Shown here piece after piece: positions 1-64,000 of a stretch of DNA of 64,000 nucleotides (position 1 is the stretch's first letter; every line of letters begins with the position of its first letter). The stretch spans positions 1 through 64,000 of the forward strand of contig MU626303.1 of the NCBI GenBank assembly GCA_025603075.1. The letters run 5' to 3'. A program made the position numbers and the translations under genes. The notes beneath the pieces were generated by a model. That model was not told the origin of the DNA and made no database searches. It was given only the letters and a program-made list of their open reading frames with translations. Origin of the DNA: Neoconidiobolus thromboides FSU 785. Its lineage: Eukaryota; Fungi; Entomophthoromycota.

Positions 1-2
1 AT

Positions 3-401
3 CATGTAGTAGTTATTAAGTATGTACCTAATGTAGGTGATTCTAAACGTGCTTTAGATGAATATGTTAGTGAAATTTTTATGGGTGGTAAGAACACTAT
101 TTCTTTATATAATACTTGTGAAGATTCTTTACTTGCTTCTCCACTTATTATTGATCTTGTTGTGATTACTGAACTTATGACTCGTATCCAATTTAAGACT
201 GATGAAATCACTGAATTTGCTCCTTTCCATTCAGTTCTTTCTATCTTATCTTATATGCTTAAGGCTCCTATGGTTCCTCCTGGTACCGCTGTCGTTAATG
301 CTCTCTCTAAACAACGTAATGCAATGGAAAACATTCTTCGTGCTTGTATTGGATTAGAACCACAGAATGATATGCTTTTAGAAGCTAAAGCTTTTCATTA
401 A
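3..401 (+). CDS. INO1: myo-inositol-1-phosphate synthase, 3' part (5' truncated by window)
   Basis: Frame open from nt 3: [52 protein letters not shown]...SYMLKAP...[29 protein letters not shown], the conserved MIPS C-terminus. Confidence 0.97.
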
Positions 402-614
402 ACTTTGATTTATTATTAAAATAGATTATGGGCTATAGTTATCCTTTATTTTTTGTTATTTTTTAAAAATGATTTGAATGTTTATAGTTTAATTATAAGT
501 TAATTTTTGTTATTAAATAAATTAGTTGTTAAAACTGAAATATCAAATATTTAAATATCATTCATTTGAAATAAAATTTTCACTTTTAAATTATTATTTA
601 TCACAAGTCTCTTT

Positions 615-1073
615 ATATAGGGATGCCTAAACTAGTTTCATTTTTTATTCAATTTTTAATATTTTATATTAAAAACTTTGTTTAAAATTCTATAAAATGA
701 ATTCTTTATTAAAAGCAAAAGTACTCAAGCATAGTTTTAAATTATTTTACTATAATTTTTATTAAATTCAATAAAAATTCTCAGATTAGCAAAGCTTTTA
801 CTAATATAAAATATATATTAATGTTGATCAAAGTTATAGTATGTAAATAAATATGGGGATGTATTTTTGTGTTTAAGAATTTTACTAACAAATTTTCCGC
901 TCAAATAGCGCTTAAAAAATGGAAAAAGCAATGAAATCAAAAAAATTATCCCCATATAATTTCAAGCTTTTTAAATTTAACTAAACATGTATTGAGAACT
1001 TACAAATTTAAAAACTTAAAGTTTAGATTAGTTTTTAATCAAAATTTTGAAACCAATTTGGGCATCCCCATAT
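615..1073. mobile_element. ~459-bp non-autonomous TIR element (MITE-like) hosting a nested ~105-bp repeat
   Basis: Left end TATATAGGGATGCCTAAACTAGTTTCA (614-640) vs reverse complement of right end TATATGGGGATGCCCAAATTGGTTTCA (1048-1074): 27-bp imperfect TIR, no ORF inside. Confidence 0.7.
851..957 (+). mobile_element. ~105-bp fold-back interspersed repeat (family A), copy 1
   Basis: ATATGGGGATGTATTTTTGTGTTTAAGAATTTTACTAACAAATTTTCCGCTCAAATAGCGCTTAAAAAATGGAAAAAGCAATGAAATCAAAAAAATTATCCCCATAT; terminal IR ATATGGGGAT/ATCCCCATAT. Confidence 0.85.
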
Positions 1074-1628
1074 ACAACTTTTTATTGAAATGAAATTAAA
1101 GTTATTTACTATTAAACTATACTTTTTCAAGTATTTGATACAGCCATAGTAAACATTGTTACTATTCAAGTAAATTGAGTTAACCGGTAAAGACATTTGA
1201 ATTCTATTTAATATCGTACTATAAAATTCAAAGCTAATTTTTTAATGAATAATGGTCTAATTTTTGCATCCAAATATAGATAATTTGGATAAAACTCTTT
1301 TCATTAAGAAAAGTGCAATTTAGTAACAAATCTCAAAACCTTTCGGTCCAGGAAATGAAGCTTTATTTCTAAATTAAGAAAGTAGAACTTAAGAAAAGAA
1401 AAGAGCCAATCAAATAAATTTAAAACAAAACTATTGATAGGTTCCAAAAATATCGTACCATTAAAATTCAAGTCGGAGGACAGGGGAGTGGGGATTTTGA
1501 ATAAAAGTATAAAAGAAATAAGTTATCAATTAGATTAAATTAACTTATCTTATCATTTATCAATATTAATTAATATTACTTAAGATAACAAAAATCAACT
1601 CATTAATATATAATCAAGTTTTTTAATA

Positions 1629-3497
1629 ATGTCTTTCGTTTATACTTTAATAAATGAGCATTCAACAATAAGTATTATATTTTCAATAATACTTATTATT
1701 ATTGCTCAATACTATATTCGAATCAATCAAAAACCAGATCCAACTGTACCACCTGTAGTACCTTATATCTTTCCTTTTTTTGGTTCAATGGTTACCTATG
1801 GTATGAATCCAGTGAAATTTTTAAAAGAACAGAGAGAAATTGTAAGTTTTTATTATATTATTATAATATTATTATTATTATCATAGTATTATTATTGTTA
1901 TTATATTATTATGTTTTACAATAATATTAATTTTTGTTTTATTAGTATGGCGATAACTTTACCTTTTTAATGTTTGGTCGTAAAATTACTCATTGTTTAG
2001 GTCCTGATGGTAATAATTTAGTATTAAATGCTAAACATACTTCCGTCAATGCTGAAGAAGCTTATATCGGTTTAACTAAACCTGTATTTGGTCCAAACGT
2101 AGTTTATGATGTACCTAATCATGTTTTAATGGAACAAAAAAGGTAATTTTTATTTATTTATTTATTTATTTTATAATAATAATTTATATTAACTAATTAT
2201 TCTCATTTAGAATGGTCAAATATGGATTAACTAATGAATATTTAAAAACTTATGTATCTATTATTGAAAAAGAAACTTTAGATCATATTGAGTAAGTTAA
2301 TTCTATTTTTTTATACGAAGTTCTATTTATATTAATGTTTTTTAAATTAGAAAATGGGAAAAAGAAGGTGTTGTATGTATCTTTAAACAAATGAGTGGTT
2401 TAATTATAAAAACTGCATCTCATTGTTTATTAGGAGAAGAAATTCGTTCCCAATTAGATGAAAGTTGTAAGTATTTACTATTATTATTAGTATATTAATT
2501 AATAATTTAATTTTCTTTTAGTTGCCGATTTATTTCATGATTTAGATCGTGGATTTACCCCTTTGCATTTCTTATTTAATTGGTTACCTTTACCTTCTTT
2601 TTGGAATCGAGATGCTTCCCACCTAAAAGTTCGTAATTTCTTTTTATCCGTTATTAAACAACGTCGCGCTAATAACGATAAAGTAAGACTAAAAGTTCTA
2701 TAGTTCTTTTCATAATATTAATTGAATAATTTTAGCGCGAAGATATGTTAAATGCTTTAATGGAAGGAAGTTATAAAAATGGCAATCCAATTACTGATGA
2801 ACAAGTAGCTTGTATTTTAATTGCTTTATTATTAGCCGGACAACATACCAGTTCAACCACTAGTACTTGGGCTCTATTATATTTAGCTCAGAAACCTGAA
2901 TTAATTGCTGAATTATTAAAAGAACAAAAAGAAGTATTAGGAGAAGACTTACCGCCATTAACTTTAGATAATTTAAAAAAATTAGAATTATTGGATAATG
3001 TAGTACGTGAAACGTTACGTATTAAGCCTCCATTATTAGAATTAATGAGAAAAGTTACTGTTGATGTACCTATCACTGGTACTAGTTATGTGGTACCAAA
3101 AGGTCATTATATTGCAGCTGCTCCTGTAGTTTCCGCATTAGATGAAAAACATTTTGAAAAAGCAGAAGAATTTAATCCATATAGATGGAATACTGTGGAT
3201 AAAAAAGCAGAAGATTTATTTGGCGAAGAAGCAAGTAAAAGAAAAGATGATAGTACAGTAGATTATGGATTTGGTTCAGTATCTACTAGTTCCGCTAGAG
3301 CAGCTTATCTTCCTTTTGGGGCTGGTAGACATAGATGTATTGGTGATGCTTTTGCTTATCTTCAATTGAAAACTATTATTGCTACTTTAGTTCGAAAAAT
3401 TGACTTTAAATTAGCAGATAAATTCCCTGAAGTGGATTATACTAACTTAGTAGCTATTCCTTTCCTTCCAGCTAATATTTCTTATAAAAAATTATAA
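1629..3497 (+). CDS. ERG11: sterol 14-alpha-demethylase (cytochrome P450 CYP51), multi-exon
   Basis: N-terminal anchor, PPVVPYIFPFFGS, spliced YGDNFTFLMFGRK, AEEAY..LTKPVFG, I-helix AGQHTS, ExxR (ETLR), heme motif FGAGRHRCIG; first intron 1842-1945. Confidence 0.97.
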
Positions 3498-3541
3498 ATA
3501 AAAATAAATTCTTTTTTTTCTATAAATTATATACTTTATTT

Positions 3542-4758
3542 TTATAACTCTTTTATTATAAAATCCCCGTCTTTTTCTTTAGGTTCCATAATTTCTTTAA
3601 TAGAATCTATTAATCTTAGTTCATATTGAATCTCTTCATATCCTCCTTCTCCTTCTTTCAATTCCGTTTTGAAAGGCTTTTCAATAGTCTTCTCCAATAC
3701 TGCTTGTAATGAAGCTAATGCTTTTAAACAAGCTTGTTTTAAATTTTGACCATCAAATCTAGCTAATAATAAACTTGAAAATAAATCTCCAGTACCTGAA
3801 AATTCACCTGCCTTTTTGGAAAATTCAATACTAAATACAGAATTTTCAGTGGAACCAAATAGATGCATTTGATTTGAATTAGTATTCAGATTAAGTTTAC
3901 TACTAGTGATGACTATATTTTTGATACCTGAAGAGTGAAGTTGAGTAAAAGCTGATTTTAAATCCAAAATGGATTCAATTTTAATATCAGTTAAATGTCT
4001 AGTAAGTTAATAATATTAATATTTTCATTACTAAACAAATCAAACTCCTTATATACTTACTCAATCTCTGTTTGATTTGGAGTAATAACATCCGCTAATG
4101 GACATAATTCTAATTTATATTTAGGTACTAGTTCTTTAGGTACATACAGTTTATCATCATCTCCCATAACTGGATCAATCACTTTTAAATAGTTTTAATA
4201 CTTAATTTAGTTTGAGTTTTTACATTATAATAATTACCAATAATTACTTTTGGATTGAATAATTTTACTTGTGCTATAATATCCTTAACGGTGTGGACTA
4301 ATTCTGAGTTACCAAGATAGCCTTTAATAATTGTTTAGTTCTTAATTAATTTTTATAAGATAATAAAGAGTATATTATTTACCAACTAAAATATGAGAAT
4401 AATTTATCAATTTATTTTGTTTTAGACCTTCAAATGTATTCCATAATTCGGTAGAATTAATCCGACTGCCTTTGAATACCGGATAACCTTTAAAATTGGA
4501 ATTAGATCAATAAATGATAATTATATAAAGCTTCAAAGTTGATAGAAGAAATAACTAGTTTTACCTGTATGATTAGATAACATCACTGTATTTAGTGGAT
4601 CTACATCATATCCTAATAATTGTAATGGTAACGTAGCTGCTTTATTTCCTGAAAGATATAGAAAAAACGTTAATGGAATTTGATTTCTTAAAACTATTTT
4701 TTATATTACCAACATAACCAAAAACAACATGGGATTGAATTGATAATACTCGTTTCAT
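3542..4758 (-). CDS. pyridoxal kinase (PdxK/Bud16 family), multi-exon
   Basis: Exon 1 [17 protein letters not shown], then [40 protein letters not shown] and C-terminal GTGDLF anion-hole motif. Confidence 0.93.
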
Positions 4759-5570
4759 GATTATTTATTATTATTTGATATTAAATCCTTTAAATTATAA
4801 TTTTCTAATTTTTTATTGTTTATAATTCAATCAAAAAGTTAATTACAATTATTTTAATAATTTGACATTCTTTTTTCAGTGTCTAAAAAATGCACTTAAT
4901 TTTTCATGAAATTTAATAATTTGTTCGATCTTTTGAATTTTTATTACTAAAGTGGGTAATTAAGTTAACCGGATAATAGTTGTATTAATAATAGTCATTT
5001 TTTATATATAAGAATATATAGAGCTTTAATTATAAAGATTAGTCTTGAGACTAGATTGAATTTGCTATTATTATTAACATATGTTATTTAATATATTATT
5101 TTGAAAGATTATATGAAATATCTCCTGTCTTCAAAATGCTTTACTTTAAAATATCCAACTATATTTATTTTATTTGCATAGAAATTAATATCTATTGGAA
5201 CACTAATTTATTCCTATCAAATCTCAAATTGAACTTTAACTTAGAAAAAACTAAACCTTAACAATAAACATACTATTTTATCCTAATGAATATAATAAAT
5301 ATAATAAATATAATAACATTCTATTTATAATATTACATATTCCCAACCAAGCTACTATTAAAAATCATCTCATTAACAAAAAAACGTGCTATTTTTGAAA
5401 ATACCTTGAATTTTATTTAATCAGATAATTTTTTCCCGCCAATCAAATCAAATTTTAACTCGTACGATTAGCTTTGCATCCAATATAAATAAGGGGAACA
5501 ACTCAAAGTTATCAATTTAAACATTTAATCTCCTTTCTTTTTTCAATAGGCAATTTATATTAATTTTAAA

Positions 5571-6458
5571 ATGGATATTGTACTCACTGTTTGTGACTAC
5601 TTATTTTATGATACAGCATATAATCTTGTATCTACCAAATTCAATCTACCTTATCTCCCTAGAGATGATTTACTCCGTCAATTTATTTCATTGTTATTAA
5701 TCACTTCCATCTTTGGATTTTTAGTTTATTTTATAGTCGCAGGATTAAGTTATCATTTTGTATATGACAAACGCTTAATGGAACATCCACGTTTTCTTCC
5801 AAATCAAATACAATTAGAAATTCAATGTGCTGCTGAAGCTATTATCCCAATGTCTATATTAACAGTGCCTTTCTTTTTATTAGAAGTTAATGGTTATTCA
5901 AAATTATATTCAAATATTGATGATTATGGTATTCCTTATCTTTTTGCTTCAATTATAGGGTTTCTAATATTTACTGATTTTGGTATTTATGTTATTCATC
6001 GTGGTTTACATCATCGATCGATTTATGCTCACGTACATAAATTACATCACAAATGGTTAGTACCTACTCCTTTTGCTTCTCATGCTTTTCACTTTTTAGA
6101 TGGTTATTCTCAATCGTTACCTTATCATTTTGCAGTATTTTTGTTCCCTATTCATAAATTAGTCTATTTAGGTCTATTCATGTTTGTTAACGTATGGACC
6201 GTGTTAATTCATGATGGAGAGTATTTCGATTCAGGAGAAATTATTAATTCAGCTTCTAATCATACGATTCATCATTTATATTTTAATTTTAATTATGGAC
6301 AATATTTCACATTCTGGGATAAAGTTTTTAATTCTTATAGACAATGTCCAAATGAATTATTAGATAGAGAAAAGAGACATGATGTTAAATCAATGAATAA
6401 AGTGGCCAAAGAAGTCGATATTGCTAAAGAAGAAATTGAAAAACCAAAAGTTCAATAG
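5571..6458 (+). CDS. ERG3: sterol C-5 desaturase (fatty acid hydroxylase superfamily), intronless
   Basis: His boxes HRGLH, HKLHH and HTIHH, plus TPFASHAFH..DG and NYGQYFTFWD. Confidence 0.93.
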   Translation: MDIVLTVCDYLFYDTAYNLVSTKFNLPYLPRDDLLRQFISLLLITSIFGFLVYFIVAGLSYHFVYDKRLMEHPRFLPNQIQLEIQCAAEAIIPMSILTVPFFLLEVNGYSKLYSNIDDYGIPYLFASIIGFLIFTDFGIYVIHRGLHHRSIYAHVHKLHHKWLVPTPFASHAFHFLDGYSQSLPYHFAVFLFPIHKLVYLGLFMFVNVWTVLIHDGEYFDSGEIINSASNHTIHHLYFNFNYGQYFTFWDKVFNSYRQCPNELLDREKRHDVKSMNKVAKEVDIAKEEIEKPKVQ

Positions 6459-6868
6459 GTTTTTTGAAACTGAACAAAGTTTATTACCCCCAAAGGGGTT
6501 TTTTTTTTAAAACAAAATTTAATAAGTTAATATATAAAAACTATTGATTATTAAAATTAATAATAAAAGTGTATTAATGGTCTATTTTATACTATTTCCA
6601 TATTTTTTATATTTTTTATAACAAATTTATCAATAAAAGTAGTTTAAATCCATTTATAGTAATATCAATTATAATTACAGCGAGTGATTCAAATAAAGCA
6701 ATATCCTATAGTTTTATAGCACACCTTAAAATGAATTCATATTTTACTTTTAAGAAGATAAATTATGAAGTAAATTAACTGCGTAGATAAAAGACAATTG
6801 TATTTAAAGGAGAACAGAATCATCAAACTATAGATAATAAATTAATTAATAAATAATATCAATAAATT

Positions 6869-8583
6869 ATGGAGGTTGAAGAGTTTACAATCGAATTAAA
6901 TAATCAAAGTAGATCAATTAAAGACAGCTCAATTAAAGATATTTCACTTGAAAATGGCTCAATACACTCAACTAAACCAACTAAATCCTTTTTATTACCA
7001 TTAATCATATTATCTTTAATATTATCTATTTTTTTATCCTCTATGGATGAAACTATAGTAGCAAGTAGTTTATATACAATATTAGCTTATTTTCAAGAAA
7101 ATTCTAGTATCACCTGGTTAACTACAAGTTACTTGTTAACAATGACAGCTACTCAACCATTGTATGGTAAATTAAGTAATTTATTTGGTACTAAATATGT
7201 CCATTTAATAGCCATCCTTCTATTTCTCATTGGTTCAATTGGTTGTGGTTTGGCTCCTAATTTAATATCTTTAATTATATTTCGTGGCTTAACAGGGTTG
7301 GGTGGAGGCGGTCTAGTTACTTTAGCTTATATAATAGTATCAGAAATAGTACCTATTCATAAAAGGAGTTTATATCAAAGTATAATTGGAAGTACTTTTA
7401 CATTGGCTAGTATTTGTGGTCCATTAATTGGTGGTGCTTTAACTCAATATTTAAATTGGCGTTGGAATTTTTTTATCAATATACCAATAGTTATCGTTGC
7501 TGCTATTATTATTTTATTTTTCTTACCTAATAACCACAAATCAATGAAAGATAAAGCCTCTGTTAAACTTCAATTTAAAAAAATAGATTTTTTAGGTGCT
7601 TTGGTATTAATAATAAGTAATATCTTATTAATCTTAGGATTAACTTGGGCAAGTCATGATTATCCTTGGTCATCTCCAAATGTTATTTGTTGTCTTGTAT
7701 TTGGTATTTTATTATTTATAATATTCTTATTTGTTGAAAAATATTATGCAAAAGAACCCATCATCCCATCAACTTTATTTAATCGTAACTCTTCTTTAGT
7801 CAGTTTAAGTTCTTTTATGTATTGTACAGTTTATTTTACCTTAATTTTTTATTGGCCATTATATCATCAAACTGTATTTAATAAGTCTCCCTTAAATGCT
7901 GGTTTAGAATTGTTATCTGCTTCTTTAAGTATTTGTGTTACCTCTGTATTATCTGGTATATTATGTAATAAATTTAAAGTTTATTTACCAATTATGCGAG
8001 GTGGTACTATTATGTTAGTCATTGGTGTTTGTTTAATGGCTTTATTAAGAGATAGTATTACTGAAGCTGAATTGATTATTTATCCTATTTTGATTGGTGG
8101 TGGTATTGGTTTTAATACTCAACTTTCTATTCTTTGTGGTCAATTAGCAGTTACCCCTGAAAACGCTGGTATAATTACTTCGTTTATTACCTTTTCTCAA
8201 TCTTTTGGCGGTATCTTTGGTTTAGCTATTTTTGGTACCATTTATAATTCAGTTTTAAGAAGCAATTTATTATCTCAATTCCCTGATTTAAATGTAAGAT
8301 TATTTATTATTGTTATTATTACATATATTAATATTTATTTTAGATTGATTCATTCATTAATAATAATAATGCTCTTCATTCTTTGGATCCTTCAATTAAA
8401 GGTAAAGTGATTGAATCTTTCATTCAAGCATATCGTACTTTGTTCTTATCTATGATACCTTTTTGTGTCGTTGCTTTGATTTGTACTTTTGGACTTAAAA
8501 ATATATCACTTACAGAAAGTAAATCTAATAATGAGAATGAGAATAAGAATAAGAATGAGAATGAGGTTAAAGTAATAGAATAA
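6869..8583 (+). CDS. MFS drug:H+ antiporter, DHA2 (14-TMS) family
   Basis: MDETIV, SYLL...QPLYGKLSNLFG (motif A), RGLTGLGGGG, GPLIGGALT..LNWRWNFFINIPI, IDFLG; intron 8294-8343 joins the 8383-8583 frame. Confidence 0.92.
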
Positions 8584-8741
8584 ATACTTAGTTAATAGAT
8601 AATATTATATTTTGTATGAGAATATTTTTTGTTTGATTTTGGGCTTTTTTATGCTGCATAAAATTAATAAAATTACCAGATAAGCACTGTAATATAAAAG
8701 GCATTTCCACGTATTGATTATACTTTAAATTGTATATTTTT

Positions 8742-11024
8742 TTATTTTTTTATTTTTTTAAAATAATCTATTAATTTTTTCTGACTTTTATCCATTTTTA
8801 CTTCCTTTTTATTCGTTTTGGGTTCCTTTTTTGTCTTTTTATTGCTACTTCCTCTTTTATTTTGGATGATTTCTTGTTGATCCATTTTCTTTTGAAATTC
8901 TATAGCAAAATGATAATCCAAATGAATCTTCATCTCTTCTTTATTAATAAGTTCTTTACATTTTTTACACCTTTCCATTCTATCCTCAAAACTAGTACTA
9001 CTTTCTTCATTATTATTTAAACCTTGCATTATGCTACCACTGTTGTTATTATTGATACTTTTGTTTAAAGTTGAGTTTTTATTAATTTGTTTCTTATTAT
9101 TAGTACTCTCATCATAAATTGGTTCCTCAATATTATCTTGAAGTTTATCATCAGTTTTCCCATTTCCTTGTTTTTTACATTCTTTCCTTTTATTAATAAA
9201 TCCCATAATTCCTTGATTAATCTCATCAATTTGGTCACTGTTATTAATACACTCATCAATTACCTCATCAATCTCATCTTGAAGCTCCTCATCAATATCC
9301 GCTTCTTCTTTAACTTCCTTCCCTTTATTGATAAATCCCATAATACCTTGATTACTCTTATCAAAAGTTTCAAGCCCATTCAATTGAATATTTAATCTAA
9401 TTGCAGGAAACAAGTTGTTAAAACAATCCATTAAAAGGCTTACAGAATCAAAAAAACATTTTTCATCTTGTTGAAATTTGAAATAAGTTGGCATCAAACA
9501 AGATTTTGTAATATATTGAATTTGTTTATTACTTAAATAAGCATAATGTAACATAATTTGTTTTGGCCATCTTAGGTTTATACTTTGATCTAACAATAAT
9601 CGATCTTTTAATTCAATACACATTAATTTAATCCATTTTAATAATAATAGTTTATCTTCTACATATGGATGAAAGGATTTGGCTGACATGATAGATTTAA
9701 CTAATTCCATTGGTTTTACATCATCAAAGCTAATGCCTCGTATTAAATTATATACTGATAAACCATTGTCATGTCCTAATTTTAATTGGAGTTGATTTAA
9801 AGGTAATTTTCTATTTCATTATTAAATCATCTAATTAATATATTCAAACTATTATTATTTTACCTTAACTCCCCTATATTATCCCCAAAATAATGTTTAG
9901 TTTGTGCACCTAATTTACCACCTAAAGAGGGTATCTTATTTAAAGGTATTTGTAGTAAAAAATCATATGCTAAAAAATCGGGTATCAAAATCTAATTTGT
10001 TCTAATATTAAACTAATCTAATAATAACAAATATCTTACTTGTCCGTTAGGTTTATTTAAACTTGAGGTGATTTTAGCTAATAATTTATTATTGGAAATA
10101 CCTAACAGATATTAATCAACTTACAATAGTCATAGTTTAACTTTCTTACCAGATGAACAAGTAAATCCAAGTTGATCATAGATCTTTTTACGAATATCAG
10201 AAACCAATTTAGCACCTTGTAAAAGTTGTCTTATTTTCCAATATTTTACTTTATCTTCTATTTCATTTGAGCAAGTAAAGTTGAAACTTTCTTTATCTTT
10301 GGGATAAGCTACCTTATTTGATATATCATTCCAATCAATTGGTTCTAAATCCATAACTTGATTTGATTCATCATTCCAATTATTACCTTTTAAATCCATG
10401 ATTTTATTTTCTTTAAGGTAGTTTAATATATTATCATTAACATGATCGGTGATATCTAAATAAGCTTCATCTAAATTAATATTAATACTGTTTCTTTAAT
10501 TTTATTCAAATACAAACTTACCAACGCTAGCCTTTTGCACTTTACCAATGTTTAAATTTTGTAATAAATTCATGATTTTTTTAGAAGCTTCTCGATAAGG
10601 ACCAAGAGAGGCTTTATTTTCCTGTTGAGTTGGGCTATCATAATAAGATTCTTCATCCTTCCCCAATTTATACGTTGGTACATGAGCGAAAACAATTTGA
10701 GGACATAACTGTTTCGCTACCATTGGGGTACTATGCCTTTCCACTTTATAAGCTCTAGCTGCATAATTTACTGCTATTAAACCTTGCCATTGTTGTACTG
10801 CTAATGGTGTATCTGAGCTTATTCCTAGTCTTAGTTGTTCTATCGAGTATTAGTTTCGAATTTTTAAATAGTTTGTTGTAAGCTACCTACTTGACAGTAA
10901 AAACAGTCTAGATCTTTTATTAATATGTGTTAATTTGTTATTTAACATAAATGATATTACCTAAATCAATATGAGCTATACATTTAGAAGTTTGTAAAAT
11001 TGATTGTATTTGATTGTAATCCAT
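8742..11024 (-). CDS. RAD30: DNA polymerase eta (Y family), multi-exon
   Basis: CIAHIDL/DCFYCQ catalytic motif, AVQQWQGLIAVNYAAR, YREASKKI, FTCSSG, UBZ finger C-x2-C...H-x3-H (CKKC..HLDYH) and C-terminal PIP box QKKLIDYF. Confidence 0.95.
9075..9353 (-). repeat. internal tandem duplication of ~45-48 codons in Pol eta
   Basis: NQGIMGFINKGKEVKEEA..LQDEIDEVIDECINN then NQGIMGFINKRKECKKQG..LQDNIEEPIYDESTNN; starts are 135 nt apart. Confidence 0.85.
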
Positions 11025-11646
11025 GATAAAAAGTAAGCCAAATTTTTCTGAAAACTTATATAAGATTTTTGATCAAATCTAGTAATCCGACATTATTCTT
11101 TGTCATTCTCTATTTTTGATATGAATCAAATTCCAAAATAACGTTACAATATAATATTAAATGGAAGTTATAATTATAAAATTTAAAGTTAATAAAGTTG
11201 ATTATTTAATAAGAATTTGTATTCTATTTATACTAGTCCGTATATTTGTTATAATAGTTGCGTAACCATTATCCTTATCAAAAAGTAATGAGTGACTACT
11301 TATACAATAAAAACATATTTAATGTTATATATTGTTACAACTAGGAAGTACTATTACATGGTTAATAGGTTAAGACTATAATAGGGACTGATATTAATAT
11401 AATGATAGAGTAATAATTTATAATAATAAATGTATAATAATGAGTTTATCTAACAATAAATATATAATGATTTAAAATCTAGAATATTTTTTTAATAAAA
11501 TTTACAATTACTAAATAAGAATTTAAGCCAATCAACAAACATATTAATCAAAGTTCTTTAAAAAAGTAATTATAAAGCACTCTAACTTCAAAAATAAAAA
11601 TTAATTTCTTATATTTCATTAACATTAACATTAACTTAAATCAACG

Positions 11647-12633
11647 ATGGTGAAACTTGGCCCCAATTTTATCCATGATTTTAAAAGCGTAATACAAACC
11701 AATACACGCTCACGACGTATAATGATTAGTATTTTATTACTAACATTATGGTCAGCCATTGTATTACCCGTTATCTTCAAACAATATTATGGCACTTTAA
11801 ACAAGGGGATTATCATACGTTCTGAAGAGGTAGAAGAAAACAATATGTTAGTAGAATTAAGTATAGCTAAAGTAGATACAGCTTTGAGAATTATTGATTT
11901 AAAAGTGAATTTATTCCCAAATGGACCATTATACGCCAATGACAATTCAATAACTAAACAAAACATCACTTGTGATTTTCGATATGGTAAAGTAGAAGCA
12001 ATAAAAGATAAAGTATCTCAACCAACTATTATCAAGATACCTATACTTTCAGGAAATCCAAGAGCGTATCCGTTTGAAAATTTAACTACTATAATACCTA
12101 TTTATTGTCAAGATCAACAAGGTTCTTCAGTTTTGCCAATTATTACCTTTGAACGTACATTGGCTACGTATTATCTTACTACAGAAGCCTTTCTTGCTTC
12201 ACACGTAGTGGAAGCTTCAACAGAATCGATGGGATTATTTCCAGATCCTAGTTCTATTCAATTATTAGTAGAATTAACACAACCAACTGAAAATCAATTA
12301 TTTGTATTCTTAGTGTTTTTTATAATGTGGGGATTAAGCTTTGCAATTTTATTTTTTACATTTGATGTTTTGATACATAAAAGGGAAGTACCTCCACCTC
12401 TTATTGGTGTGTCTTTGGCTTTATTATTCGCTTTACCAGGTATTAGAAATAGTCAACCAGGTGTTCCATTCTTAGGTTGTTTATCCGATTTTATTTCCTT
12501 TTTTTGGTAATTAGTTTTTAGAGATCTTTAATATAATATATTAAGTCATTTAATTAGGTGCCTAAGTTTAGTTTCCTTTTGTACAGTAGCTAACATGTTG
12601 GCTTTTGCACTAAGGTTTAATAAGAAAGTTTAA
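11647..12633 (+). CDS. DUF4436-like membrane protein, paralogue 1 (Pro-loop channel-like)
   Basis: N-terminal TM, beta-rich ectodomain with YPFE, three C-terminal TMs with PPPLI..LFALPGIRNSQPG; intron 12507-12557 splits the Trp codon; exon 2 CLSLVSFCTVANMLAFALRFNKKV. Confidence 0.85.
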
Positions 12634-13090
12634 ATTAGATCTAAATCAAACAATAAACCAATTATATTATACAAATAATGTTTTATTATTACAAGAACAT
12701 ACATTAGAGAAATATAGTTATTTTGTATTTGTTACATTCAATTTAATGAATAGAAACATTAGATATTAAATAAATATTATTTCAGATAATAAGATTTTTT
12801 AGTTTGTTCATTAAAATAAATTTATTTTATTATTCCTAATGTTTCTATTATCTAATACAATTTATGAATTTTAAAAAAAAATCGGGACTTTATTTAATAA
12901 TGTTTAATTTATTAGAATAAAATTAAAATTCTCAAATTTAGTAATTACAACTTTATGCTCCTATAAAAATGAATAAATTAATATACTAAATAGGAACAAT
13001 AATAAATTATCAATTGAAGTCCAAAAAATAGTCCAATTTTAACTTTGAAACAATAATAAGAATTTAAACATTTTTTTACTCTCAATAGAT

Positions 13091-14091
13091 ATGAGTTTGG
13101 AAATAATGAAAGCCCAATTTAAAGATATTTTAGAAAACCCATTACGAAGAAGATTAATTTATACAATAATAGGAATAGCTATTTATTTAATAATTGTATT
13201 ACCCATTGTATTAACATTAGAACCAAAGGAAGTGATTACTACTCAAACTAAAGAAGAGTTTGATAAGATACGCAATAACGATATCATAATAGCAAGGAAT
13301 CGAGTACAAGCCATTGATCCAATTGGAAAAAATATAACTATTTATTCACGTATACTTGCTTTTGGACAATTAGCTAATGATGTTGGTGTATTATCTCAAG
13401 ATTTAACTTGTTCTTTTTATTATGGTACACCTAAACTAATTGCTAATAAAATACCAGAGCCCTTATCTTTTACTGTACCATTAGTAGAAGGAGATATTAA
13501 ATATTATCCATTTGAACAATTCAAAGCATATATACCAATGAATTGTAATAATCAACAGATTACTGGCTTTTCAATGTTATTTGATGATGGAGCACCAGGA
13601 TATTCATTAAATCAAGAAATCAAACATTATTCGGAATTATCTGATGAAGAGAAAACTCTATTTTATGGCAAAGTGAGTGATGCAAATAATGTTATTTGTA
13701 TACTAAAATTTAGTCAATCTGCCACCAACAAATTCTTTTCAATTTTTGTTACTATTATTATGTGGTGTTTGGCAGTTGCTTTAATTATTTGTTCTTATCA
13801 AATAGTTGTATTGAGAAATGAGCCCCCTCCTCCTTTAATTGCTTTAGGTGTTACCTTATTATTTGCATTACCAAAGTTAAGAGATTCTCAACCTGGGGCT
13901 CCTAAGTTTAATGCTATGTCCGATGTGGCTGGATATTATTGGTGAGTGTTCTTTATTGTTAATTTTATTGTTTAGTTTTAAATTAATTATTTGTTTAAAT
14001 TAGGTGTTTATTTTTAATATCTTTATCAATTTCTTTAAATTTCTTTGCATTTGGTTTAAGATGGCGAAAAGCTAAAACTGGTGCAAAATAA
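13091..14091 (+). CDS. DUF4436-like membrane protein, paralogue 2
   Basis: Same architecture, YPFE, LFALPKLRDSQPGAP; intron 13942-14003 at the same TG|G position; exon 2 CLFLISLSISLNFFAFGLRWRKAKTGAK. Confidence 0.85.
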
Positions 14092-14329
14092 TTAATTGTT
14101 ATTAACTTGTTTTTCTTCAAATAAAATTCTATCTAATCTCGATGTTTTTATTGCTTATTTACGAACAACAATGTTGTTTAATTTTATCATATATTATGAT
14201 ACTAACTTAATATAAGAAAAATAATTTATCATTCAAAATAATATGTATAAAAACTCAATTGATACTAAAAAATTATATTTATAATGTTATAATTTTAAAA
14301 AAAAGAAAGCTAAGATCAATTGACACCTT

Positions 14330-15513
14330 TTACGAATCTTTCATTGAAATAACAACGGCAGAAATAAGTTCTAAATAAGGTAGAAATATAGGATGACTTT
14401 CCTTTGAAATGCCTAATAAGCCAAGTACTTTTGAAGTTGGTGGGTATTTAGAAAATTCTGATAATAAACTTTCTGCTTGAGCCATGGCTGATTCTAATTG
14501 ATGTTCATCAAGCCAACCATCTAAAACTTGGGCTGAATAAGCAGCTAATGCTAATAATACCCTTCGAAGTCTCAAAAATGGTGTTTGTTGTGGGTTTCTT
14601 GGATGATGCATAGCAGACAATGTTTGTTCATAAGGTAAAGTAAGGATTGAACGAATACTTGATGCTATATCTCGACGTACTTGTGGGGTGCGTAATGGGT
14701 AGACACTCATTTCAAATATAACAAAACTTCTAGTATCATTTCTTAACACTCCTTTTTCAACTAAGCCTTTTGCAATTCTTTCTCTTACCATTTTTAATTG
14801 ATAACCTAACTTATTAAAATTCCATGTTTCTCCTAAACAAATAACATTTTAAAATCAATGCTTTATCAAATGATATGAATTAAATTAAATATGAAATTTA
14901 ATTTATTAATTTCAAAAATAAACAAAAATTAATTACCGTTTAGATAAGCGATCCAATTTTTTAAATCTAATTGTTCTCTTGAAGATATCATTACTTTTAT
15001 GGCTTCATCTAGTAAAAATTCATCCAAACTTTCACCCTTTGTAATTGAAATTAATCGTTGGCTTGGTAATAAAATAGTTTGTGTTTTATTAACTGCAAAA
15101 GAGACTCTTTTTCTTAATGCTAACTCAGCCATGATACAAGCTCTTAATATATAACTAAGACTATCATTCCAAAATGATAGATGTCCCTAAAAATTGAATT
15201 CATATTAATATTCTAAAATATTTTCATTTCAACTCAAGGAAAATGCCATTTAATTATTTTCTGGTAGAATACATAACTCAATAATCTTTATAATCGACAA
15301 TAACAACAATAAAATAATTACCTCATCTTTTAATCCAAGTAAAAAAAGTTCTTCCATCAAAGTTAAAGCTGGTTTATAAGGGGACAAATTATAGTCTATT
15401 ACTTCTTTTTCTTCTTGTTCCATAGAATCATTCATTTTATTAATTTGTTCTTCGTTATAAGGGTCTTCACTAGTGAGACCAGCATTCTTACGTCTTTTCA
15501 TACCTTCCATCAT
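14330..15513 (-). CDS. VPS74: Golgi phosphoprotein 3 / Vps74 (GPP34) family, multi-exon
   Basis: LTLMEELFLLGLKD, LSFWNDSLSYILRACIMAELALR, LLDEAIK, ETWN...YQLKMVRERIAKGLVEKGVLR; first ATG at 15513 (ORF track start is TTG). Confidence 0.9.
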
Positions 15514-15787
15514 AATCAATTATAACTTTTAGTTTTAAGAAAATATAGCAATCAAAATACGATGAAGATGATAAGTTTTATCTATTTAATTAGCTTAATG
15601 ATATATTTGTTTTGTATTTTTAATTTACTTTTTATTTTGAATTGATAAAAGTTCCTTATCCAATTCAAGTGGATGTTATTAAAATGCATCAATTTCGAAT
15701 TTATGCAAAAATTGATCAAAATATTGAGTTTGGAAACTTAAAAAATTACAATCAATACGTTATACTTTCTATTGTTGATTTTCAATC

Positions 15788-16313
15788 ATGTCAAATAGGT
15801 AAAATTTAAAATTTAAAAGTTAATTAAACTATATTAATAAATAATTAAGGGGAAAAAATCAATATAATAGTGACTATAATGAATATAATATGGGAACCTC
15901 CACTTCAGACTCTTTATTATATGAGTCCCAAAATAATATGAAAATGGATGAGTTATCAAGTAAAGTATCTCAGTTACATAAAGTAAATTTAATCATTCAT
16001 CATTTGAACTATTAATTAAAACCAATCCATTAACTATTAGGTAACATTAGACATTCATGGACTTGTAGAAGAACAAAATCAAGCATTGGATGAATCCCAA
16101 ACTACATTTGATAGTTTTGGAGATAGATTAAAAAACACACAACATCGAGTACGAAATATGTTAACTTCACAAAATAGAAGAGTAATGATGTATGCAATAA
16201 TAATAATATTTTTCCTTTTTATTATCATTTATCATTATTTCAATCGTACTTCAGAAAAAGTAGAAGCATTATCAGAGCCTATCGAAGACTTTTTGCAAGC
16301 ACCTTTTTCTTAA
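15788..16313 (+). CDS. Qc-SNARE, Bet1/Sft1-like
   Basis: Probable exons from ATG 15788; SNARE heptad MDELSSKVSQLHK|VTLDIHGLVEEQNQALDESQTTFDSF with central Q, followed by a hydrophobic C-terminal anchor. Confidence 0.75.
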
Positions 16314-17529
16314 TCTATAGGATAATGATGTAATTTTTTTTAATGCTTAAGAAGCTTATTTATCGCAAATATATGCTTGATTTATTTCAATTGGAAGATT
16401 CAAGTTTAACATTTCTTTTATTAAATAATATATTTTAATATATTTTTTAGCTAAATGATTTTAATTTTATAAATATCAATTGTAATATAGAAATAGGATA
16501 TAGATAGGATTTAACGAGTGTTCATTTATTAAATACAAATTATGGACAAAAAGATTATTTTTGTAACTATTTTATTTAAAATTAGTTTGGGAATTAGTAA
16601 ACTATGCCAAGTAATACTGCTACTACAGCTCTATTGCAACCTAGTTAACCATTCATTTAATAATAAAGTTTTGCTAAAATTGTACTAAAATTGTATTAGA
16701 ATTGTACTAAAATTTAATGATTAGGTTCTAAAAAATCAAATAAGCAAATAACTAGCTCTAAAAACTATAACAAGTTAAGTCAAATAGAGTTGCAGCTGTA
16801 AGCCAACATCTTACATGGAAACCAAGAATGCTTTTTCTTTTGATGAGGTCTTAATGGACTGTAAAAAAAGAGGCTTATACAAAAAATTCTTTTTGTATAA
16901 AAAAGGAAGTCAATCAAAAATTACCAAATCAAAAATAAGTATAATTGTTTTTATATGCCCTAATTCCTAACCTACGATTTAATTTAATAAATATATATAT
17001 GAAAAATGACATGTCTTAAGTTGTTTTGAAGATATACCACCAATTTCTATTATGATTTACAAATCTATACTTTATCAAAAATTTTACTTTCTTCCCTAGT
17101 TTATTAAGACATCAACTTGTTCCTTTTGTGTTTTAAGTATTTTTTATAGAACATGAAATTTGTGAATATCTTACCATCAAATGTCTATTACCAATATTAT
17201 ACACAATCGTAAATATTTAAGTCTGTTTCTATCCAAAATTAACATAATTTCATTATATTACTAGTACTTTATATTGATTTTTATAAATGTATTAATATAT
17301 AAGTATAATAATACATTTAATTTATGTTAAAATATTTCAATTTATTTTTATGAATAAATTAGTATAAGTAAAACCTTATACTTATGCAACATTAATGATT
17401 CCTTAGATATGTTTTATATAATAACAAAATAGATAGCTTGAATTTTTTTTAAAAAGAATTAATATATTTTGAGTTTTTATTTTTATTGTTTTTATATAGC
17501 TTGAAGTTTAAAAAAAATAAATTAGTGAG

Positions 17530-17630
17530 AAATGGAGATATATTTTTATGTTTAAGAATTTTACTAACAATTTTTCCGCTCAAATACTGCTTAAGATGGA
17601 AAAAGTAATAAAGCCAAAACATCCTCAATT
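17530..17630 (+). mobile_element. family A repeat, copy 2
   Basis: Core TTTAAGAATTTTACTAACAATTTTTCCGCTCAAATACTGCTTAAGATGGAAAAAGTAA; degenerate termini. Confidence 0.8.
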
Positions 17631-17716
17631 ATAATTATTCTTTCAATTAAATTATAATTTTAAATTTCGTTAATAACAACTTTTGAGAATTAAAAAATTA
17701 ACCATGAAAAATAAGA

Positions 17717-17815
17717 ATTGGGGATGTATTTTTGTGTTTAAGAATTTTACTAAGATTTTCCACTTAAATAGTGCTTAAAAAATGGAAAAAATGAAGTCAA
17801 AAAACACTCCCATAA
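17717..17815 (+). mobile_element. family A repeat, copy 3
   Basis: TTGGGGATGTATTTTTGTGTTTAAGAATTTTACTAAG...ATGGAAAAAATGAAGTCAAAAAACACTCCCATA. Confidence 0.8.
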
Positions 17816-18080
17816 TTTATTATTAAAAAAGTATAAAATATTATATGTATTACTATTAGCTTAGTCCCAGAATGTTGAACATACAAACTTGAATAAAAAA
17901 ATGACCTTCAACTTCATTCAACTTTATAACCACTTTGCTTATAATATTTAGCTATAATAAAACTTTAAGGATTTAAATAGGGATAATTAATTTAGTTAGT
18001 GGGTAGTATGATATTATTTGAAATGTGTCCTATTTTTTTGCTATAAAATTCAAGCAGTAGGTGTCAGTTAATTCAGCTAA

Positions 18081-18233
18081 AACAGCTTACAGTTAGACAA
18101 CTTTATGTTTCAATTTATAACCAATTTCTTTTGATATGAATTTGAGAGCAATATTTTTTATATACCTTTAAATTTGTATTAAAAACGTAACTCCAAATCA
18201 AAAACAATGAAATATATCTAACTGTAAGTTGTT
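18081..18233. repeat. small inverted-repeat element, possible TA-CAGT MITE
   Basis: AACAGCTTACAGTTAGA (18081-18097) vs reverse complement of 18217-18233 AACAACTTACAGTTAGA, 16/17 identical; a 13-nt match TAACTGTAAGCTG recurs at 33211. Confidence 0.4.
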
Positions 18234-19224
18234 CTATTATTAATTTTAAAAAAAGATTAATATGGTTAGTGATTTATTACGTATACTTACATGATCGAGT
18301 TTAAAACATAAGCCTTTATATTAACCTTAAAAGTAAGCGATTGAAAAGTATTGCACAATGCATATTATTTGTTTACAAAAACTGTGAGTGTGAAATCTTT
18401 GAGATTTGATAATAAAACATTGGTGTTTTATTACCGAGTTAATAGGAATAAGAATAAATATAAAATGCTGTAACGTTGTTTAAGATACTTATTTAATGAA
18501 TGAATATCGAAGCCTTAATGCCAAGGTCAAGGAGGTAAATGAGCAGCCCAGGTAAATAAGTTCAGTATAAAATTTGGAGTATAATATATGAGACACTATG
18601 TTATATTAAAAAAACTTTTTTTTGACTATAACGTTGAATCGATTAACTGCTTTAGTAGGTTCGGGTTCGACTTAGCTTTGAGTTTAATTACTTTTGTTAG
18701 AATATGAGACAATTTAAATTATTGTTACAAACGTAATGTTCAAAGCCATAATGTTATTCATATTTAGAGTATAAATTTATTATACAAAATTGAATAACTA
18801 AATTAAGCTTAAAGCTAATGTAAGAATTTCTTGAATCAAAAATAAAAGAAGCTAATCATTTAGTCTTTGTTCAAAAATAGCTAACTTTAAGTGGTTAAGA
18901 ACTGGTCCTGCAACTTTTAACTATCACCTTATGTACTTTTTTTATTTTAAATTTAAAGATTATCATTGAAAATTTGGCTATAAAAATAAGATTACTATTT
19001 TTAATCATGTGAAACTAATTCAAGCCCCATTTAATTTTTGATAAGCCATATTATAAAATAAAATAGCTTTACATAAGGAATAATTCAAATAATTATATAT
19101 AAATAATACAGCCAACGTTTATCAACTTATTAAATTCGAAATTTAGTTTGTTTTCTTTTTCATCAAATTTCTATTTTTTTAGTATAGCATTAGGATTTAA
19201 TATATAAACAACTCGATATTTGAT

Positions 19225-19863
19225 ATGGAAGATAAAAGAAATAGTAAATGGTACATAACTTTATTAAATAAATTATCAACGAAAGGTGACAATTACGAAA
19301 AAAATAAATTAAATGACATTATAAACAATACAAGAGCGTTAGAATGTTCGATGGGTTTGGATACTACTTGCTATAAACCTAAACTATCTCATAACCCTAA
19401 GCCGATAAACAACGATGCCTGGTGTAAATCGTTTATTAAAGTATCCAATTTAGTAACAAATTGTCAATCTAATCGTATACACCAAAATCCAAAGCTATCC
19501 AAAAATGAAAATGTTATAAAGCGTTCTCAAACTATGAATATAACTAGCAATACAACCTATATGCAAAGTATCCGAAAACTCAGAAATAACCCAAGGAGGC
19601 CGTTACTTCAAGTGGTATTAATCCAACATATGGTACACAAAATACGGGATGATGATAGTGTCAATTTAGATAGAGAAATGGGAATCAATCGATTTTCTTC
19701 CGAGATACCTTGTCATTTGACTGGTGTCAAAAATCGGAAAATTAAAAGTTATCCTACTTTAGTTCAAATCTTTTCTAATGAGAAAGAACTACAAATGAAT
19801 TTACTAAACGTATATACTGAAGATGATGATATCCCTATAGCATTATTAAATAAGAGAAAATAG
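19225..19863 (+). CDS. hypothetical protein (212 aa, intronless)
   Basis: ATG-initiated 212-codon ORF in AT-rich DNA with protein-like motifs LRNNPRRPLLQVVLIQHM and DDDIPIALL; no family recognised. Confidence 0.6.
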   Translation: MEDKRNSKWYITLLNKLSTKGDNYEKNKLNDIINNTRALECSMGLDTTCYKPKLSHNPKPINNDAWCKSFIKVSNLVTNCQSNRIHQNPKLSKNENVIKRSQTMNITSNTTYMQSIRKLRNNPRRPLLQVVLIQHMVHKIRDDDSVNLDREMGINRFSSEIPCHLTGVKNRKIKSYPTLVQIFSNEKELQMNLLNVYTEDDDIPIALLNKRK

Positions 19864-19945
19864 TTTCTATAGAATAAAATTTACTGTTTTGATTTTATGT
19901 TCAATTTATTTATTCATTTAAACTAAAGTATTTAAACTCAAAACT

Positions 19946-20047
19946 ATATGGGAGTGTTTTTTTTAACTTCATTATTTTTTTCATTAAGCACTATTAAGCG
20001 GAAAAATTGTTAGTAAAATTCTTAAACACAAAAATACATCCCCATAT
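19946..20047 (-). mobile_element. family A repeat, copy 4
   Basis: Reverse copy ending ...GTAAAATTCTTAAACACAAAAATACATCCCCATAT, between convergent genes. Confidence 0.85.
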
Positions 20048-20102
20048 TATGTTTTTGTAAATTTTTTATTCAAGCAATTACAATAGTTAAAATACTAACT
20101 CA

Positions 20103-21056
20103 TTATTTAGGTAAATCGGAGACTGGCTTTCTCCATCTTAGAGCATAAGAGAACAAGTTAAACATAATACAGACTGCGATGATACCAATACACCAAAAGA
20201 AAGCAATATAATCGGCAAGACAACCCATAACTGGAGAACCAGCTTGAGAATTTCTAACACCTGGTAAAGCAAAAAGGATAGAAACACCAACAGCTATTAA
20301 AGGGGGAGGTACTTCACGTTTTTGTACAACAAAATCAAAGGTAATGATTCCATATGGGATGGATAGCCCCCACATAACTGCCATAAGGAAAAAGGAAAAA
20401 GCTTGAGTTGAACTAGGTGTATTTAATTTGATTTCAACTGCTACAGCATCTAAGTTGTCATATAAGCCAAGGAACATATCCTTGTTTTCGCCATTTCTAA
20501 TTGAATCTGCTTCTATTTCTGGTTTATGGCTTACTAAACTTTTATCAATTTGGATAACTAATGGAAGAGGTTTTTTCTTAGAATCTAGGCAAATAACAGT
20601 GAAATAGCCTAAATACTGTTCAACTGGGTATTCACGAATAGTTCCATAACTTATTGGGACAGTAAAACTAACGGTATTAATGGGTTGCCCTTTGATAATA
20701 GTTTGCTTTCCATATAACAAATCACAAGTAACGTTTTGATTTGAGTTTTGGAGCTCATCAACATAATCTTCGCCAATCATTTGAAACTTAGCAAGCAAGT
20801 TTATTTTACGGGCTGGGGCTTCTATTGATTGAAATGAGAGAGCCAAATTGACACCACTAAATGAATCTAGATCTTCAAATCCCTCGGATATATAATCTGG
20901 TATACTATTCTTTAATTCTCTTAAATCTGGGTTATGAACCTTCTTAACAACTGGAATGACGATAATGCACCAAATACAGACACCTATAAATGAGAGAAAG
21001 ATTCTCCTAAGTCTTGTTGTAGACATAATCTTTTCATATAAATCTTTAATTGACAT
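20103..21056 (-). CDS. DUF4436-like membrane protein, paralogue 3 (intronless)
   Basis: 317 aa; TRLRRI anchor, YPVE, PPPLIAVGVSILFALPGVRNSQAGSPVMGCLADYIAFFWC. Confidence 0.88.
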   Translation of the reverse strand: MSIKDLYEKIMSTTRLRRIFLSFIGVCIWCIIVIPVVKKVHNPDLRELKNSIPDYISEGFEDLDSFSGVNLALSFQSIEAPARKINLLAKFQMIGEDYVDELQNSNQNVTCDLLYGKQTIIKGQPINTVSFTVPISYGTIREYPVEQYLGYFTVICLDSKKKPLPLVIQIDKSLVSHKPEIEADSIRNGENKDMFLGLYDNLDAVAVEIKLNTPSSTQAFSFFLMAVMWGLSIPYGIITFDFVVQKREVPPPLIAVGVSILFALPGVRNSQAGSPVMGCLADYIAFFWCIGIIAVCIMFNLFSYALRWRKPVSDLPK

Positions 21057-21696
21057 TTTAAATCTTGTATATCCAATAATAATTTTTTTTATTAAGCTTA
21101 GATATTGCTATCTTCTTATTCTGTTTATTTATATGGTTTTAAAATTCCTCATTTCGATGTGTTGTAAAAGAACAAATAGATATTCTAAAAATATTAAAGT
21201 TCCAGCTAAACTGTTCTTTTACTTGATAAAAATAAGTTGATTAAATACTCCCCAGTTTCTGAGAAATAAACAATAAATAATAAACGATTGTTGTGATTAT
21301 GTTATATATTCTACTTAGATTTATATCATATACCTTTTTACTATTTAGAATCAACTTGAATGTTTTAATGATGTTTAAATATAGAAATTACAGGCTTAAA
21401 CTTAGAAGGATATCTATAATTATTAATTATTTTTATTAATCAAAAATTGATTTTTTTATTATAAATCAAAAAATAAATTAAGTTATAAAAACAAAGGTAT
21501 TGAAATAATAGTAGATAAAACTAGAATTTAATTAAGATAAAAGAATAATAATAATTGTACTGATTATATAAAAACTTATTGGAATATTGATTTAATTTCA
21601 ATAAGAAATATTTGTATGTTCATACAATATTTTATAATTTTTTAATATCTACTCTTAACAGTTCTAATAAAGAAATTAGAATCTAAGACAAATAAT

Positions 21697-21799
21697 ATAT
21701 GGGAATGTTTTTTTTGCTTGAGAATTTTACTAGCATTTTTTCCACTTAAATAACGCTTGAAATGGAAAAAGTAATGAAATCAAAAAAACATCTCCATCT
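21697..21799 (+). mobile_element. family A repeat, copy 5
   Basis: ATATGGGAATG...AGAATTTTACTAG...ATGGAAAAAGTAATGAAATCAAAAAAACATCTCCAT. Confidence 0.8.
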
Positions 21800-22329
21800 T
21801 TATTTTCATTTCCCTTTAATTTAAATTCCATTGTTTAGTTAAATAGTAGTTCATATCAATATCGAAAATTCTACCGCAAATAATAGAATTTATGCTTATT
21901 AATACTTCAGTATAATTTGTTTATGCTTCTTTATTATTCTAATAAAACAATAGAATCATAAATAGGAAAACATTTTTAATCAGGTTATATTTTGATTGAA
22001 TTTATTAAAATTAGCATTATGTGGTTGTATAATATAAAATATTCACAAGTTTGTAATAAAGAAAACCATTTAGAAAAAACCATGGAGGTTCCATGTTACT
22101 AAACATTATTTTTATAATATCAAAAGCTTGGTTTTATTTGTTTTTATTGTAAGCAATAATTATTGTCACAAAAAGGTTGAAAGTGTATTTCTACCCATTT
22201 ATAGTCATGATGTTCCATTTAAATTTATTAAAGTTTATCAAAATAGTTCAAGTTATTGAAAAATATAGCAATGAGTTTAATTTCTATAATCTTTATAACT
22301 TACAAGTAAATAGAAATGATTATAACTAC

Positions 22330-22391
22330 TGTTAGCCCGGAAATCCTTTATTATTAACAAAATTCTTAAACATAAAAATATATCTCCATAT
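22330..22391 (-). mobile_element. family A repeat, partial copy 6 abutting copy 7
   Basis: CGGAAAT...AAAATTCTTAAACATAAAAATATATCTCCATAT; shares the terminal ATAT with the next copy. Confidence 0.6.
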
Positions 22392-22489
22392 GCGGCTGTT
22401 TTTTTAGCTTCATTACTTTTTCTCTTATAAGCAGTATTTGAGCGGAAAATTTGTTAGTAAAATTCTTAGATAAAAATACATCCTCATAT
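22388..22489 (-). mobile_element. family A repeat, copy 7
   Basis: ...GCAGTATTTGAGCGGAAAATTTGTTAGTAAAATTCTTAGATAAAAATACATCCTCATAT. Confidence 0.85.
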
Positions 22490-23156
22490 GATGAAATTTA
22501 AAACATGTATATTGAAAGTTTTTTAAATTATAATAAACATTTATGTAGATTATTTAAATTAACAAAATCCTTTTATTACATTAAGGTTATTTGTAATAGA
22601 AATATGTATTCAGATAACCACTTTTTAATAAATTATTTAACTATGTTCATGTTCATGTTCATGTTCTTTGTTTCCCTTTAATAAATTTTAGGATCAATTT
22701 GGTGTTAGTTTATGATAAATCTTATAATTTATTAAAGATAACAAATAAAAGTTCTTCATCCTAACTTTTTGGCTATTAATAAGGATTATTCATATTGATT
22801 ATTGATAATTTGAAAAAATAAAATGTTACAAAGATTTAAGGAGCTTATTTCGTATATAAAATTATGTAAAAAAATACTTCTCTTCAAATTGTATACTGTT
22901 TATGTTTGTATACTTATTAATATAAACATGGTCTGAATTATTGTCACTCCGTCATAATGAATTAAATATAGAAGTGCAATAAGTTTTTAAAGATCCAAGC
23001 CTTTGTAAGATCAGGAGTAGAATAGAAGTATTTGAAAAAAATCCTTCTTTTAATAATTCTTATATGCAAATTGTATAAGAACCATTCATGAACTGAATAA
23101 AATTTAGGGCATTTTCATACATTTTAACTGGTAGAGATCTTACAAAGCATTATAGG

Positions 23157-23259
23157 ATATAGGAATGTATTTTTGTGCTTAAGAATTTTACTAATAATTT
23201 TTCCGCTCAAATACTGCTTAGAAGATGGAAAAAGTAATAAAGCCAAAACATCCCCATAT
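23157..23259 (+). mobile_element. family A repeat, copy 8
   Basis: ATATAGGAATGTATTTTTGTGCTTAAGAATTTTACTAATAATTTTTCCGCTCAAATACTGC...AAAACATCCCCATAT. Confidence 0.85.
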
Positions 23260-23860
23260 AATAATTTCAATGAAATATTTATAGTTTTTATAGCAGCAAT
23301 TTATTTTTTACATGACAAATAAGGTTCTAAACTGGCTATGTTCTATAAATTTTGAATATTTTAAAAATTATGTCTATTTAGTTAAGTACTGTTGTACAAT
23401 TGAATGATTATATAAAAGTACAATATTGCTTTATAAATATAAAGTTTTTTAGAAACTATTATTACATCAAACTGCTTTCTTATTTTGTATTATTGTCAAG
23501 GTTTATTACGTTTTTATTGTTTGTTTGTAGAATATTAAATTTTACATTGAAATTTTTGTTTATTTCAATTAGGACACGTTTTTATAGTATAAATTATACA
23601 TACTTTTGTAGAATCTATTTAAAGTTTATAATGTCTTATGCTTTTAACTAATTCAACGTAATCTTTGTGTTATAAAATCCGTTACTCAAAGCAAATATTA
23701 CAGTAAATTTTGACTATTATATTATAAAAAAGACATTGAATTGTAAATATATTTTGTTTAATCGGGATAAAGTATAAAAACATAAAAGATACCACTCTAT
23801 TTTTTATGAAACAAGAATATTTATTGATAATATGATATGCCTTTAAATGTTTTAAAACTG

Positions 23861-25015
23861 CTATTCTTGTAAATACACTTCCATACCCTCTCCCCATCTT
23901 AATTGCACCTCTGTATCATCAAAATAAATAGCTCCAAAAGAAGATTTAACCCACTCTATAGCAGCATAAATATCTTGGTTCCATTTAGTAATTTTGAATG
24001 TATTTTTATGAGTAATATGGAACTGAAGACGTTCTTCTGCCTTAGGCAAATGGGGTGTTAGCCTAATAGAATTTTCTTCGTCTTCAGGTGCATATAAATA
24101 TTGACCTCCATGTTTAATATAAGTAATTCCATCCCTTGTTTCACATGTAACTTCAAAGTCTACATTACTTAGTACTCCAATAAGTTCATTTTCGAAGATA
24201 TCAATGGCATCATGCTCATGGTAATCATCATCATCGCCATCATCATCATCATTATCTTCATCGTTGGACTTTTCTTCGTTATATATTTTTAATGAATATA
24301 TTTTATCTTCATCTACTTTTTCCCCTGCAAAGTCAATTAAATTAAAGTTTGGTTTTCTCTCAACTTTAGGCCTTCTGTTAGGCAATTCTTTGTCTTCTTG
24401 AATCAATTTGTCGATGTTGCTGATTTCTTCAATTACCATCCAGGTAACTCTGGATTTAAGCTGACTACTATATTTGTAGCTCATTGTTGTATTGTGAGTG
24501 TTAAAACATTGATAATTATCGTTGCCTAGATAAACAACAAAAAAATGGCCTTGGACATTTTTAGATTTCGCTATATCAGCAAATTTTAAAATATCCATAT
24601 CATCATAATACTCAACTACTGTATTATCTTCGGTTCCATTTCGACTTATAAAGTCATTTTCTCTCATGAATAATATGTATGGAAGCTCCCCATTTATTAC
24701 TATGTTATCAGCGATATATAAATTACCGAAGGGATAACTAATTCCATTTTTATTTGTGAATTCATTATAAAAATAATTTAGTCGATCACTATTTCTCATT
24801 ACTAAGTTCCTACAATTATAGTCGCATTTGATCTCTTTATTAAAAACATACATTGAAAAATAATCCTCTCTTAATACGGCAAAAAAATCTTCTTTCCTCT
24901 TTTTGATTTCAGCATCAATGTCTGGTACTTTAATAAACTCACAATTTTTATCAACCATGCATTTATCAATATTGTCAATATCAACTTCAGAATAAATTAC
25001 TACCATCCCAAACAT
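23861..25015 (-). CDS. hypothetical protein (384 aa, intronless, acidic tract)
   Basis: Long ATG-initiated uninterrupted ORF in very AT-rich DNA; DEDNDDDDGDDDD tract; no family recognised. Confidence 0.7.
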   Translation of the reverse strand: MFGMVVIYSEVDIDNIDKCMVDKNCEFIKVPDIDAEIKKRKEDFFAVLREDYFSMYVFNKEIKCDYNCRNLVMRNSDRLNYFYNEFTNKNGISYPFGNLYIADNIVINGELPYILFMRENDFISRNGTEDNTVVEYYDDMDILKFADIAKSKNVQGHFFVVYLGNDNYQCFNTHNTTMSYKYSSQLKSRVTWMVIEEISNIDKLIQEDKELPNRRPKVERKPNFNLIDFAGEKVDEDKIYSLKIYNEEKSNDEDNDDDDGDDDDYHEHDAIDIFENELIGVLSNVDFEVTCETRDGITYIKHGGQYLYAPEDEENSIRLTPHLPKAEERLQFHITHKNTFKITKWNQDIYAAIEWVKSSFGAIYFDDTEVQLRWGEGMEVYLQE

Positions 25016-25809
25016 TTCAATTTATTATAATTTAAAATGAAATCAAAGTAATCACTTGAGTTTATATAGTGATCAAAAATAATGATATCATTTTTGGTAA
25101 ATTTAATTTGTTATTTAATTTTGATATTTACCATTTAAATCAAGATAATTTAACAATATTATAATCAAATTCATTTTTATCACATATCTTCTACAAGCTT
25201 TATTGTTTTTAAAAAATAATATTCCTAATTCGGTCTGATTTACTCATTTAAAATACAAATTAGACCAATGATCGTTTTTATAATATAAATCTATTAACAT
25301 AAATTCTGTTTTTAAATAGTTTTACAAATAAAAAGCTTTTTTTAAACTGCAAAATAATTTAGTCACATCTCTACTTAATTGAATATTCTTTTAAATTATT
25401 AAATTATTTTATAGAATAGCTATCAAAATAATATAATTATATTTTTAGTTAACCAATTTATGAAAAAATCAAATTTATATATATATAATTCGATACTTTA
25501 TATTTTTCAGTATATAAAATTTTTAGAGTAATATTTATAATGTTTTTAATTAAATGACTTTTAAAGTTATAAATTGATGGTTGAGTAATAGCATTTAGTA
25601 TGTTTTAATATAATCTTATCAAATAAAATCTAAACCTGATATGAGGATAATAAAATAGATTATTGGAGATAAAAGGCGTAGTTTATAAAATAGTCCAAAA
25701 TAGCTTATTTTAATGATTTTGAATATTGTAACTAATTTATATGTTCAGTTATTTAATTGAAAAAAGCTCAATGTATTACTATCCTGTATGTATATTTAAT
25801 TAAATCACT

Positions 25810-26748
25810 TTATTTGAGTTGAACGGGTTTTCTCCATCTTAATGCAAATGCAAAGATATTCATCATTGAACAAATAGCAATGATAGCCATACACCAGAAA
25901 AAGGCAGCAATATCAGCTAAACATCCTATAATAGGTATACCAGGTTGAGAGTTTCTTAAAGCAGGTAATGCAAATAACATAGATATTCCAACAGCCAAAA
26001 GAGGTGGCGGAATATCCCTACGTGAAATTATAATATCATAAGTAAATACAAACAATGCAATAGATAACCCCCACATTACGATCATTACAAAAATTGAAAA
26101 AATCTTGGATTTAAGAGGTTGAGTTAGTTGAATAAAAACCCCCAGAGCTTCTGAACTTGTATAGGAGCCTTTGAATAATGGTATCAGTTCTTCAAGATCT
26201 TTAATAGGGCTTGAGCGAACAGCTGGAGAATAGGATAATAAATCTCTATCAGTTGTTATTGCAATTGGAATAATTGTTTTGTTAGTATCTTCGCAAGTAG
26301 CAGAAAAATAACTGGTAAACACTTCAAAAGGATAATCATCCACGTTACCATCAATGATAGGCACGGTAAAAGTAATCGGATCTGGAAGCTTGCCCTTAAC
26401 AAGGGCTGATTTAGCGTAAAGTAAATTACAAGTTATGTTTTCGTTTGGTACACCAAATTCATTTGAATATCCTCCAGATAAAAAAATATGAGAATATAAA
26501 TTAATTTTACGGGCAGCTGAATCTACCGATTGGAAATTAAGATGAAAATTAACCCCTTCAAAAGTTTCCTCAGTTTCTCCAGCTGGTATGTAAGATCCAT
26601 TGTCCCCAGATAAATTATTATCCTTGGTTAAGATCACGGGAAGAACGATTATGCACCATAAAGCTATCCCTATTATAAAGCATACAATTCTTCTAATCCG
26701 AGTATTTGAAGAGATTCTTTCATAATTATCTTTTATAAATTGAACCAT
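25810..26748 (-). CDS. DUF4436-like membrane protein, paralogue 4 (intronless)
   Basis: First ATG at 26748 (track start 26763 is TTG); TRIRRI anchor, YPFE, PPPLLAVGISMLFALPALRNSQPGIPIIGCLADIAAFFWC. Confidence 0.88.
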   Translation of the reverse strand: MVQFIKDNYERISSNTRIRRIVCFIIGIALWCIIVLPVILTKDNNLSGDNGSYIPAGETEETFEGVNFHLNFQSVDSAARKINLYSHIFLSGGYSNEFGVPNENITCNLLYAKSALVKGKLPDPITFTVPIIDGNVDDYPFEVFTSYFSATCEDTNKTIIPIAITTDRDLLSYSPAVRSSPIKDLEELIPLFKGSYTSSEALGVFIQLTQPLKSKIFSIFVMIVMWGLSIALFVFTYDIIISRRDIPPPLLAVGISMLFALPALRNSQPGIPIIGCLADIAAFFWCMAIIAICSMMNIFAFALRWRKPVQLK

Positions 26749-27332
26749 ATTATGTAAATGCAATATAAAAAATTATTTCTTAATTCCTTTAAACCGTTTT
26801 ATATAGTTACTTATAGGGGTGAATGAATAAAATTTGATAAAAATGGCAAAACAAATTAGCTTATGAAAACCTTAATATCATATTATATTAAGGGTGTATA
26901 CTTTTGATTAACTCAATATGCTCCATTTATGAAACTTGGATTAACTAAAAATAGCTTTAAATTAAAAATCTTTTAAAAATATATATTTTTACATAATAAT
27001 AAAGAATTTAGTGCATGAAGTATTCTTTATTCTTCATCTTTACAATGCTTCGTTAAACATGTTGGTAAAGTACAACAACATGATTTTTAAGCTATCGCTC
27101 ATTTTAGGTTATATTATTCTAAACACACTAAAGTATTTTTAATTTACCAGATATTAAAAATACAACTTACTCTCACTTTTGGACATGTTTCTATTAAGGG
27201 GGTTTGGAATTTATTGACGGAGGTTTATTGTCCCGAGCTAATTTTTTGCAAAAAATTATTGGTTTAAAGATCAATGTTTTTTCTAAAAGGTTTTGCTCAC
27301 CAGCTTTTTAATTTCATAATCCCCCGATCTTA

Positions 27333-27438
27333 ATACGGGAGTGTTTTTTTGATTTCATAACTTTTTCCATTTTTTGAGCGCTATTTAGGCGGAGAGATTG
27401 TTAGTAAAATTATTAAGCAAAAAAATACATCCCCATAC
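27333..27438 (-). mobile_element. family A repeat, copy 9
   Basis: ATACGGGAGTG...CTTTTTCCATTTTTTGAGCGCTATTTAGGCGG...AATACATCCCCATAC. Confidence 0.8.
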
Positions 27439-27820
27439 ATTGATTATCAAAGTTATAAACCAATTGCTAACATAGCCCAAAAATAAGGTGAACCTTTAAA
27501 AACTTAATTGAATCAAGACATGTCTTTTGTAACTCTTTTGCAATTTTTTTTGGTAATTTTAATCAAATTATAGGTTTCTCTAAGATAAGCACTATACTAA
27601 AATAAATTTTATTGTGTCATCGCCATTTTATATTCGCAAAAAATAAAAAGTCAATTTTCAAAACAAGGTTTTAATAAAGATCTTCTCTTCTAATAATAAA
27701 TACGATTTAGTCAATAAAAGCTAATTATTTCACTAGAGTAGCATTTGTAGTAATCAATTTTAAAATTGTAACTTTTAATCTTTTAGCTCCAGATTATTAT
27801 GTTTTAATTCTGGAACTTTT

Positions 27821-27926
27821 ATATGGAGATGTATTTTTGTATTTAAGAATTTTACTGACAATTTTCCCACATAAATAGCGCTTAAAAAATGGAAAAGTAA
27901 TGAAACCAAAAAAAACAGCCCCATAT
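27821..27926 (+). mobile_element. family A repeat, copy 10
   Basis: ATATGGAGATGTATTTTTGTATTTAAGAATTTTACTGAC...AATAGCGCTTAAAAAATGGAAAAGTAATG...CAGCCCCATAT. Confidence 0.85.
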
Positions 27927-27961
27927 CATTGCTAAAAGCAAAAATAAAATGTGATTTCTCA

Positions 27962-28058
27962 ATGCTGGAATGTATTTCTCAAATTTTGCAATTTCTCTCT
28001 CTACTTAAGCAGTGCCTAAAAAGCGTAAAAGATGATAGAATAAAAAACGCTCTCATAT
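27962..28058 (+). mobile_element. family A repeat, highly degenerate copy 11
   Basis: TGGAATGTATTT...CTACTTAAGCAGTGCCTAAAAAGCGTAAAAGATG...AAAAAACGCTCTCATAT; same order of motifs, many substitutions. Confidence 0.45.
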
Positions 28059-28176
28059 ATTGGTTTTCCTAGTAAAAATAACGAATTAAAATAAATTAAT
28101 TATCAGCTGATTTTATTTGTTAAAACTATTTTTAAGTACAACTCTAGTAATTTTCGTGTACAAATTTGTTAAAATA

Positions 28177-28566
28177 CAATCACTAAAGTGGGAAAATGAT
28201 TGTTAGAATTTATCTCAGCACTAATCAACAGAAAATTTATACCAAATAATTACTATTAAATTCAATTAAAGTTTTTTATCATATTTAAACAAAAATATAA
28301 TTTATAATACAATACAACTTAAATAAAATTATGGATGCAGAATTTTTTTTTGATTTAATTCCAATATTTTATTTTAGTAAACTTTCGTGTTTATGATTAA
28401 TTTAGTGCCAACTCCTTACTAGAATTTATCATACGAAAGATATCTTTGCTTATAAGTTCTAGTGCAAACCTATTCAAAATTGTCAAATTTAATTTTTTTT
28501 TTGCAACTTTAAAGAATAAATTTGCTGAAACAAATCTGTGACATCCATTTTCCCACTTAGTGACTG
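28177..28566. mobile_element. ~390-bp MITE (family B), Tc1/mariner-like ends with TA duplication
   Basis: TA|CAATCACTAAAGTGGGAAAATG (28175) vs reverse complement of right end TA|CAGTCACTAAGTGGGAAAATG (to 28568); weaker similarity extends to about 45-50 bp; no ORF. Confidence 0.75.
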
Positions 28567-28695
28567 TAAAACGCATTATAAAAATAGGTAAGTAAGAATG
28601 AGGTAAAAACTACGTAACTAATATAATGTGAAACTAACAATGAGTATATAAACTAAGTAAAGTCAAAACTGATAATTATATTTAAATTAAATAAA

Positions 28696-28869
28696 ATGGC
28701 TGTTGAAGCAAGTGATGTTTTGAAAGTAGTTGGTACAATCCTTTTACCACCTTTAGGCGTGCTTTTAGATAGAGGTTGTGGTGTTGATCTTCTAATTAAT
28801 GTATTGTTAACTCTATTAGGCTATATCCCTGGATTAATTCATGCTTTGTATATAATAATGAAGTTGTAA
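28696..28869 (+). CDS. PMP3: plasma membrane proteolipid, Pmp3/RCI2 family (57 aa; absent from ORF track)
   Basis: MAVEASDVLKVVGTILLPPLGVLLDRGCGVDLLINVLLTLLGYIPGLIHALYIIMKL*. Confidence 0.93.
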   Translation: MAVEASDVLKVVGTILLPPLGVLLDRGCGVDLLINVLLTLLGYIPGLIHALYIIMKL

Positions 28870-29556
28870 CCGTTAACTGGTGTTAAATAATATATCTACT
28901 CTCTTTATTAATAAATATGCCTTAATAGCGAGTCTCATTTTTTTACTGCATGTTTTTTTTAATATGGATGATAAAAATATAAGTTTTCACTATGTATAGG
29001 AATTATCAGTTAAATACTTTTCTTCTACTTTTAACTATTCCATATCCTCCCACTTTAGCCTGTTATCAAAACGAAGCTCTAAGACTTTGTCAGTACTTAA
29101 TAAAGTAAGTGAGTTGATTTTTGTAAAGATAAAGGAGTCATCTGCAGTGCCAAGCCTGAACAGAATAAGTTAATAAATATTAACAATGAAATCAAAACAA
29201 ATTTTATAAGCAATAAGAATACTTTGTACTTAATATCTAATTACCAAATAATAATAGATCACAGTATAAAAAAGTTCAAACTACAAGTTTAAAAAAATGA
29301 AGCGAATTAATAAAATGTATATTTTCTAAGCATGCTTAAATATACTTTATTTTTTAGGAGGTATAAAAATTAATGAAAATGAGGAGCTATGAGTTTAAAT
29401 ATAAACCGAATTAATGATTAAAAAAATACCACCTTATAAATTGAAAATTAAGATTGAGATAAAAGCTATAGCATGATAAAAATAAAAGGTCCTCCCAATC
29501 CAGCGGTTGAGGAAAAATAGTTAAATAAACCCGATACAGGAGTGAGACCATTGAGT

Positions 29557-32500
29557 TTAACGTTTAATAAACGTTCTCCTTAATAATGAAAGGAGCTTGG
29601 TTACATTTAATTGTACATATTCTAAATCTAATAAATGAACATTGTCTTGTTGCTAAATTTAAATTAATATATATTATAAGCACATTATTAGTATAGTTTA
29701 GTTTACCTTCTCCAATAAATCATCTAATTTTAGATCCATTTCTAATATAGGTTTCTCTCTCCCTAGATAATTTTAGATTTAATTGACAATTTGTATAAAT
29801 AAATTACCCTTATAGTGAAGCGCTATAATAAATGTTCCAGGAACAGGAGAAAATATGTTGAAGTAAATATTGTTACGTCTAAAGATATGTTAAAAAATAG
29901 TAATTAATTAATATATAAAGTTACCTATTCTCTGGGATATTACTTTCCACAATAGTTCCGTCTTTTTCAAGTTGGAAATGAGAAAATTTATATGGCCCTA
30001 ACATTTGTGGTTTAGCCTTTTCTTTAATACCAATTCCACCAGTTTGGAAACGAACATTTTGCAAGTATGCTTTATATGACTCTAATTGGCATCTCAAATA
30101 GTTGTTATGATCACAGATGGTTTTGTAGACTGTTTCTAATGAAATGTATTCATCTTTGATTTTTTCCCGAAGATTCCCAAGATGTGTAATTTCCTAAATA
30201 AAGTTATTAAATAACCTTAAATAAATAAAAATCTATTACTTGTTTAACTTCTTCGGTCATTAAATTATAATTATCGTTTGGATCAACAGCTCCAAGCTCT
30301 TCTAGTTCCTTTAACATGTCGTATACTTTAATTCCTTTGCGGACTAAAGAAGGATCTTTACTCATTGATGCCTGTTTGGCAACTTCACCGAGGTTCAAAT
30401 CACACAATGCAAAATGAGGAAGAGCTCTTAACAACTGAACAAAGATGGATTTTGTTTCCATATACAAAAGATCCGTTTTGGTGACATTCATGTCATTAGG
30501 GAAAGCACCGAGCCCTATTTAAATTTTAGTATCATAAGACAGAAACTACTTTGTGATTACCTTCGATAGGAGTTTCGAACTTACTGAAGAGGGGTAACTC
30601 TACAGTTTTATTTTCATATCTTGGTACTTGAGGAGGTGGGGGACCTAGTTCATCTAAACAAATTCTAAGCCTTTGATCCTCGTTTGGAGCCTAACATAAA
30701 TTAGAATTTTACATTAAAAAAGGAAGTATAAAACATACCAATGAATTCATATGTTGAACTAAAAGTGCATGGGTGTTGAACATTTCATTTAATGTAATAT
30801 TCAATACAAGGTCCTTTTTAGATAAAGCAATATATTGATCCATCTAGATATTTTATTTTAGTACAAACCAAAGCTATCTCAAATATTCTTACCTCTAAAC
30901 CTTCATAGAAATCCCCTACTTCACATAACTCATTTAAAAACCTATTCACTCTAGGTTTATTACTTTCGATGAATGGAGTAAGTGCAGTCATATGAGCTTC
31001 TTTAGAATAGGTTGGCTTATTAGCTAAATTTTGAACTATTTTAGCGACCTAAAAATTTGTTAGGATGTATTTTTAATACGTAAATAGAATATACCAGTGT
31101 AAGAGTACGTCTGGGATTCTTGAGTAAGCTTTTTTCTACAAGCATATATGCCTGTGGGGTTACAATAGCAGGATTTAAGAAACGTAAAAAGAAAAATGCA
31201 CCAATCAAAGTACAAATACTATAGTCGGAAGCTTGTGGATATTTACGCTACAAGTAATATAAGTATCGTTATTTTTTTGTTTTTTATATAACAAACCTTT
31301 GTCAATGATCGAATTTGTTTACAAATCCATCGGATACCGTATGGTACAGTCTCAAGAGATTCGATAATGGTATCTAGAAATCCAGTTGCTACTTCACAAA
31401 GTTTTTCAATTCTAGGTTCTATCCTTTCTTGAACTTTTGGATGCTTAGCAGCTTCTTCAGCAGTTACTCCTTTTGGAGGAGGAGGTAAATCGTTATCTTC
31501 GGCTTCTCTGACAACCTCTTCATAAACCTAAGAATATTTAGTTTTCGATAAAAGACTATTATACTTTATAATACCGAAAGAGGATTAATTTCTAAGTTAA
31601 GTTCGGTATCTTCAATTACAGCAAAAATACGTGCAGCTAAAACATTTTTGAGATAAGTTTGTCCAGGGCCACGTCTAAGAAAGGTTTAGTCTTCATAACA
31701 TAAAATAAGATTTATAATACCGTGTATATGTGGTCATCATCCTTGACACTGGTGTATTTGCTCTCAAAAGGGATCCGAACTCTGTGGTAGCTTCAAACTG
31801 GGCAGAAAGCACAGACTAAAATAGTTAGCTAAAGCTCGAATAGATAAGTTGTAAATCCTACCTGGAACATAGTAAGCAGAAGATGCTCTTCTCTGCTTTC
31901 ATATTGGTTACCATAAAGAGTAAACATAACTGTTTGAAGTAAAGTATCTATTTCTGTTAAACTGACTAATCGTGTGAGGGTGGCTACATGTCTAGGCTCT
32001 GACTGAAGAAGGAAAAATAAATTTCCGTATTGCTATATAACAATTTTAGCTTTCCTAAATTGACTTTTTGAATAAATTACCTGACGCTTTCTATCATCAG
32101 GGAAAACACCTTCAATGGAATCTGTTTCTTCTAGATGAACTGCCATATCCTAATATAATTTAATTTTTAATCTGAAAAATGACAAAGTTTCTTACTTTAA
32201 CTTCGTCAAGAGCCATTCTATTTTGAATCAGCAAAGCAATTCTCCCATCTAAATATCTAACATCACGTTCAAGGACAAAATTCTTCTTTGATTGTGCGGA
32301 AATTCTGCCTTTTAAGTCCGATAATTCTTTCTGTGCTATAATTTTGGTCAAACTTAAAACTTAAACTTTGAAATTAAAATACCTTTTGCCAAATCATCAT
32401 TGACTTCTGAATCATGTTCAGCGGCCATTGAATAATAGGCAGATACCGAATATCTATTTCCAGAGTATCCAGAATTTTCGCTATGGCGAGGTTGTGCTTG

Positions 32501-32596
32501 TGCTTGTGCTTGTGTAGTTACCATTTGACTTCGAGGTACTGACGATAAAGCAGGAGCTAAAACTGAACCTGAAAGGGCACTATTACGCAAAGACAT
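29557..32596 (-). CDS. Ras GTPase-activating protein (S. pombe Gap1/Sar1 type, RasGAP + RasGAP_C), multi-exon
   Basis: [62 protein letters not shown], final exon [17 protein letters not shown]. Confidence 0.88.
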
Positions 32597-32780
32597 TGGG
32601 ATAGAATCGTATTATAATTTAATTATTTGTCCGATATGGTTGCCTTTCCGGGTTTATAAAAAACGAGTAGTTAACTAATTAATGATAATATTAATTCAAG
32701 ATTAAATTAAAGAACTTAAGTTGAGTCTAATTTCCATTTACATTAGCTTACTTTCTCCATCTTTGTCATAAAAAATTGAA

Positions 32781-32917
32781 ATTGGCCAATGGCATCCATT
32801 GTATTGCCTAAATATCGAATGAAAAGCGAGAAATTATAAGTTAAGGTTTTGGCCAATAGCTGTTTTACTTTATAATTTAATATTCATTGCACCTTTTATT
32901 TTTCCAGATTGGCCAAT
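32781..32917. promoter_or_regulatory. three palindromic CCAAT boxes upstream of the RasGAP gene
   Basis: ATTGGCCAAT 32781-32790, TTGGCCAAT 32849-32857, ATTGGCCAAT 32908-32917. Confidence 0.45.
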
Positions 32918-34222
32918 AAATTAAAAAAATTGTTCCTTATAATAATTTAAATTAATAGTTTTCAAATATCCAATAAAATTTGATGAAGTGAAAATAATTA
33001 TGGTAAATGAAAGTAATAGAATTCAAACAAAATTAATATATTTAATAAGCAGTAGGATATTTGTGTCTATTGGTTTTAATTTTCATGGGAATTAAGTGTT
33101 AATTATAACAAATATAGATTTTTGAAATAAAGGTAATGTATTATTAATGTGTTGGACTCTAACTGACAATATGAATAAATCAAAAATAGTTATTTGATTA
33201 AGTTTACTTGTAACTGTAAGCTGACAATTAGATATTAAAGTTGATGAATTTGGAGCCGCAGAATTAATTGAGGTACTGGCATATTGGAAAATGGTACATA
33301 AATTAAGCTTAACATAGTTTTGTATATTATGTAATAAAAACCCTTAAAATAAGAATAAAGATTTAAACTTCACTTTTCTATATAAAAGCAGCAGCTTTAA
33401 TTTTGCATAGAAATACTTGTAAGCTATAATTATACAAAAGTGTGCTCTAAACGCTCATATAGAATAATAGCGATGATTTAGATTTAAAAATACCATATTA
33501 GTGTTTGAGTAGCTAAGTTACCATGATTTTATAATTGCTGCTCTTATTGTCACTAATACAAAATTATTAATAAAATATTTAAAACTAAATTTATAAAAAT
33601 TCAAAATTAGTATTTAAATAAGCTTATTTTAGTAAAAAGAAAGCTATTAAGTACTATAGTTGCCTCATAATAAAATTACCTGTAGTATATAGTCTATATA
33701 TATAATAAAATTAAATATAATCTCAATTTATTTTAAATATTATGAAATAGTTACATTCAAATTTGCTGATAAAGATTAGTATAGTTTTATAATTCTTCAA
33801 ATTGATAGATTTGATAAATCAGTACTTTAACTAAATACTAATTAGAAAAGCACACTTCAATTTAAAATCAAATGTAATATACATAACACATATACATAAA
33901 TACGATCAAAATCCAATCTTAGATACTTAATATCGAATACAGACTTTAAAGATAGATGTTTATTTATAATTAAATTTATTTCTCGCTTGTAATAATAATT
34001 TTACAAAAATCAAATTATAGTTTAATTAAATAATATATAAACTGAAGCGAGGATGATAGAAAGTTTAAAGTAATCGGTATCTTTCAAATAAAAATAAAAT
34101 AAATATTCATTCTTATCTATTTAGGAAACTTTTATTATTCAAGCCAAGATTCCAATTAGTTTTAAATCTTATTTTAACAAAATCCAGAGATTTTATCATA
34201 AGCTTGACTTATATTCGATAGT

Positions 34223-34988
34223 CTACCTCTTTACCTCTTTATCTCTTTTTAGAACCGTTTGGTGGTTTTCTATAGTTAAAATTTCCGCTTTTACTTTAGC
34301 TAGGTTACACTTCCCACTATCTATAATTGCACCAGGATCTCTGCTACTTTTACTCCCTTTAAATGTAATGGCTTCATATTTATCTGAGAAACTAGCGCTA
34401 ACAACAGCACTGTCTTTCATAACATTTAAACTATTTTTGGATGACCTTTCTGCTTTTCTCTTTTGAGTGTCTCTAGTACAATGTGTCTGTTTGCTTTGGC
34501 TGTTAATGTTTTTTTTACCCTTCTTCTCATTATGTTCGAACAACTACTGCTAGCCTTATCCTTGGTACTATATATCATTTGTTTACAGTCAATGTTTGTT
34601 GCCACTTTATTATTTATTACATCTTTACCACCCACTGCATTTCTTATCACTACCAATACCTTCATTTTCCCTTTTTTATTTAAAATATCCTTTTCAAGTC
34701 TATTTGTCTTTATATTTTTAACACTGCTGGCAATTACTTCACTATCGTCAGCAGTACTTACGATCAGTTCATCGTTACTGTTTAGCATATCTTTGTTGTC
34801 ACCATTTATAACATTTTTCTTCTTGTCTAAAAGCGACTTTTTTAACCTTTTATTTTTTGTGACTCTTTTTTATTGAGCATTTCCACTTTTTTATCGATAG
34901 CTATCACCACCTTTTTTTAGGTCTAGTTTTTTTCTATTTGTTTTTTTCTGTTAGTTGTAGCATATATGGCTGAATCAGTGATCATCAT
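34223..34988 (-). pseudogene. possible frameshifted Lys/Asn-rich gene remnant
   Basis: Overlapping minus-strand ORFs 34426-34788 and 34223-34543 in different frames; further protein-like sequence upstream to ATG 34988 is broken near A-runs. Confidence 0.3.
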
Positions 34989-35184
34989 TTTTTAGTATAG
35001 TTAAAAAAATAAACTTGATCTTTACTTTATTCTTTTATTGTTAAAAGTTGATTGAACAAGGGATGGGTCATTGTCAATCAATTAAATGGAAATTATAAGT
35101 CAATGTGCTTTTGAACAAAAACTATCAATGATTTATATAATTAATGTATAAAATGAACAGATGGCTTGTAAACCTAAAATCAAG

Positions 35185-35289
35185 ATATGGGAGTGTGTTT
35201 TTTTATTTAGGAATTGTACTACAATCTTTCCACTCAAATAGCACTTAAGAAATGGAAAAATAATGAAACTAAAACAAATATCCTCATAT
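35185..35289 (+). mobile_element. family A repeat, copy 12
   Basis: ATATGGGAGTG...TTTCCACTCAAATAGCACTTAAGAAATGGAAAAATAATG...ATATCCTCATAT. Confidence 0.8.
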
Positions 35290-36146
35290 TCAATATATTT
35301 TTTAGTGGCTTTTTTATATATAACTACATTGACTTTTTTGTTAGCATACATATATCTTTATCGTTTTTATAAAATAAGCTTACTTGTGAATAAAGTCTAA
35401 ATTTTTAATTACTTTAAGGATAATTTAACATAAATAGTAAATAACAAATAGCACCGAATTATAATATTATGTTTAAAGACACTGAAAAATTAACTAAATG
35501 TTATCAACTAGTGGCTTTTTATATTTTTCAAAGATATCAATAACGTCTTTTAGTTGTTGTATGCTTTAAAGCGGTTATTTTAAAGATTTAGAGATAATGT
35601 AAGTTCTAAAATTTAACTACTTTTTAAATATAGCTCTCAGTATAAATAATTAACAAGTTTTCAATTTTATCAAGATCTAACAACGACAAACATTTGATTC
35701 AATTATATTTTGATATTTTTAATCATGAATTTTTTTCCATTTGTAAATAGCACTTATTACACAAACTAGCAAACTGATAGATTTGCCCAAATTGCCTAAA
35801 AAATTACAACTTTATGGATTGTAGTATTTTGGGCATAGTCTTCCATAAATAATCACTCAACCAGGTTACTCATCATCTAGAATATAGTTAGTTAATGTAA
35901 CAAGCCAAAGTTCATTTCTCATCACATAAAGATCGTATCTTATATAGTGAATAGAAAGTAATATATAACATGAAAATAAGTTAGTTTGTATAAATATTTA
36001 TTGTATTACACAAAAATTATAATAACTTTTTATATTTAAGAATAATTATGAACCCTTAAAAACTTGGATCGAAAATTAGAATTGACTAAAATTAAAGAAT
36101 AATATTAAAATTAAAAAAAGTATTCTTTGTGATTTTAATATAAAAT

Positions 36147-38202
36147 ATGAGTTCAGCAACCGAAGTACATTCCATTTATGATACCATTTTAATCTTAGAT
36201 TTTGGGTCTCAATACTCGCATCTTATTACTAGAAGAGTTCGTGAAGCCGGTGTATACTGTGAGCTTTTACCTTGCACTCAAAAAATTTCGGAGCTTTCTT
36301 TTAAACCAAAAGGTATTCTAAAGCATTTTTATAAAACTAGCTCATATTCTTAATTTGTCTATAGGTGTTATCTTATCTGGATCCCCATATTCTGTGTTTG
36401 CACCAGATGCTCCTCACGTAGATCATGCCGTATTTGAATTAGGTGTACCAATTTTGGGTATCTGTTATGGTTTACAAGTAATATCTGTTTGTTTAAATTG
36501 CTTTAAAAATATTAACCATTTTATAAAAAGGAACTTGGAACTCATATGGGAGGTGAAGTAAAAGCCTGTGAAAAACGTGAATATGGTCATGCTGAAGTTA
36601 TGATCACTCGTCACCCAGATCATCCTTTCATTGATCGTTTATTCGAAGGCTTAGGTGACAAAATGACTGTGAGTTTTTTTTTTCGAACATTTTGGTTCTT
36701 ATACTTACTATTTTTCAGGTTTGGATGTCTCATGGAGATGCTCTCTCTAAACCTCCTCAAGGTTTCCGTACTATTGGACATACTGAAAACTCCCCATTCA
36801 CTGCTATCGGAAGTGAATCTACTCACATGTTTGGTATGGATTTTTGATAATATAAATTAATTAAACTAATATTTTTAGGTATCCAATTCCATCCTGAAGT
36901 AACTCATACCCCTAAAGGAGCTCAACTCTTAAAGAACTTTGTAATCAATATTTGTGAATGCAAAGATGATTGGACAATGGTAATATTTTTAACATAGCGT
37001 TTCTTTGATATTAATCCTATTAATTAGGAATCCTTTGTTGAAAAAGAAATTGAACGCATCCGTGCTGTTGTAGGACCTACTGGTCAAGTAGTTGGTGCTG
37101 TAAGTGGTGGTGTTGACAGTACTGTTGCAGCCAAACTAATGACTGAGGCTATTGGTGAAAGGTAATTGTAATGAAAATACAAGACATTTAAAATTAAACC
37201 TTGTTTTTAAAAGATTCCATGCTATCCTTGTAGACAATGGTGTTATGAGATTAAATGAGTGTGAAAATGTTAAAAAAATCCTTAAGGATAGACTTGGCAT
37301 TAATCTTCAAGTTGTAGATGCTGCTGATCTTTTCTTAGGAAAATTAGCTGGAGTAAATATCATTTTTCTTAAAAAAGCAAAAAATTAAACATATCATTAG
37401 GTTACTGATCCAGAAAAGAAACGTAAAATCATTGGAAATACTTTTATTGAAGTTTTTGAAGCTGAAGCAGCCAAACTTGATAAAAGTACTGCTGACTCTG
37501 GAAATAATCACATTGAATTCCTTCTTCAGGGCACCTTATACCCTGATGTCATTGAATCAATTTCATTCAAAGGTCCAAGTGCTACCATCAAATCACATCA
37601 CGTAAGTCAATTTTTAAATTTATCAAACTCAGTATTAAAAAGTTTTATTTAGAATGTTGGAGGTCTTTTAGAAAACATGAAACTCAAGTTAATTGAGCCT
37701 TTGCGTGAATTATTCAAAGATGAAGTACGTGCATTAGGAAAAATTCTTAACATTGATGATGAATTAGTATGGAGACATCCTTTCCCAGGGCCAGGTATTG
37801 CTATTCGTGTACTTGGAGAAGGTAATCATTTTTTTATTATAAAAAGATATTAGATTAACATATAATTTAGTTACACCATCTCAAGTTGAGATTGCTAGAC
37901 AAGCTGATCATATTTATATTGAAGAAATTAAGAAAGCAGGATTATACCGTCAAATTGCACAAGCTTATGCTGCTCTTCTTCCTGTTAGATCCGTTGGTGT
38001 TATGGGAGATCAGCGTACTTATGAACAAGTTATTGCTCTTCGTGCAGTTGAATCCTCAGATTTCATGACTGCTGATTGGTATCCAATGCCTACTGACGTC
38101 CTCAAAAAGATTTCTTCACGTATTATTAATGAAGTTAAAGGCGTAAATCGTGTTGTTTACGATGTATCTTCTAAACCACCTGCAACCATTGAATGGGAAT
38201 AA
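36147..38202 (+). CDS. GUA1: GMP synthase (glutamine-hydrolysing), multi-exon
   Basis: [30 protein letters not shown] (catalytic Cys), [48 protein letters not shown]. Confidence 0.98.
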
Positions 38203-38886
38203 GTTACTCGTTTTTGTTGCAGTTATTTTAATGTATTAGAATAAAATGTATAGATCCTTATTATAGACCTTTTAAAGATCTTCAAAAAACACTCATTAGA
38301 CTTGTTTTTTAAGATAAAAATAAATAAAAACTCAATAAAGTATTTTATAAAACTAATAACTAAATAGTTCATTGCTTAATAATGATAAATGAGTTAAAAT
38401 GGCTCATTTCTGAGTTAACTTAGTAGTCATAATTTGATTAAAGTTATATTTTTTAGTCAAATCTATAAAAAGGTTCAATAAGAATTGTTTAACTACTTAT
38501 GAAAAAAATGACTAAAAATAAAATAATATTTGTAATAATACTATTAATAATGTTATTAGTAATAATGTAAACGATTTAATTTCTTTTTGTATTTTTTCCC
38601 TTCAGTTACTGGAACTTTAAAATTAATTTTAGCATTTCAACTTTTTCAGTTAAAATGAAGGCGAATAATCTCATTAAGACACCAATTAACCTAATTAAGC
38701 AATATTTGTTAAAGCCTGCTGTTTATCACCGTTAAAAATAAAGTAAAAATCAACAATGATACTTCTTTGAAGTCAAATGAATTGTTTATATTAAAATTTA
38801 AGTTAGAAACAATAAAAGTATAATAGAGGTCTTATCTGCTTGATGACCTTTATCTTTTTTTATTTATTCTTTTAATACTCTTCATT

Positions 38887-40236
38887 ATGCATTGTTTGAA
38901 TATTTTGTTTGTTCCTTTGATTTATTTTATAGTTAATGTTGTAGGCCAAAGAGGAGGCTGTACTTCTAATTTAGTACGTAGAGAAGTAAGGGAGTTGTCA
39001 GATTCAGAATTGCGTGAATTACACACTGCTTTTAACGATTTAAAAGCAAACGGAGTTTGGGATAGATTTTGTAGGACCCATTTAGATAACGTTCCATTTG
39101 CCCACTCGACTCCGTACTTTTTACCATGGCATAGAGAATTTATTTATCGATTTGAACAAGAATTGAGAAGGGTTAACCCTAGGGTATCTTTACCATACTG
39201 GGATTGGTCGCTTGATTCTCAAGCTCCAGAAAGAAGTATAATATTTTCATCGAGCTATTTTGGTGGTAGTGGAGGTAGGTGCGTAGATGATGGGCCATAT
39301 GCAAATTGGATTGGCAGATATCCTAATCGTCATTGTCTATTCCGCTCTTTTGATGGTGGAGATAGCATTGGCGCATTTACTTCCCCCGAACAATTAAGAG
39401 GTACATTGGGAAGAGCAGACGACTTTGAAGAATTTTGGAATCGTATTGAAGGAAATCCACACGGAAATGTTCATAATAATATTGGAGGGGATATGGGTAC
39501 TATGGGTAGTTGTAATGACCCATTGTTTTATTTACATCATGCCATGATAGATAAGCTTTGGTACGATTGGCAAAACTTAGATAGAGCAAATGTTAATTCT
39601 TTTGGTGGAGCTACACCAGATGGTAATAGAGCCAGTTTGGATGATGACTTGATTCCCTTCAACAAAGTTGTTGGAGAAGTTATGGATGTACAAGCTAACT
39701 ATTGCTATACTTATTCTGGAGGAGTTAGACCTACAGCACGTAGACCCCCACCAAGACCTAGAACTGCAAGTAGAGGTAGAGGCAGAAGTGCAAGACCAAG
39801 ACGTAATAGAAGAAGTGAAAAAGAGTGCGAAGAAGATACTATGTTGCACGCTCAAGCTGATGAAGATGGTGATGATGAAGCTATTACTCCTGGACCATAT
39901 GATAGAGAGGATTTATATCATCTAAGAACACCTGCCCCACTTCCAGACAAATACATAGAAATGATGGGGTTAAATAAAACTAGAATCAGAAGCCAAGACG
40001 CTGAATTAAAGGCACAGACTGATGAAATGAATAAATCTGGCTATATATCAGATGTTGCGATAGGATTAAATGGGTTATTGTACTTTGTGCCAGGAGAAAT
40101 AATCAAAACAGTGGATCTTTTAGCTACTGGGGATGTTATAAGAGATCTACCACAAAATGTTGTTGATTTAGTTACTATACATAAACCCCTAATTAATTCA
40201 GGAGACTTGAATGTTGTCAGAAACTTGTTAGCTTAG
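38887..40236 (+). CDS. secreted tyrosinase / di-copper centre protein (intronless)
   Basis: Signal peptide; CuA H(RTH)..H(FAH)..FLPWHR; LPYWDW; CuB PHGNVH...DPLFYLHH..IDKLW..WQ. Confidence 0.92.
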   Translation: MHCLNILFVPLIYFIVNVVGQRGGCTSNLVRREVRELSDSELRELHTAFNDLKANGVWDRFCRTHLDNVPFAHSTPYFLPWHREFIYRFEQELRRVNPRVSLPYWDWSLDSQAPERSIIFSSSYFGGSGGRCVDDGPYANWIGRYPNRHCLFRSFDGGDSIGAFTSPEQLRGTLGRADDFEEFWNRIEGNPHGNVHNNIGGDMGTMGSCNDPLFYLHHAMIDKLWYDWQNLDRANVNSFGGATPDGNRASLDDDLIPFNKVVGEVMDVQANYCYTYSGGVRPTARRPPPRPRTASRGRGRSARPRRNRRSEKECEEDTMLHAQADEDGDDEAITPGPYDREDLYHLRTPAPLPDKYIEMMGLNKTRIRSQDAELKAQTDEMNKSGYISDVAIGLNGLLYFVPGEIIKTVDLLATGDVIRDLPQNVVDLVTIHKPLINSGDLNVVRNLLA

Positions 40237-40504
40237 ATGTTAGCTTTTAACTGTCTCTTTGGTTTTTCATACTTCATTCAATAGCTTATACATTAATACT
40301 CGATTTTAAATAAATTTGATTGCATTTATAATATAATTTCGAGTCATACTTTATAATGTTTTTATTGTTATATTTCCCTTATTAGTAATCATAATTAATG
40401 AATTGCATCCTATTTTTAAAAATAGTACGCAGCTTATTCTTGATAAAAGAAAAGTATAAAATAAGACCATTGAACTTTTTTGTACTTATTAGTAATATTA
40501 GAAG

Positions 40505-41152
40505 ATGCAAGTAGCAACAAAAGTACCAAGTGACTTGATTTTAGAAAGTTCAAGATTGATTTTAAAACCAATAACAATAGCTGATGGAGAAAATCTCAAA
40601 AATTTATTCATGGAGGAAGAAGCTATGAAAGATTTACCTTGGTTATCTAAACTTCCGAAAGGATGGACTCAAGCAGAAATAGAAGAAAGAATAGCTCAAC
40701 ACATCGAGTTACAAGAAAAAAATAAGAAAATGAACTTTCATGTTTTCTTAAAAGAAGGCATAGAAGGTAATAAGGAGCCCGTTTTTATAGGATGCGGTGG
40801 ACTTGCTACAGTAGATTTAGGTTCTCATAATGGTACAGTCGGCATAATTCTCCATTCAAAATACCAAAGAGGAGGATATGGAACTGAGGTTTTATTTCTT
40901 GTATTAAAATACTCTTTTGAAGTAATGAATTTACACAGGTTAGCATTTGAGACTAGTCCAGGAAATGCTGGGATGAGGGGATGGTTAGAAAATGTTGCTT
41001 TATCTAGGTTAGAAAGCATTATAGAAGAGTTAATATTTTATAATGATAGCTACTATTCATTGGCCGTTTATCCCTTATTTAGAAGAGACTGGGAATCAAA
41101 AACTAAACCAAATATATTGAAAAGAATATCAAAACATGCCAATATCGAATAA
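40505..41152 (+). CDS. GNAT acetyltransferase, RimJ/RimL-like (intronless)
   Basis: SRLILKP, FIGCGGL, VGIILHSKYQRGGYGTE (acetyl-CoA motif A), FEVMNLHRL...N. Confidence 0.85.
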   Translation: MQVATKVPSDLILESSRLILKPITIADGENLKNLFMEEEAMKDLPWLSKLPKGWTQAEIEERIAQHIELQEKNKKMNFHVFLKEGIEGNKEPVFIGCGGLATVDLGSHNGTVGIILHSKYQRGGYGTEVLFLVLKYSFEVMNLHRLAFETSPGNAGMRGWLENVALSRLESIIEELIFYNDSYYSLAVYPLFRRDWESKTKPNILKRISKHANIE

Positions 41153-41158
41153 ATAAAT

Positions 41159-41265
41159 ATATGAGGATGTATTTTTATGTTTAAGGCTTTTACGAACAAT
41201 TCTTCTGCTCAAATAGCGTTTAAAAGATAGAAAAAGTGATGAAGCCAAAAAAAACATCCCTATAT
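41159..41265 (+). mobile_element. family A repeat, copy 13
   Basis: ATATGAGGATGTATTTTTATGTTTAAG...CTCAAATAGCGTTTAAAAGATAGAAAAAGTGATG...CATCCCTATAT; 6 nt after the GNAT stop. Confidence 0.8.
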
Positions 41266-41433
41266 AATTTCTCATAAGCTACCAAACCTTCAATTTTTAA
41301 GTTAATATGCTAATGTATTGTATTTTAGCTTTTAATAAAGAATCAAGAAAGTTTACAAAAAGCTATAAAGCATTGTTTAATTATATTTTGTAAAGAACCT
41401 GCTGCATTAAAATACTCAAATTATATTTCTATT

Positions 41434-44400
41434 TTATTCAAATAACACATTAAATAGCTGAGTTTTGTTAGCTGGGACCAACTCTTGTAGATAACCTTTA
41501 AAGGTTTCTTCATTACCCTTTAGCGCTTTTTTGAGAGTCTCAAGAGCTTTTTTAAGGATGTAGGGCTCCATAAGTTCTTCCGATATGGCCACAATCAAAG
41601 CTTTGACAAGTTTGTGTAATGTTACATGGTCTTTTTGTAAAGATGGAGGGGGATTATCTAAAAGCTCTACAGCTGTATTATACACTATTGTAAATTCAGT
41701 TCGATCTTCCCTTATAGGGAGTGCATTGATAAATGGCCCACATACCCCATCAAGTGAAATGACGTCACCTTTAAATGTTATTATTTTTGCTAAAGCAGCT
41801 ACAGCATTGTCAGTGGCAAAAATATTTTCTGGAGTCCTTGCAGCTGGATCTTGGATAGCCAAGATTAATTTAGGTAATGCTGAAGCACAACATGGGTTAT
41901 ATTCTGATCCTCCGAACTGAGCCCATAACCCAACACCATAAGAAGCAGCTTGTCTAACTTCAACTGCACTGTCAAGAAGCAATTTTATTGTTGATTCAAC
42001 AAAAGCTCCACCATAAAATCTAGTTGCTACTTCACCTCCATATTCAACTACGTCATCAAATACTCCTAACGCCCATCTTCTGAGTATAGAACTAGGACAA
42101 TCCAAGCATTGTAATGCAATACCAGTGATATTAGCTAACTCCTTAAAAAACTGATACCCATGAATTCTTACTAAGTCATGAAATGTTTTTGATAAATTAT
42201 TTATGAATTCTTCATCATATCGAATTCCAGTAATGTATTCATAATCTAGATCTTCTTCATCAAAATCAGGTTTCATCGCAATGAGAGCATATTGATTTAA
42301 GGATTTAATCGAGTTATTAAGATGAGGGATTATTTCTTTAGAAAATCTAAGTATATCATTGCTTTTTAAAACCTGCGGTCCTGCAATATCCATAATCTCT
42401 GAAAATGTTGACAATAGTAGATTAAAAATAGATGGCTCATCCTCTGTTTTTAACTGGCGCATTAAGCACTTAAAGATATCTTTGGAATATTTTAATATTT
42501 CATCTTGGTCTAAGTCAGAATCTACCAAACAAAACAAAAGGTGTGGTGTTGACCTTATAGCAGCAGATCTAGTTTCGGAATGAATGATATAATTTATAAG
42601 TGGGGTCATTTCCGGTAAAAGTGATACGGCATAATCGGAGAATGCTGACTGCAAAGATTGTGCAAAACAAAGTAGCATTTCAATAGCACCGCTTTTTTCT
42701 TCAAGGAGTGAAGTACGTACTCCAACTAATCTCCCATACGAATCGTTAAATTCCCACCCCTGTTCTTCAGGATACTTTTCTTCAGGATCGTCATCCTTAT
42801 CTAAAATAACGATTTCGGGTTTCGCTAAAGCCGATTTTATTAAATCTGGGATTACGCATCCTAGGTATGGTTGAAACTCTTTTCCAAGCAACATAGCCAT
42901 TCTAGTCCAAGCCTGAAGGAGATAGGATGCTAATGGATCATCATTTGATGTAATAGTACTTTGTAGCTGTACAAATAAATTTGCTATATATCCTAAATCT
43001 GGGCGAAGGCGCTCTAAACCAACCACTAAAGCAACTAAACTGATACATTCAATTGCTTTAGCACGCAAGGTACGAAAATTAGATTCTACAGCTTTTTCAG
43101 CAACTTCTACTAAAGCTGGCATTATATCACTATAATAGGCTAGGAAATTATCTTCAGAAACATCAGCAATTGAGGCAATTGTTGTCAACGATTGCTCTTT
43201 GACATATGGAACACCTCCTTTTAAAGTATTGAAGAGTTTTTCCAATAGAGGCCTTAAATAAACATTAATTACGTTCTTATCTAAAGCTTCAGCAATATTA
43301 TGTAATGCGGCAGCTGCATGGGCTTGAACTCTAGGATTAGAAAAATCATCTAGCAGTGGAAACAAAGGTGGAATAATTTTGTCATGGTGTTCTACTGCAA
43401 ATTCTTCAGGGAAATCTGCGGCTAGCTGACCAAAAGTATGTGAAGTTGCATAGCGAACACGGGGATGTGAATCATGTAAATGTGGGAGTATAAGTTGTAT
43501 GATATTCCCCATTTCTCTTCCCATAGTTTTGCCACATCCCTCACCTATAGCACTTAGTGCTAATACTGCTGCATATCTTTGTTTCCAATCTTCAGACCTA
43601 GAGTATTCGATAATAAAGGTTAGTGCAACTGGGAACAGGTATTTCCCTCCTGTGGCACATGCCAACCTGTCTAACCCATCATATCCAGTCTGATAATTAG
43701 ATTCCTCTTCGTACTCGTCGATATTAAGGATAGTATACCATTCTTTATCATTGCTAATACTACTGATCCAATTTAATAATATTGGAACTAATATTTGGGC
43801 AATTTCTTTATAATTTCTAGTTTTTGAGCTAGAGCCTTCTACAATAGTCAAAATAAATTCTAAGGCGGTATGCTTAGGAGCTTAAAAAATTAATAAATAA
43901 TCAATAATTACAGTATCGCTTACATTCATCTAAATTTGGATCCTCCATAATAATTGTACAAAACTTCAATATATTTGGTAGATATTTCATTAGCAAATAA
44001 CTTTTAGTTTCTGCGAGCTCAACAAAACAACTTAATCCTGCCCAAAGTGAATCTTCATCCTTATTGATATAAATAGGTTCTAATACCTAAAATATTAATA
44101 CAAATATAGAAAGCTTGATTTTTTTTACTTTAAACATTTCTGGTAGATAAGGTATAAGTTTGTCGTGTCTTGGTTTTTCAGCATCAATAAGTAAAGCTAC
44201 AAAAGCTTTGAGTACAACTAAACGAACCTAATAATTATATAAATATAATAAAACTAAAAAGTGAAATCATATTACCGAGGAGCCGTCCTTTGGTGAAGTC
44301 AAGTTAAATGCTTTACCAATAGCATTCATTTTAGAATCACTCACAATTGAAGGATAAGAAGATATAATTTTGAAGCCAGATTCCCTTAAAAGTGCAGAAG

Positions 44401-44962
44401 CCTCATTACAAAGATCAAGGGTTATAATAGGCAATTCGACCCAGTTTCCTGGTTGACTTTAATCAACAAAAAATAATTTAAAAAATAAAAATAAAAAAAT
44501 ACTTTCTGAAGTTTCCAAGTAAATATAAAGATCACTCACAGCATCACAAAGCCTTAGTCTACAAGTACTATCCTCCTCTGTTTTAAGGGCAGTAATCAAA
44601 TTATTTTTTACGATTTCTTGTGTTGTTGGGCTTAATAAACTAAATCTTACGGGGTCCCTATCCGGCTCCTGTTGTTCTAAAGGAGAAGGCAGTACAACTA
44701 ATCTTCTAAATAATAAAGCAGCAAACCCTCTTAACTAAATGAAAGAAACTTAATTTGATCCTTTTTTATAAATGAAAATTACTTGAGGATTTTGAACGAA
44801 CCTTAACACATGGATCAAAGCCATAGTTAAAGCATCTGGATTGGTTGTAGCAATATTCAATATATCACTTTCGCCTTTGCCTCGCATTTCATTGTCGCTA
44901 CATTGCAATAGAGTCAATAACTCCAAAAAGGGCCCTTCTTCGTGCTCTTGGATTAATCCCAT
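41434..44962 (-). CDS. PSE1: importin-5 / karyopherin beta-3 (Pse1/Kap121)
   Basis: HEAT-repeat protein: NEMRGKGE, FAALLFRR, GLDRLACATGGK, WKQRYAAVLALSAIGEGC, DSHPRVRYA, NPRVQAHAAAAL, ATDNAVAAL. Confidence 0.9.
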
Positions 44963-45216
44963 TTTTTGAGCTTAAAATTATTTTGACAAAGCAGTCGAAA
45001 TAAAAATTTATTCGAATTTATCCAAATTCATTCAAGTTATCAAAGTTAAAGAATTTTTTTGTAATCTAAATTGTATATATATAGTATTAATATATATATA
45101 TCCAAACATAAAACAAGGGTATAAAAGCAGAAGTAAATATACAATGAAGTCTTTACAATGATTTAAAGAACCATAAATTAGCTATAAATTTTACGAAACT
45201 AATTATTTTTGTTAAA

Positions 45217-45318
45217 ATATGAGAATGTATTTTTGTATCTAATTTTACTAATAAATTTTCGATTCAAAATAGTGCTTGAGAAATGGAAAAAGTGAAGTAA
45301 AAAAAAACACTCTCATAT
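45217..45318 (+). mobile_element. family A repeat, copy 14
   Basis: ATATGAGAATGTATTTTTG...AATAGTGCTTGAGAAATGGAAAAAG...CACTCTCATAT. Confidence 0.8.
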
Positions 45319-45465
45319 CAAATATTTTTCAAACAACTAATTTCCAAATATTACTTTATTTCAAGATATGATTATAATTCTTAGGCATAATATCAAAAAT
45401 ACTTTTAAAATAACTTTTATATCTACTATTATAAATCCCTATTTTTGAATGTTGCTAAAAACAGT

Positions 45466-45569
45466 ATTTGGGGATGTATTTTTTCGTTTAAGAATTTTAC
45501 TAAGAATTTTTCTACTCAAATAGCGCTTAAAAAAATGGAAAAGTAATGGAATAAAAAACATCCTCATTT
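45466..45569 (+). mobile_element. family A repeat, copy 15
   Basis: ATTTGGGGATGTATTTTTTCGTTTAAGAATTTTACTAAG...AATAGCGCTTAAAAAAATGGAAAAGTAATG...CATCCTCATTT. Confidence 0.8.
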
Positions 45570-47679
45570 GCTTAGTGGAATTTTGACCATTTATTTCCAG
45601 TCTTATATGAAATCTAGTACTCAATGATTAGAGTCAAAAACAGCTATTGCCTGGTTGATTACAATGTAAGTCGAAAGGTCTTAGTTTATGTGACTAAGAT
45701 AGACTTGAGTTATGAATAATAGCACCCAATAGGCTATGGACTATATAGGACAAATATAATAGACGATACTACTACAAATCTACGTAAATACTATTAAGGG
45801 AATTTAATGGCTTTGTTAAATGTTTAAGATATCAGGGAATAATCCAGTTAAAAGGCCTTGAGCTACTATGTTTTAAAATCTCTTTTATACTCTGATAAGT
45901 ACAAATATCAAAACGGGAAGATAATATTCTTTGAGATGAAGTTAGAAATTTTCATAGCAAATCAAACTAAGAGCATGGCATTGGTTGTCTCTGAGCTCGA
46001 AAACACAACAACTTAACGGATTGTTATGTTATAATCAATCATAGAGTTGACAAAGCAGTATTTCATATTTATATTTCAAGTCAACATATATGTTTAGCAG
46101 TGACAAAACTAGTACTAATATTAGGCTAATGTATAATTAAAATAATATCCTATTAATTTATTAACTACAGTTTGATTGTTATCCTTCTAATTAGCTTATT
46201 TGATAAACTTACTAGTCTCTATTATGAATATTTAAGATAATATTATAAAATAGAGAATAGGGCTTCGTAGAAAATCAAACTGTTGTCAATGCATTAGCTT
46301 TAAATTACTATTAGCTGCTTTATTTATTAGTATATTTTAATAGTATGTAATGAGTAAATTGAACTATTTTTATTTAAATTACCTTCAAATGATCATGATA
46401 CAATTAAACTAGGATATAATAGCTCATTTTAATCCTTCTTTTCTATTATTTAATTTTTGAATTAAGATCCTTTCACTAGGTTTATAATGTTAAAAGGCTA
46501 TGAACAATAAATTTAAGAAAGTTACATCATATAAATATTATATTTATATTAGAGGCAACTATAATGAAAAGCTTAAATCGTTTTTAGTGGAAAATCTAAT
46601 TTAAAGACCAAAGTCAATTAAAAATCAAAATATAAAGCAGGAATAATTTTTCGGTACTTTATATGCCTTCTGTTTATAAATGCTATTTTTATCCAGTATA
46701 CTTAGTATTCAAACGTCTCGATTAATAGGCTAAAAAACTCATCTATATGATAATAGCTAATTTCTTTAGAGTTATTCGTTTTATTTATCAGTCTCAAAAT
46801 TAGAAAAGATCACATTTGATAGCTTGATCAAAAAGTTTCAATTTAATTTTAGGTTGATTTCAAGCAGTTTTTTGTTTACAGCTAAAACTAGTGCTATTTT
46901 ATAAATTGTAAGTTTAAAAATGAACAAACGATCGAAAAGAATAATTTATTCCTAAGGGTTCTATTTTTAAGTCAATGTGTTACTGAAAATGAAAAAAGGC
47001 TTAAGAGTCCACTGTTTATTATGAATATGGGGTGCTGTTAAATAGAATATTAAAATTTTACACTTTTAAATGTTTATTTCTTAATATACTATTTTTGTTT
47101 CAATGTTTTATATTATATATTTAAAGAGAGGTTAAATTATGATTATATAAATTGAAATGCTAGATTTGGTACACAAGTTTGCCTAAATAGTATTCTAAAC
47201 TCTAGTTTTATAGAAGCCTATTTACTATATACGTTGCTTCAACTCTCTAAACATTTTATAAAATAAAGCAAAAGTAACTCAGTCCATGTTATATATTTAA
47301 TGCCATCTCTTATTTGATTTATTATAGTAATATAAATATTTACCTAAACATATACTATTAAATTCAAATTCAAACACCAAAATACATACTGTACACATTT
47401 TATTCAAGTAAACTGCATTATTTGTAATAATCAAATGCAAAAGTTTTATTAAACAAAAATTAAAAGCTGAGTGAAATTATTATTAAACTGCTCATATTAT
47501 TGATCTTAGTCTACATCTATATATTTCGATAATTTATTGAACAAGCAATATGTTAAATATTTATCACTAAATTACAAAATATCCTTATTGAAGGCACCAT
47601 AAATTACTTAAAATATCAATTATCATTTAGAGATGGCGGACTAAAGGTGGTCCAAAGCTGATATCCCCCTCTTCTCCTC

Positions 47680-49272
47680 TCAATTAGCACTCTCAGTGTT
47701 ATCATTTTCATGTACTAAACTAACATAGCTTCCTCCTTCTCCTTCTCCTTCTTTTTTCTCTGGCTTATAATTTTTTACTGTTCCTGGTCTTCTACAAACC
47801 GGACAGTTGTTGGATCCAGTAGTTAACCACTTATCAATACAATCTGTATGGAATGCATGTTGACACTTCAATATTCTAAGTGCATCTTTATCAACATATT
47901 CTGTAAGGCATACTTGACACATATTCCCGTTCAAAATACTTATTCCTTCTTTTAAGAACAAGCTATCCTCAAAGATCACCTCGGTTGTTTGACGCTGGAC
48001 TTCTGGTAATGTAGTGGTTGGTGGACGTGCAGGTCCAAGAAGACTAGAGAGTCTTAAAAGATCCTCATACGATGGATTATCGGATAACGCTCCGGTAAGT
48101 ATGGGATGATTTTCCGGATAATTTGAACCAACTACATAGATAATCCAGCTGCGCCTTGCTGGTGGAACAGGACTTGTTTCCCGGTTAGATTCACTTTGCT
48201 GTCCTTGAGATACATCATCTTCAGGAGCATTTACTGGGGAGCTAACTGCTGCTTGAGCTTGAGCTTGAGCTTGAGCTTCTTGGGTTGCTCTTGTCCTTGA
48301 GCGTGTTTGAGGCCCTGAAGTAGGTGGATCCCTACCCCTTTCACTTTCATTTGGAACACTTCTAATACCGATAATAAGGACAGGCACTGTTCCAACTCTG
48401 TTGTTAGTTCCAAATGATGAATTATTAGATTCAGCTTGACTATTGTTATCATTTGCTGGAGCAGGAGGATTTTCAGGAGCTACGTTAGTTTGCTCATTTG
48501 GCACTCCTGGATTAGTAGTTTGCTGATCTGCTGCTCCAGCTGGCTCATCTGCTGAATGGGACATTCTAAAAACCCTGAATACTGCAGTGGTTCCATCCGA
48601 ATTGTCTGTTGCTTCTGATATAAGAGACAGTCTTGGGAAAGGCTCGCTCGAATTTTCATTTTGCTCTTGTAAATGATTTAAAAATGAATCCATAAAGCTT
48701 GCTGCACTTCTTGTTGTTTGTGCTTGTTCTTGGCTTCTTGTAGCCTGTTCCATACTTCTTTGGTGCTCATGAGCTGTTAAGCTTATAGCACTTGCTGCTG
48801 CTGCGAGCATTCGGGTAAGTGCGGCATTAGCTGATGGCAATGCCGCTCTACCGCCAAAGCCGACCTCTTGAGGAAGTGTTTGATTTTCCCGCGTGAAATT
48901 GGCGCCATCCATAAGTTGACGAAGAGCTTCGCTAACCTGGTCGGAGGTTGGAACAACTGGAGGACGAGCAATGGGTGATGTTGGGCCATTCCCCTCATTT
49001 CTTAAAGGTCCTCTTTCTAATGCTCTTAATCTATTATATGTTTGTCTATTTAAACCTCTTGTACGTATATCATCTAGTATTGAAGTCACGCTAGGATTCC
49101 TTTGGTTTCCTGAAGATAAGTATGGATGAGTTGCGCTTGTTCTGGACCTATCTCTAGAATTATTTCTAGATGGCCTTTGGGGCCCACCTGACCCTTGGTT
49201 TGAATCTTGTCTAGAATTTGAATCATTGTTTTCTTCTTCACGTTCGCCTAAGCCTGAAAAAGTTTGACCCAT
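47680..49272 (-). CDS. RING-H2 E3 ubiquitin ligase with disordered N-terminal region (intronless)
   Basis: C-x2-C...C-x-H-x2-H-x2-C...C-x2-C (CQVC..CQHAFHTDC..CPVC); SYEDLLRLSSLLG; MGQTFS N-terminus. Confidence 0.92.
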   Translation of the reverse strand: MGQTFSGLGEREEENNDSNSRQDSNQGSGGPQRPSRNNSRDRSRTSATHPYLSSGNQRNPSVTSILDDIRTRGLNRQTYNRLRALERGPLRNEGNGPTSPIARPPVVPTSDQVSEALRQLMDGANFTRENQTLPQEVGFGGRAALPSANAALTRMLAAAASAISLTAHEHQRSMEQATRSQEQAQTTRSAASFMDSFLNHLQEQNENSSEPFPRLSLISEATDNSDGTTAVFRVFRMSHSADEPAGAADQQTTNPGVPNEQTNVAPENPPAPANDNNSQAESNNSSFGTNNRVGTVPVLIIGIRSVPNESERGRDPPTSGPQTRSRTRATQEAQAQAQAQAAVSSPVNAPEDDVSQGQQSESNRETSPVPPARRSWIIYVVGSNYPENHPILTGALSDNPSYEDLLRLSSLLGPARPPTTTLPEVQRQTTEVIFEDSLFLKEGISILNGNMCQVCLTEYVDKDALRILKCQHAFHTDCIDKWLTTGSNNCPVCRRPGTVKNYKPEKKEGEGEGGSYVSLVHENDNTESAN

Positions 49273-50869
49273 AATGAACTTATATGAACTAAAATATGCC
49301 TTTTATTAATTTAAATATACACTCGAACGATATATAGGTTTATGAAGGATGTAAATTAGTAGCATAGAGGGTAATAAACTCACTTTAAATTTTTATGTGG
49401 GGGATTGTATTTAAAAAGTTTATAAAATATAATGACTACCATTGTTTAAATACATGCCTTTATGTATCTGATTGGTTTAAGCAATTTTTAAAGTTCAAAC
49501 CTTCCAATCATATTCATATCTATATCACATTTATGCTTTATTGAATCTCACTAAATTATGCCTAAAATAATTTTAGCTGTCATGAATCAAATCAAGCTAA
49601 AAATTGTTGCAGCTCTTTTGTGACTTCATTAATTTCTCATTTGAAAAATAAACTTATCAAATTCAGTTAAAATACACAAAACCTATGTTTAAAAATTAGC
49701 CATACAAATATTTTAATTACAAAAACCACTGCTAAAAAATTTGAGCAAGAATTGTATCAGCTGAAAAGTCATATTTCTATAAACCTATTTTGTCTGTGTT
49801 TGTAATTTGCTATATAAAAAGCTTGCATCATTTTAATAAATATCGATTTTTTATGAGAATAGCTAATCTTTTATATTGCTTAGTTAAGAAAATACATAGA
49901 TAGTAAGATTATTAATAACATATAATTTAAAATCCATACATTGACTTTATATTATATTATCAAAACAGATATTTAAGAACGAGTGTTTTAGCAGAAATGG
50001 CTGAATTTGTTAACGTATATGCTATTAAGATATTTGAAAATAAAAGTTGATATTTTAATGAAGAACCATAGTTACTAACTCTTGATTAAAATTTATTTAA
50101 TCGTTTAGGATGAATAAGCAAGTTACTTTGTCGTCGAAAATAATTGTTTAGATCAGCTTTAAAAGCAGTACAGTATTAATATATCATATCTAAAAAAACC
50201 AAAAGGCTTAGTTGTAATCTCATCTAATGTTTTTGATTTCAATTACAACAAACCATACGATATTATGTGATAAAATGGTCTTTTTCTTTTATGTATAAAA
50301 ATAATTTTATTATTTTTTTCATTTCTATTACTAATACACAATTATCTATTTTCACGAAAATAAAATATTTGGCATACATTTCAATTAAGTGAAGATCTTG
50401 ATAAAGTGGAAAGATACTTGCAGCGTTTTTAAATAAAATATAATAACTAAATAGCAATAATACTTATTAAAAAATTCCACTAATAAAAAATAAAGCTATA
50501 AGATAAGGTTATTCAATACATATAGTATTATAAATTTTATAGTATTTTTAAAAATTTTATAATTATTTTAAATTTGAAACATTTTAATTAATTTTAGTTT
50601 TATTACTTTTTTATTTTCTTACACAGTTCTTAAAAGTAAATAAATTAATATAACTTTATATATTAATAATTAAATTATTATAATCATATTTATTTTAATA
50701 ATTTTTAAATATAAATAAAATAAATAAAAAATGTAAAGATTATTTATAAATTTTATAAAGTCTATTTAAAGTTTCAAATCAGTATTTAAAATTATATACT
50801 ATAGGACGTGAAAAATGTTATAAAATTTTTATCAGTTAAAAAGCTGATTTATCATAATAAACCAAACAT

Positions 50870-51081
50870 TATATGGGGATGTATTTTGTGTTTAAGAATT
50901 AGACTAATAATTTTTCCGCTCAAATAGTGCTTAAAAGCTAAAAAAGTGATGAAGCTAAAAAAACTTTCATATTTTCATATGGTAAAAGTTTTTTAGCTTC
51001 ATCACTTTTTTAGCTTTTAAGCACTATTTGAGCGGAAAAATTATTAGTCTAATTCTTAAACACAAAATACATCCCCATATA
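50870..51081. repeat. perfect palindrome of two family A copies (16 +, 17 -), 93-bp arms, 26-bp spacer
   Basis: 50870-50962 is the exact reverse complement of 50989-51081; spacer ACTTTCATATTTTCATATGGTAAAAG. Confidence 0.92.
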
Positions 51082-51200
51082 TATAATATAAAACAAAAAG
51101 GAGTAAAGAGGGTAAAAGCCAATTATTTACCTTCAAAAATTAGTCAAAAGGATAAGATACTTAACTATTTTATTTGTATAGATATTTGACAGTCAAACTT

Positions 51201-51307
51201 ATATTGAGATGTATTTTGTGTTTAAGAATTTTACTAACAAATTTTCCGTTCAAGTGTTCAAATAGTGCTTAAAATGGAAAAGTAATGAGGTTAAAATACT
51301 CCCATAT
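51201..51307 (+). mobile_element. family A repeat, copy 18
   Basis: ATATTGAGATGTATTTTGTGTTTAAGAATTTTACTAACAAATTTTCCGTTCAAGTGTTCAAATAG...TACTCCCATAT (small internal duplication). Confidence 0.8.
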
Positions 51308-52347
51308 ATTAGCTAAAATATTTGAATAAGAATAATTATTTAGTCTGAGCTAAAAAATCAACTAGTAATAAATTTAAAGTGTTAGCTAGTAATTTAAGTT
51401 AACTCTAAAATCCTTATAGAAACTATTATTTTTTTAATAAAAAAAGGTATATCTCGAATATTCACCATTAACCACTTTTAGAGCCATAGTTAGATCTGAT
51501 TATAATTAGGGGCTATAGTGGTAAGGTTTTATAGAATTTGAGCTTTAAAAATATTATGAATTGTATAGTATTATATGTGTTAAATAACCTTACCTTTTAT
51601 AGCTTCATTTTTTACTAATAGAATTTTTTAACAAGTATTGTTGTTATTATATTAATACAAGAATACTTAAAACAACTCTTTGCTTCATTAAGATCTCTGC
51701 TTGATTGAGATTTATATTAAAACCAGTTAAATTTTTATATCCAATTACATTTAAACATTCAAAAGTTAAAGTAAGAATTGTATACTTTGAATATTTGATA
51801 AATACATGTAATATAAAACAAAAATCTAAAAATAGGTAATGATAAATGCATGTCCAAGTGAGAGTGTTTGGTAACAATGCTTGGTAAAGACTTGTCTAAT
51901 TTTAAAATACTTCAAAAAAACCGTAAATTAGATTAAAAAACAATTGTGGCTTATTTTTTAAAGGATTAGCACTTTACTTCAGATTTAAAAAAAGTAACTA
52001 ATTTTAGATAAAATTTTAGTGCTAGTAGTATTAGTATTAGTATTAGGAGTAAAGTTAGTATTAATTTTAGCATCTTTATTTTAAAATTTGTCACCTGTTT
52101 ATTTATGAAATAAGAGTTAATTCTTGATTTTTTTTTACTAAAACATTAGCTTAGTTAAATAATTCATTTATCTTATACATACCTTTAAAGTTAACTTGGC
52201 TTCTGTTTCAGAAAGTAATATTTCCATCACTGTTTGGAAATTGGATGTTAAAAAACGGATCATAGTGTTGTAAATATTAAATAAAATAATATTTAGCATT
52301 AAGGATCAACAGTATATAAACTAAATCGTTAAGTCATTAAAATTTAA

Positions 52348-53217
52348 ATGTCAATTATTTCTTCAAAAGCAAAACAGTCATTAAAAATAGTAAAAAAGTA
52401 CCGACCATGGATTAACAAAAAAGAAATTCTATATACCATACCTGCTATATTATGGTTATTAATGAATATATATTTTGTTTACTTGGGTATCTCGGTAGCA
52501 GATAAAGTGAATCGATTCAATTATTTACCAAAAGATCAAAAGATATTATTGATCGATCCATTATTAGAAGCTCTCTCTGAAGAATTCAAACAAACTACGC
52601 TACCAAAAGATATATCAGACATATTAGTAAGGGTTGCACTTTTATTAGTTATTGCAAGGATGATTTTAGGTGGGAAAATAACTTTATTGTTAGCACGAAG
52701 GCTATCCTATTTAATAGGATTTCTTTATTTGTTAAGAATTCCGTTTATGATGATGACTTTATTTCCAAATCCTTTATTGGACTGTATTCCTGATATAAAT
52801 CCAAATATTTTTGAAAATAGCCTTGAGTTGTTATTTCAGCAGAAAGCGTCTTGTGGAGACTTAATGTTCTCTGGTCATACCGTTATGTTTATGATATCTT
52901 CTTTAGTTTGGATAGATTACCCGGTTGCAAAAATGGGGATAGCAAGGATACTTATTACAGTTATAATTTTAACATATGGTATACTTAGTATATTAAGTTT
53001 AATTGCATCTTCTTATCATTATACTATTGATGTTGTAGTATCCGTTATTGTGTGTTTGACTACTTGGAAGTTATATCATTTCCTTGTCCAAAGTAAATAC
53101 TTTGATGATACCTGGTATGGTAGATTTTTCTTATTTATTGATCAAGAGCAATATATGTTACTGTATAAAAAACACAATCATATATTACCCATGTATCACA
53201 ATACTCTAGCTAGTTAA
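52348..53217 (+). CDS. sphingomyelin-synthase-family phosphotransferase (PAP2_C), intronless
   Basis: Motifs RRLSYLIGFLYLLR....MTLFP, CGDLMFSGHT and HYTIDV....WKLYH. Confidence 0.85.
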   Translation: MSIISSKAKQSLKIVKKYRPWINKKEILYTIPAILWLLMNIYFVYLGISVADKVNRFNYLPKDQKILLIDPLLEALSEEFKQTTLPKDISDILVRVALLLVIARMILGGKITLLLARRLSYLIGFLYLLRIPFMMMTLFPNPLLDCIPDINPNIFENSLELLFQQKASCGDLMFSGHTVMFMISSLVWIDYPVAKMGIARILITVIILTYGILSILSLIASSYHYTIDVVVSVIVCLTTWKLYHFLVQSKYFDDTWYGRFFLFIDQEQYMLLYKKHNHILPMYHNTLAS

Positions 53218-53648
53218 GATAGCTCATATAAAAGGAGGTAGTTATAAATTAAAATTAATAGATACAATAGGGAACCTTAGCTAATATTTAGAATTATCTT
53301 TTATTGGCAAATAGGGTTTTATGAGATTTTTGTAGTTCTAATGTAAATCCGTGTTCCCTAAAGCGATTTTAATTATGCCATATTTATCATAATGTGAAGT
53401 TATAAGTGTAATTTCATACATTATCTAATTTCGCCCATTTGTTTTTTAAGGAGCTTTAAAAGCAGTCATAATGTTCTAAAAATAAAATCATTGGCTAAAA
53501 ATAGTTTTTGATTCAATCAGAAGTGATTGAATTGATTAGAGGAATGAGGCTCTAAAAGGACTCGAAGCAAAGTCATGAAACTAATCTCTTTTATAATTAA
53601 TTTGAATAGTAATAAAAACAGTTTGTAAAATATAATTTAATATAATTA

Positions 53649-54925
53649 ATGTATAACAATAATCAAAATCATAATAATAACCATCATAATTATAATAATG
53701 GTTATTCAAATCAACCTTATTCTTCTCATCATGAAGAATATATAATGACTAGTAAAGATGAGCAAAATAATTATTACACAGCTCCAGCAAACGCACCACT
53801 TCCTTCTCATGTCAAAAGTGCAAGAATATCTCAAAGTCCATTGATCAATCCAGAAAGTTTAACACCAAATAGAATATTTAAAAGTAATAACACTTCTTAC
53901 CGCCCTTATTTTACTTATATTGTTACTTTGGCTCAAGTTGCAGTTTTTATTTATCAATTAGTAAATATGTATAACTTAACTGGTTCTGTTATTCAAACAC
54001 AACCCTTTTTTAATTATTTAATTGGTCCTTCACCTGAAGTAATTAGTTTTTTAGTTTATTATTAATATAGTTCAATAATTGTATTGATTTAGGTATTAAT
54101 TAACCAAGGAGCACGTTTTATCCCGTGTATGAAACCTGACTTAGAAACTAAAGCACAATTTCCATGCCCAACCACATCAAGTTCTTTAACACCATCCAGT
54201 TGTAGTTTACAAGATTTATGTGGGATATCTACTTTTAGTAATAATATTCCAGATCAATGGTACCGATTCATTACCCCAATCTTTTTGCATGGTGGTGTTG
54301 TTCATATCTTATTAAATTTATTATCTCAAATGTCCATATCTTCTAATTTAGAAGCCAAATATGGACCATTTCGATTATTTTTTGTTTATTTTGCTTCAGG
54401 TATTGGGGGTAATTTATTAGGGTCTAACTTAGCTTTAACTAAAACTTGTAAGTTTTTTATATTTAATAGTTTATACTTTATAGTAATATTAATTTTATAG
54501 CTTCTGTTGGTGCTTCTGGTGCTATTTTTGGATTAATTGCATGTGATTTATTAGATCTATTATTATATTGGGATCATGTATTATCTCCATGGTGTGAATT
54601 ATTAAAAGTTGTATTATGTATTATAGTATCATTTGCTTTAGGACTTATTCCCATAGTAGATAATTTTGCTCATATTGGTGGGTTTGTAACTGGATTATTA
54701 GCAGGTGGTACTGTTATGTTATCTCATCGTCATCCTACTTCTAAACGTAAAGTCACTTGGGGATTTCTTATTTTTATGATGGTATTATCATTAATACTTT
54801 TAATTGTATTTTATTATTTTACAATTAATGGATTTTATACTCAAAATTGGCTACAAAATTGCCCAAATTGCAAATATTTGAATTGTGTACCAATTGCTGG
54901 ATTATGCGATAAGTTTTCAGTTTAA
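53649..54925 (+). CDS. rhomboid intramembrane serine protease, multi-exon
   Basis: QWYRFITPIFLHGGVVHILLN, SVGASGAIFG (catalytic Ser), DNFAHIGG (catalytic His). Confidence 0.92.
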
Positions 54926-54996
54926 ATTCAAATTCAAGTAATTAACATAAAAATGAGAATAATAATAAATAATATAATATAATATTTTATTTTATT

Positions 54997-57900
54997 TTAA
55001 TCTTTTAAATTTTTAATATTTAAAGATAAAGATTTCTTTTTTAATCTAGTAGCTTGTTTAACTAAATTACTTTTTAATAAATTCTTATCCATTTTAGTAT
55101 AATTGGAATTATTTAGGACATTTTCAATTTGTAATAAAATTTTATTGTCATCTTCATCTAATAATAAAAATAAAGAATTAATAAATAAATATTAATTAGT
55201 CAATTACCTTCAACCATCATTTGATGTAATTGATTTTTTAATTGAGTTATTGGTATTTCTAATGTAGATTCTCTAGAAGTTTCCATTATCTCTTCATTCT
55301 TTAATTCTTTTATATCCTCTTTTTTTCCCCTTATATTGTCCTCTTTTTCATCCTCGTTTTTATTCTCTTTCTTTAATTCGTACTTTTCTTGTTTACTTTC
55401 TGTTGATAAAGTAATTAAATTGTCCATATTATTTTTATTGTCCTCATTTCCAATCTCATCTTTCTCATTTAATTTATTTTCATCAACTTGTATTAATTCT
55501 TCCAAGCTCTCATTTAACGTCGCCAGTTTCTCCTCTGTTATTAAAGGGGATAGCACAGGTACTTCTGGATTTTTCAAATACTTATCCGATGGTGAAGCTA
55601 GGCCATCCGTTTCTAAATCTAATGAATATTCGGATCCAAATTCCGTTTCTGATACTAAATCTAAGGATTCCACATCAAACAGTTTTGGTAATTTAAAAGA
55701 TAATTGTTGAGTGGAATTCGAAGTTATTGAACGTCTACGGATTTTGACACTTTTTCTCTTTTTTTCTTGAATTTCATTAATACTACGTACTCCCATAGCA
55801 AAATTACCATCCGGCACAGGTGTATATTTATTTCTCTATAGTAAAAATAGTTAAATTGAATTAACAATATTAAATTTTATTAAATTCATAATTGAATTAA
55901 GGAAAACTTACAAATAAATTACCAAATGCATTTTCTTTTCTTTTTCTAGCTTGTTCTTCTGTTTCAATAGCATTTCTTAATCGTTGACTTTCTACTCTTT
56001 CCTCATCAAATTGCGCTAATGATTCATCAAATTTACTAATTAAATTAGGTATAAAAGCTAATAAAGAAAAGAATCTATTAAATTTATAATTTCACATGAA
56101 TCAATTTTTTAAAACTTACGAAATTCAGGTCCAACAATAGGTGCTTCTGCTCCTGACATAGCTAATTTAAATAACAATTTTTCTCGATATAATGAAGATA
56201 ATATTTTTTCTCTTGAAATTTTATTTATATCTTCAATAAAGCTTAATGGCATTGGTTTAATCATTTCACTTGCTCTTAACGTAATCTTCTCATTACGCTT
56301 ATAATATTCTTCAATTGCCTAAAATAAGATTTTATTTATTTGTTTTTGTATTGTAGTAGAATATTTATAAATTACTCTCTTAGTTACTTCTTTTAATTTA
56401 ATATGCAAATGGGTTTCCGATGGTTTAACTGGAGTGTATGAAGGTAAATAAATATTAAAATAATAAATTAGAATAGTTTCATAGTGCTAATTAAATTTAA
56501 TATAATTAATTAGTTATAATAGAGTTATAATAGAATAAATAAATTTACTTGTTGATAATAACTTGGACATTTGACCATGAATTTTCTAGCTTCTTCTTCC
56601 CATTTCTTCATAGCATTACGATTAGGTTCATATAAATTAGTTCTTGGTACAAGACCTTATAATAAATTTATAAATTTATATTTTTTATTTACAATTAATT
56701 TTATATACAAAATAAATTATATTATTACTTACTTAATACTTTAAATAGCTCTTTAAAATTAAAACCTAAAATAATTAGAAATGCTTCATATTTAAATTGT
56801 GGTTTAGTAAATTGAAATTTTTGATATCCTCCTTTTGAACTATCATAATTAGGTGCCATTCGACTTAAATAGCCAATTATGGGATAATCTTCATATTTAG
56901 AACTTCCACTGACATAAATCTAAATCAAATAAAATTATTATTATTATATTTATTAATTCGATTATTTAATTAAAGTTGAAATATTACTGGCCAACAATCT
57001 TCTAATTTGGTATTATCAATAAATTCTTCCACTAGACTGGACCTTGGTAAAACATATGAATCATATGGATACCTTGCATCTGGAGCTATTGCTTCCATTT
57101 TTTTCTTTTCATAAGTTAACGTAGGAATAGCTTTTCTTACTAACTAATATAATATACTTTAATCATTTCTTATTATTTTACTATTTTATTATAATAAATA
57201 ATTTACCCAATTAGGCATCATATTATCATGCCATTGATCATCAGGAATTGGATGAGGATATTGTCCAATGTGATTATTTCGATGAAAATGAATAATTTGT
57301 AAACAATTTTTTCGATCTTGAGGATCTTTAATTATATTAATTATTAATTTGTATTATTATTATTTATTATTTATTATCATTATAAAATTAACTTACTATC
57401 TTTATCAATAAAATCAACTAATAAACCATGATCCAATAACTTATTAGTTCTTCTATACTCGTATTTAATTTGTTCAATTTGAGAAGTTAAACAAGCTTTT
57501 AAATCCATCATGCTACTTAATGTTGTTACTGAACCTATTATTTTTGAATTACAATTAGTACCATTTTAAAAATTAATAACAATAACTGATAATTCACCTC
57601 CTCTAGGAATAGCAAACTTCTCCAAACATTCTTTGTAATGTCCTTTTTCTAAATTATGCCATTTCAACTGAAATATAGAAAATCGCATATCCGCAAAGAA
57701 GTCGCCTTCATAATAATTACTTCCTGGTACATTAATACCATTGATTTCATTTCGGAAATTCTAAAAAATAAACAGGAAGGTACGAATGAATTACTTTAAT
57801 ACGAAATGTGTAACTTTCAATAATTACCAAATCCCCATCATTTAAAGGTAATGGTGGCCCATAACCTGTAAAAAAAGCAGTAAATGAACGGGTTTTACTA

Positions 57901-58496
57901 TAAGGTGCACGGCCCTAAAAGTATTATTATTGTTCCTTTCTTTTTCTTATTGTACTAAGCTTATGATTGATTTATACTTACCTCCCCTAATTTTTCAAAC
58001 CCATATCTTAATCGAAATAATAATGCATATTCATAAGCTGCTTTTAAAGCTGCTTTTAAATTAAATGTATCTTTAGCTTCCACTTTAAATAATTTTTTAA
58101 AAAATTCTTTTAATCCATAATCATAGATCGTTCTAGACTAAAAGAATTAAAATTTAATTTTGATGTTTTATTTTAAAATTAAAATTGAAATTGAAATCTA
58201 TTGTTTACCTGTATATAAATAGGTTCTTCTTGAAATGTAACTAATACTACTTGAATATCTGAAGCTTTGGAAAATAAATGACCTTTTTCCTAATAAAAAA
58301 ATAGCTTCCAGTAAATAATCTTAATTTTAAAACTGAACACTTAATTTACAGTAAATAAAAATTTAATCACTCTTTTAGAAGCATCTAAAGCAGACATACT
58401 ATGTCCAAAATATTGATACATTCCCGGACTTGTATCCAAGATAAATATAGCTAACAAATCAGGCGCTTTGTCTTCACCTCGTGGCTTTTCACTCAT
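54997..58496 (-). CDS. INTS6: Integrator complex subunit 6 (INTS6/DDX26) homologue, many exons
   Basis: N-terminal VWA AIFILDTSPGM, VLVTFQEEP, DFFADMRFSIFQL, YPHPIPDDQW, PYDSYVLPGPS, CWPVYVSGSSKY..PIIGYL, IHPVP..FAMG, C-terminal NLVKQATRLKKK; colinear with recalled human INTS6 motifs. Confidence 0.72.
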
Positions 58497-58730
58497 TATT
58501 TTGGAATGGGAAGTTTAAATTGTTAAAAAAGATAAATTTCTTTTGACTGGTTTTTTTTAGATAATTTTTTCAAGTGATTTCTATTAGTAATAATTTCCTT
58601 TTTAGGTTAATCTAGTATCAATGACGCCAGAAGCATTTGAGAGAATTTCAATTTCTTAACATGAAAAGTATTTAAATTTTGATTCCTTTCTTTTATTTTC
58701 TTATCATTTTTAGACAATTGAAATTAAATA

Positions 58731-59991
58731 ATGACAATCCCAATGTACTCTTCAGTTAATTATAATACATTCGGAAATACAAACGCAGATATAATAAATA
58801 TAAGTACTTATAAACCGAGTATAACTTTGGATGGGAAAATAATAACCATTTTATTTAACTTTTATAAAATTATATTCACTATAATATCCATCTTCGAGCC
58901 CATATTCGAACTTTATTATCCGTTAATAGTATGTTATTATTCAAAAAGAAAAGTAAGTTTTATTATAATAACTAATTTTCATCGATAGTAAATAGTTTCA
59001 ATTTAATATCTAGCTTTCTACTCAAGGTAATTAACACCTTTTAATTATTAACTCATATAATAATCTCAATAATTTCATTTTTAGATTCTCAATCTTTATT
59101 AACTTTCATAATAAATAATCAGTTATTATTTAACTGTTTAAAACCAATGATGAGAATTAGAAATAAGGAAGAGGAAGATAATACGAATGGACTTTCTTTA
59201 TTAGCTACTGTTATGATAGCTATGGGATTCTCTATAGTTTTAGGATTTAGTTTTTGGTTCTTATTCGAAGAAAGGGATTCAGTGGGAAGTATGATCGTTT
59301 TTGGGACTTTAGTAATTCAATGGTTATATCAATCAAGTAAGAAGTGTTTAAATGAAAATGGTAAGGTTTTATAATTAGTTTCTATTTATATAGTATATAT
59401 TTAATAATTATTATTCTTAGATAATCAACAAGAGCTATTTTTTTTAACATTATTTTCAGTTTTAATTAATGGGACATTAATTTCTATTATGCTCGAAAGT
59501 TTTCATTGGAATTTAATAGGCTTTACAACAATTTATGTGACATTGTATTTAGTCAATTTGAGTATTTTGTTGCTATATATTTATATTGAAAATTATTTCA
59601 TTTTAAAAAAAATCTTAGTGAATTATGAAGGTATCAAATCAATAATTAGTAGGAATAAGAGTGGTAATTTACTTTTTATTCAATAATAATGAATATTTAT
59701 TAATTTTGTTTATTAACAGTATTAATAGCTTCAATAAATAATTATTTAAATTATCTCATTATTAATAGTACATTAATAATAACAGAAACAATGAATCAAA
59801 ATTTCAATTTATTACACCAATATTTAATTTTTACAATTTGGTTGAATGAAATAATGACAATTAAATATTCCGCTATTAAACATCAGTTAGTTTTATTTTA
59901 CATTTATTTTACAATAACAGTCACTTATTTTAATTTAAATTTAATTAATTATTTGATTTTTTTACCTTGGTTAATTACTTTAGTAAGTTAA
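58731..59991 (+). CDS. probable multi-exon multipass membrane protein; boundaries uncertain
   Basis: Series of hydrophobic ORF segments (58731-58988, 59147-59374, 59489-59686, 59791-59991) with GT..AG-like breaks; no family recognised. Confidence 0.4.
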
Positions 59992-60326
59992 CTATTTATT
60001 TAAGATAAAATAAAATTGATTTTTATATTAGTATTTCAATACCAAATCTATAACTGATATTAGTCTACCATGGTATTTTAAATTAAGCGAAACTTTATTA
60101 TCCCTATTATTCCTTCTTTTTATAAATATTTCAATAATTTATTATTATCTAAGTCAAAATTTTATACTCATCTGGCTTTATCTAGGTTTTTATTCTATAC
60201 TCTACTATTTAATTAATAATGTTTAACATTAATGACAGTAAATAAAGAATAATTCTTTTGAATTTTTATTTTTTATTCATTTTTAACAATCATATATATT
60301 TAACTATTATCATTTTATATATTTTT

Positions 60327-61895
60327 TTAAAAATAAAGTTTAACTAACTCATCGGATACACCAGAAGGTGTTAATACACCTAAATCCGTCACTAATAAAG
60401 ATATGTATGATGGTGGTGTATAATCTAAACTTGGAGTTTTAACCTAAATAAATTTTATTAATAAATTTTAATTTAATAGTATTTTAAATAATAAATAGTT
60501 TATATAAAGATAATTATTAATTTAAAATTCAAACTAGATAAACTAAATTACTCACCATAATCCCGGTAATATCTGTATGATCTATATGATCACTTTTAAT
60601 AATTTCAGAATAAGCTCGAATTTCAGGTAAATTTAATGGCACCTCCGATTGATTTAATGGAAATAATCGTACAAATTTAAAGCTAATTAATAATAATAAA
60701 ATTAATATAAAGTATCTAAAAATTCCTCTTGTCTTTTTCCATTATAAATTCAATTCACTTACCTTTCAGCCAAGCAGTAAAAAGGCACATTATTAGCTTT
60801 AGCAATAATGGATAATTGATATGTTCCTACCTAAATTAATTAAAAAAATATTAACTCTATTGAAACAAAACTTTATATCATGTTTTTTTTACTTGATTAA
60901 TTAACCCTCCATTTTCAACTACACCTTCCGCCCCAACTAATACTAAATCCACTTGATCCATAATGTATCCTACACCAACATCAAGTATTAATGTTGCATT
61001 GATACCAGCTTCGGTCAATGCTTTAACAGCTGAATAGCTATCAATAAATAACAGAATAGGTTAAATAAAATTAACATATTATTCAAAAAAATTAAAACAA
61101 TATTAAGAGTACTTACCCAGCGGAGGTGGGTCTCGATTCCGTGACATAAACTTTAAATCTTTTTTTCAAACTTAAAGCTAATTGTAAAGCGGACATAACC
61201 ACTCTTGAAAAGGAATGAATTAAGATAACCTATAATAATCAATTATGTTAATAAACTTAATCCTTCTATTTTTCTCTTCTATTTCCTTTCTTTCTTTCTT
61301 CACTTTTGTTTCCTTTCAAAAAAAATAATTACTTTAAAATAAAATCAACTTACCGAATCATCTTTAATAAATTGAATGGCCAAATTAGCAATTCTATCTC
61401 TACAAGTAGCTGCTTTATTACAAAATTGATTTCCTCTATTAATCAAATGCGCTTTAAATAAAGAAAACTCTGTAAATCCAGGTGAACTACGTGTAATAAA
61501 TCGTTGAAATAAATCACAGCCTGCAGAAACTGGGATAGTATTACAAAATGGTACCGTTTTGAGTTGGGAAATTACATTTTCAAGGGTGTTCATTAATTCA
61601 GACATAGTGAGGGCTAAAAAAGTAAGTCAAAAAGTAAGTGGATAAGTTTTATGTGAATTACCTGTATCCTTTTCGATAACTTCGATCAACACTTTGATGG
61701 CCGCGACTGGGATAGCAAATTGCTATGGATAAAATTAGTATATTATTGAAGAATTGGGAATTCTATCTATTTTACTAATTCATTTTTTAGCAAATATTCA
61801 AATCTCTCAATGAAATTGAAGGGGTTATCTAAGAAAAATCGGTTAGTTTATTGTGTTTATATTAATTAATATTAAGATTTACCTATAGTGGACAT
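60327..61895 (-). CDS. GCN3: translation initiation factor eIF2B alpha subunit, multi-exon
   Basis: [52 protein letters not shown]|[32 protein letters not shown]. Confidence 0.94.
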
Positions 61896-62066
61896 CTTTT
61901 TTTAAATAATTTTACAATTTTATTTCTATTTTATTTTTTTAAAAAGCGATTCAGCTCAACTTTTTTGCAATTGGATTCAGCATGATGAATAAAAATTGCA
62001 AAGCTTAAAAAATAAGATGTGGAAAACGTAATTAAAAAATGAGCAAGGGAGATTTTTTTGTAAATT

Positions 62067-63557
62067 ATGGAAGCGTGGAATTTAATTGAAAGTGATCCAG
62101 GTGACTATTTGAAATAACAATAATGAAGAATAAACATAATATACTAAACTAATAATTATAAAAAGAGGTATTCACCAATTTAATCCATAAACTTGGAGTC
62201 AATGGAGTGCAAGCAAAAGAGATTCATATAATGGACCAATTTTTAGAAGATGAAAAAAAGTAAACTTTAATATAAAGCTTCCCTTGAAAATAATTTTTAT
62301 TAACTTTCACTAAAATAGTCAAGTCTATGGCTTAATATTTTGTTTTAAATGGGAAAATAGAAAAGATACACAACTTGAAGAGAACTATACCTCTGATCAA
62401 AACATTTATTTTCCACAACAAGTAAGTTCCATTTGGGTCTATCTTCAACCATCAAAAATATTAGTTAGATTATTAATATAAATTTAGATCATCACTAATG
62501 CTTGTGCTACTCAAGCTATTTTATCCATCTTATTTAATAATAAAAAGATTGAACTTGGTGCTGACTTGACTCAATTTAAAGAATTCTCATTGGACTTTCC
62601 TGCTGATGTGAGACATAACAGCATTTCCTAAATTATAGGAAACTCACTAACTATCCCTCTTTTTTTTAGTTAAAAGGAGAAATGATTGGAAGTTCGGATT
62701 TAATTCGTAATACTCATAATTCGTTTTCAGGGTAAGAGATTAAATAGACAAAGTATATAAAAGAAAATTAATTAATAATATAGTTCGGATGATTTCATAT
62801 CTCAATGGTATAAAGAACATCTAAATGAAGTATATAAAGATCGACCCAAAGAAGATGCATTTCATTTTTCCTCTTTCTTACCAATTAACAATCAATTATT
62901 TGAACTAGATGGTTTAAAAAGAGGACCTATAGAACATGGTAAGTTTTTAAAATGTTATTGAAACAGAATGAAAATGAGTTTTTTTAAATTGTTTTTACTA
63001 TTAGGTCCAATTAATAATGAAAATTGGGTAATTCAAGCATTTGATATTATTAGAAAAAAAATTGAAAGGTGATATGCTATGTTGATATTAACTATTATTG
63101 TATGTTTGTTAACTTATTATAATAGCTATGGTGGTGCAGAATTAAGATTTAATTTAATGGCAATTACAGAAGATGAAATTGATATTTTAAAGAAAAAAAT
63201 TCAATTATTAGAAAATCAATTAATGGAAAATGTAAGTTATTAATAAATTTTTAAAGGTAAATTAATTGATTGTTTTGTTATTATTATGATAGCCAAATGA
63301 GAGTGTATTACAGTATCAATTAATTGAATTAAAAGATCAATTGGAATACTCCGATAGATTAAGACAGAAATCAAAGGTAAAATAAGAGAATTATTTTTTT
63401 ATTTTTTTAGAATTATTTTTTATGTATATAATGTTTTTAGGTGAATTTAGATATCTCTTCTCATAATTTTATACCTTTTCTTTTTAATGTACTTGGTGAA
63501 GCAGCCAAAAACAATCGACTTGGGCCTATTTTAGAGAAATCAAATAAAAAAGAATAG
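62067..63557 (+). CDS. UCH37: ubiquitin C-terminal hydrolase UCH37/UCHL5 family, multi-exon
   Basis: [33 protein letters not shown] (catalytic Cys), DAFHF, ELDGLK, C-terminal HNFIPF. Confidence 0.9.
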
Positions 63558-63790
63558 TTATAATGGAAGGTTTAAATAAAGAATTTGTAATAGTTATTGC
63601 ATAATAATAAGTTATGAACAAGTTTTTTTCATTTTTAAGGGATAGTATTTGTACTTTAATTTTATATAAATTGAACTTTTGAGTTTTTTGTTTATTCTTA
63701 ATATTAAAAGTTAATTGGTTAAAATAACAAATAGATAGATTAAATATTAAAAATACACAATAGAAATTGTTTTAAATAACATTAATAAAG

Positions 63791-64000
63791 ATGAGGACAA
63801 TATTACGTACACCGATAGCATTAACATCTAAGATATTTAAACCAACTATAAAGTTTAACTTAACTTCAATCAATTATAAACTATATCAAAATAATCCATT
63901 ATTAATTACATTAACAAAACCCATAAACACTAAAGTAGAAGCCAATGAAACGTTACTTCCTAACAACAATCTCACCCCCACTCCTATTTCAAAACCATTT
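63791..64000 (+). CDS. 5' end of a gene running off the window, possible mitochondrial presequence
   Basis: 70 open codons from ATG 63791: MRTILRTPIALTSKIFKPTIKFNLTSINYKLYQ..., basic and hydroxylated, no acidic residue in the first 55 aa. Confidence 0.5.
   Translation, partial: MRTILRTPIALTSKIFKPTIKFNLTSINYKLYQNNPLLITLTKPINTKVEANETLLPNNNLTPTPISKPF

Follow-up and report, generated by a model that had tools for sequence, protein, structure and literature searches.

Four intact DUF4436 (PF14494) genes, encoding proteins of 311, 312, 317, and 317 aa, were identified in the window, the whole 64,000-nucleotide stretch of Neoconidiobolus thromboides DNA that was analyzed. [quoted passage not shown]

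The four paralogues (P1–P4), with pairwise identities of 30–46%, lie where the first-pass annotation had placed four proteins of about 310–317 aa (Table 1); its end coordinate, 26748, is the ATG start of the 312-aa form of P4. No fifth DUF4436 copy was retrieved within the window by tblastn. The RNA contigs of P1 and P2 were spliced at exactly the predicted introns. For P1, 11635–12505 was joined to 12557–12709, this 51-nt skip being present in contigs from four RNA runs, and the intergenic DNA had zero RNA depth. The fraction of sampled words present in the RNA runs was 0.6–0.72 for P4 and only 0.16–0.26 for P3, which is 77% identical to the N. thromboides protein P0002. P1, P2, and P4 are transcript-supported, and the support for P3 is weak.

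Table 1. Coordinates of the four DUF4436 genes and of the structural elements of P4 (window positions).
Feature	Position	Strand	Remarks
P1 exon 1	11647..12506	+	ORF; residues 1–287, ends with first two bases of Trp codon
P1 intron	12507..12557	+	51 nt, GT..AG, phase 2 inside Trp codon of FFW
P1 exon 2	12558..12633	+	Remaining M3 and C-tail, including stop; protein 311 aa
P2 exon 1	13091..13941	+	ORF; RNA contigs
P2 intron	13942..14003	+	62 nt, GT..AG; position and phase as in P1 (YYW)
P2 exon 2	14004..14091	+	Including stop; protein 312 aa
P3	20103..21056	-	ORF; single exon, 317 aa
P4	25810..26763	-	ORF; one exon; 317 aa with TTG as start, 312 aa with the ATG at 26748
P4 TM0	26626..26688	-	Residues 26–46; N-terminal signal-anchor helix, in-to-out like pLGIC M4
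P4 beta1-beta2 loop (VDSAAR)	26509..26526	-	Family conservation: Asp81 88%, Pro82 73%
P4 Pro-loop (GNVDDYPFE)	26323..26349	-	Tyr144, invariant Pro145, Phe146, Glu147
P4 pre-M1 (LTQP)	26116..26127	-	Gln215; Arg at this position in 97% of the family and in 94% of pLGICs
P4 M1-equivalent helix	26023..26115	-	Residues 217–247; no mid-helix Pro
P4 M2-equivalent helix	25951..26007	-	Residues 253–271; LFALP motif
P4 M2-M3 loop (SQPGIPIIGC)	25921..25950	-	Pro274 96% conserved; Pro277 and Gly280 invariant
P4 M3-equivalent helix	25840..25920	-	Residues 282–308; invariant Asp284, FFW motif at 288–290

DUF4436 is an uncharacterized family of membrane proteins. All four proteins matched its Pfam model at E values of 2e-14 to 2e-21 (5.7e-19 for P1 and 1.9e-14 for P2), and because all of them pass the gathering score comfortably, they are true members; the initial label "DUF4436-like" named the right family too cautiously. 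Clustered at 50% identity, the family comprises 1950 clusters or more, many of them bacterial, and is widespread in bacteria, algae, and fungi. It is not a fungal invention, and the initial description of an expanded fungal family does not hold, as the putatively channel-like family is DUF4436 as a whole. P1–P4 and a Neoconidiobolus orthologue form a clade of their own (support of 99/99), which differs from DUF4436 at large: Glu takes the place of Asp in the Pro-loop and Gln or Thr that of the pre-M1 Arg, the beta9-beta10 (loop C-like) hairpin contains an insert of 13 residues, and a Cys-x44-Cys pair is present. The replacement of the pre-M1 Arg had been overlooked in the first-pass annotation.

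Each protein consists of an N-terminal TM helix (TM0), a beta ectodomain of approximately 170 aa, shorter than the 190 aa estimated initially, and three C-terminal TM helices. This layout is confirmed by the AlphaFold2 model of P4, where a helix at residues 21–46 is followed by about nine beta strands between residues 71 and 214 and by helices at 217–247, 253–271, and 282–308. Hydropathy and the positive-inside rule agreed with the modeled layout, R-x-RR preceding TM0 and RWRK lying at the C-terminus. With its 19 residues, the M2-equivalent helix is short, and nearly all of it is hydrophobic.

The P4 model (pLDDT 93.2, pTM 0.84) and a replicate model of the bacterial member P0078, built from its own alignment (pLDDT 94.7), were obtained from 73–75 diverse sequences without templates. 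A Foldseek search of the PDB with P4 gave at least 500 matches at E≤1e-3, of which the best 50 were all pLGICs (E of ~1e-7, probability of 1.0); the best 50 for P0078 were likewise all pLGICs (E of 6e-9 to 4e-8). In VIA-align, a search independent of Foldseek, places 1–19 among 48,161 PDB chains were occupied by pLGICs at Z of 8.7–10.3, a Z of ~10 being only slightly above the three-helix-bundle background (Z of 8–9.5), with 204–225 residues of P4 aligned. The alignments covered the ectodomain and M1–M3 (model residues 67–317 on, for example, GLIC 17–284 and sTeLIC 10–285), and their partners were GLIC, ELIC, sTeLIC, GABA-A, and nAChR; other rows covered the three-helix part only (~80–95 residues). 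P0078 aligned with GLIC 16–283, ELIC 11–296, and sTeLIC 10–285 (Z of 8.6–10). Only pLGICs were full-length PDB matches to both models, although the global TM-scores were only ~0.4–0.5 (below 0.5 in Foldseek), with an rmsd of 5–6 Å and sequence identities of 9–16%. All 30 AFDB Swiss-Prot matches of P4 were pLGICs, ELIC included, and in the ESM Atlas the nearest clusters after those of DUF4436 all carried Neur_chan_LBD (TM of ~0.5 over residues 69–311). The best AFDB cluster match (24% identical, TM of 0.84) bore the automatic name [quoted passage not shown]. A non-pLGIC ectodomain had been specified beforehand as evidence against the reading; the predicted ectodomain and M1–M3 superpose on solved pLGICs.

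Because the search yielded no experimentally solved DUF4436 structure, the structural evidence consists of predicted models throughout, and AlphaFold2 might have bent a poorly informed sequence to a memorized pLGIC shape. We regard such an artefact as extremely improbable, because the confidence was very high for diverse, template-free alignments, two members only ~20% identical gave one fold, and independent DUF4436 models of the ESM Atlas and AFDB superposed on that of P4 (TM of 0.66–0.84). The P4 model also shows traits foreign to pLGICs, namely the presence of TM0 and the lack of M4.

In sequence searches, a profile of 75 family sequences ranked two octopus chemotactile pLGICs first among 177,635 PDB sequences (E of 0.001), with YPFD aligned on YPFD, Arg on the pre-M1 Arg, and M1 on M1. 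The octopus pLGICs were still first with a 112-sequence profile (E of 0.04), which added the Torpedo AChR beta subunit in the same register; the match was marginal and was lost with smaller profiles. The lack of any significant profile or structure match to pLGICs had been specified beforehand as evidence against the reading; the profile match obtained was marginal in E value, first in rank, and correct in register. Pfam Neur_chan_LBD and Neur_chan_memb, which the first-pass annotation had proposed for comparison, matched none of the 145 family members (75 searched at E up to 10 and 70 at E up to 1). The pLGIC-like reading of that annotation is supported in part, by the fold and, weakly, by the sequence.

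The motifs quoted initially are all present, and their correspondences to pLGICs fit family conservation and the published signature residues of pLGICs (Table 1 of Jaiteh 2016). YPFD, the pre-M1 Arg, and the M2-M3 Pro form a common signature of like spacing at the interface of the ectodomain and membrane domain in pLGICs. Family frequencies were 93% for Tyr144, 100% for Pro145, 92% for Asp147, 97% for Arg215, 96% for Pro274, and 100% for Pro277, and along the series Pro, Arg, Pro the first step was 70 residues and the second 59 or 62, compared with 72 and 55 in GLIC. The near-universal Asp-Arg interface pair is changed to Glu and Gln/Thr in the four window proteins; their YPFE variant is known from a nematode pLGIC (Jaiteh 2016). 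The family alignment contained no M1 proline, no clearly conserved beta9 Trp, and no C-terminal M4.

These data bear on convergence, by which an unrelated beta sandwich and three-helix membrane bundle would have acquired short motifs by chance. The low identity, the silent Pfam models, the marginal HMM match, the Foldseek TM-scores, and a TM architecture unlike that of pLGICs are compatible with it. We nevertheless consider convergence improbable, because among 48,161 PDB clusters only pLGICs matched both domains in order, for two independent models, and the best sequence matches PDB-wide were pLGICs in the structurally correct register. Moreover, the rare YPxD, Arg, and Pro signature falls at near-equal spacing on top-conserved columns, and a paralogue-like protein bears an automatic Neur_chan_LBD name. 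Homology of DUF4436 to pLGICs is very likely.

Among prokaryotic pLGICs (GLIC, ELIC, sTeLIC, and DeCLIC), as predicted for DUF4436, the beta-sandwich ectodomain leads straight into M1–M3; VIA-align of the DUF4436 models gave Z of 8.6–9.5 over ~210–220 residues (GLIC 16–284, ELIC 11–296, and sTeLIC 10–285). Both groups have a YPxD Pro-loop without a Cys-loop, a pre-M1 Arg (in DUF4436 at the family level), an M2-M3 Pro, short loops without a large cytoplasmic domain, and stand-alone genes in bacteria. Unlike these channels, DUF4436 proteins have an N-terminal TM helix in place of a cleaved signal peptide and a smaller ectodomain, and they lack both the M1 proline and an M4 following M3; Pfam Neur_chan models are silent on them. 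Metazoan Cys-loop receptors (GABA-A beta3, GlyR, GluCl, nAChR, ZAC, and octopus CRT1) were the top Foldseek and VIA-align matches, and the octopus match of the profile extended from YPFD through M1; however, DUF4436 lacks the Cys-loop disulfide (the Cys-x44-Cys of the window clade sits elsewhere), the M3-M4 cytoplasmic domain, and M4.

According to the model, the N-terminus would be cytoplasmic, and the signal-anchor TM0 would run in-to-out through the membrane; a short additional strand would then climb the ectodomain and lead into the pLGIC-type beta-sandwich, followed by the M1, M2, and M3 equivalents and a cytoplasmic C-terminal end. TM0, the least conserved TM helix in the family and oriented as M4, may take the peripheral, lipid-facing place of M4, in which case the protein would be a circular permutation. 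Conservation in the family is highest at the tip of the beta1-beta2 loop, in the Pro-loop (YPFD), at the pre-M1 Arg, in the M2-M3 loop, and at the tops of M2 and M3. Among the four paralogues, identity was highest in M2, at 65%, reached 55% in the M2-M3 loop and 48% in the Pro-loop, and was lowest in the ectodomain strands and beta9-beta10 loop (16–24%). Because the strongest family conservation sits at the contact of the ectodomain and membrane domain, a pLGIC mechanism is the most likely one: an ectodomain event (ligand, proton, or ion binding) would start gating, the signal would travel via this interface to M2, and a pore would open that is built by M2 helices from several subunits, probably five.

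DUF4436 proteins could instead be true but very distant pLGIC relatives that now lack, or always lacked, pentameric channel activity, serving as membrane-anchored sensors or receptors with partner proteins, in another stoichiometry, or as structural membrane proteins. A common fold does not imply a common function, and the missing canonical M4 and M1 proline, the short hydrophobic M2, the loss in the window proteins of the Asp-Arg pair by which, in pLGICs, ectodomain and pore are coupled, and the fused cytoplasmic modules of relatives (F-box and TPR in P0064) are in line with this alternative. We judge it rather unlikely, since conservation peaks at the coupling interface and M2 top, as a gated channel requires, and M2 is the top-conserved segment among paralogues. 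Furthermore, ELIC with M4 deletions is still functional and gates (PMC8327344), and the bacterial members, which are stand-alone genes, had no conserved partner gene beside them. Their gene neighborhoods equally contained no functional hint in favor of a channel. An oligomeric channel function of DUF4436 proteins is somewhat favored, and the co-located paralogues may assemble as heteromers.

To our knowledge, the pentameric ligand-gated channel (neurotransmitter-receptor) superfamily has been reported as absent from fungi; the transcribed fungal DUF4436 genes described here are predicted to encode proteins that fold like subunits of this superfamily.

Four related ORFs, termed P1–P4 (paralogues 1–4), were identified in the window, which is strongly AT-rich (G+C of approximately 25%). 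The ORFs of P1 and P2 are separated by 580 bp and those of P3 and P4 by 4.7 kb, and the encoded proteins of 311, 312, 317, and 317 aa share a mutual identity of 30–46%. The only Pfam family matched by the four proteins was DUF4436 (PF14494), whose gathering score of 23.2 bits was exceeded by all of them (68.9, 54.1, 65.4, and 77.1 bits; E-values of 2e-14 to 2e-21), and no further DUF4436 copy was found in the window by tblastn. The uninterrupted ORFs of P1 and P2 end directly after an FFW/YYW motif; both genes carry GT..AG introns (51 and 62 nt, phase 2, within a Trp codon), and removal of these introns restores the last helix. Exactly the predicted P1 and P2 exon joints were present in contigs from four RNA runs, and thus, both genes are transcribed and spliced as predicted. 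The RNA contigs covered positions 11635–12709 and 13073–14142, with a depth of zero in the intergenic DNA. For P4, a fraction of 0.6–0.72 of the sampled words was found in the RNA runs, and for P3 only 0.16–0.26. The ORFs, the DUF4436 matches, and the spliced RNA contigs confirm that four paralogous membrane proteins are encoded here, as observed in the first-pass annotation.

RNA run X1 (organism A) showed no base differences from the window in P1 and P2, and runs X2–X4 (organism B) showed approximately 30 single-base differences (11700–12610 and 13800–14105). X3 and X4 additionally contained a second joint that connects 12508 to 12565, the intervening bases being five other letters, GTTTG. 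This pattern suggests another strain or a different allele of P1.

Features of the window with their positions, strands, and assignments
Feature	Position	Strand	Pfam match
P1–P4, four related ORFs	11647-26763	P1 and P2 +; P3 and P4 -	DUF4436
GPP34 (Golgi phosphoprotein 3/Vps74 family) ORF pieces	14330-14791 and 14929-15132	-	GPP34
Multi-exon GOLPH3-like gene, adjoining P2	14330-15519	-	
212-aa ORF, upstream of P3	19225-19863	+	no match
Intronless 384-aa ORF with acidic D/E-rich stretch, between P3 and P4	23861-25015	-	no match
13-residue insert in beta9-beta10 hairpin of P4 (residues 187-199)	~26167-26205	-	
Cys-x44-Cys pair of P4 (residues 112/157)	~26293-26430	-	

The structure of P4 was predicted with AlphaFold2 from a 75-sequence alignment without templates, and residue numbers refer to this protein. 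The model (pLDDT 93.2, pTM 0.84) comprises an N-terminal helix extending to residue 46, approximately nine strands within 71–214, and helices at 217–247, 253–271, and 282–308; hydropathy recovered the same four membrane segments. The N-terminal TM helix is referred to as TM0 and the three helices after the ectodomain as M1, M2, and M3. When the model was compared with the PDB by Foldseek, at least 500 matches were obtained at E ≤ 1e-3, and the best 50 were all pLGIC (pentameric ligand-gated ion channel) subunits (GABA-A, GlyR, GluCl, and nAChR) with E-values of approximately 1e-7 and a probability of 1.0. VIA-align, which is independent of Foldseek, placed 19 pLGICs on top among 48,161 PDB representatives (Z of 8.7–10.3), aligning 204–225 residues over positions 67–317 of the model, i.e., the ectodomain and the three helices, to residues 17–284 of GLIC, 10–285 of sTeLIC, and 33–292 of the octopus receptor. 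The non-pLGIC rows aligned approximately 80–95 residues of a three-helix bundle, or up to 127 with the N-terminal helix. Matches in AFDB Swiss-Prot were pLGICs only, ELIC among them, and in the ESM Atlas, DUF4436 clusters came first, followed by Neur_chan_LBD clusters with TM-scores of approximately 0.5 over residues 69–311. A bacterial DUF4436 member (P0078), 20% identical to P4, was modeled as a replicate from its own alignment (pLDDT 94.7). Its best 50 Foldseek matches were again all pLGICs (E-values of 6e-9 to 4e-8), and VIA-align matched it to GLIC 16–283, ELIC 11–296, and sTeLIC 10–285.

In the predicted models, a pLGIC-type beta-sandwich is thus joined directly to an M1–M2–M3 bundle. 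Both modeled proteins superpose on the pLGIC ectodomain and M1–M3 by Foldseek and VIA-align (in VIA-align with approximately 215–220 aligned residues spanning the two domains), which agrees with the ectodomain fold expected when the four paralogues were read as fungal pLGIC-like channel subunits. The global TM-scores to pLGICs were modest (0.35–0.5, with an rmsd of 5–6 Å), and the VIA-align Z of approximately 10 exceeded the helical-bundle background of 8–9.5 by a small margin. For these predicted models, the weight of the fold evidence lies in the aligned length, the matching of both domains in order, and the exclusivity of the pLGIC match.

The profile match to pLGICs anticipated in the first-pass annotation was obtained only in part. 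Neither Neur_chan_LBD (PF02931) nor Neur_chan_memb (PF02932) of Pfam was matched by P1–P4 at E ≤ 1, and both were absent from the families listed for 145 DUF4436 members (75 scanned at E ≤ 10 and 70 at E ≤ 1). A single-sequence search of the PDB returned no match, and an 8-sequence fungal and a 12-sequence bacterial profile returned no pLGIC from the PDB. A 75-sequence profile, searched against 177,635 PDB sequences, ranked two octopus chemotactile receptors (pLGICs) on top, although marginally (E 0.001); the HMMER alignment sets YPFD on YPFD, runs through beta7–beta10, sets Arg on the pre-M1 Arg, and continues into M1. With a 112-sequence profile, the octopus receptors were still first (E 0.04), and Torpedo AChR beta was added in the same register. 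Since the pLGIC match is lost with small profiles, a broad profile is required to obtain the sequence signal, which is marginal even then and, taken alone, only suggestive of kinship with pLGICs. The best AFDB cluster match to the P4 model (264 aa, 24% identical, TM 0.84) was automatically named 'Neurotransmitter-gated ion-channel ligand-binding domain-containing protein'; thus, a signature database already touches a relative.

The residues conserved across pLGICs gather at the ECD–TMD interface (Jaiteh 2016, PMC4795631). They include [F/Y]PxD in the beta6–beta7 loop (Pro 100%, Asp 93%, Glu 3%; Jaiteh 2016 Table 1, PMC4795631), a pre-M1 Arg that is present in 94% of pLGICs and forms a salt bridge to the Asp of [F/Y]PxD, a Pro in the M2–M3 loop (88%), a mid-helix Pro in M1 (14'; 77%), and a buried Trp in beta9 (71%) (Jaiteh 2016, PMC4795631). 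The Pro-loop of DUF4436 (Tyr144 93%, Pro145 100%, Phe146, and Asp147 92%) conforms to [F/Y]PxD, the pre-M1 position is Arg215 in 97% of the family, and the M2–M3 loop contains Pro274 (96%) and Pro277 (100%). In DUF4436, the pre-M1 Arg lies 70 residues beyond the Pro-loop Pro, and the M2–M3 Pro residues follow at a further 59 or 62; the corresponding distances in GLIC are 72 and 55. No conserved M1 Pro was found in 217–247 of the DUF4436 alignment, and the alignment columns of strands 167–186 held no strongly conserved aromatic residue as an equivalent of the beta9 Trp. In P1–P4, the Pro-loop reads YPFE or YPVE and the pre-M1 column is Gln, Gln, Thr, and Gln; Glu147 and Gln/Thr215 replace the Asp and Arg in these proteins and in the Neoconidiobolus relative. 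The most conserved DUF4436 columns also include Asp81/Pro82 (beta1–beta2 loop), Gly139, Phe222, Phe225, and Trp231 (M1), Arg249, Leu263, Phe264, Ala265, Arg270, Asn271, Gly280, Asp284, Phe288, Phe289, and Trp290, and the most conserved columns are at the same ECD–TMD interface as in pLGICs.

Among P1–P4, identity was highest in M2 (65%), followed by the M2–M3 loop (55%) and the Pro-loop (48%), and lowest in the ectodomain strands and the beta9–beta10 hairpin (16–24%). TM0 was the least conserved helix. Such a pattern would be expected if channel subunits shared a pore and differed in their binding surfaces, and it is no proof of a channel. The insert in the beta9–beta10 hairpin, at the place of pLGIC loop C, is present in the P1–P4 clade and gapped in 70–99% of the DUF4436 members. 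A Cys-x44-Cys pair flanks the Pro-loop region in all four proteins (Cys 109/154, 107/152, 111/156, and 112/157). This pair is distinct from that of the metazoan Cys-loop, and most of the family has other residues at the two columns (Leu 42%, Ala 24%).

The helices are arranged differently from the canonical M1–M4 order, as three follow the ectodomain and one TM helix precedes it. In canonical pLGICs, all four helices come after the ectodomain, and both termini are extracellular. Because of the charge pattern, with R-x-RR ahead of TM0 and RWRK at the C-end, the N- and C-termini are predicted to be cytoplasmic and the beta domain to be outside; an N-x-T sequon in the ectodomains of P1, P3, and P4 fits the outside location. 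A cleaved signal peptide was rejected as an explanation of the N-terminal helix, which is preceded by 18–25 cytoplasmic residues ending in R-x-RR; its length of approximately 20 residues and its retention across the DUF4436 family also argue against cleavage. TM0 crosses the membrane from in to out, as does M4, and because of this direction, a circular permutation with TM0 in place of M4 is topologically possible. Deletions of M4 in ELIC accelerated desensitisation and did not abolish function (PMC8327344), and thus, a core consisting of the ECD and M1–M3 can gate.

An exhaustive profile search retrieved at least 1950 DUF4436 clusters (50% identity) at E ≤ 1e-3. Genome contigs with DUF4436 came from Verrucomicrobiota, Acidobacteriota, Chloroflexota, Cyanobacteria (Pseudanabaena), and Actinomycetota, and Atlas and AFDB clusters extended the family to chytrids, basidiomycetes, and other eukaryotes (unnamed or 'Uncharacterized protein'). 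The nearest named relatives of P1–P4 all came from Zoopagomycota and were hypothetical proteins (Neoconidiobolus thromboides, Entomophthora muscae, Dimargaris, and Dispira). In a maximum-likelihood tree, P1–P4 formed one clade (support 99/99) with one other sequence and a Neoconidiobolus orthologue of P3 (77% identity to P3). The long branches indicate that P1–P4 are old paralogues and not recent tandem copies.

Several relatives were fused or repeated, including AFDB D8QEF3 and A0A164P5L7. One 631-aa product (P0017) contains two DUF4436 repeats, another (P0064) has TPR, F-box, and FBO_C ahead of DUF4436, and an 881-aa AFDB protein named for the GPCR family 3 profile has a DUF4436-like module at 512–858; other AFDB matches carry the name 'TRP C-terminal domain'. 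These relatives may be gene-model fusions. A 513-aa protein of Dispira simplex (P0007) resembles two adjacent DUF4436 genes merged, and in its first copy, the region surrounding the FFW motif, where the intron of P1 and P2 lies, is absent.

Gene context was compared for 80 bacterial loci from Verrucomicrobiota, Acidobacteriota, Chloroflexota, Cyanobacteria, and others. The neighbors were conserved only inside clades and were unrelated housekeeping genes (SIS-domain protein, BFA1-like, kinase, TIM-barrel protein, and LeuRS), which points to a stand-alone gene; no operon or functional clue was obtained from the neighbors at these loci. In the window, the two GPP34 pieces match successive parts of the profile and therefore belong to one multi-exon gene.

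Few receptor families have been studied as thoroughly as the pLGICs. According to the reference inventory, no pLGIC is found in fungi or in plants that are multicellular (Jaiteh 2016, PMC4795631). In the literature searched, no paper tying DUF4436 to pLGICs was found, nothing relevant was retrieved for pLGICs combined with Foldseek, domains of unknown function, fungal genomes, or circular permutation, and the sole mention of DUF4436 was an entry in an expression table. DUF4436 is not a pLGIC family in the strict sense, as matches to the Pfam models, M4, and the M1 Pro are lacking, as is the pre-M1 Arg in P1–P4. DUF4436 is nevertheless likely to be homologous to the Pro-loop receptor superfamily, and the balance tips slightly toward a putative channel function with pentamer formation. 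A fuller reading, which we hold tentatively and at a little under an even chance, is that DUF4436 is a large, unrecognised sister branch of the Pro-loop receptors whose fourth membrane helix was relocated from the C-terminal to the N-terminal end, that its members are putative pentameric gated channels in bacteria, algae, and fungi, so that fungi would have pLGIC-type receptors, and that the old diverged, partly neighboring paralogues of this entomophthoralean-like fungus would be chemosensory or pH-sensing, possibly heteromeric, channels.

If DUF4436 is a rearranged pLGIC branch, the superfamily would gain at least 1950 clusters across bacteria, algae, and fungi, and gating would require, at minimum, a unit of the ectodomain and M1–M3, the peripheral helix being movable. 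The natural loss of the Asp–Arg pair in the P1–P4 clade would provide a ready-made test of the essentiality of this pair. For fungi, a rearranged branch of this kind would add a class of candidate ionotropic receptors, with potential sensors and drug targets.

Follow-up and report, generated by a model that had tools for sequence, protein, structure and literature searches.

What kind of membrane protein carries one hydrophobic helix ahead of its ectodomain and only three behind it, and could that first helix stand where the fourth helix (M4) of a ligand-gated channel would be? This question is raised by four paralogous genes found in a window of 64,000 nucleotides of Neoconidiobolus thromboides FSU 785 (GCA_025603075.1 MU626303.1:1-64000), the window being the whole stretch of DNA analysed here. 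To our knowledge, described members of the pentameric ligand-gated (Pro-loop) channel superfamily are all ordered ectodomain-M1-M2-M3-M4. The superfamily has been reported to be absent from fungi (PMC4795631).

The coordinates of the genes and of their main features are given in Table 1. Paralogues 1 and 2 are separated by 457 nt, and in both the last helix is encoded beyond the predicted intron. Contigs from four RNA runs contained the GT..AG joints of the two introns (51 nt and 62 nt skipped), indicating that both genes are transcribed and spliced as predicted. Since these contigs begin 12 and 18 nt 5' of the respective ATGs, the N-terminal helix is part of the mRNA of paralogues 1 and 2.

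Table 1. Positions of the four DUF4436 genes and of their features, counted from the first nucleotide of the window.
Feature	Position	Strand	Evidence
Paralogue 1 coding region, 311 aa	11647..12633; exons 11647-12506 + 12558-12633	+	ORF; splice deduced from sequence; RNA joint; Pfam DUF4436 E 5.7e-19
Intron of paralogue 1, 51 nt, GT..AG	12507..12557	+	Inside codon of conserved FFW Trp; RNA
Paralogue 2 coding region, 312 aa	13091..14091; exons 13091-13941 + 14004-14091	+	ORF; RNA joint; Pfam DUF4436 E 1.9e-14
Intron of paralogue 2, 62 nt, GT..AG	13942..14003	+	Codon position same as paralogue 1 intron; RNA
Paralogue 3 coding region, 317 aa, intronless	20103..21056	-	ORF; Pfam DUF4436 E 6.6e-18
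Paralogue 4 coding region, 312 aa from ATG; protein P0001, the modelled one	25810..26748	-	ORF; Pfam DUF4436 E 1.8e-21; AlphaFold2 pLDDT 93.7
N-terminal membrane helix core, paralogue 1, residues 25-44, TRSRR before	11719..11778	+	20-residue uncharged run
N-terminal membrane helix core, paralogue 2, residues 22-43, PLRRR before	13154..13219	+	22-residue uncharged run
N-terminal membrane helix core, paralogue 3, residues 19-37, TRLRR before	20946..21002	-	19-residue uncharged run
N-terminal membrane helix core, paralogue 4, residues 21-41, TRIRR before; proposed M4 stand-in	26626..26688	-	Model helix 16-43, pLDDT 84-93; 21-residue uncharged run
Y-P-F-E loop, paralogue 4, residues 139-142; counterpart of Pro-loop (Cys-loop) tip	26323..26334	-	Between strands 125-133 and 143-153; family frequencies; PMC4795631 Table 1
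M1-like helix, paralogue 4, residues 212-242	26023..26115	-	Model; aligned to M1 of solved channels
M2-like helix, paralogue 4, residues 248-266; ends in R265, then conserved QPGxPxxG loop	25951..26007	-	Model, family alignment
M3-like helix, paralogue 4, residues 277-303; nine residues left to protein end	25840..25920	-	Model, structural alignment

The four proteins follow a common plan: a basic N-terminal motif leads into a membrane helix some 20 residues long, after which come the ectodomain, 170 residues in length, and three further helices. The translations reproduce exactly what the initial annotation had described at the N-terminus, namely conserved basic motifs (TRSRRI, PLRRRL, TRLRRI and TRIRRI in paralogues 1 to 4) and a hydrophobic stretch that then ends in (W/Y)xxIV(L/I)P(V/I). 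Its count of three transmembrane segments after the ectodomain was confirmed in all four paralogues; for paralogue 4, family hydropathy and the AlphaFold2 model gave an N-terminal helix at residues 16-43, ten strands between 65 and 209, helices at 212-242, 248-266 and 277-303, and none later. The chains also end, as claimed, just past LRWRK (LRFNKK in paralogue 1), 8-12 residues beyond M3, the C-termini of paralogues 1 to 4 being ...LRFNKKV, ...LRWRKAKTGAK, ...LRWRKPVSDLPK and ...LRWRKPVQLK.

Each of the four paralogues matched PF14494 (DUF4436) with 54-77 bits, against a gathering score of 23.2 bits, and this model was matched by all 129 aligned relatives. A profile search recovered 1960 relatives, nearly all of about 300 aa and with a match beginning at residue 5-15; DUF4436 is a large family of fungi and bacteria. 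A hydrophobic segment after M3 was found in none of 127 relatives, and an N-terminal helix in 107 of them, the other 20 being mostly fragments. HMMER searches returned no match to PF02931 or PF02932 among the 129 aligned proteins at any E up to 10, and none between the family profile and PDB chains. No paper tying DUF4436 to pentameric ligand-gated channels was found in the literature searched, the sole hint of a channel link being 'Neurotransmitter-gated ion-channel ligand-binding domain-containing protein', a UniProt name assigned automatically to one closely related protein in AlphaFold DB.

The AlphaFold2 model of paralogue 4 (pLDDT 93.7, pTM 0.84, N-terminal helix pLDDT 84-93) gave at least 500 Foldseek matches in the PDB, of which the best 50 were all ligand-gated channels (E 3e-7, probability 1.00). 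In an unbiased search with VIA-align, the best 20 among 48,161 chains were all pentameric ligand-gated channels, including GLIC, ELIC and sTeLIC, at Z 8.7-10.2 for a stated background of 7-8. Model residues 63-308 (about 210 aligned) span the channels in order from strand 1 to the end of M3, the N-terminal helix of the native model lying outside the aligned region. Matches ranking below the channels cover helices only, and among the 48,161 chains only channels match both domains in the same order. The model-based evidence thus supports a pentameric ligand-gated channel fold for the four proteins, with ectodomain, M1, M2 and M3 predicted in canonical order.

The residues that mark this superfamily were sought in the family alignment. 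The beta6-beta7 loop of the channels carries the signature [F/Y]-P-x-D at its tip (Table 1 of PMC4795631); its counterpart lies between strands 125-133 and 143-153, where DUF4436 proteins carry Y139 (92%; F 8%), P140 (99%), F (82%) and D142 (89%; E 10%). In the four paralogues of the window this motif reads YPFE or YPVE. A pre-M1 Arg is present in 96% of the family (R210), two residues ahead of the M1-like helix. In ligand-gated channels this Arg pairs with the loop Asp, and in the four window paralogues it is replaced by Q, Q, T and Q, and each time the loop has E in the place of D; the Arg-less clade that contains them comprises seven sequences. The spacing is also close to that of GLIC, with 70 residues from P140 to R210 (72 in GLIC) and 59 from R210 to P269 (55 in GLIC). 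The M1 proline kink occurs in 77% of channels; no conserved Pro was found in helix 212-242, with M225 (70%) and W226 (91%) at the expected place. Both prolines of the M2-M3 loop are conserved (P269 98%, P272 99%), paralogue 3 having A at 269 and keeping P272, and R265, at the end of the M2-like helix of paralogue 4, is the sole invariant residue of the family. Conservation is highest at three places: the Pro-loop, the Arg ahead of M1, and the M2 end with the M2-M3 loop. In known channels these elements couple the ectodomain to the pore, which makes a gated oligomeric channel or receptor the likely function.

GLIC, ELIC and sTeLIC resemble DUF4436 proteins in length (about 310 aa), in the beta-sandwich, the Y-P-F-D loop, the pre-M1 Arg and the M2-M3 Pro at near-equal spacing, and in lacking, family-wide, the Cys pair that would flank the loop; M1-M3 come in the same order, model residues 63-308 corresponding to GLIC 17-284. 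In contrast to these channels, DUF4436 proteins have neither a C-terminal M4 nor an M1 proline, their ectodomain is about 30 residues shorter ahead of the Pro-loop, no Pfam channel model matches them, and an apparently uncleaved membrane helix stands in the place of the signal peptide. The eukaryotic Cys-loop receptors (GABA-A, glycine, nicotinic, 5-HT3, ZAC), which gave the best structural matches with Z up to 10.6, likewise have a conserved ectodomain-membrane interface and, close to the outer end of M2, an Arg. They differ in possessing M4, a signal peptide that is cleaved off and, between M3 and M4, a long cytoplasmic loop, and they too have been reported to be absent from fungi (PMC4795631). 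In the window proteins the two cysteines of the pair span 44 residues, compared with 13 in Cys-loop receptors.

Across the family, the uncharged run of the N-terminal helix has a median of 23 residues (10th-90th percentile 19-26.5). It is preceded by a basic flank and immediately followed, at its outer end, by a conserved Y/F and E/D, after which a tether of about 20 residues has a conserved length (column occupancy 0.80-0.97). Judged from its sequence, the helix resembles an anchor that is not cleaved, and the cytosol-to-outside direction first ascribed to it, the same as that of M4, is supported.

Its position relative to M1 and M3 was addressed with AlphaFold2 on a slice (P0016:1-343) of a natural tandem-fusion protein, probably a merged gene model, in which the helix follows M3 on a 64-residue linker. 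The post-M3 helix (pLDDT 68-79) was placed in the M1-M3 groove at the M4 position, bearing in mind that there is no alignment depth at this helix and that AlphaFold2, trained on channels, may default to an M4-like placement. VIA alignments of the slice reach the last M4 residues (beta3 to 447, rho1 to 479, nAChR to 469); compared with the native model, aligned residues rose from 205-220 to 239-278, Z from 10.0-10.6 to 11.3-11.9, and the Foldseek E improved from 3e-7 to 3e-9. Covariation within clades, an analysis of low power, was strongest between the N-terminal helix and M1 at matching membrane depth, with hardly any signal for M2 and no depth-matched signal for M3. The raw covarying pairs 35-287, 39-280 and 20-238 were lost under the phylogenetic pairs test, and mean-field DCA failed its own positive controls. 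On the strength of the models, a functional replacement of M4 by the N-terminal helix is plausible.

Taken together, these results lead us to favour, with some reserve, the reading that the four genes encode DUF4436 proteins forming a divergent branch within the pentameric ligand-gated (Pro-loop) channel fold, with an uncleaved N-terminal helix docked at the M4 site. The subunit would run from a short basic cytosolic tail through the cytosol-to-outside helix and the tether into a beta-sandwich ectodomain, whose Y-P-F-D/E loop would face the membrane, and then through the M1, M2 and M3 equivalents, ending in the cytosol after the last of these; a C-terminal M4 and the M3-M4 loop are both missing. 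Docking of the N-terminal helix in the outer M1/M3 groove, the M4 site of ordinary channels, would give a four-member helix bundle in circularly permuted order. The most economical origin would be a signal peptide retained as an anchor, together with loss of M4.

As an explanation of the layout, this origin does no worse than genetic circular permutation, in which the N-terminal helix would be homologous to M4 and the gene would derive from an in-frame fusion of two tandem channel genes, both ends being trimmed. The order helix-ectodomain-M1-M2-M3 is exactly the remnant expected from such a fusion, and the topology agrees, since M4 ends extracellularly, where the next ectodomain would begin. 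Tandem genes are frequent, as seen for paralogues 1 and 2, and two proteins from the database, P0016 and P0026, are fused in tandem, although P0016 resembles a merged gene model. Duplication and fusion of tandem copies, then trimming, is possible; retention of a signal peptide, however, requires no gene rearrangement. The initial annotation had also likened the start of the helix to that of GLIC M4. The sequence it quoted, ITRASRIAFP, is correct, lying within GLIC residues 283-317, and ITRASRIAF may be set beside NTRIRRIVCF of paralogue 4, but the TR..RI likeness is restricted to the fungal subfamily and is of a type common at cytosolic helix starts. Family-wide, the residues ahead of the helix are only K/S/R-rich, the Thr being unconserved and R19 reaching 48%, and phmmer found nothing in the PDB for residues 1-48. 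By these comparisons the likeness is probably due to chance and, being confined to the subfamily, does not show that M4 itself has moved. The initial proposal that a signal-anchor replaces both M4 and the signal peptide is supported in part. M4 is too variable among channels for any numbering (PMC4795631), so that homology of the N-terminal helix to M4 cannot be shown. A true genetic permutation is thus unproven, and we regard it as unlikely.

The helix could also be a mere bilayer anchor or targeting signal lying off the M4 site, the functional bundle then having three helices per subunit. It is indeed the least conserved of the four helices (1.45 bits per column against 2.05-2.50) and has no conserved face; covariation with M3 was not detected, and the M4-site placement was obtained only in an artificial slice. 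However, in true channels, too, conservation is lowest in M4 (PMC4795631). The confidence with which the native model predicts the helix, the conserved aromatic and acidic residues at its outer end and the conserved tether length argue against a mere anchor, as does the slice helix, which was free on its long linker and still reached the M1/M3 groove. We therefore give this explanation little credit.

That DUF4436 is unrelated to ligand-gated channels, its beta-sandwich and three-helix bundle being of independent origin and the comparison with M4 meaningless, appears very improbable. The failure of sequence methods to find a link would be expected from it, as would the TM-scores against solved channels, which are 0.30-0.48 globally (below 0.5, with rmsd 5-6 A), and a Z of about 10, moderately above background. 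The neighbours in AlphaFold DB also include unnamed proteins and DUF2207 bacterial membrane proteins, which similarly have a predicted N-terminal helix, a beta-rich outer domain and then more helices. This putative relationship covers only part of the model (TM 0.53 over residues 15-253); DUF2207_C is weakly matched by six DUF4436 family members, and DUF2207, unlike DUF4436, is without the Y-P-F-D or LFALPxLRN signature. Against an independent origin, channels alone matched both domains in order, three of the few conserved residues of the superfamily recur with matching spacing and in matching structural elements, and the AlphaFold DB relative received its channel name automatically. Finally, a cleavable signal peptide, whose removal would leave a mature channel-like subunit of three helices, its N-terminus free outside the cell, would agree with the cleaved signal peptides found at the same end in canonical channels but can hardly be entertained, the median uncharged run exceeding the 7-15 residues of typical signal-peptide cores, 12-24 cytosolic residues that form a helix of their own preceding it, and no small-x-small site following it in any of the four paralogues.

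A more tentative proposal is that DUF4436 proteins act in fungi and bacteria as true pentameric gated ion channels and represent an overlooked branch of the neurotransmitter-receptor superfamily, in which the lipid-facing fourth helix comes from the N-terminus, the helix order is permuted and the intracellular loop is missing; we find this credible without holding it to be the likelier outcome. If true, a large family that retains the coupling interface would show that the role of M4 is set by its position rather than by chain connectivity, and these proteins would offer a minimal natural system, devoid of the M3-M4 loop, for lipid sensing by the outer helix and for assembly. Fungi, including relatives that are insect pathogens, and soil bacteria would then possess unexplored receptor-like channels.

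Between 11647 and 26748, the window, whose G+C content is 25% and which holds few ORFs, carries four paralogous genes. All four proteins matched the Pfam family DUF4436 (PF14494), which one paper was found to mention, in passing. The genes and associated features are listed in the table. Paralogues 3 and 4 are each encoded by one uninterrupted ORF. In paralogues 1 and 2 the ORF stops directly after a conserved FFW, and the last helix is gained through a short GT..AG intron past this motif. Both splice joints were seen in contigs from four RNA runs, and RNA contigs spanned the two genes from 12-18 nt upstream of the ATG to past the stop, indicating that paralogues 1 and 2 are expressed and spliced as predicted, with their N-terminal membrane helix (N helix) included. 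Runs X3 and X4, from organism B, showed in addition a second joint in paralogue 1, skipping 56 nt and with five other letters between, together with synonymous-looking differences scattered along the gene; this joint most likely represents the intron region of another strain or allele.

Coordinates of the DUF4436 genes and associated features in the window (contig MU626303.1)
Feature	Position	Strand	Remark
Paralogue 1	11647-12633	+	
Second joint in RNA runs X3 and X4	12508-12565		
Paralogue 2	13091-14091	+	
Paralogue 3	20103-21056	-	
ORF with acidic run	23861-25015	-	384 aa; between paralogues 3 and 4
Paralogue 4	25810-26748	-	protein P0001, 312 aa
Pre-M1 codon of paralogue 4	26119-26121	-	equivalent codons in the other three paralogues
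Cysteine pair of P0001 (107/152)	about 26293-26430	-	44 residues apart; spans the Y-P-F-E loop

The nearest relatives of the paralogue proteins were found in Neoconidiobolus, Entomophthora, Dimargaris and Dispira. When a profile was run against 1.8 billion representatives, at least 1960 relatives were recovered, numerous bacterial members among them, mostly of about 300 aa and with the profile match beginning at residue 5-15. Of these at least 1960 representatives, 150 were retrieved for the analysis; a second, word-indexed search for more alignment rows gave only 32 proteins.

To examine the fold, P0001, the protein of paralogue 4, was modelled with AlphaFold2 from a 129-sequence alignment (pLDDT 93.7, pTM 0.84). 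The model consists of helices 2-14 and 16-43, ten strands within 65-209, and helices 212-242, 248-266 and 277-303, the last three being designated M1 to M3 following channel nomenclature. Foldseek returned at least 500 PDB matches, of which the best 50 were all pentameric ligand-gated channels (E 3e-7), with TM-scores of just 0.30-0.44. VIA-align superposed about 210 residues on these channels with Z of 10.0-10.6, and residues 63-308 aligned, for example, to residues 37-311 of GABA-A beta3, that is, from strand 1 to the end of M3. When 48,161 chains were searched without bias, the top 20 comprised only channels, including GLIC, ELIC, sTeLIC and DeCLIC, and the ranks below were three-helix bundles matching the membrane part only. 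Claudin-like and other four-helix layouts were dropped, no such fold having emerged from this search. The ESM Atlas and AlphaFold DB were consistent with a channel fold, and a close relative in the latter bears the automatic name 'Neurotransmitter-gated ion-channel ligand-binding domain-containing protein'. At the sequence level, HMMER detected no match from DUF4436 to the Pfam channel models, nor any PDB chain with the DUF4436 profile.

The channel superfamily, which has been reported absent from fungi, conserves few residues: [F/Y]PxD in the beta6-beta7 loop, an Arg before M1, a Pro in M1 and a Pro between M2 and M3 (Jaiteh et al., PMC4795631). Among 167 aligned DUF4436 sequences we found Y139 in 92% (F in 8%), P140 in 99%, D142 in 89% (E in 10%), R210 in 96% and P269 in 98%, whereas the M1 proline is missing. 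The signature spacings are 70 and 59 residues, compared with 72 and 55 in GLIC, and the numbering offsets between the model and beta3 at the signature motifs (-4, -6 and -4) agree with the offset of -2 where the structural alignment ends. We read DUF4436 as a putative divergent branch of the pentameric ligand-gated channel fold.

The pre-M1 Arg, present in 94% of true channels, is replaced by Q or T in the clade of the window, in contrast to most of the family. All seven sequences lacking it have E and not D in the Y-P-F-D loop, while the loop D is always paired with the Arg (148 of 148 sequences). The combination of Q/T with the loop E may be a compensated change at a predicted salt bridge, seen in a single clade.

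Other neighbours of the model in AlphaFold DB were a DUF2207 protein, with a TM-score of 0.53 over model residues 15-253, and proteins with automatic names including 'TRP C-terminal domain' and 'GPCR family 3 profile'. DUF2207_C was also weakly matched by six DUF4436 members, and the two families, both of unknown function, may be related.

The initial annotation had proposed that an M4-like helix was moved to the N-terminus, pointing to basic motifs (TRSRRI, PLRRRL, TRLRRI, TRIRRI) followed by (W/Y)xxIV(L/I)P(V/I) and to C-terminal LRWRK or LRFNKK tails, all of which were found in the paralogues. An N helix was present in 107 of the 127 evaluable relatives, those without it being mostly fragments, and no hydrophobic segment followed M3 in any of the 127. 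The median length of its uncharged core is 23 residues. A basic tail of some 12 residues leads into the helix, and a conserved aromatic (75%) and an acidic position (79%) come directly after it. Of the four helices the N helix is conserved least, like M4 in true channels (PMC4795631), and its conservation displays no helical periodicity (p 0.66). The family-wide presence, core length, basic tail, aromatic and acidic residues and low conservation of the N helix fit an uncleaved anchor running from the cytosol to the outside, the same direction as M4. The ectodomain of the window proteins contains NxT sites and a cysteine pair, compatible with an outside location. This pair occurs in all four paralogues and in none of the remaining fungal relatives in the alignment, and is therefore clade-specific.

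In the native model the N helix lay outside every sequential structural alignment, both with VIA-align and in the search of the 48,161 chains, and a PDB search with residues 1-48 gave no match. Two database proteins, P0016 (locus L001, 315-2523) and P0026, contain two DUF4436 units per chain. In P0016, ectodomain-M1-M2-M3 is joined by a 64-residue linker to the N helix and remainder of the second copy. Its source is an intron-containing fungal assembly and its first unit has no N helix, so the gene caller probably joined two tandem genes into one model. With the layout of P0016, the first 343 residues present the N helix in the canonical order, after M3. This slice was modelled from 143 homologous ectodomain-to-M3 rows with none over the helix, since MAFFT set the N-helix rows on M1. 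The AlphaFold2 model scored pLDDT 85.9 overall and 68-79 in its last helix (308-342). VIA alignments now extended from model residue 27 to 342/343, up to the final M4 residues (beta3 447, rho1 479, nAChR 469, RDL 460), with aligned lengths increasing to 239-278, Z increasing to 11.3-11.9 and an rmsd of about 6 Å, and the Foldseek E-value was a hundred-fold better than for the native model. In this artificial construct the N helix on its long linker is thus predicted to sit in the M1/M3 groove in the direction of M4, a placement made for a helix without alignment depth by a program that knows channel structures.

Covariation was assessed in several ways. Mean-field DCA on 152 sequences (Neff 133) was too noisy, its own M1-M2 positive control having failed. 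Raw mutual information with a reduced alphabet gave depth-consistent pairs with the outer half of M3 (35-287, 39-280), with the cytosolic end of M1 (20-238) and at 45-213, the top pairs tracking clades. A phylogenetic independent-pairs test on the ectodomain tree was powerless (p about 1). After within-clade permutation the N helix still covaried weakly with M1, most so at matching depth, with few pairs to M2 and no clear signal with M3. This weak covariation is compatible with the proposed M4-like placement of the N helix. Half of the family, mostly bacterial members, carries a Glu inside the M3-like helix, and an aromatic at position 35 of the N helix accompanied E/Q at M3 287 in 60 sequences and M/I/L in none; this pairing could be an intramembrane hydrogen-bonded contact, or merely a clade marker.

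The start of GLIC M4, which the initial annotation had quoted as ITRASRIAFP and likened to the N helix, is indeed that string. Since neither the Thr nor the exact spacing is conserved across the family, we treat the sequence likeness of the window proteins to it as probable chance. The layout observed in DUF4436 could have arisen by retention of a signal peptide as an anchor with loss of M4, or by a fusion between tandem copies and subsequent trimming; both such copies and fused gene models occur in the family.
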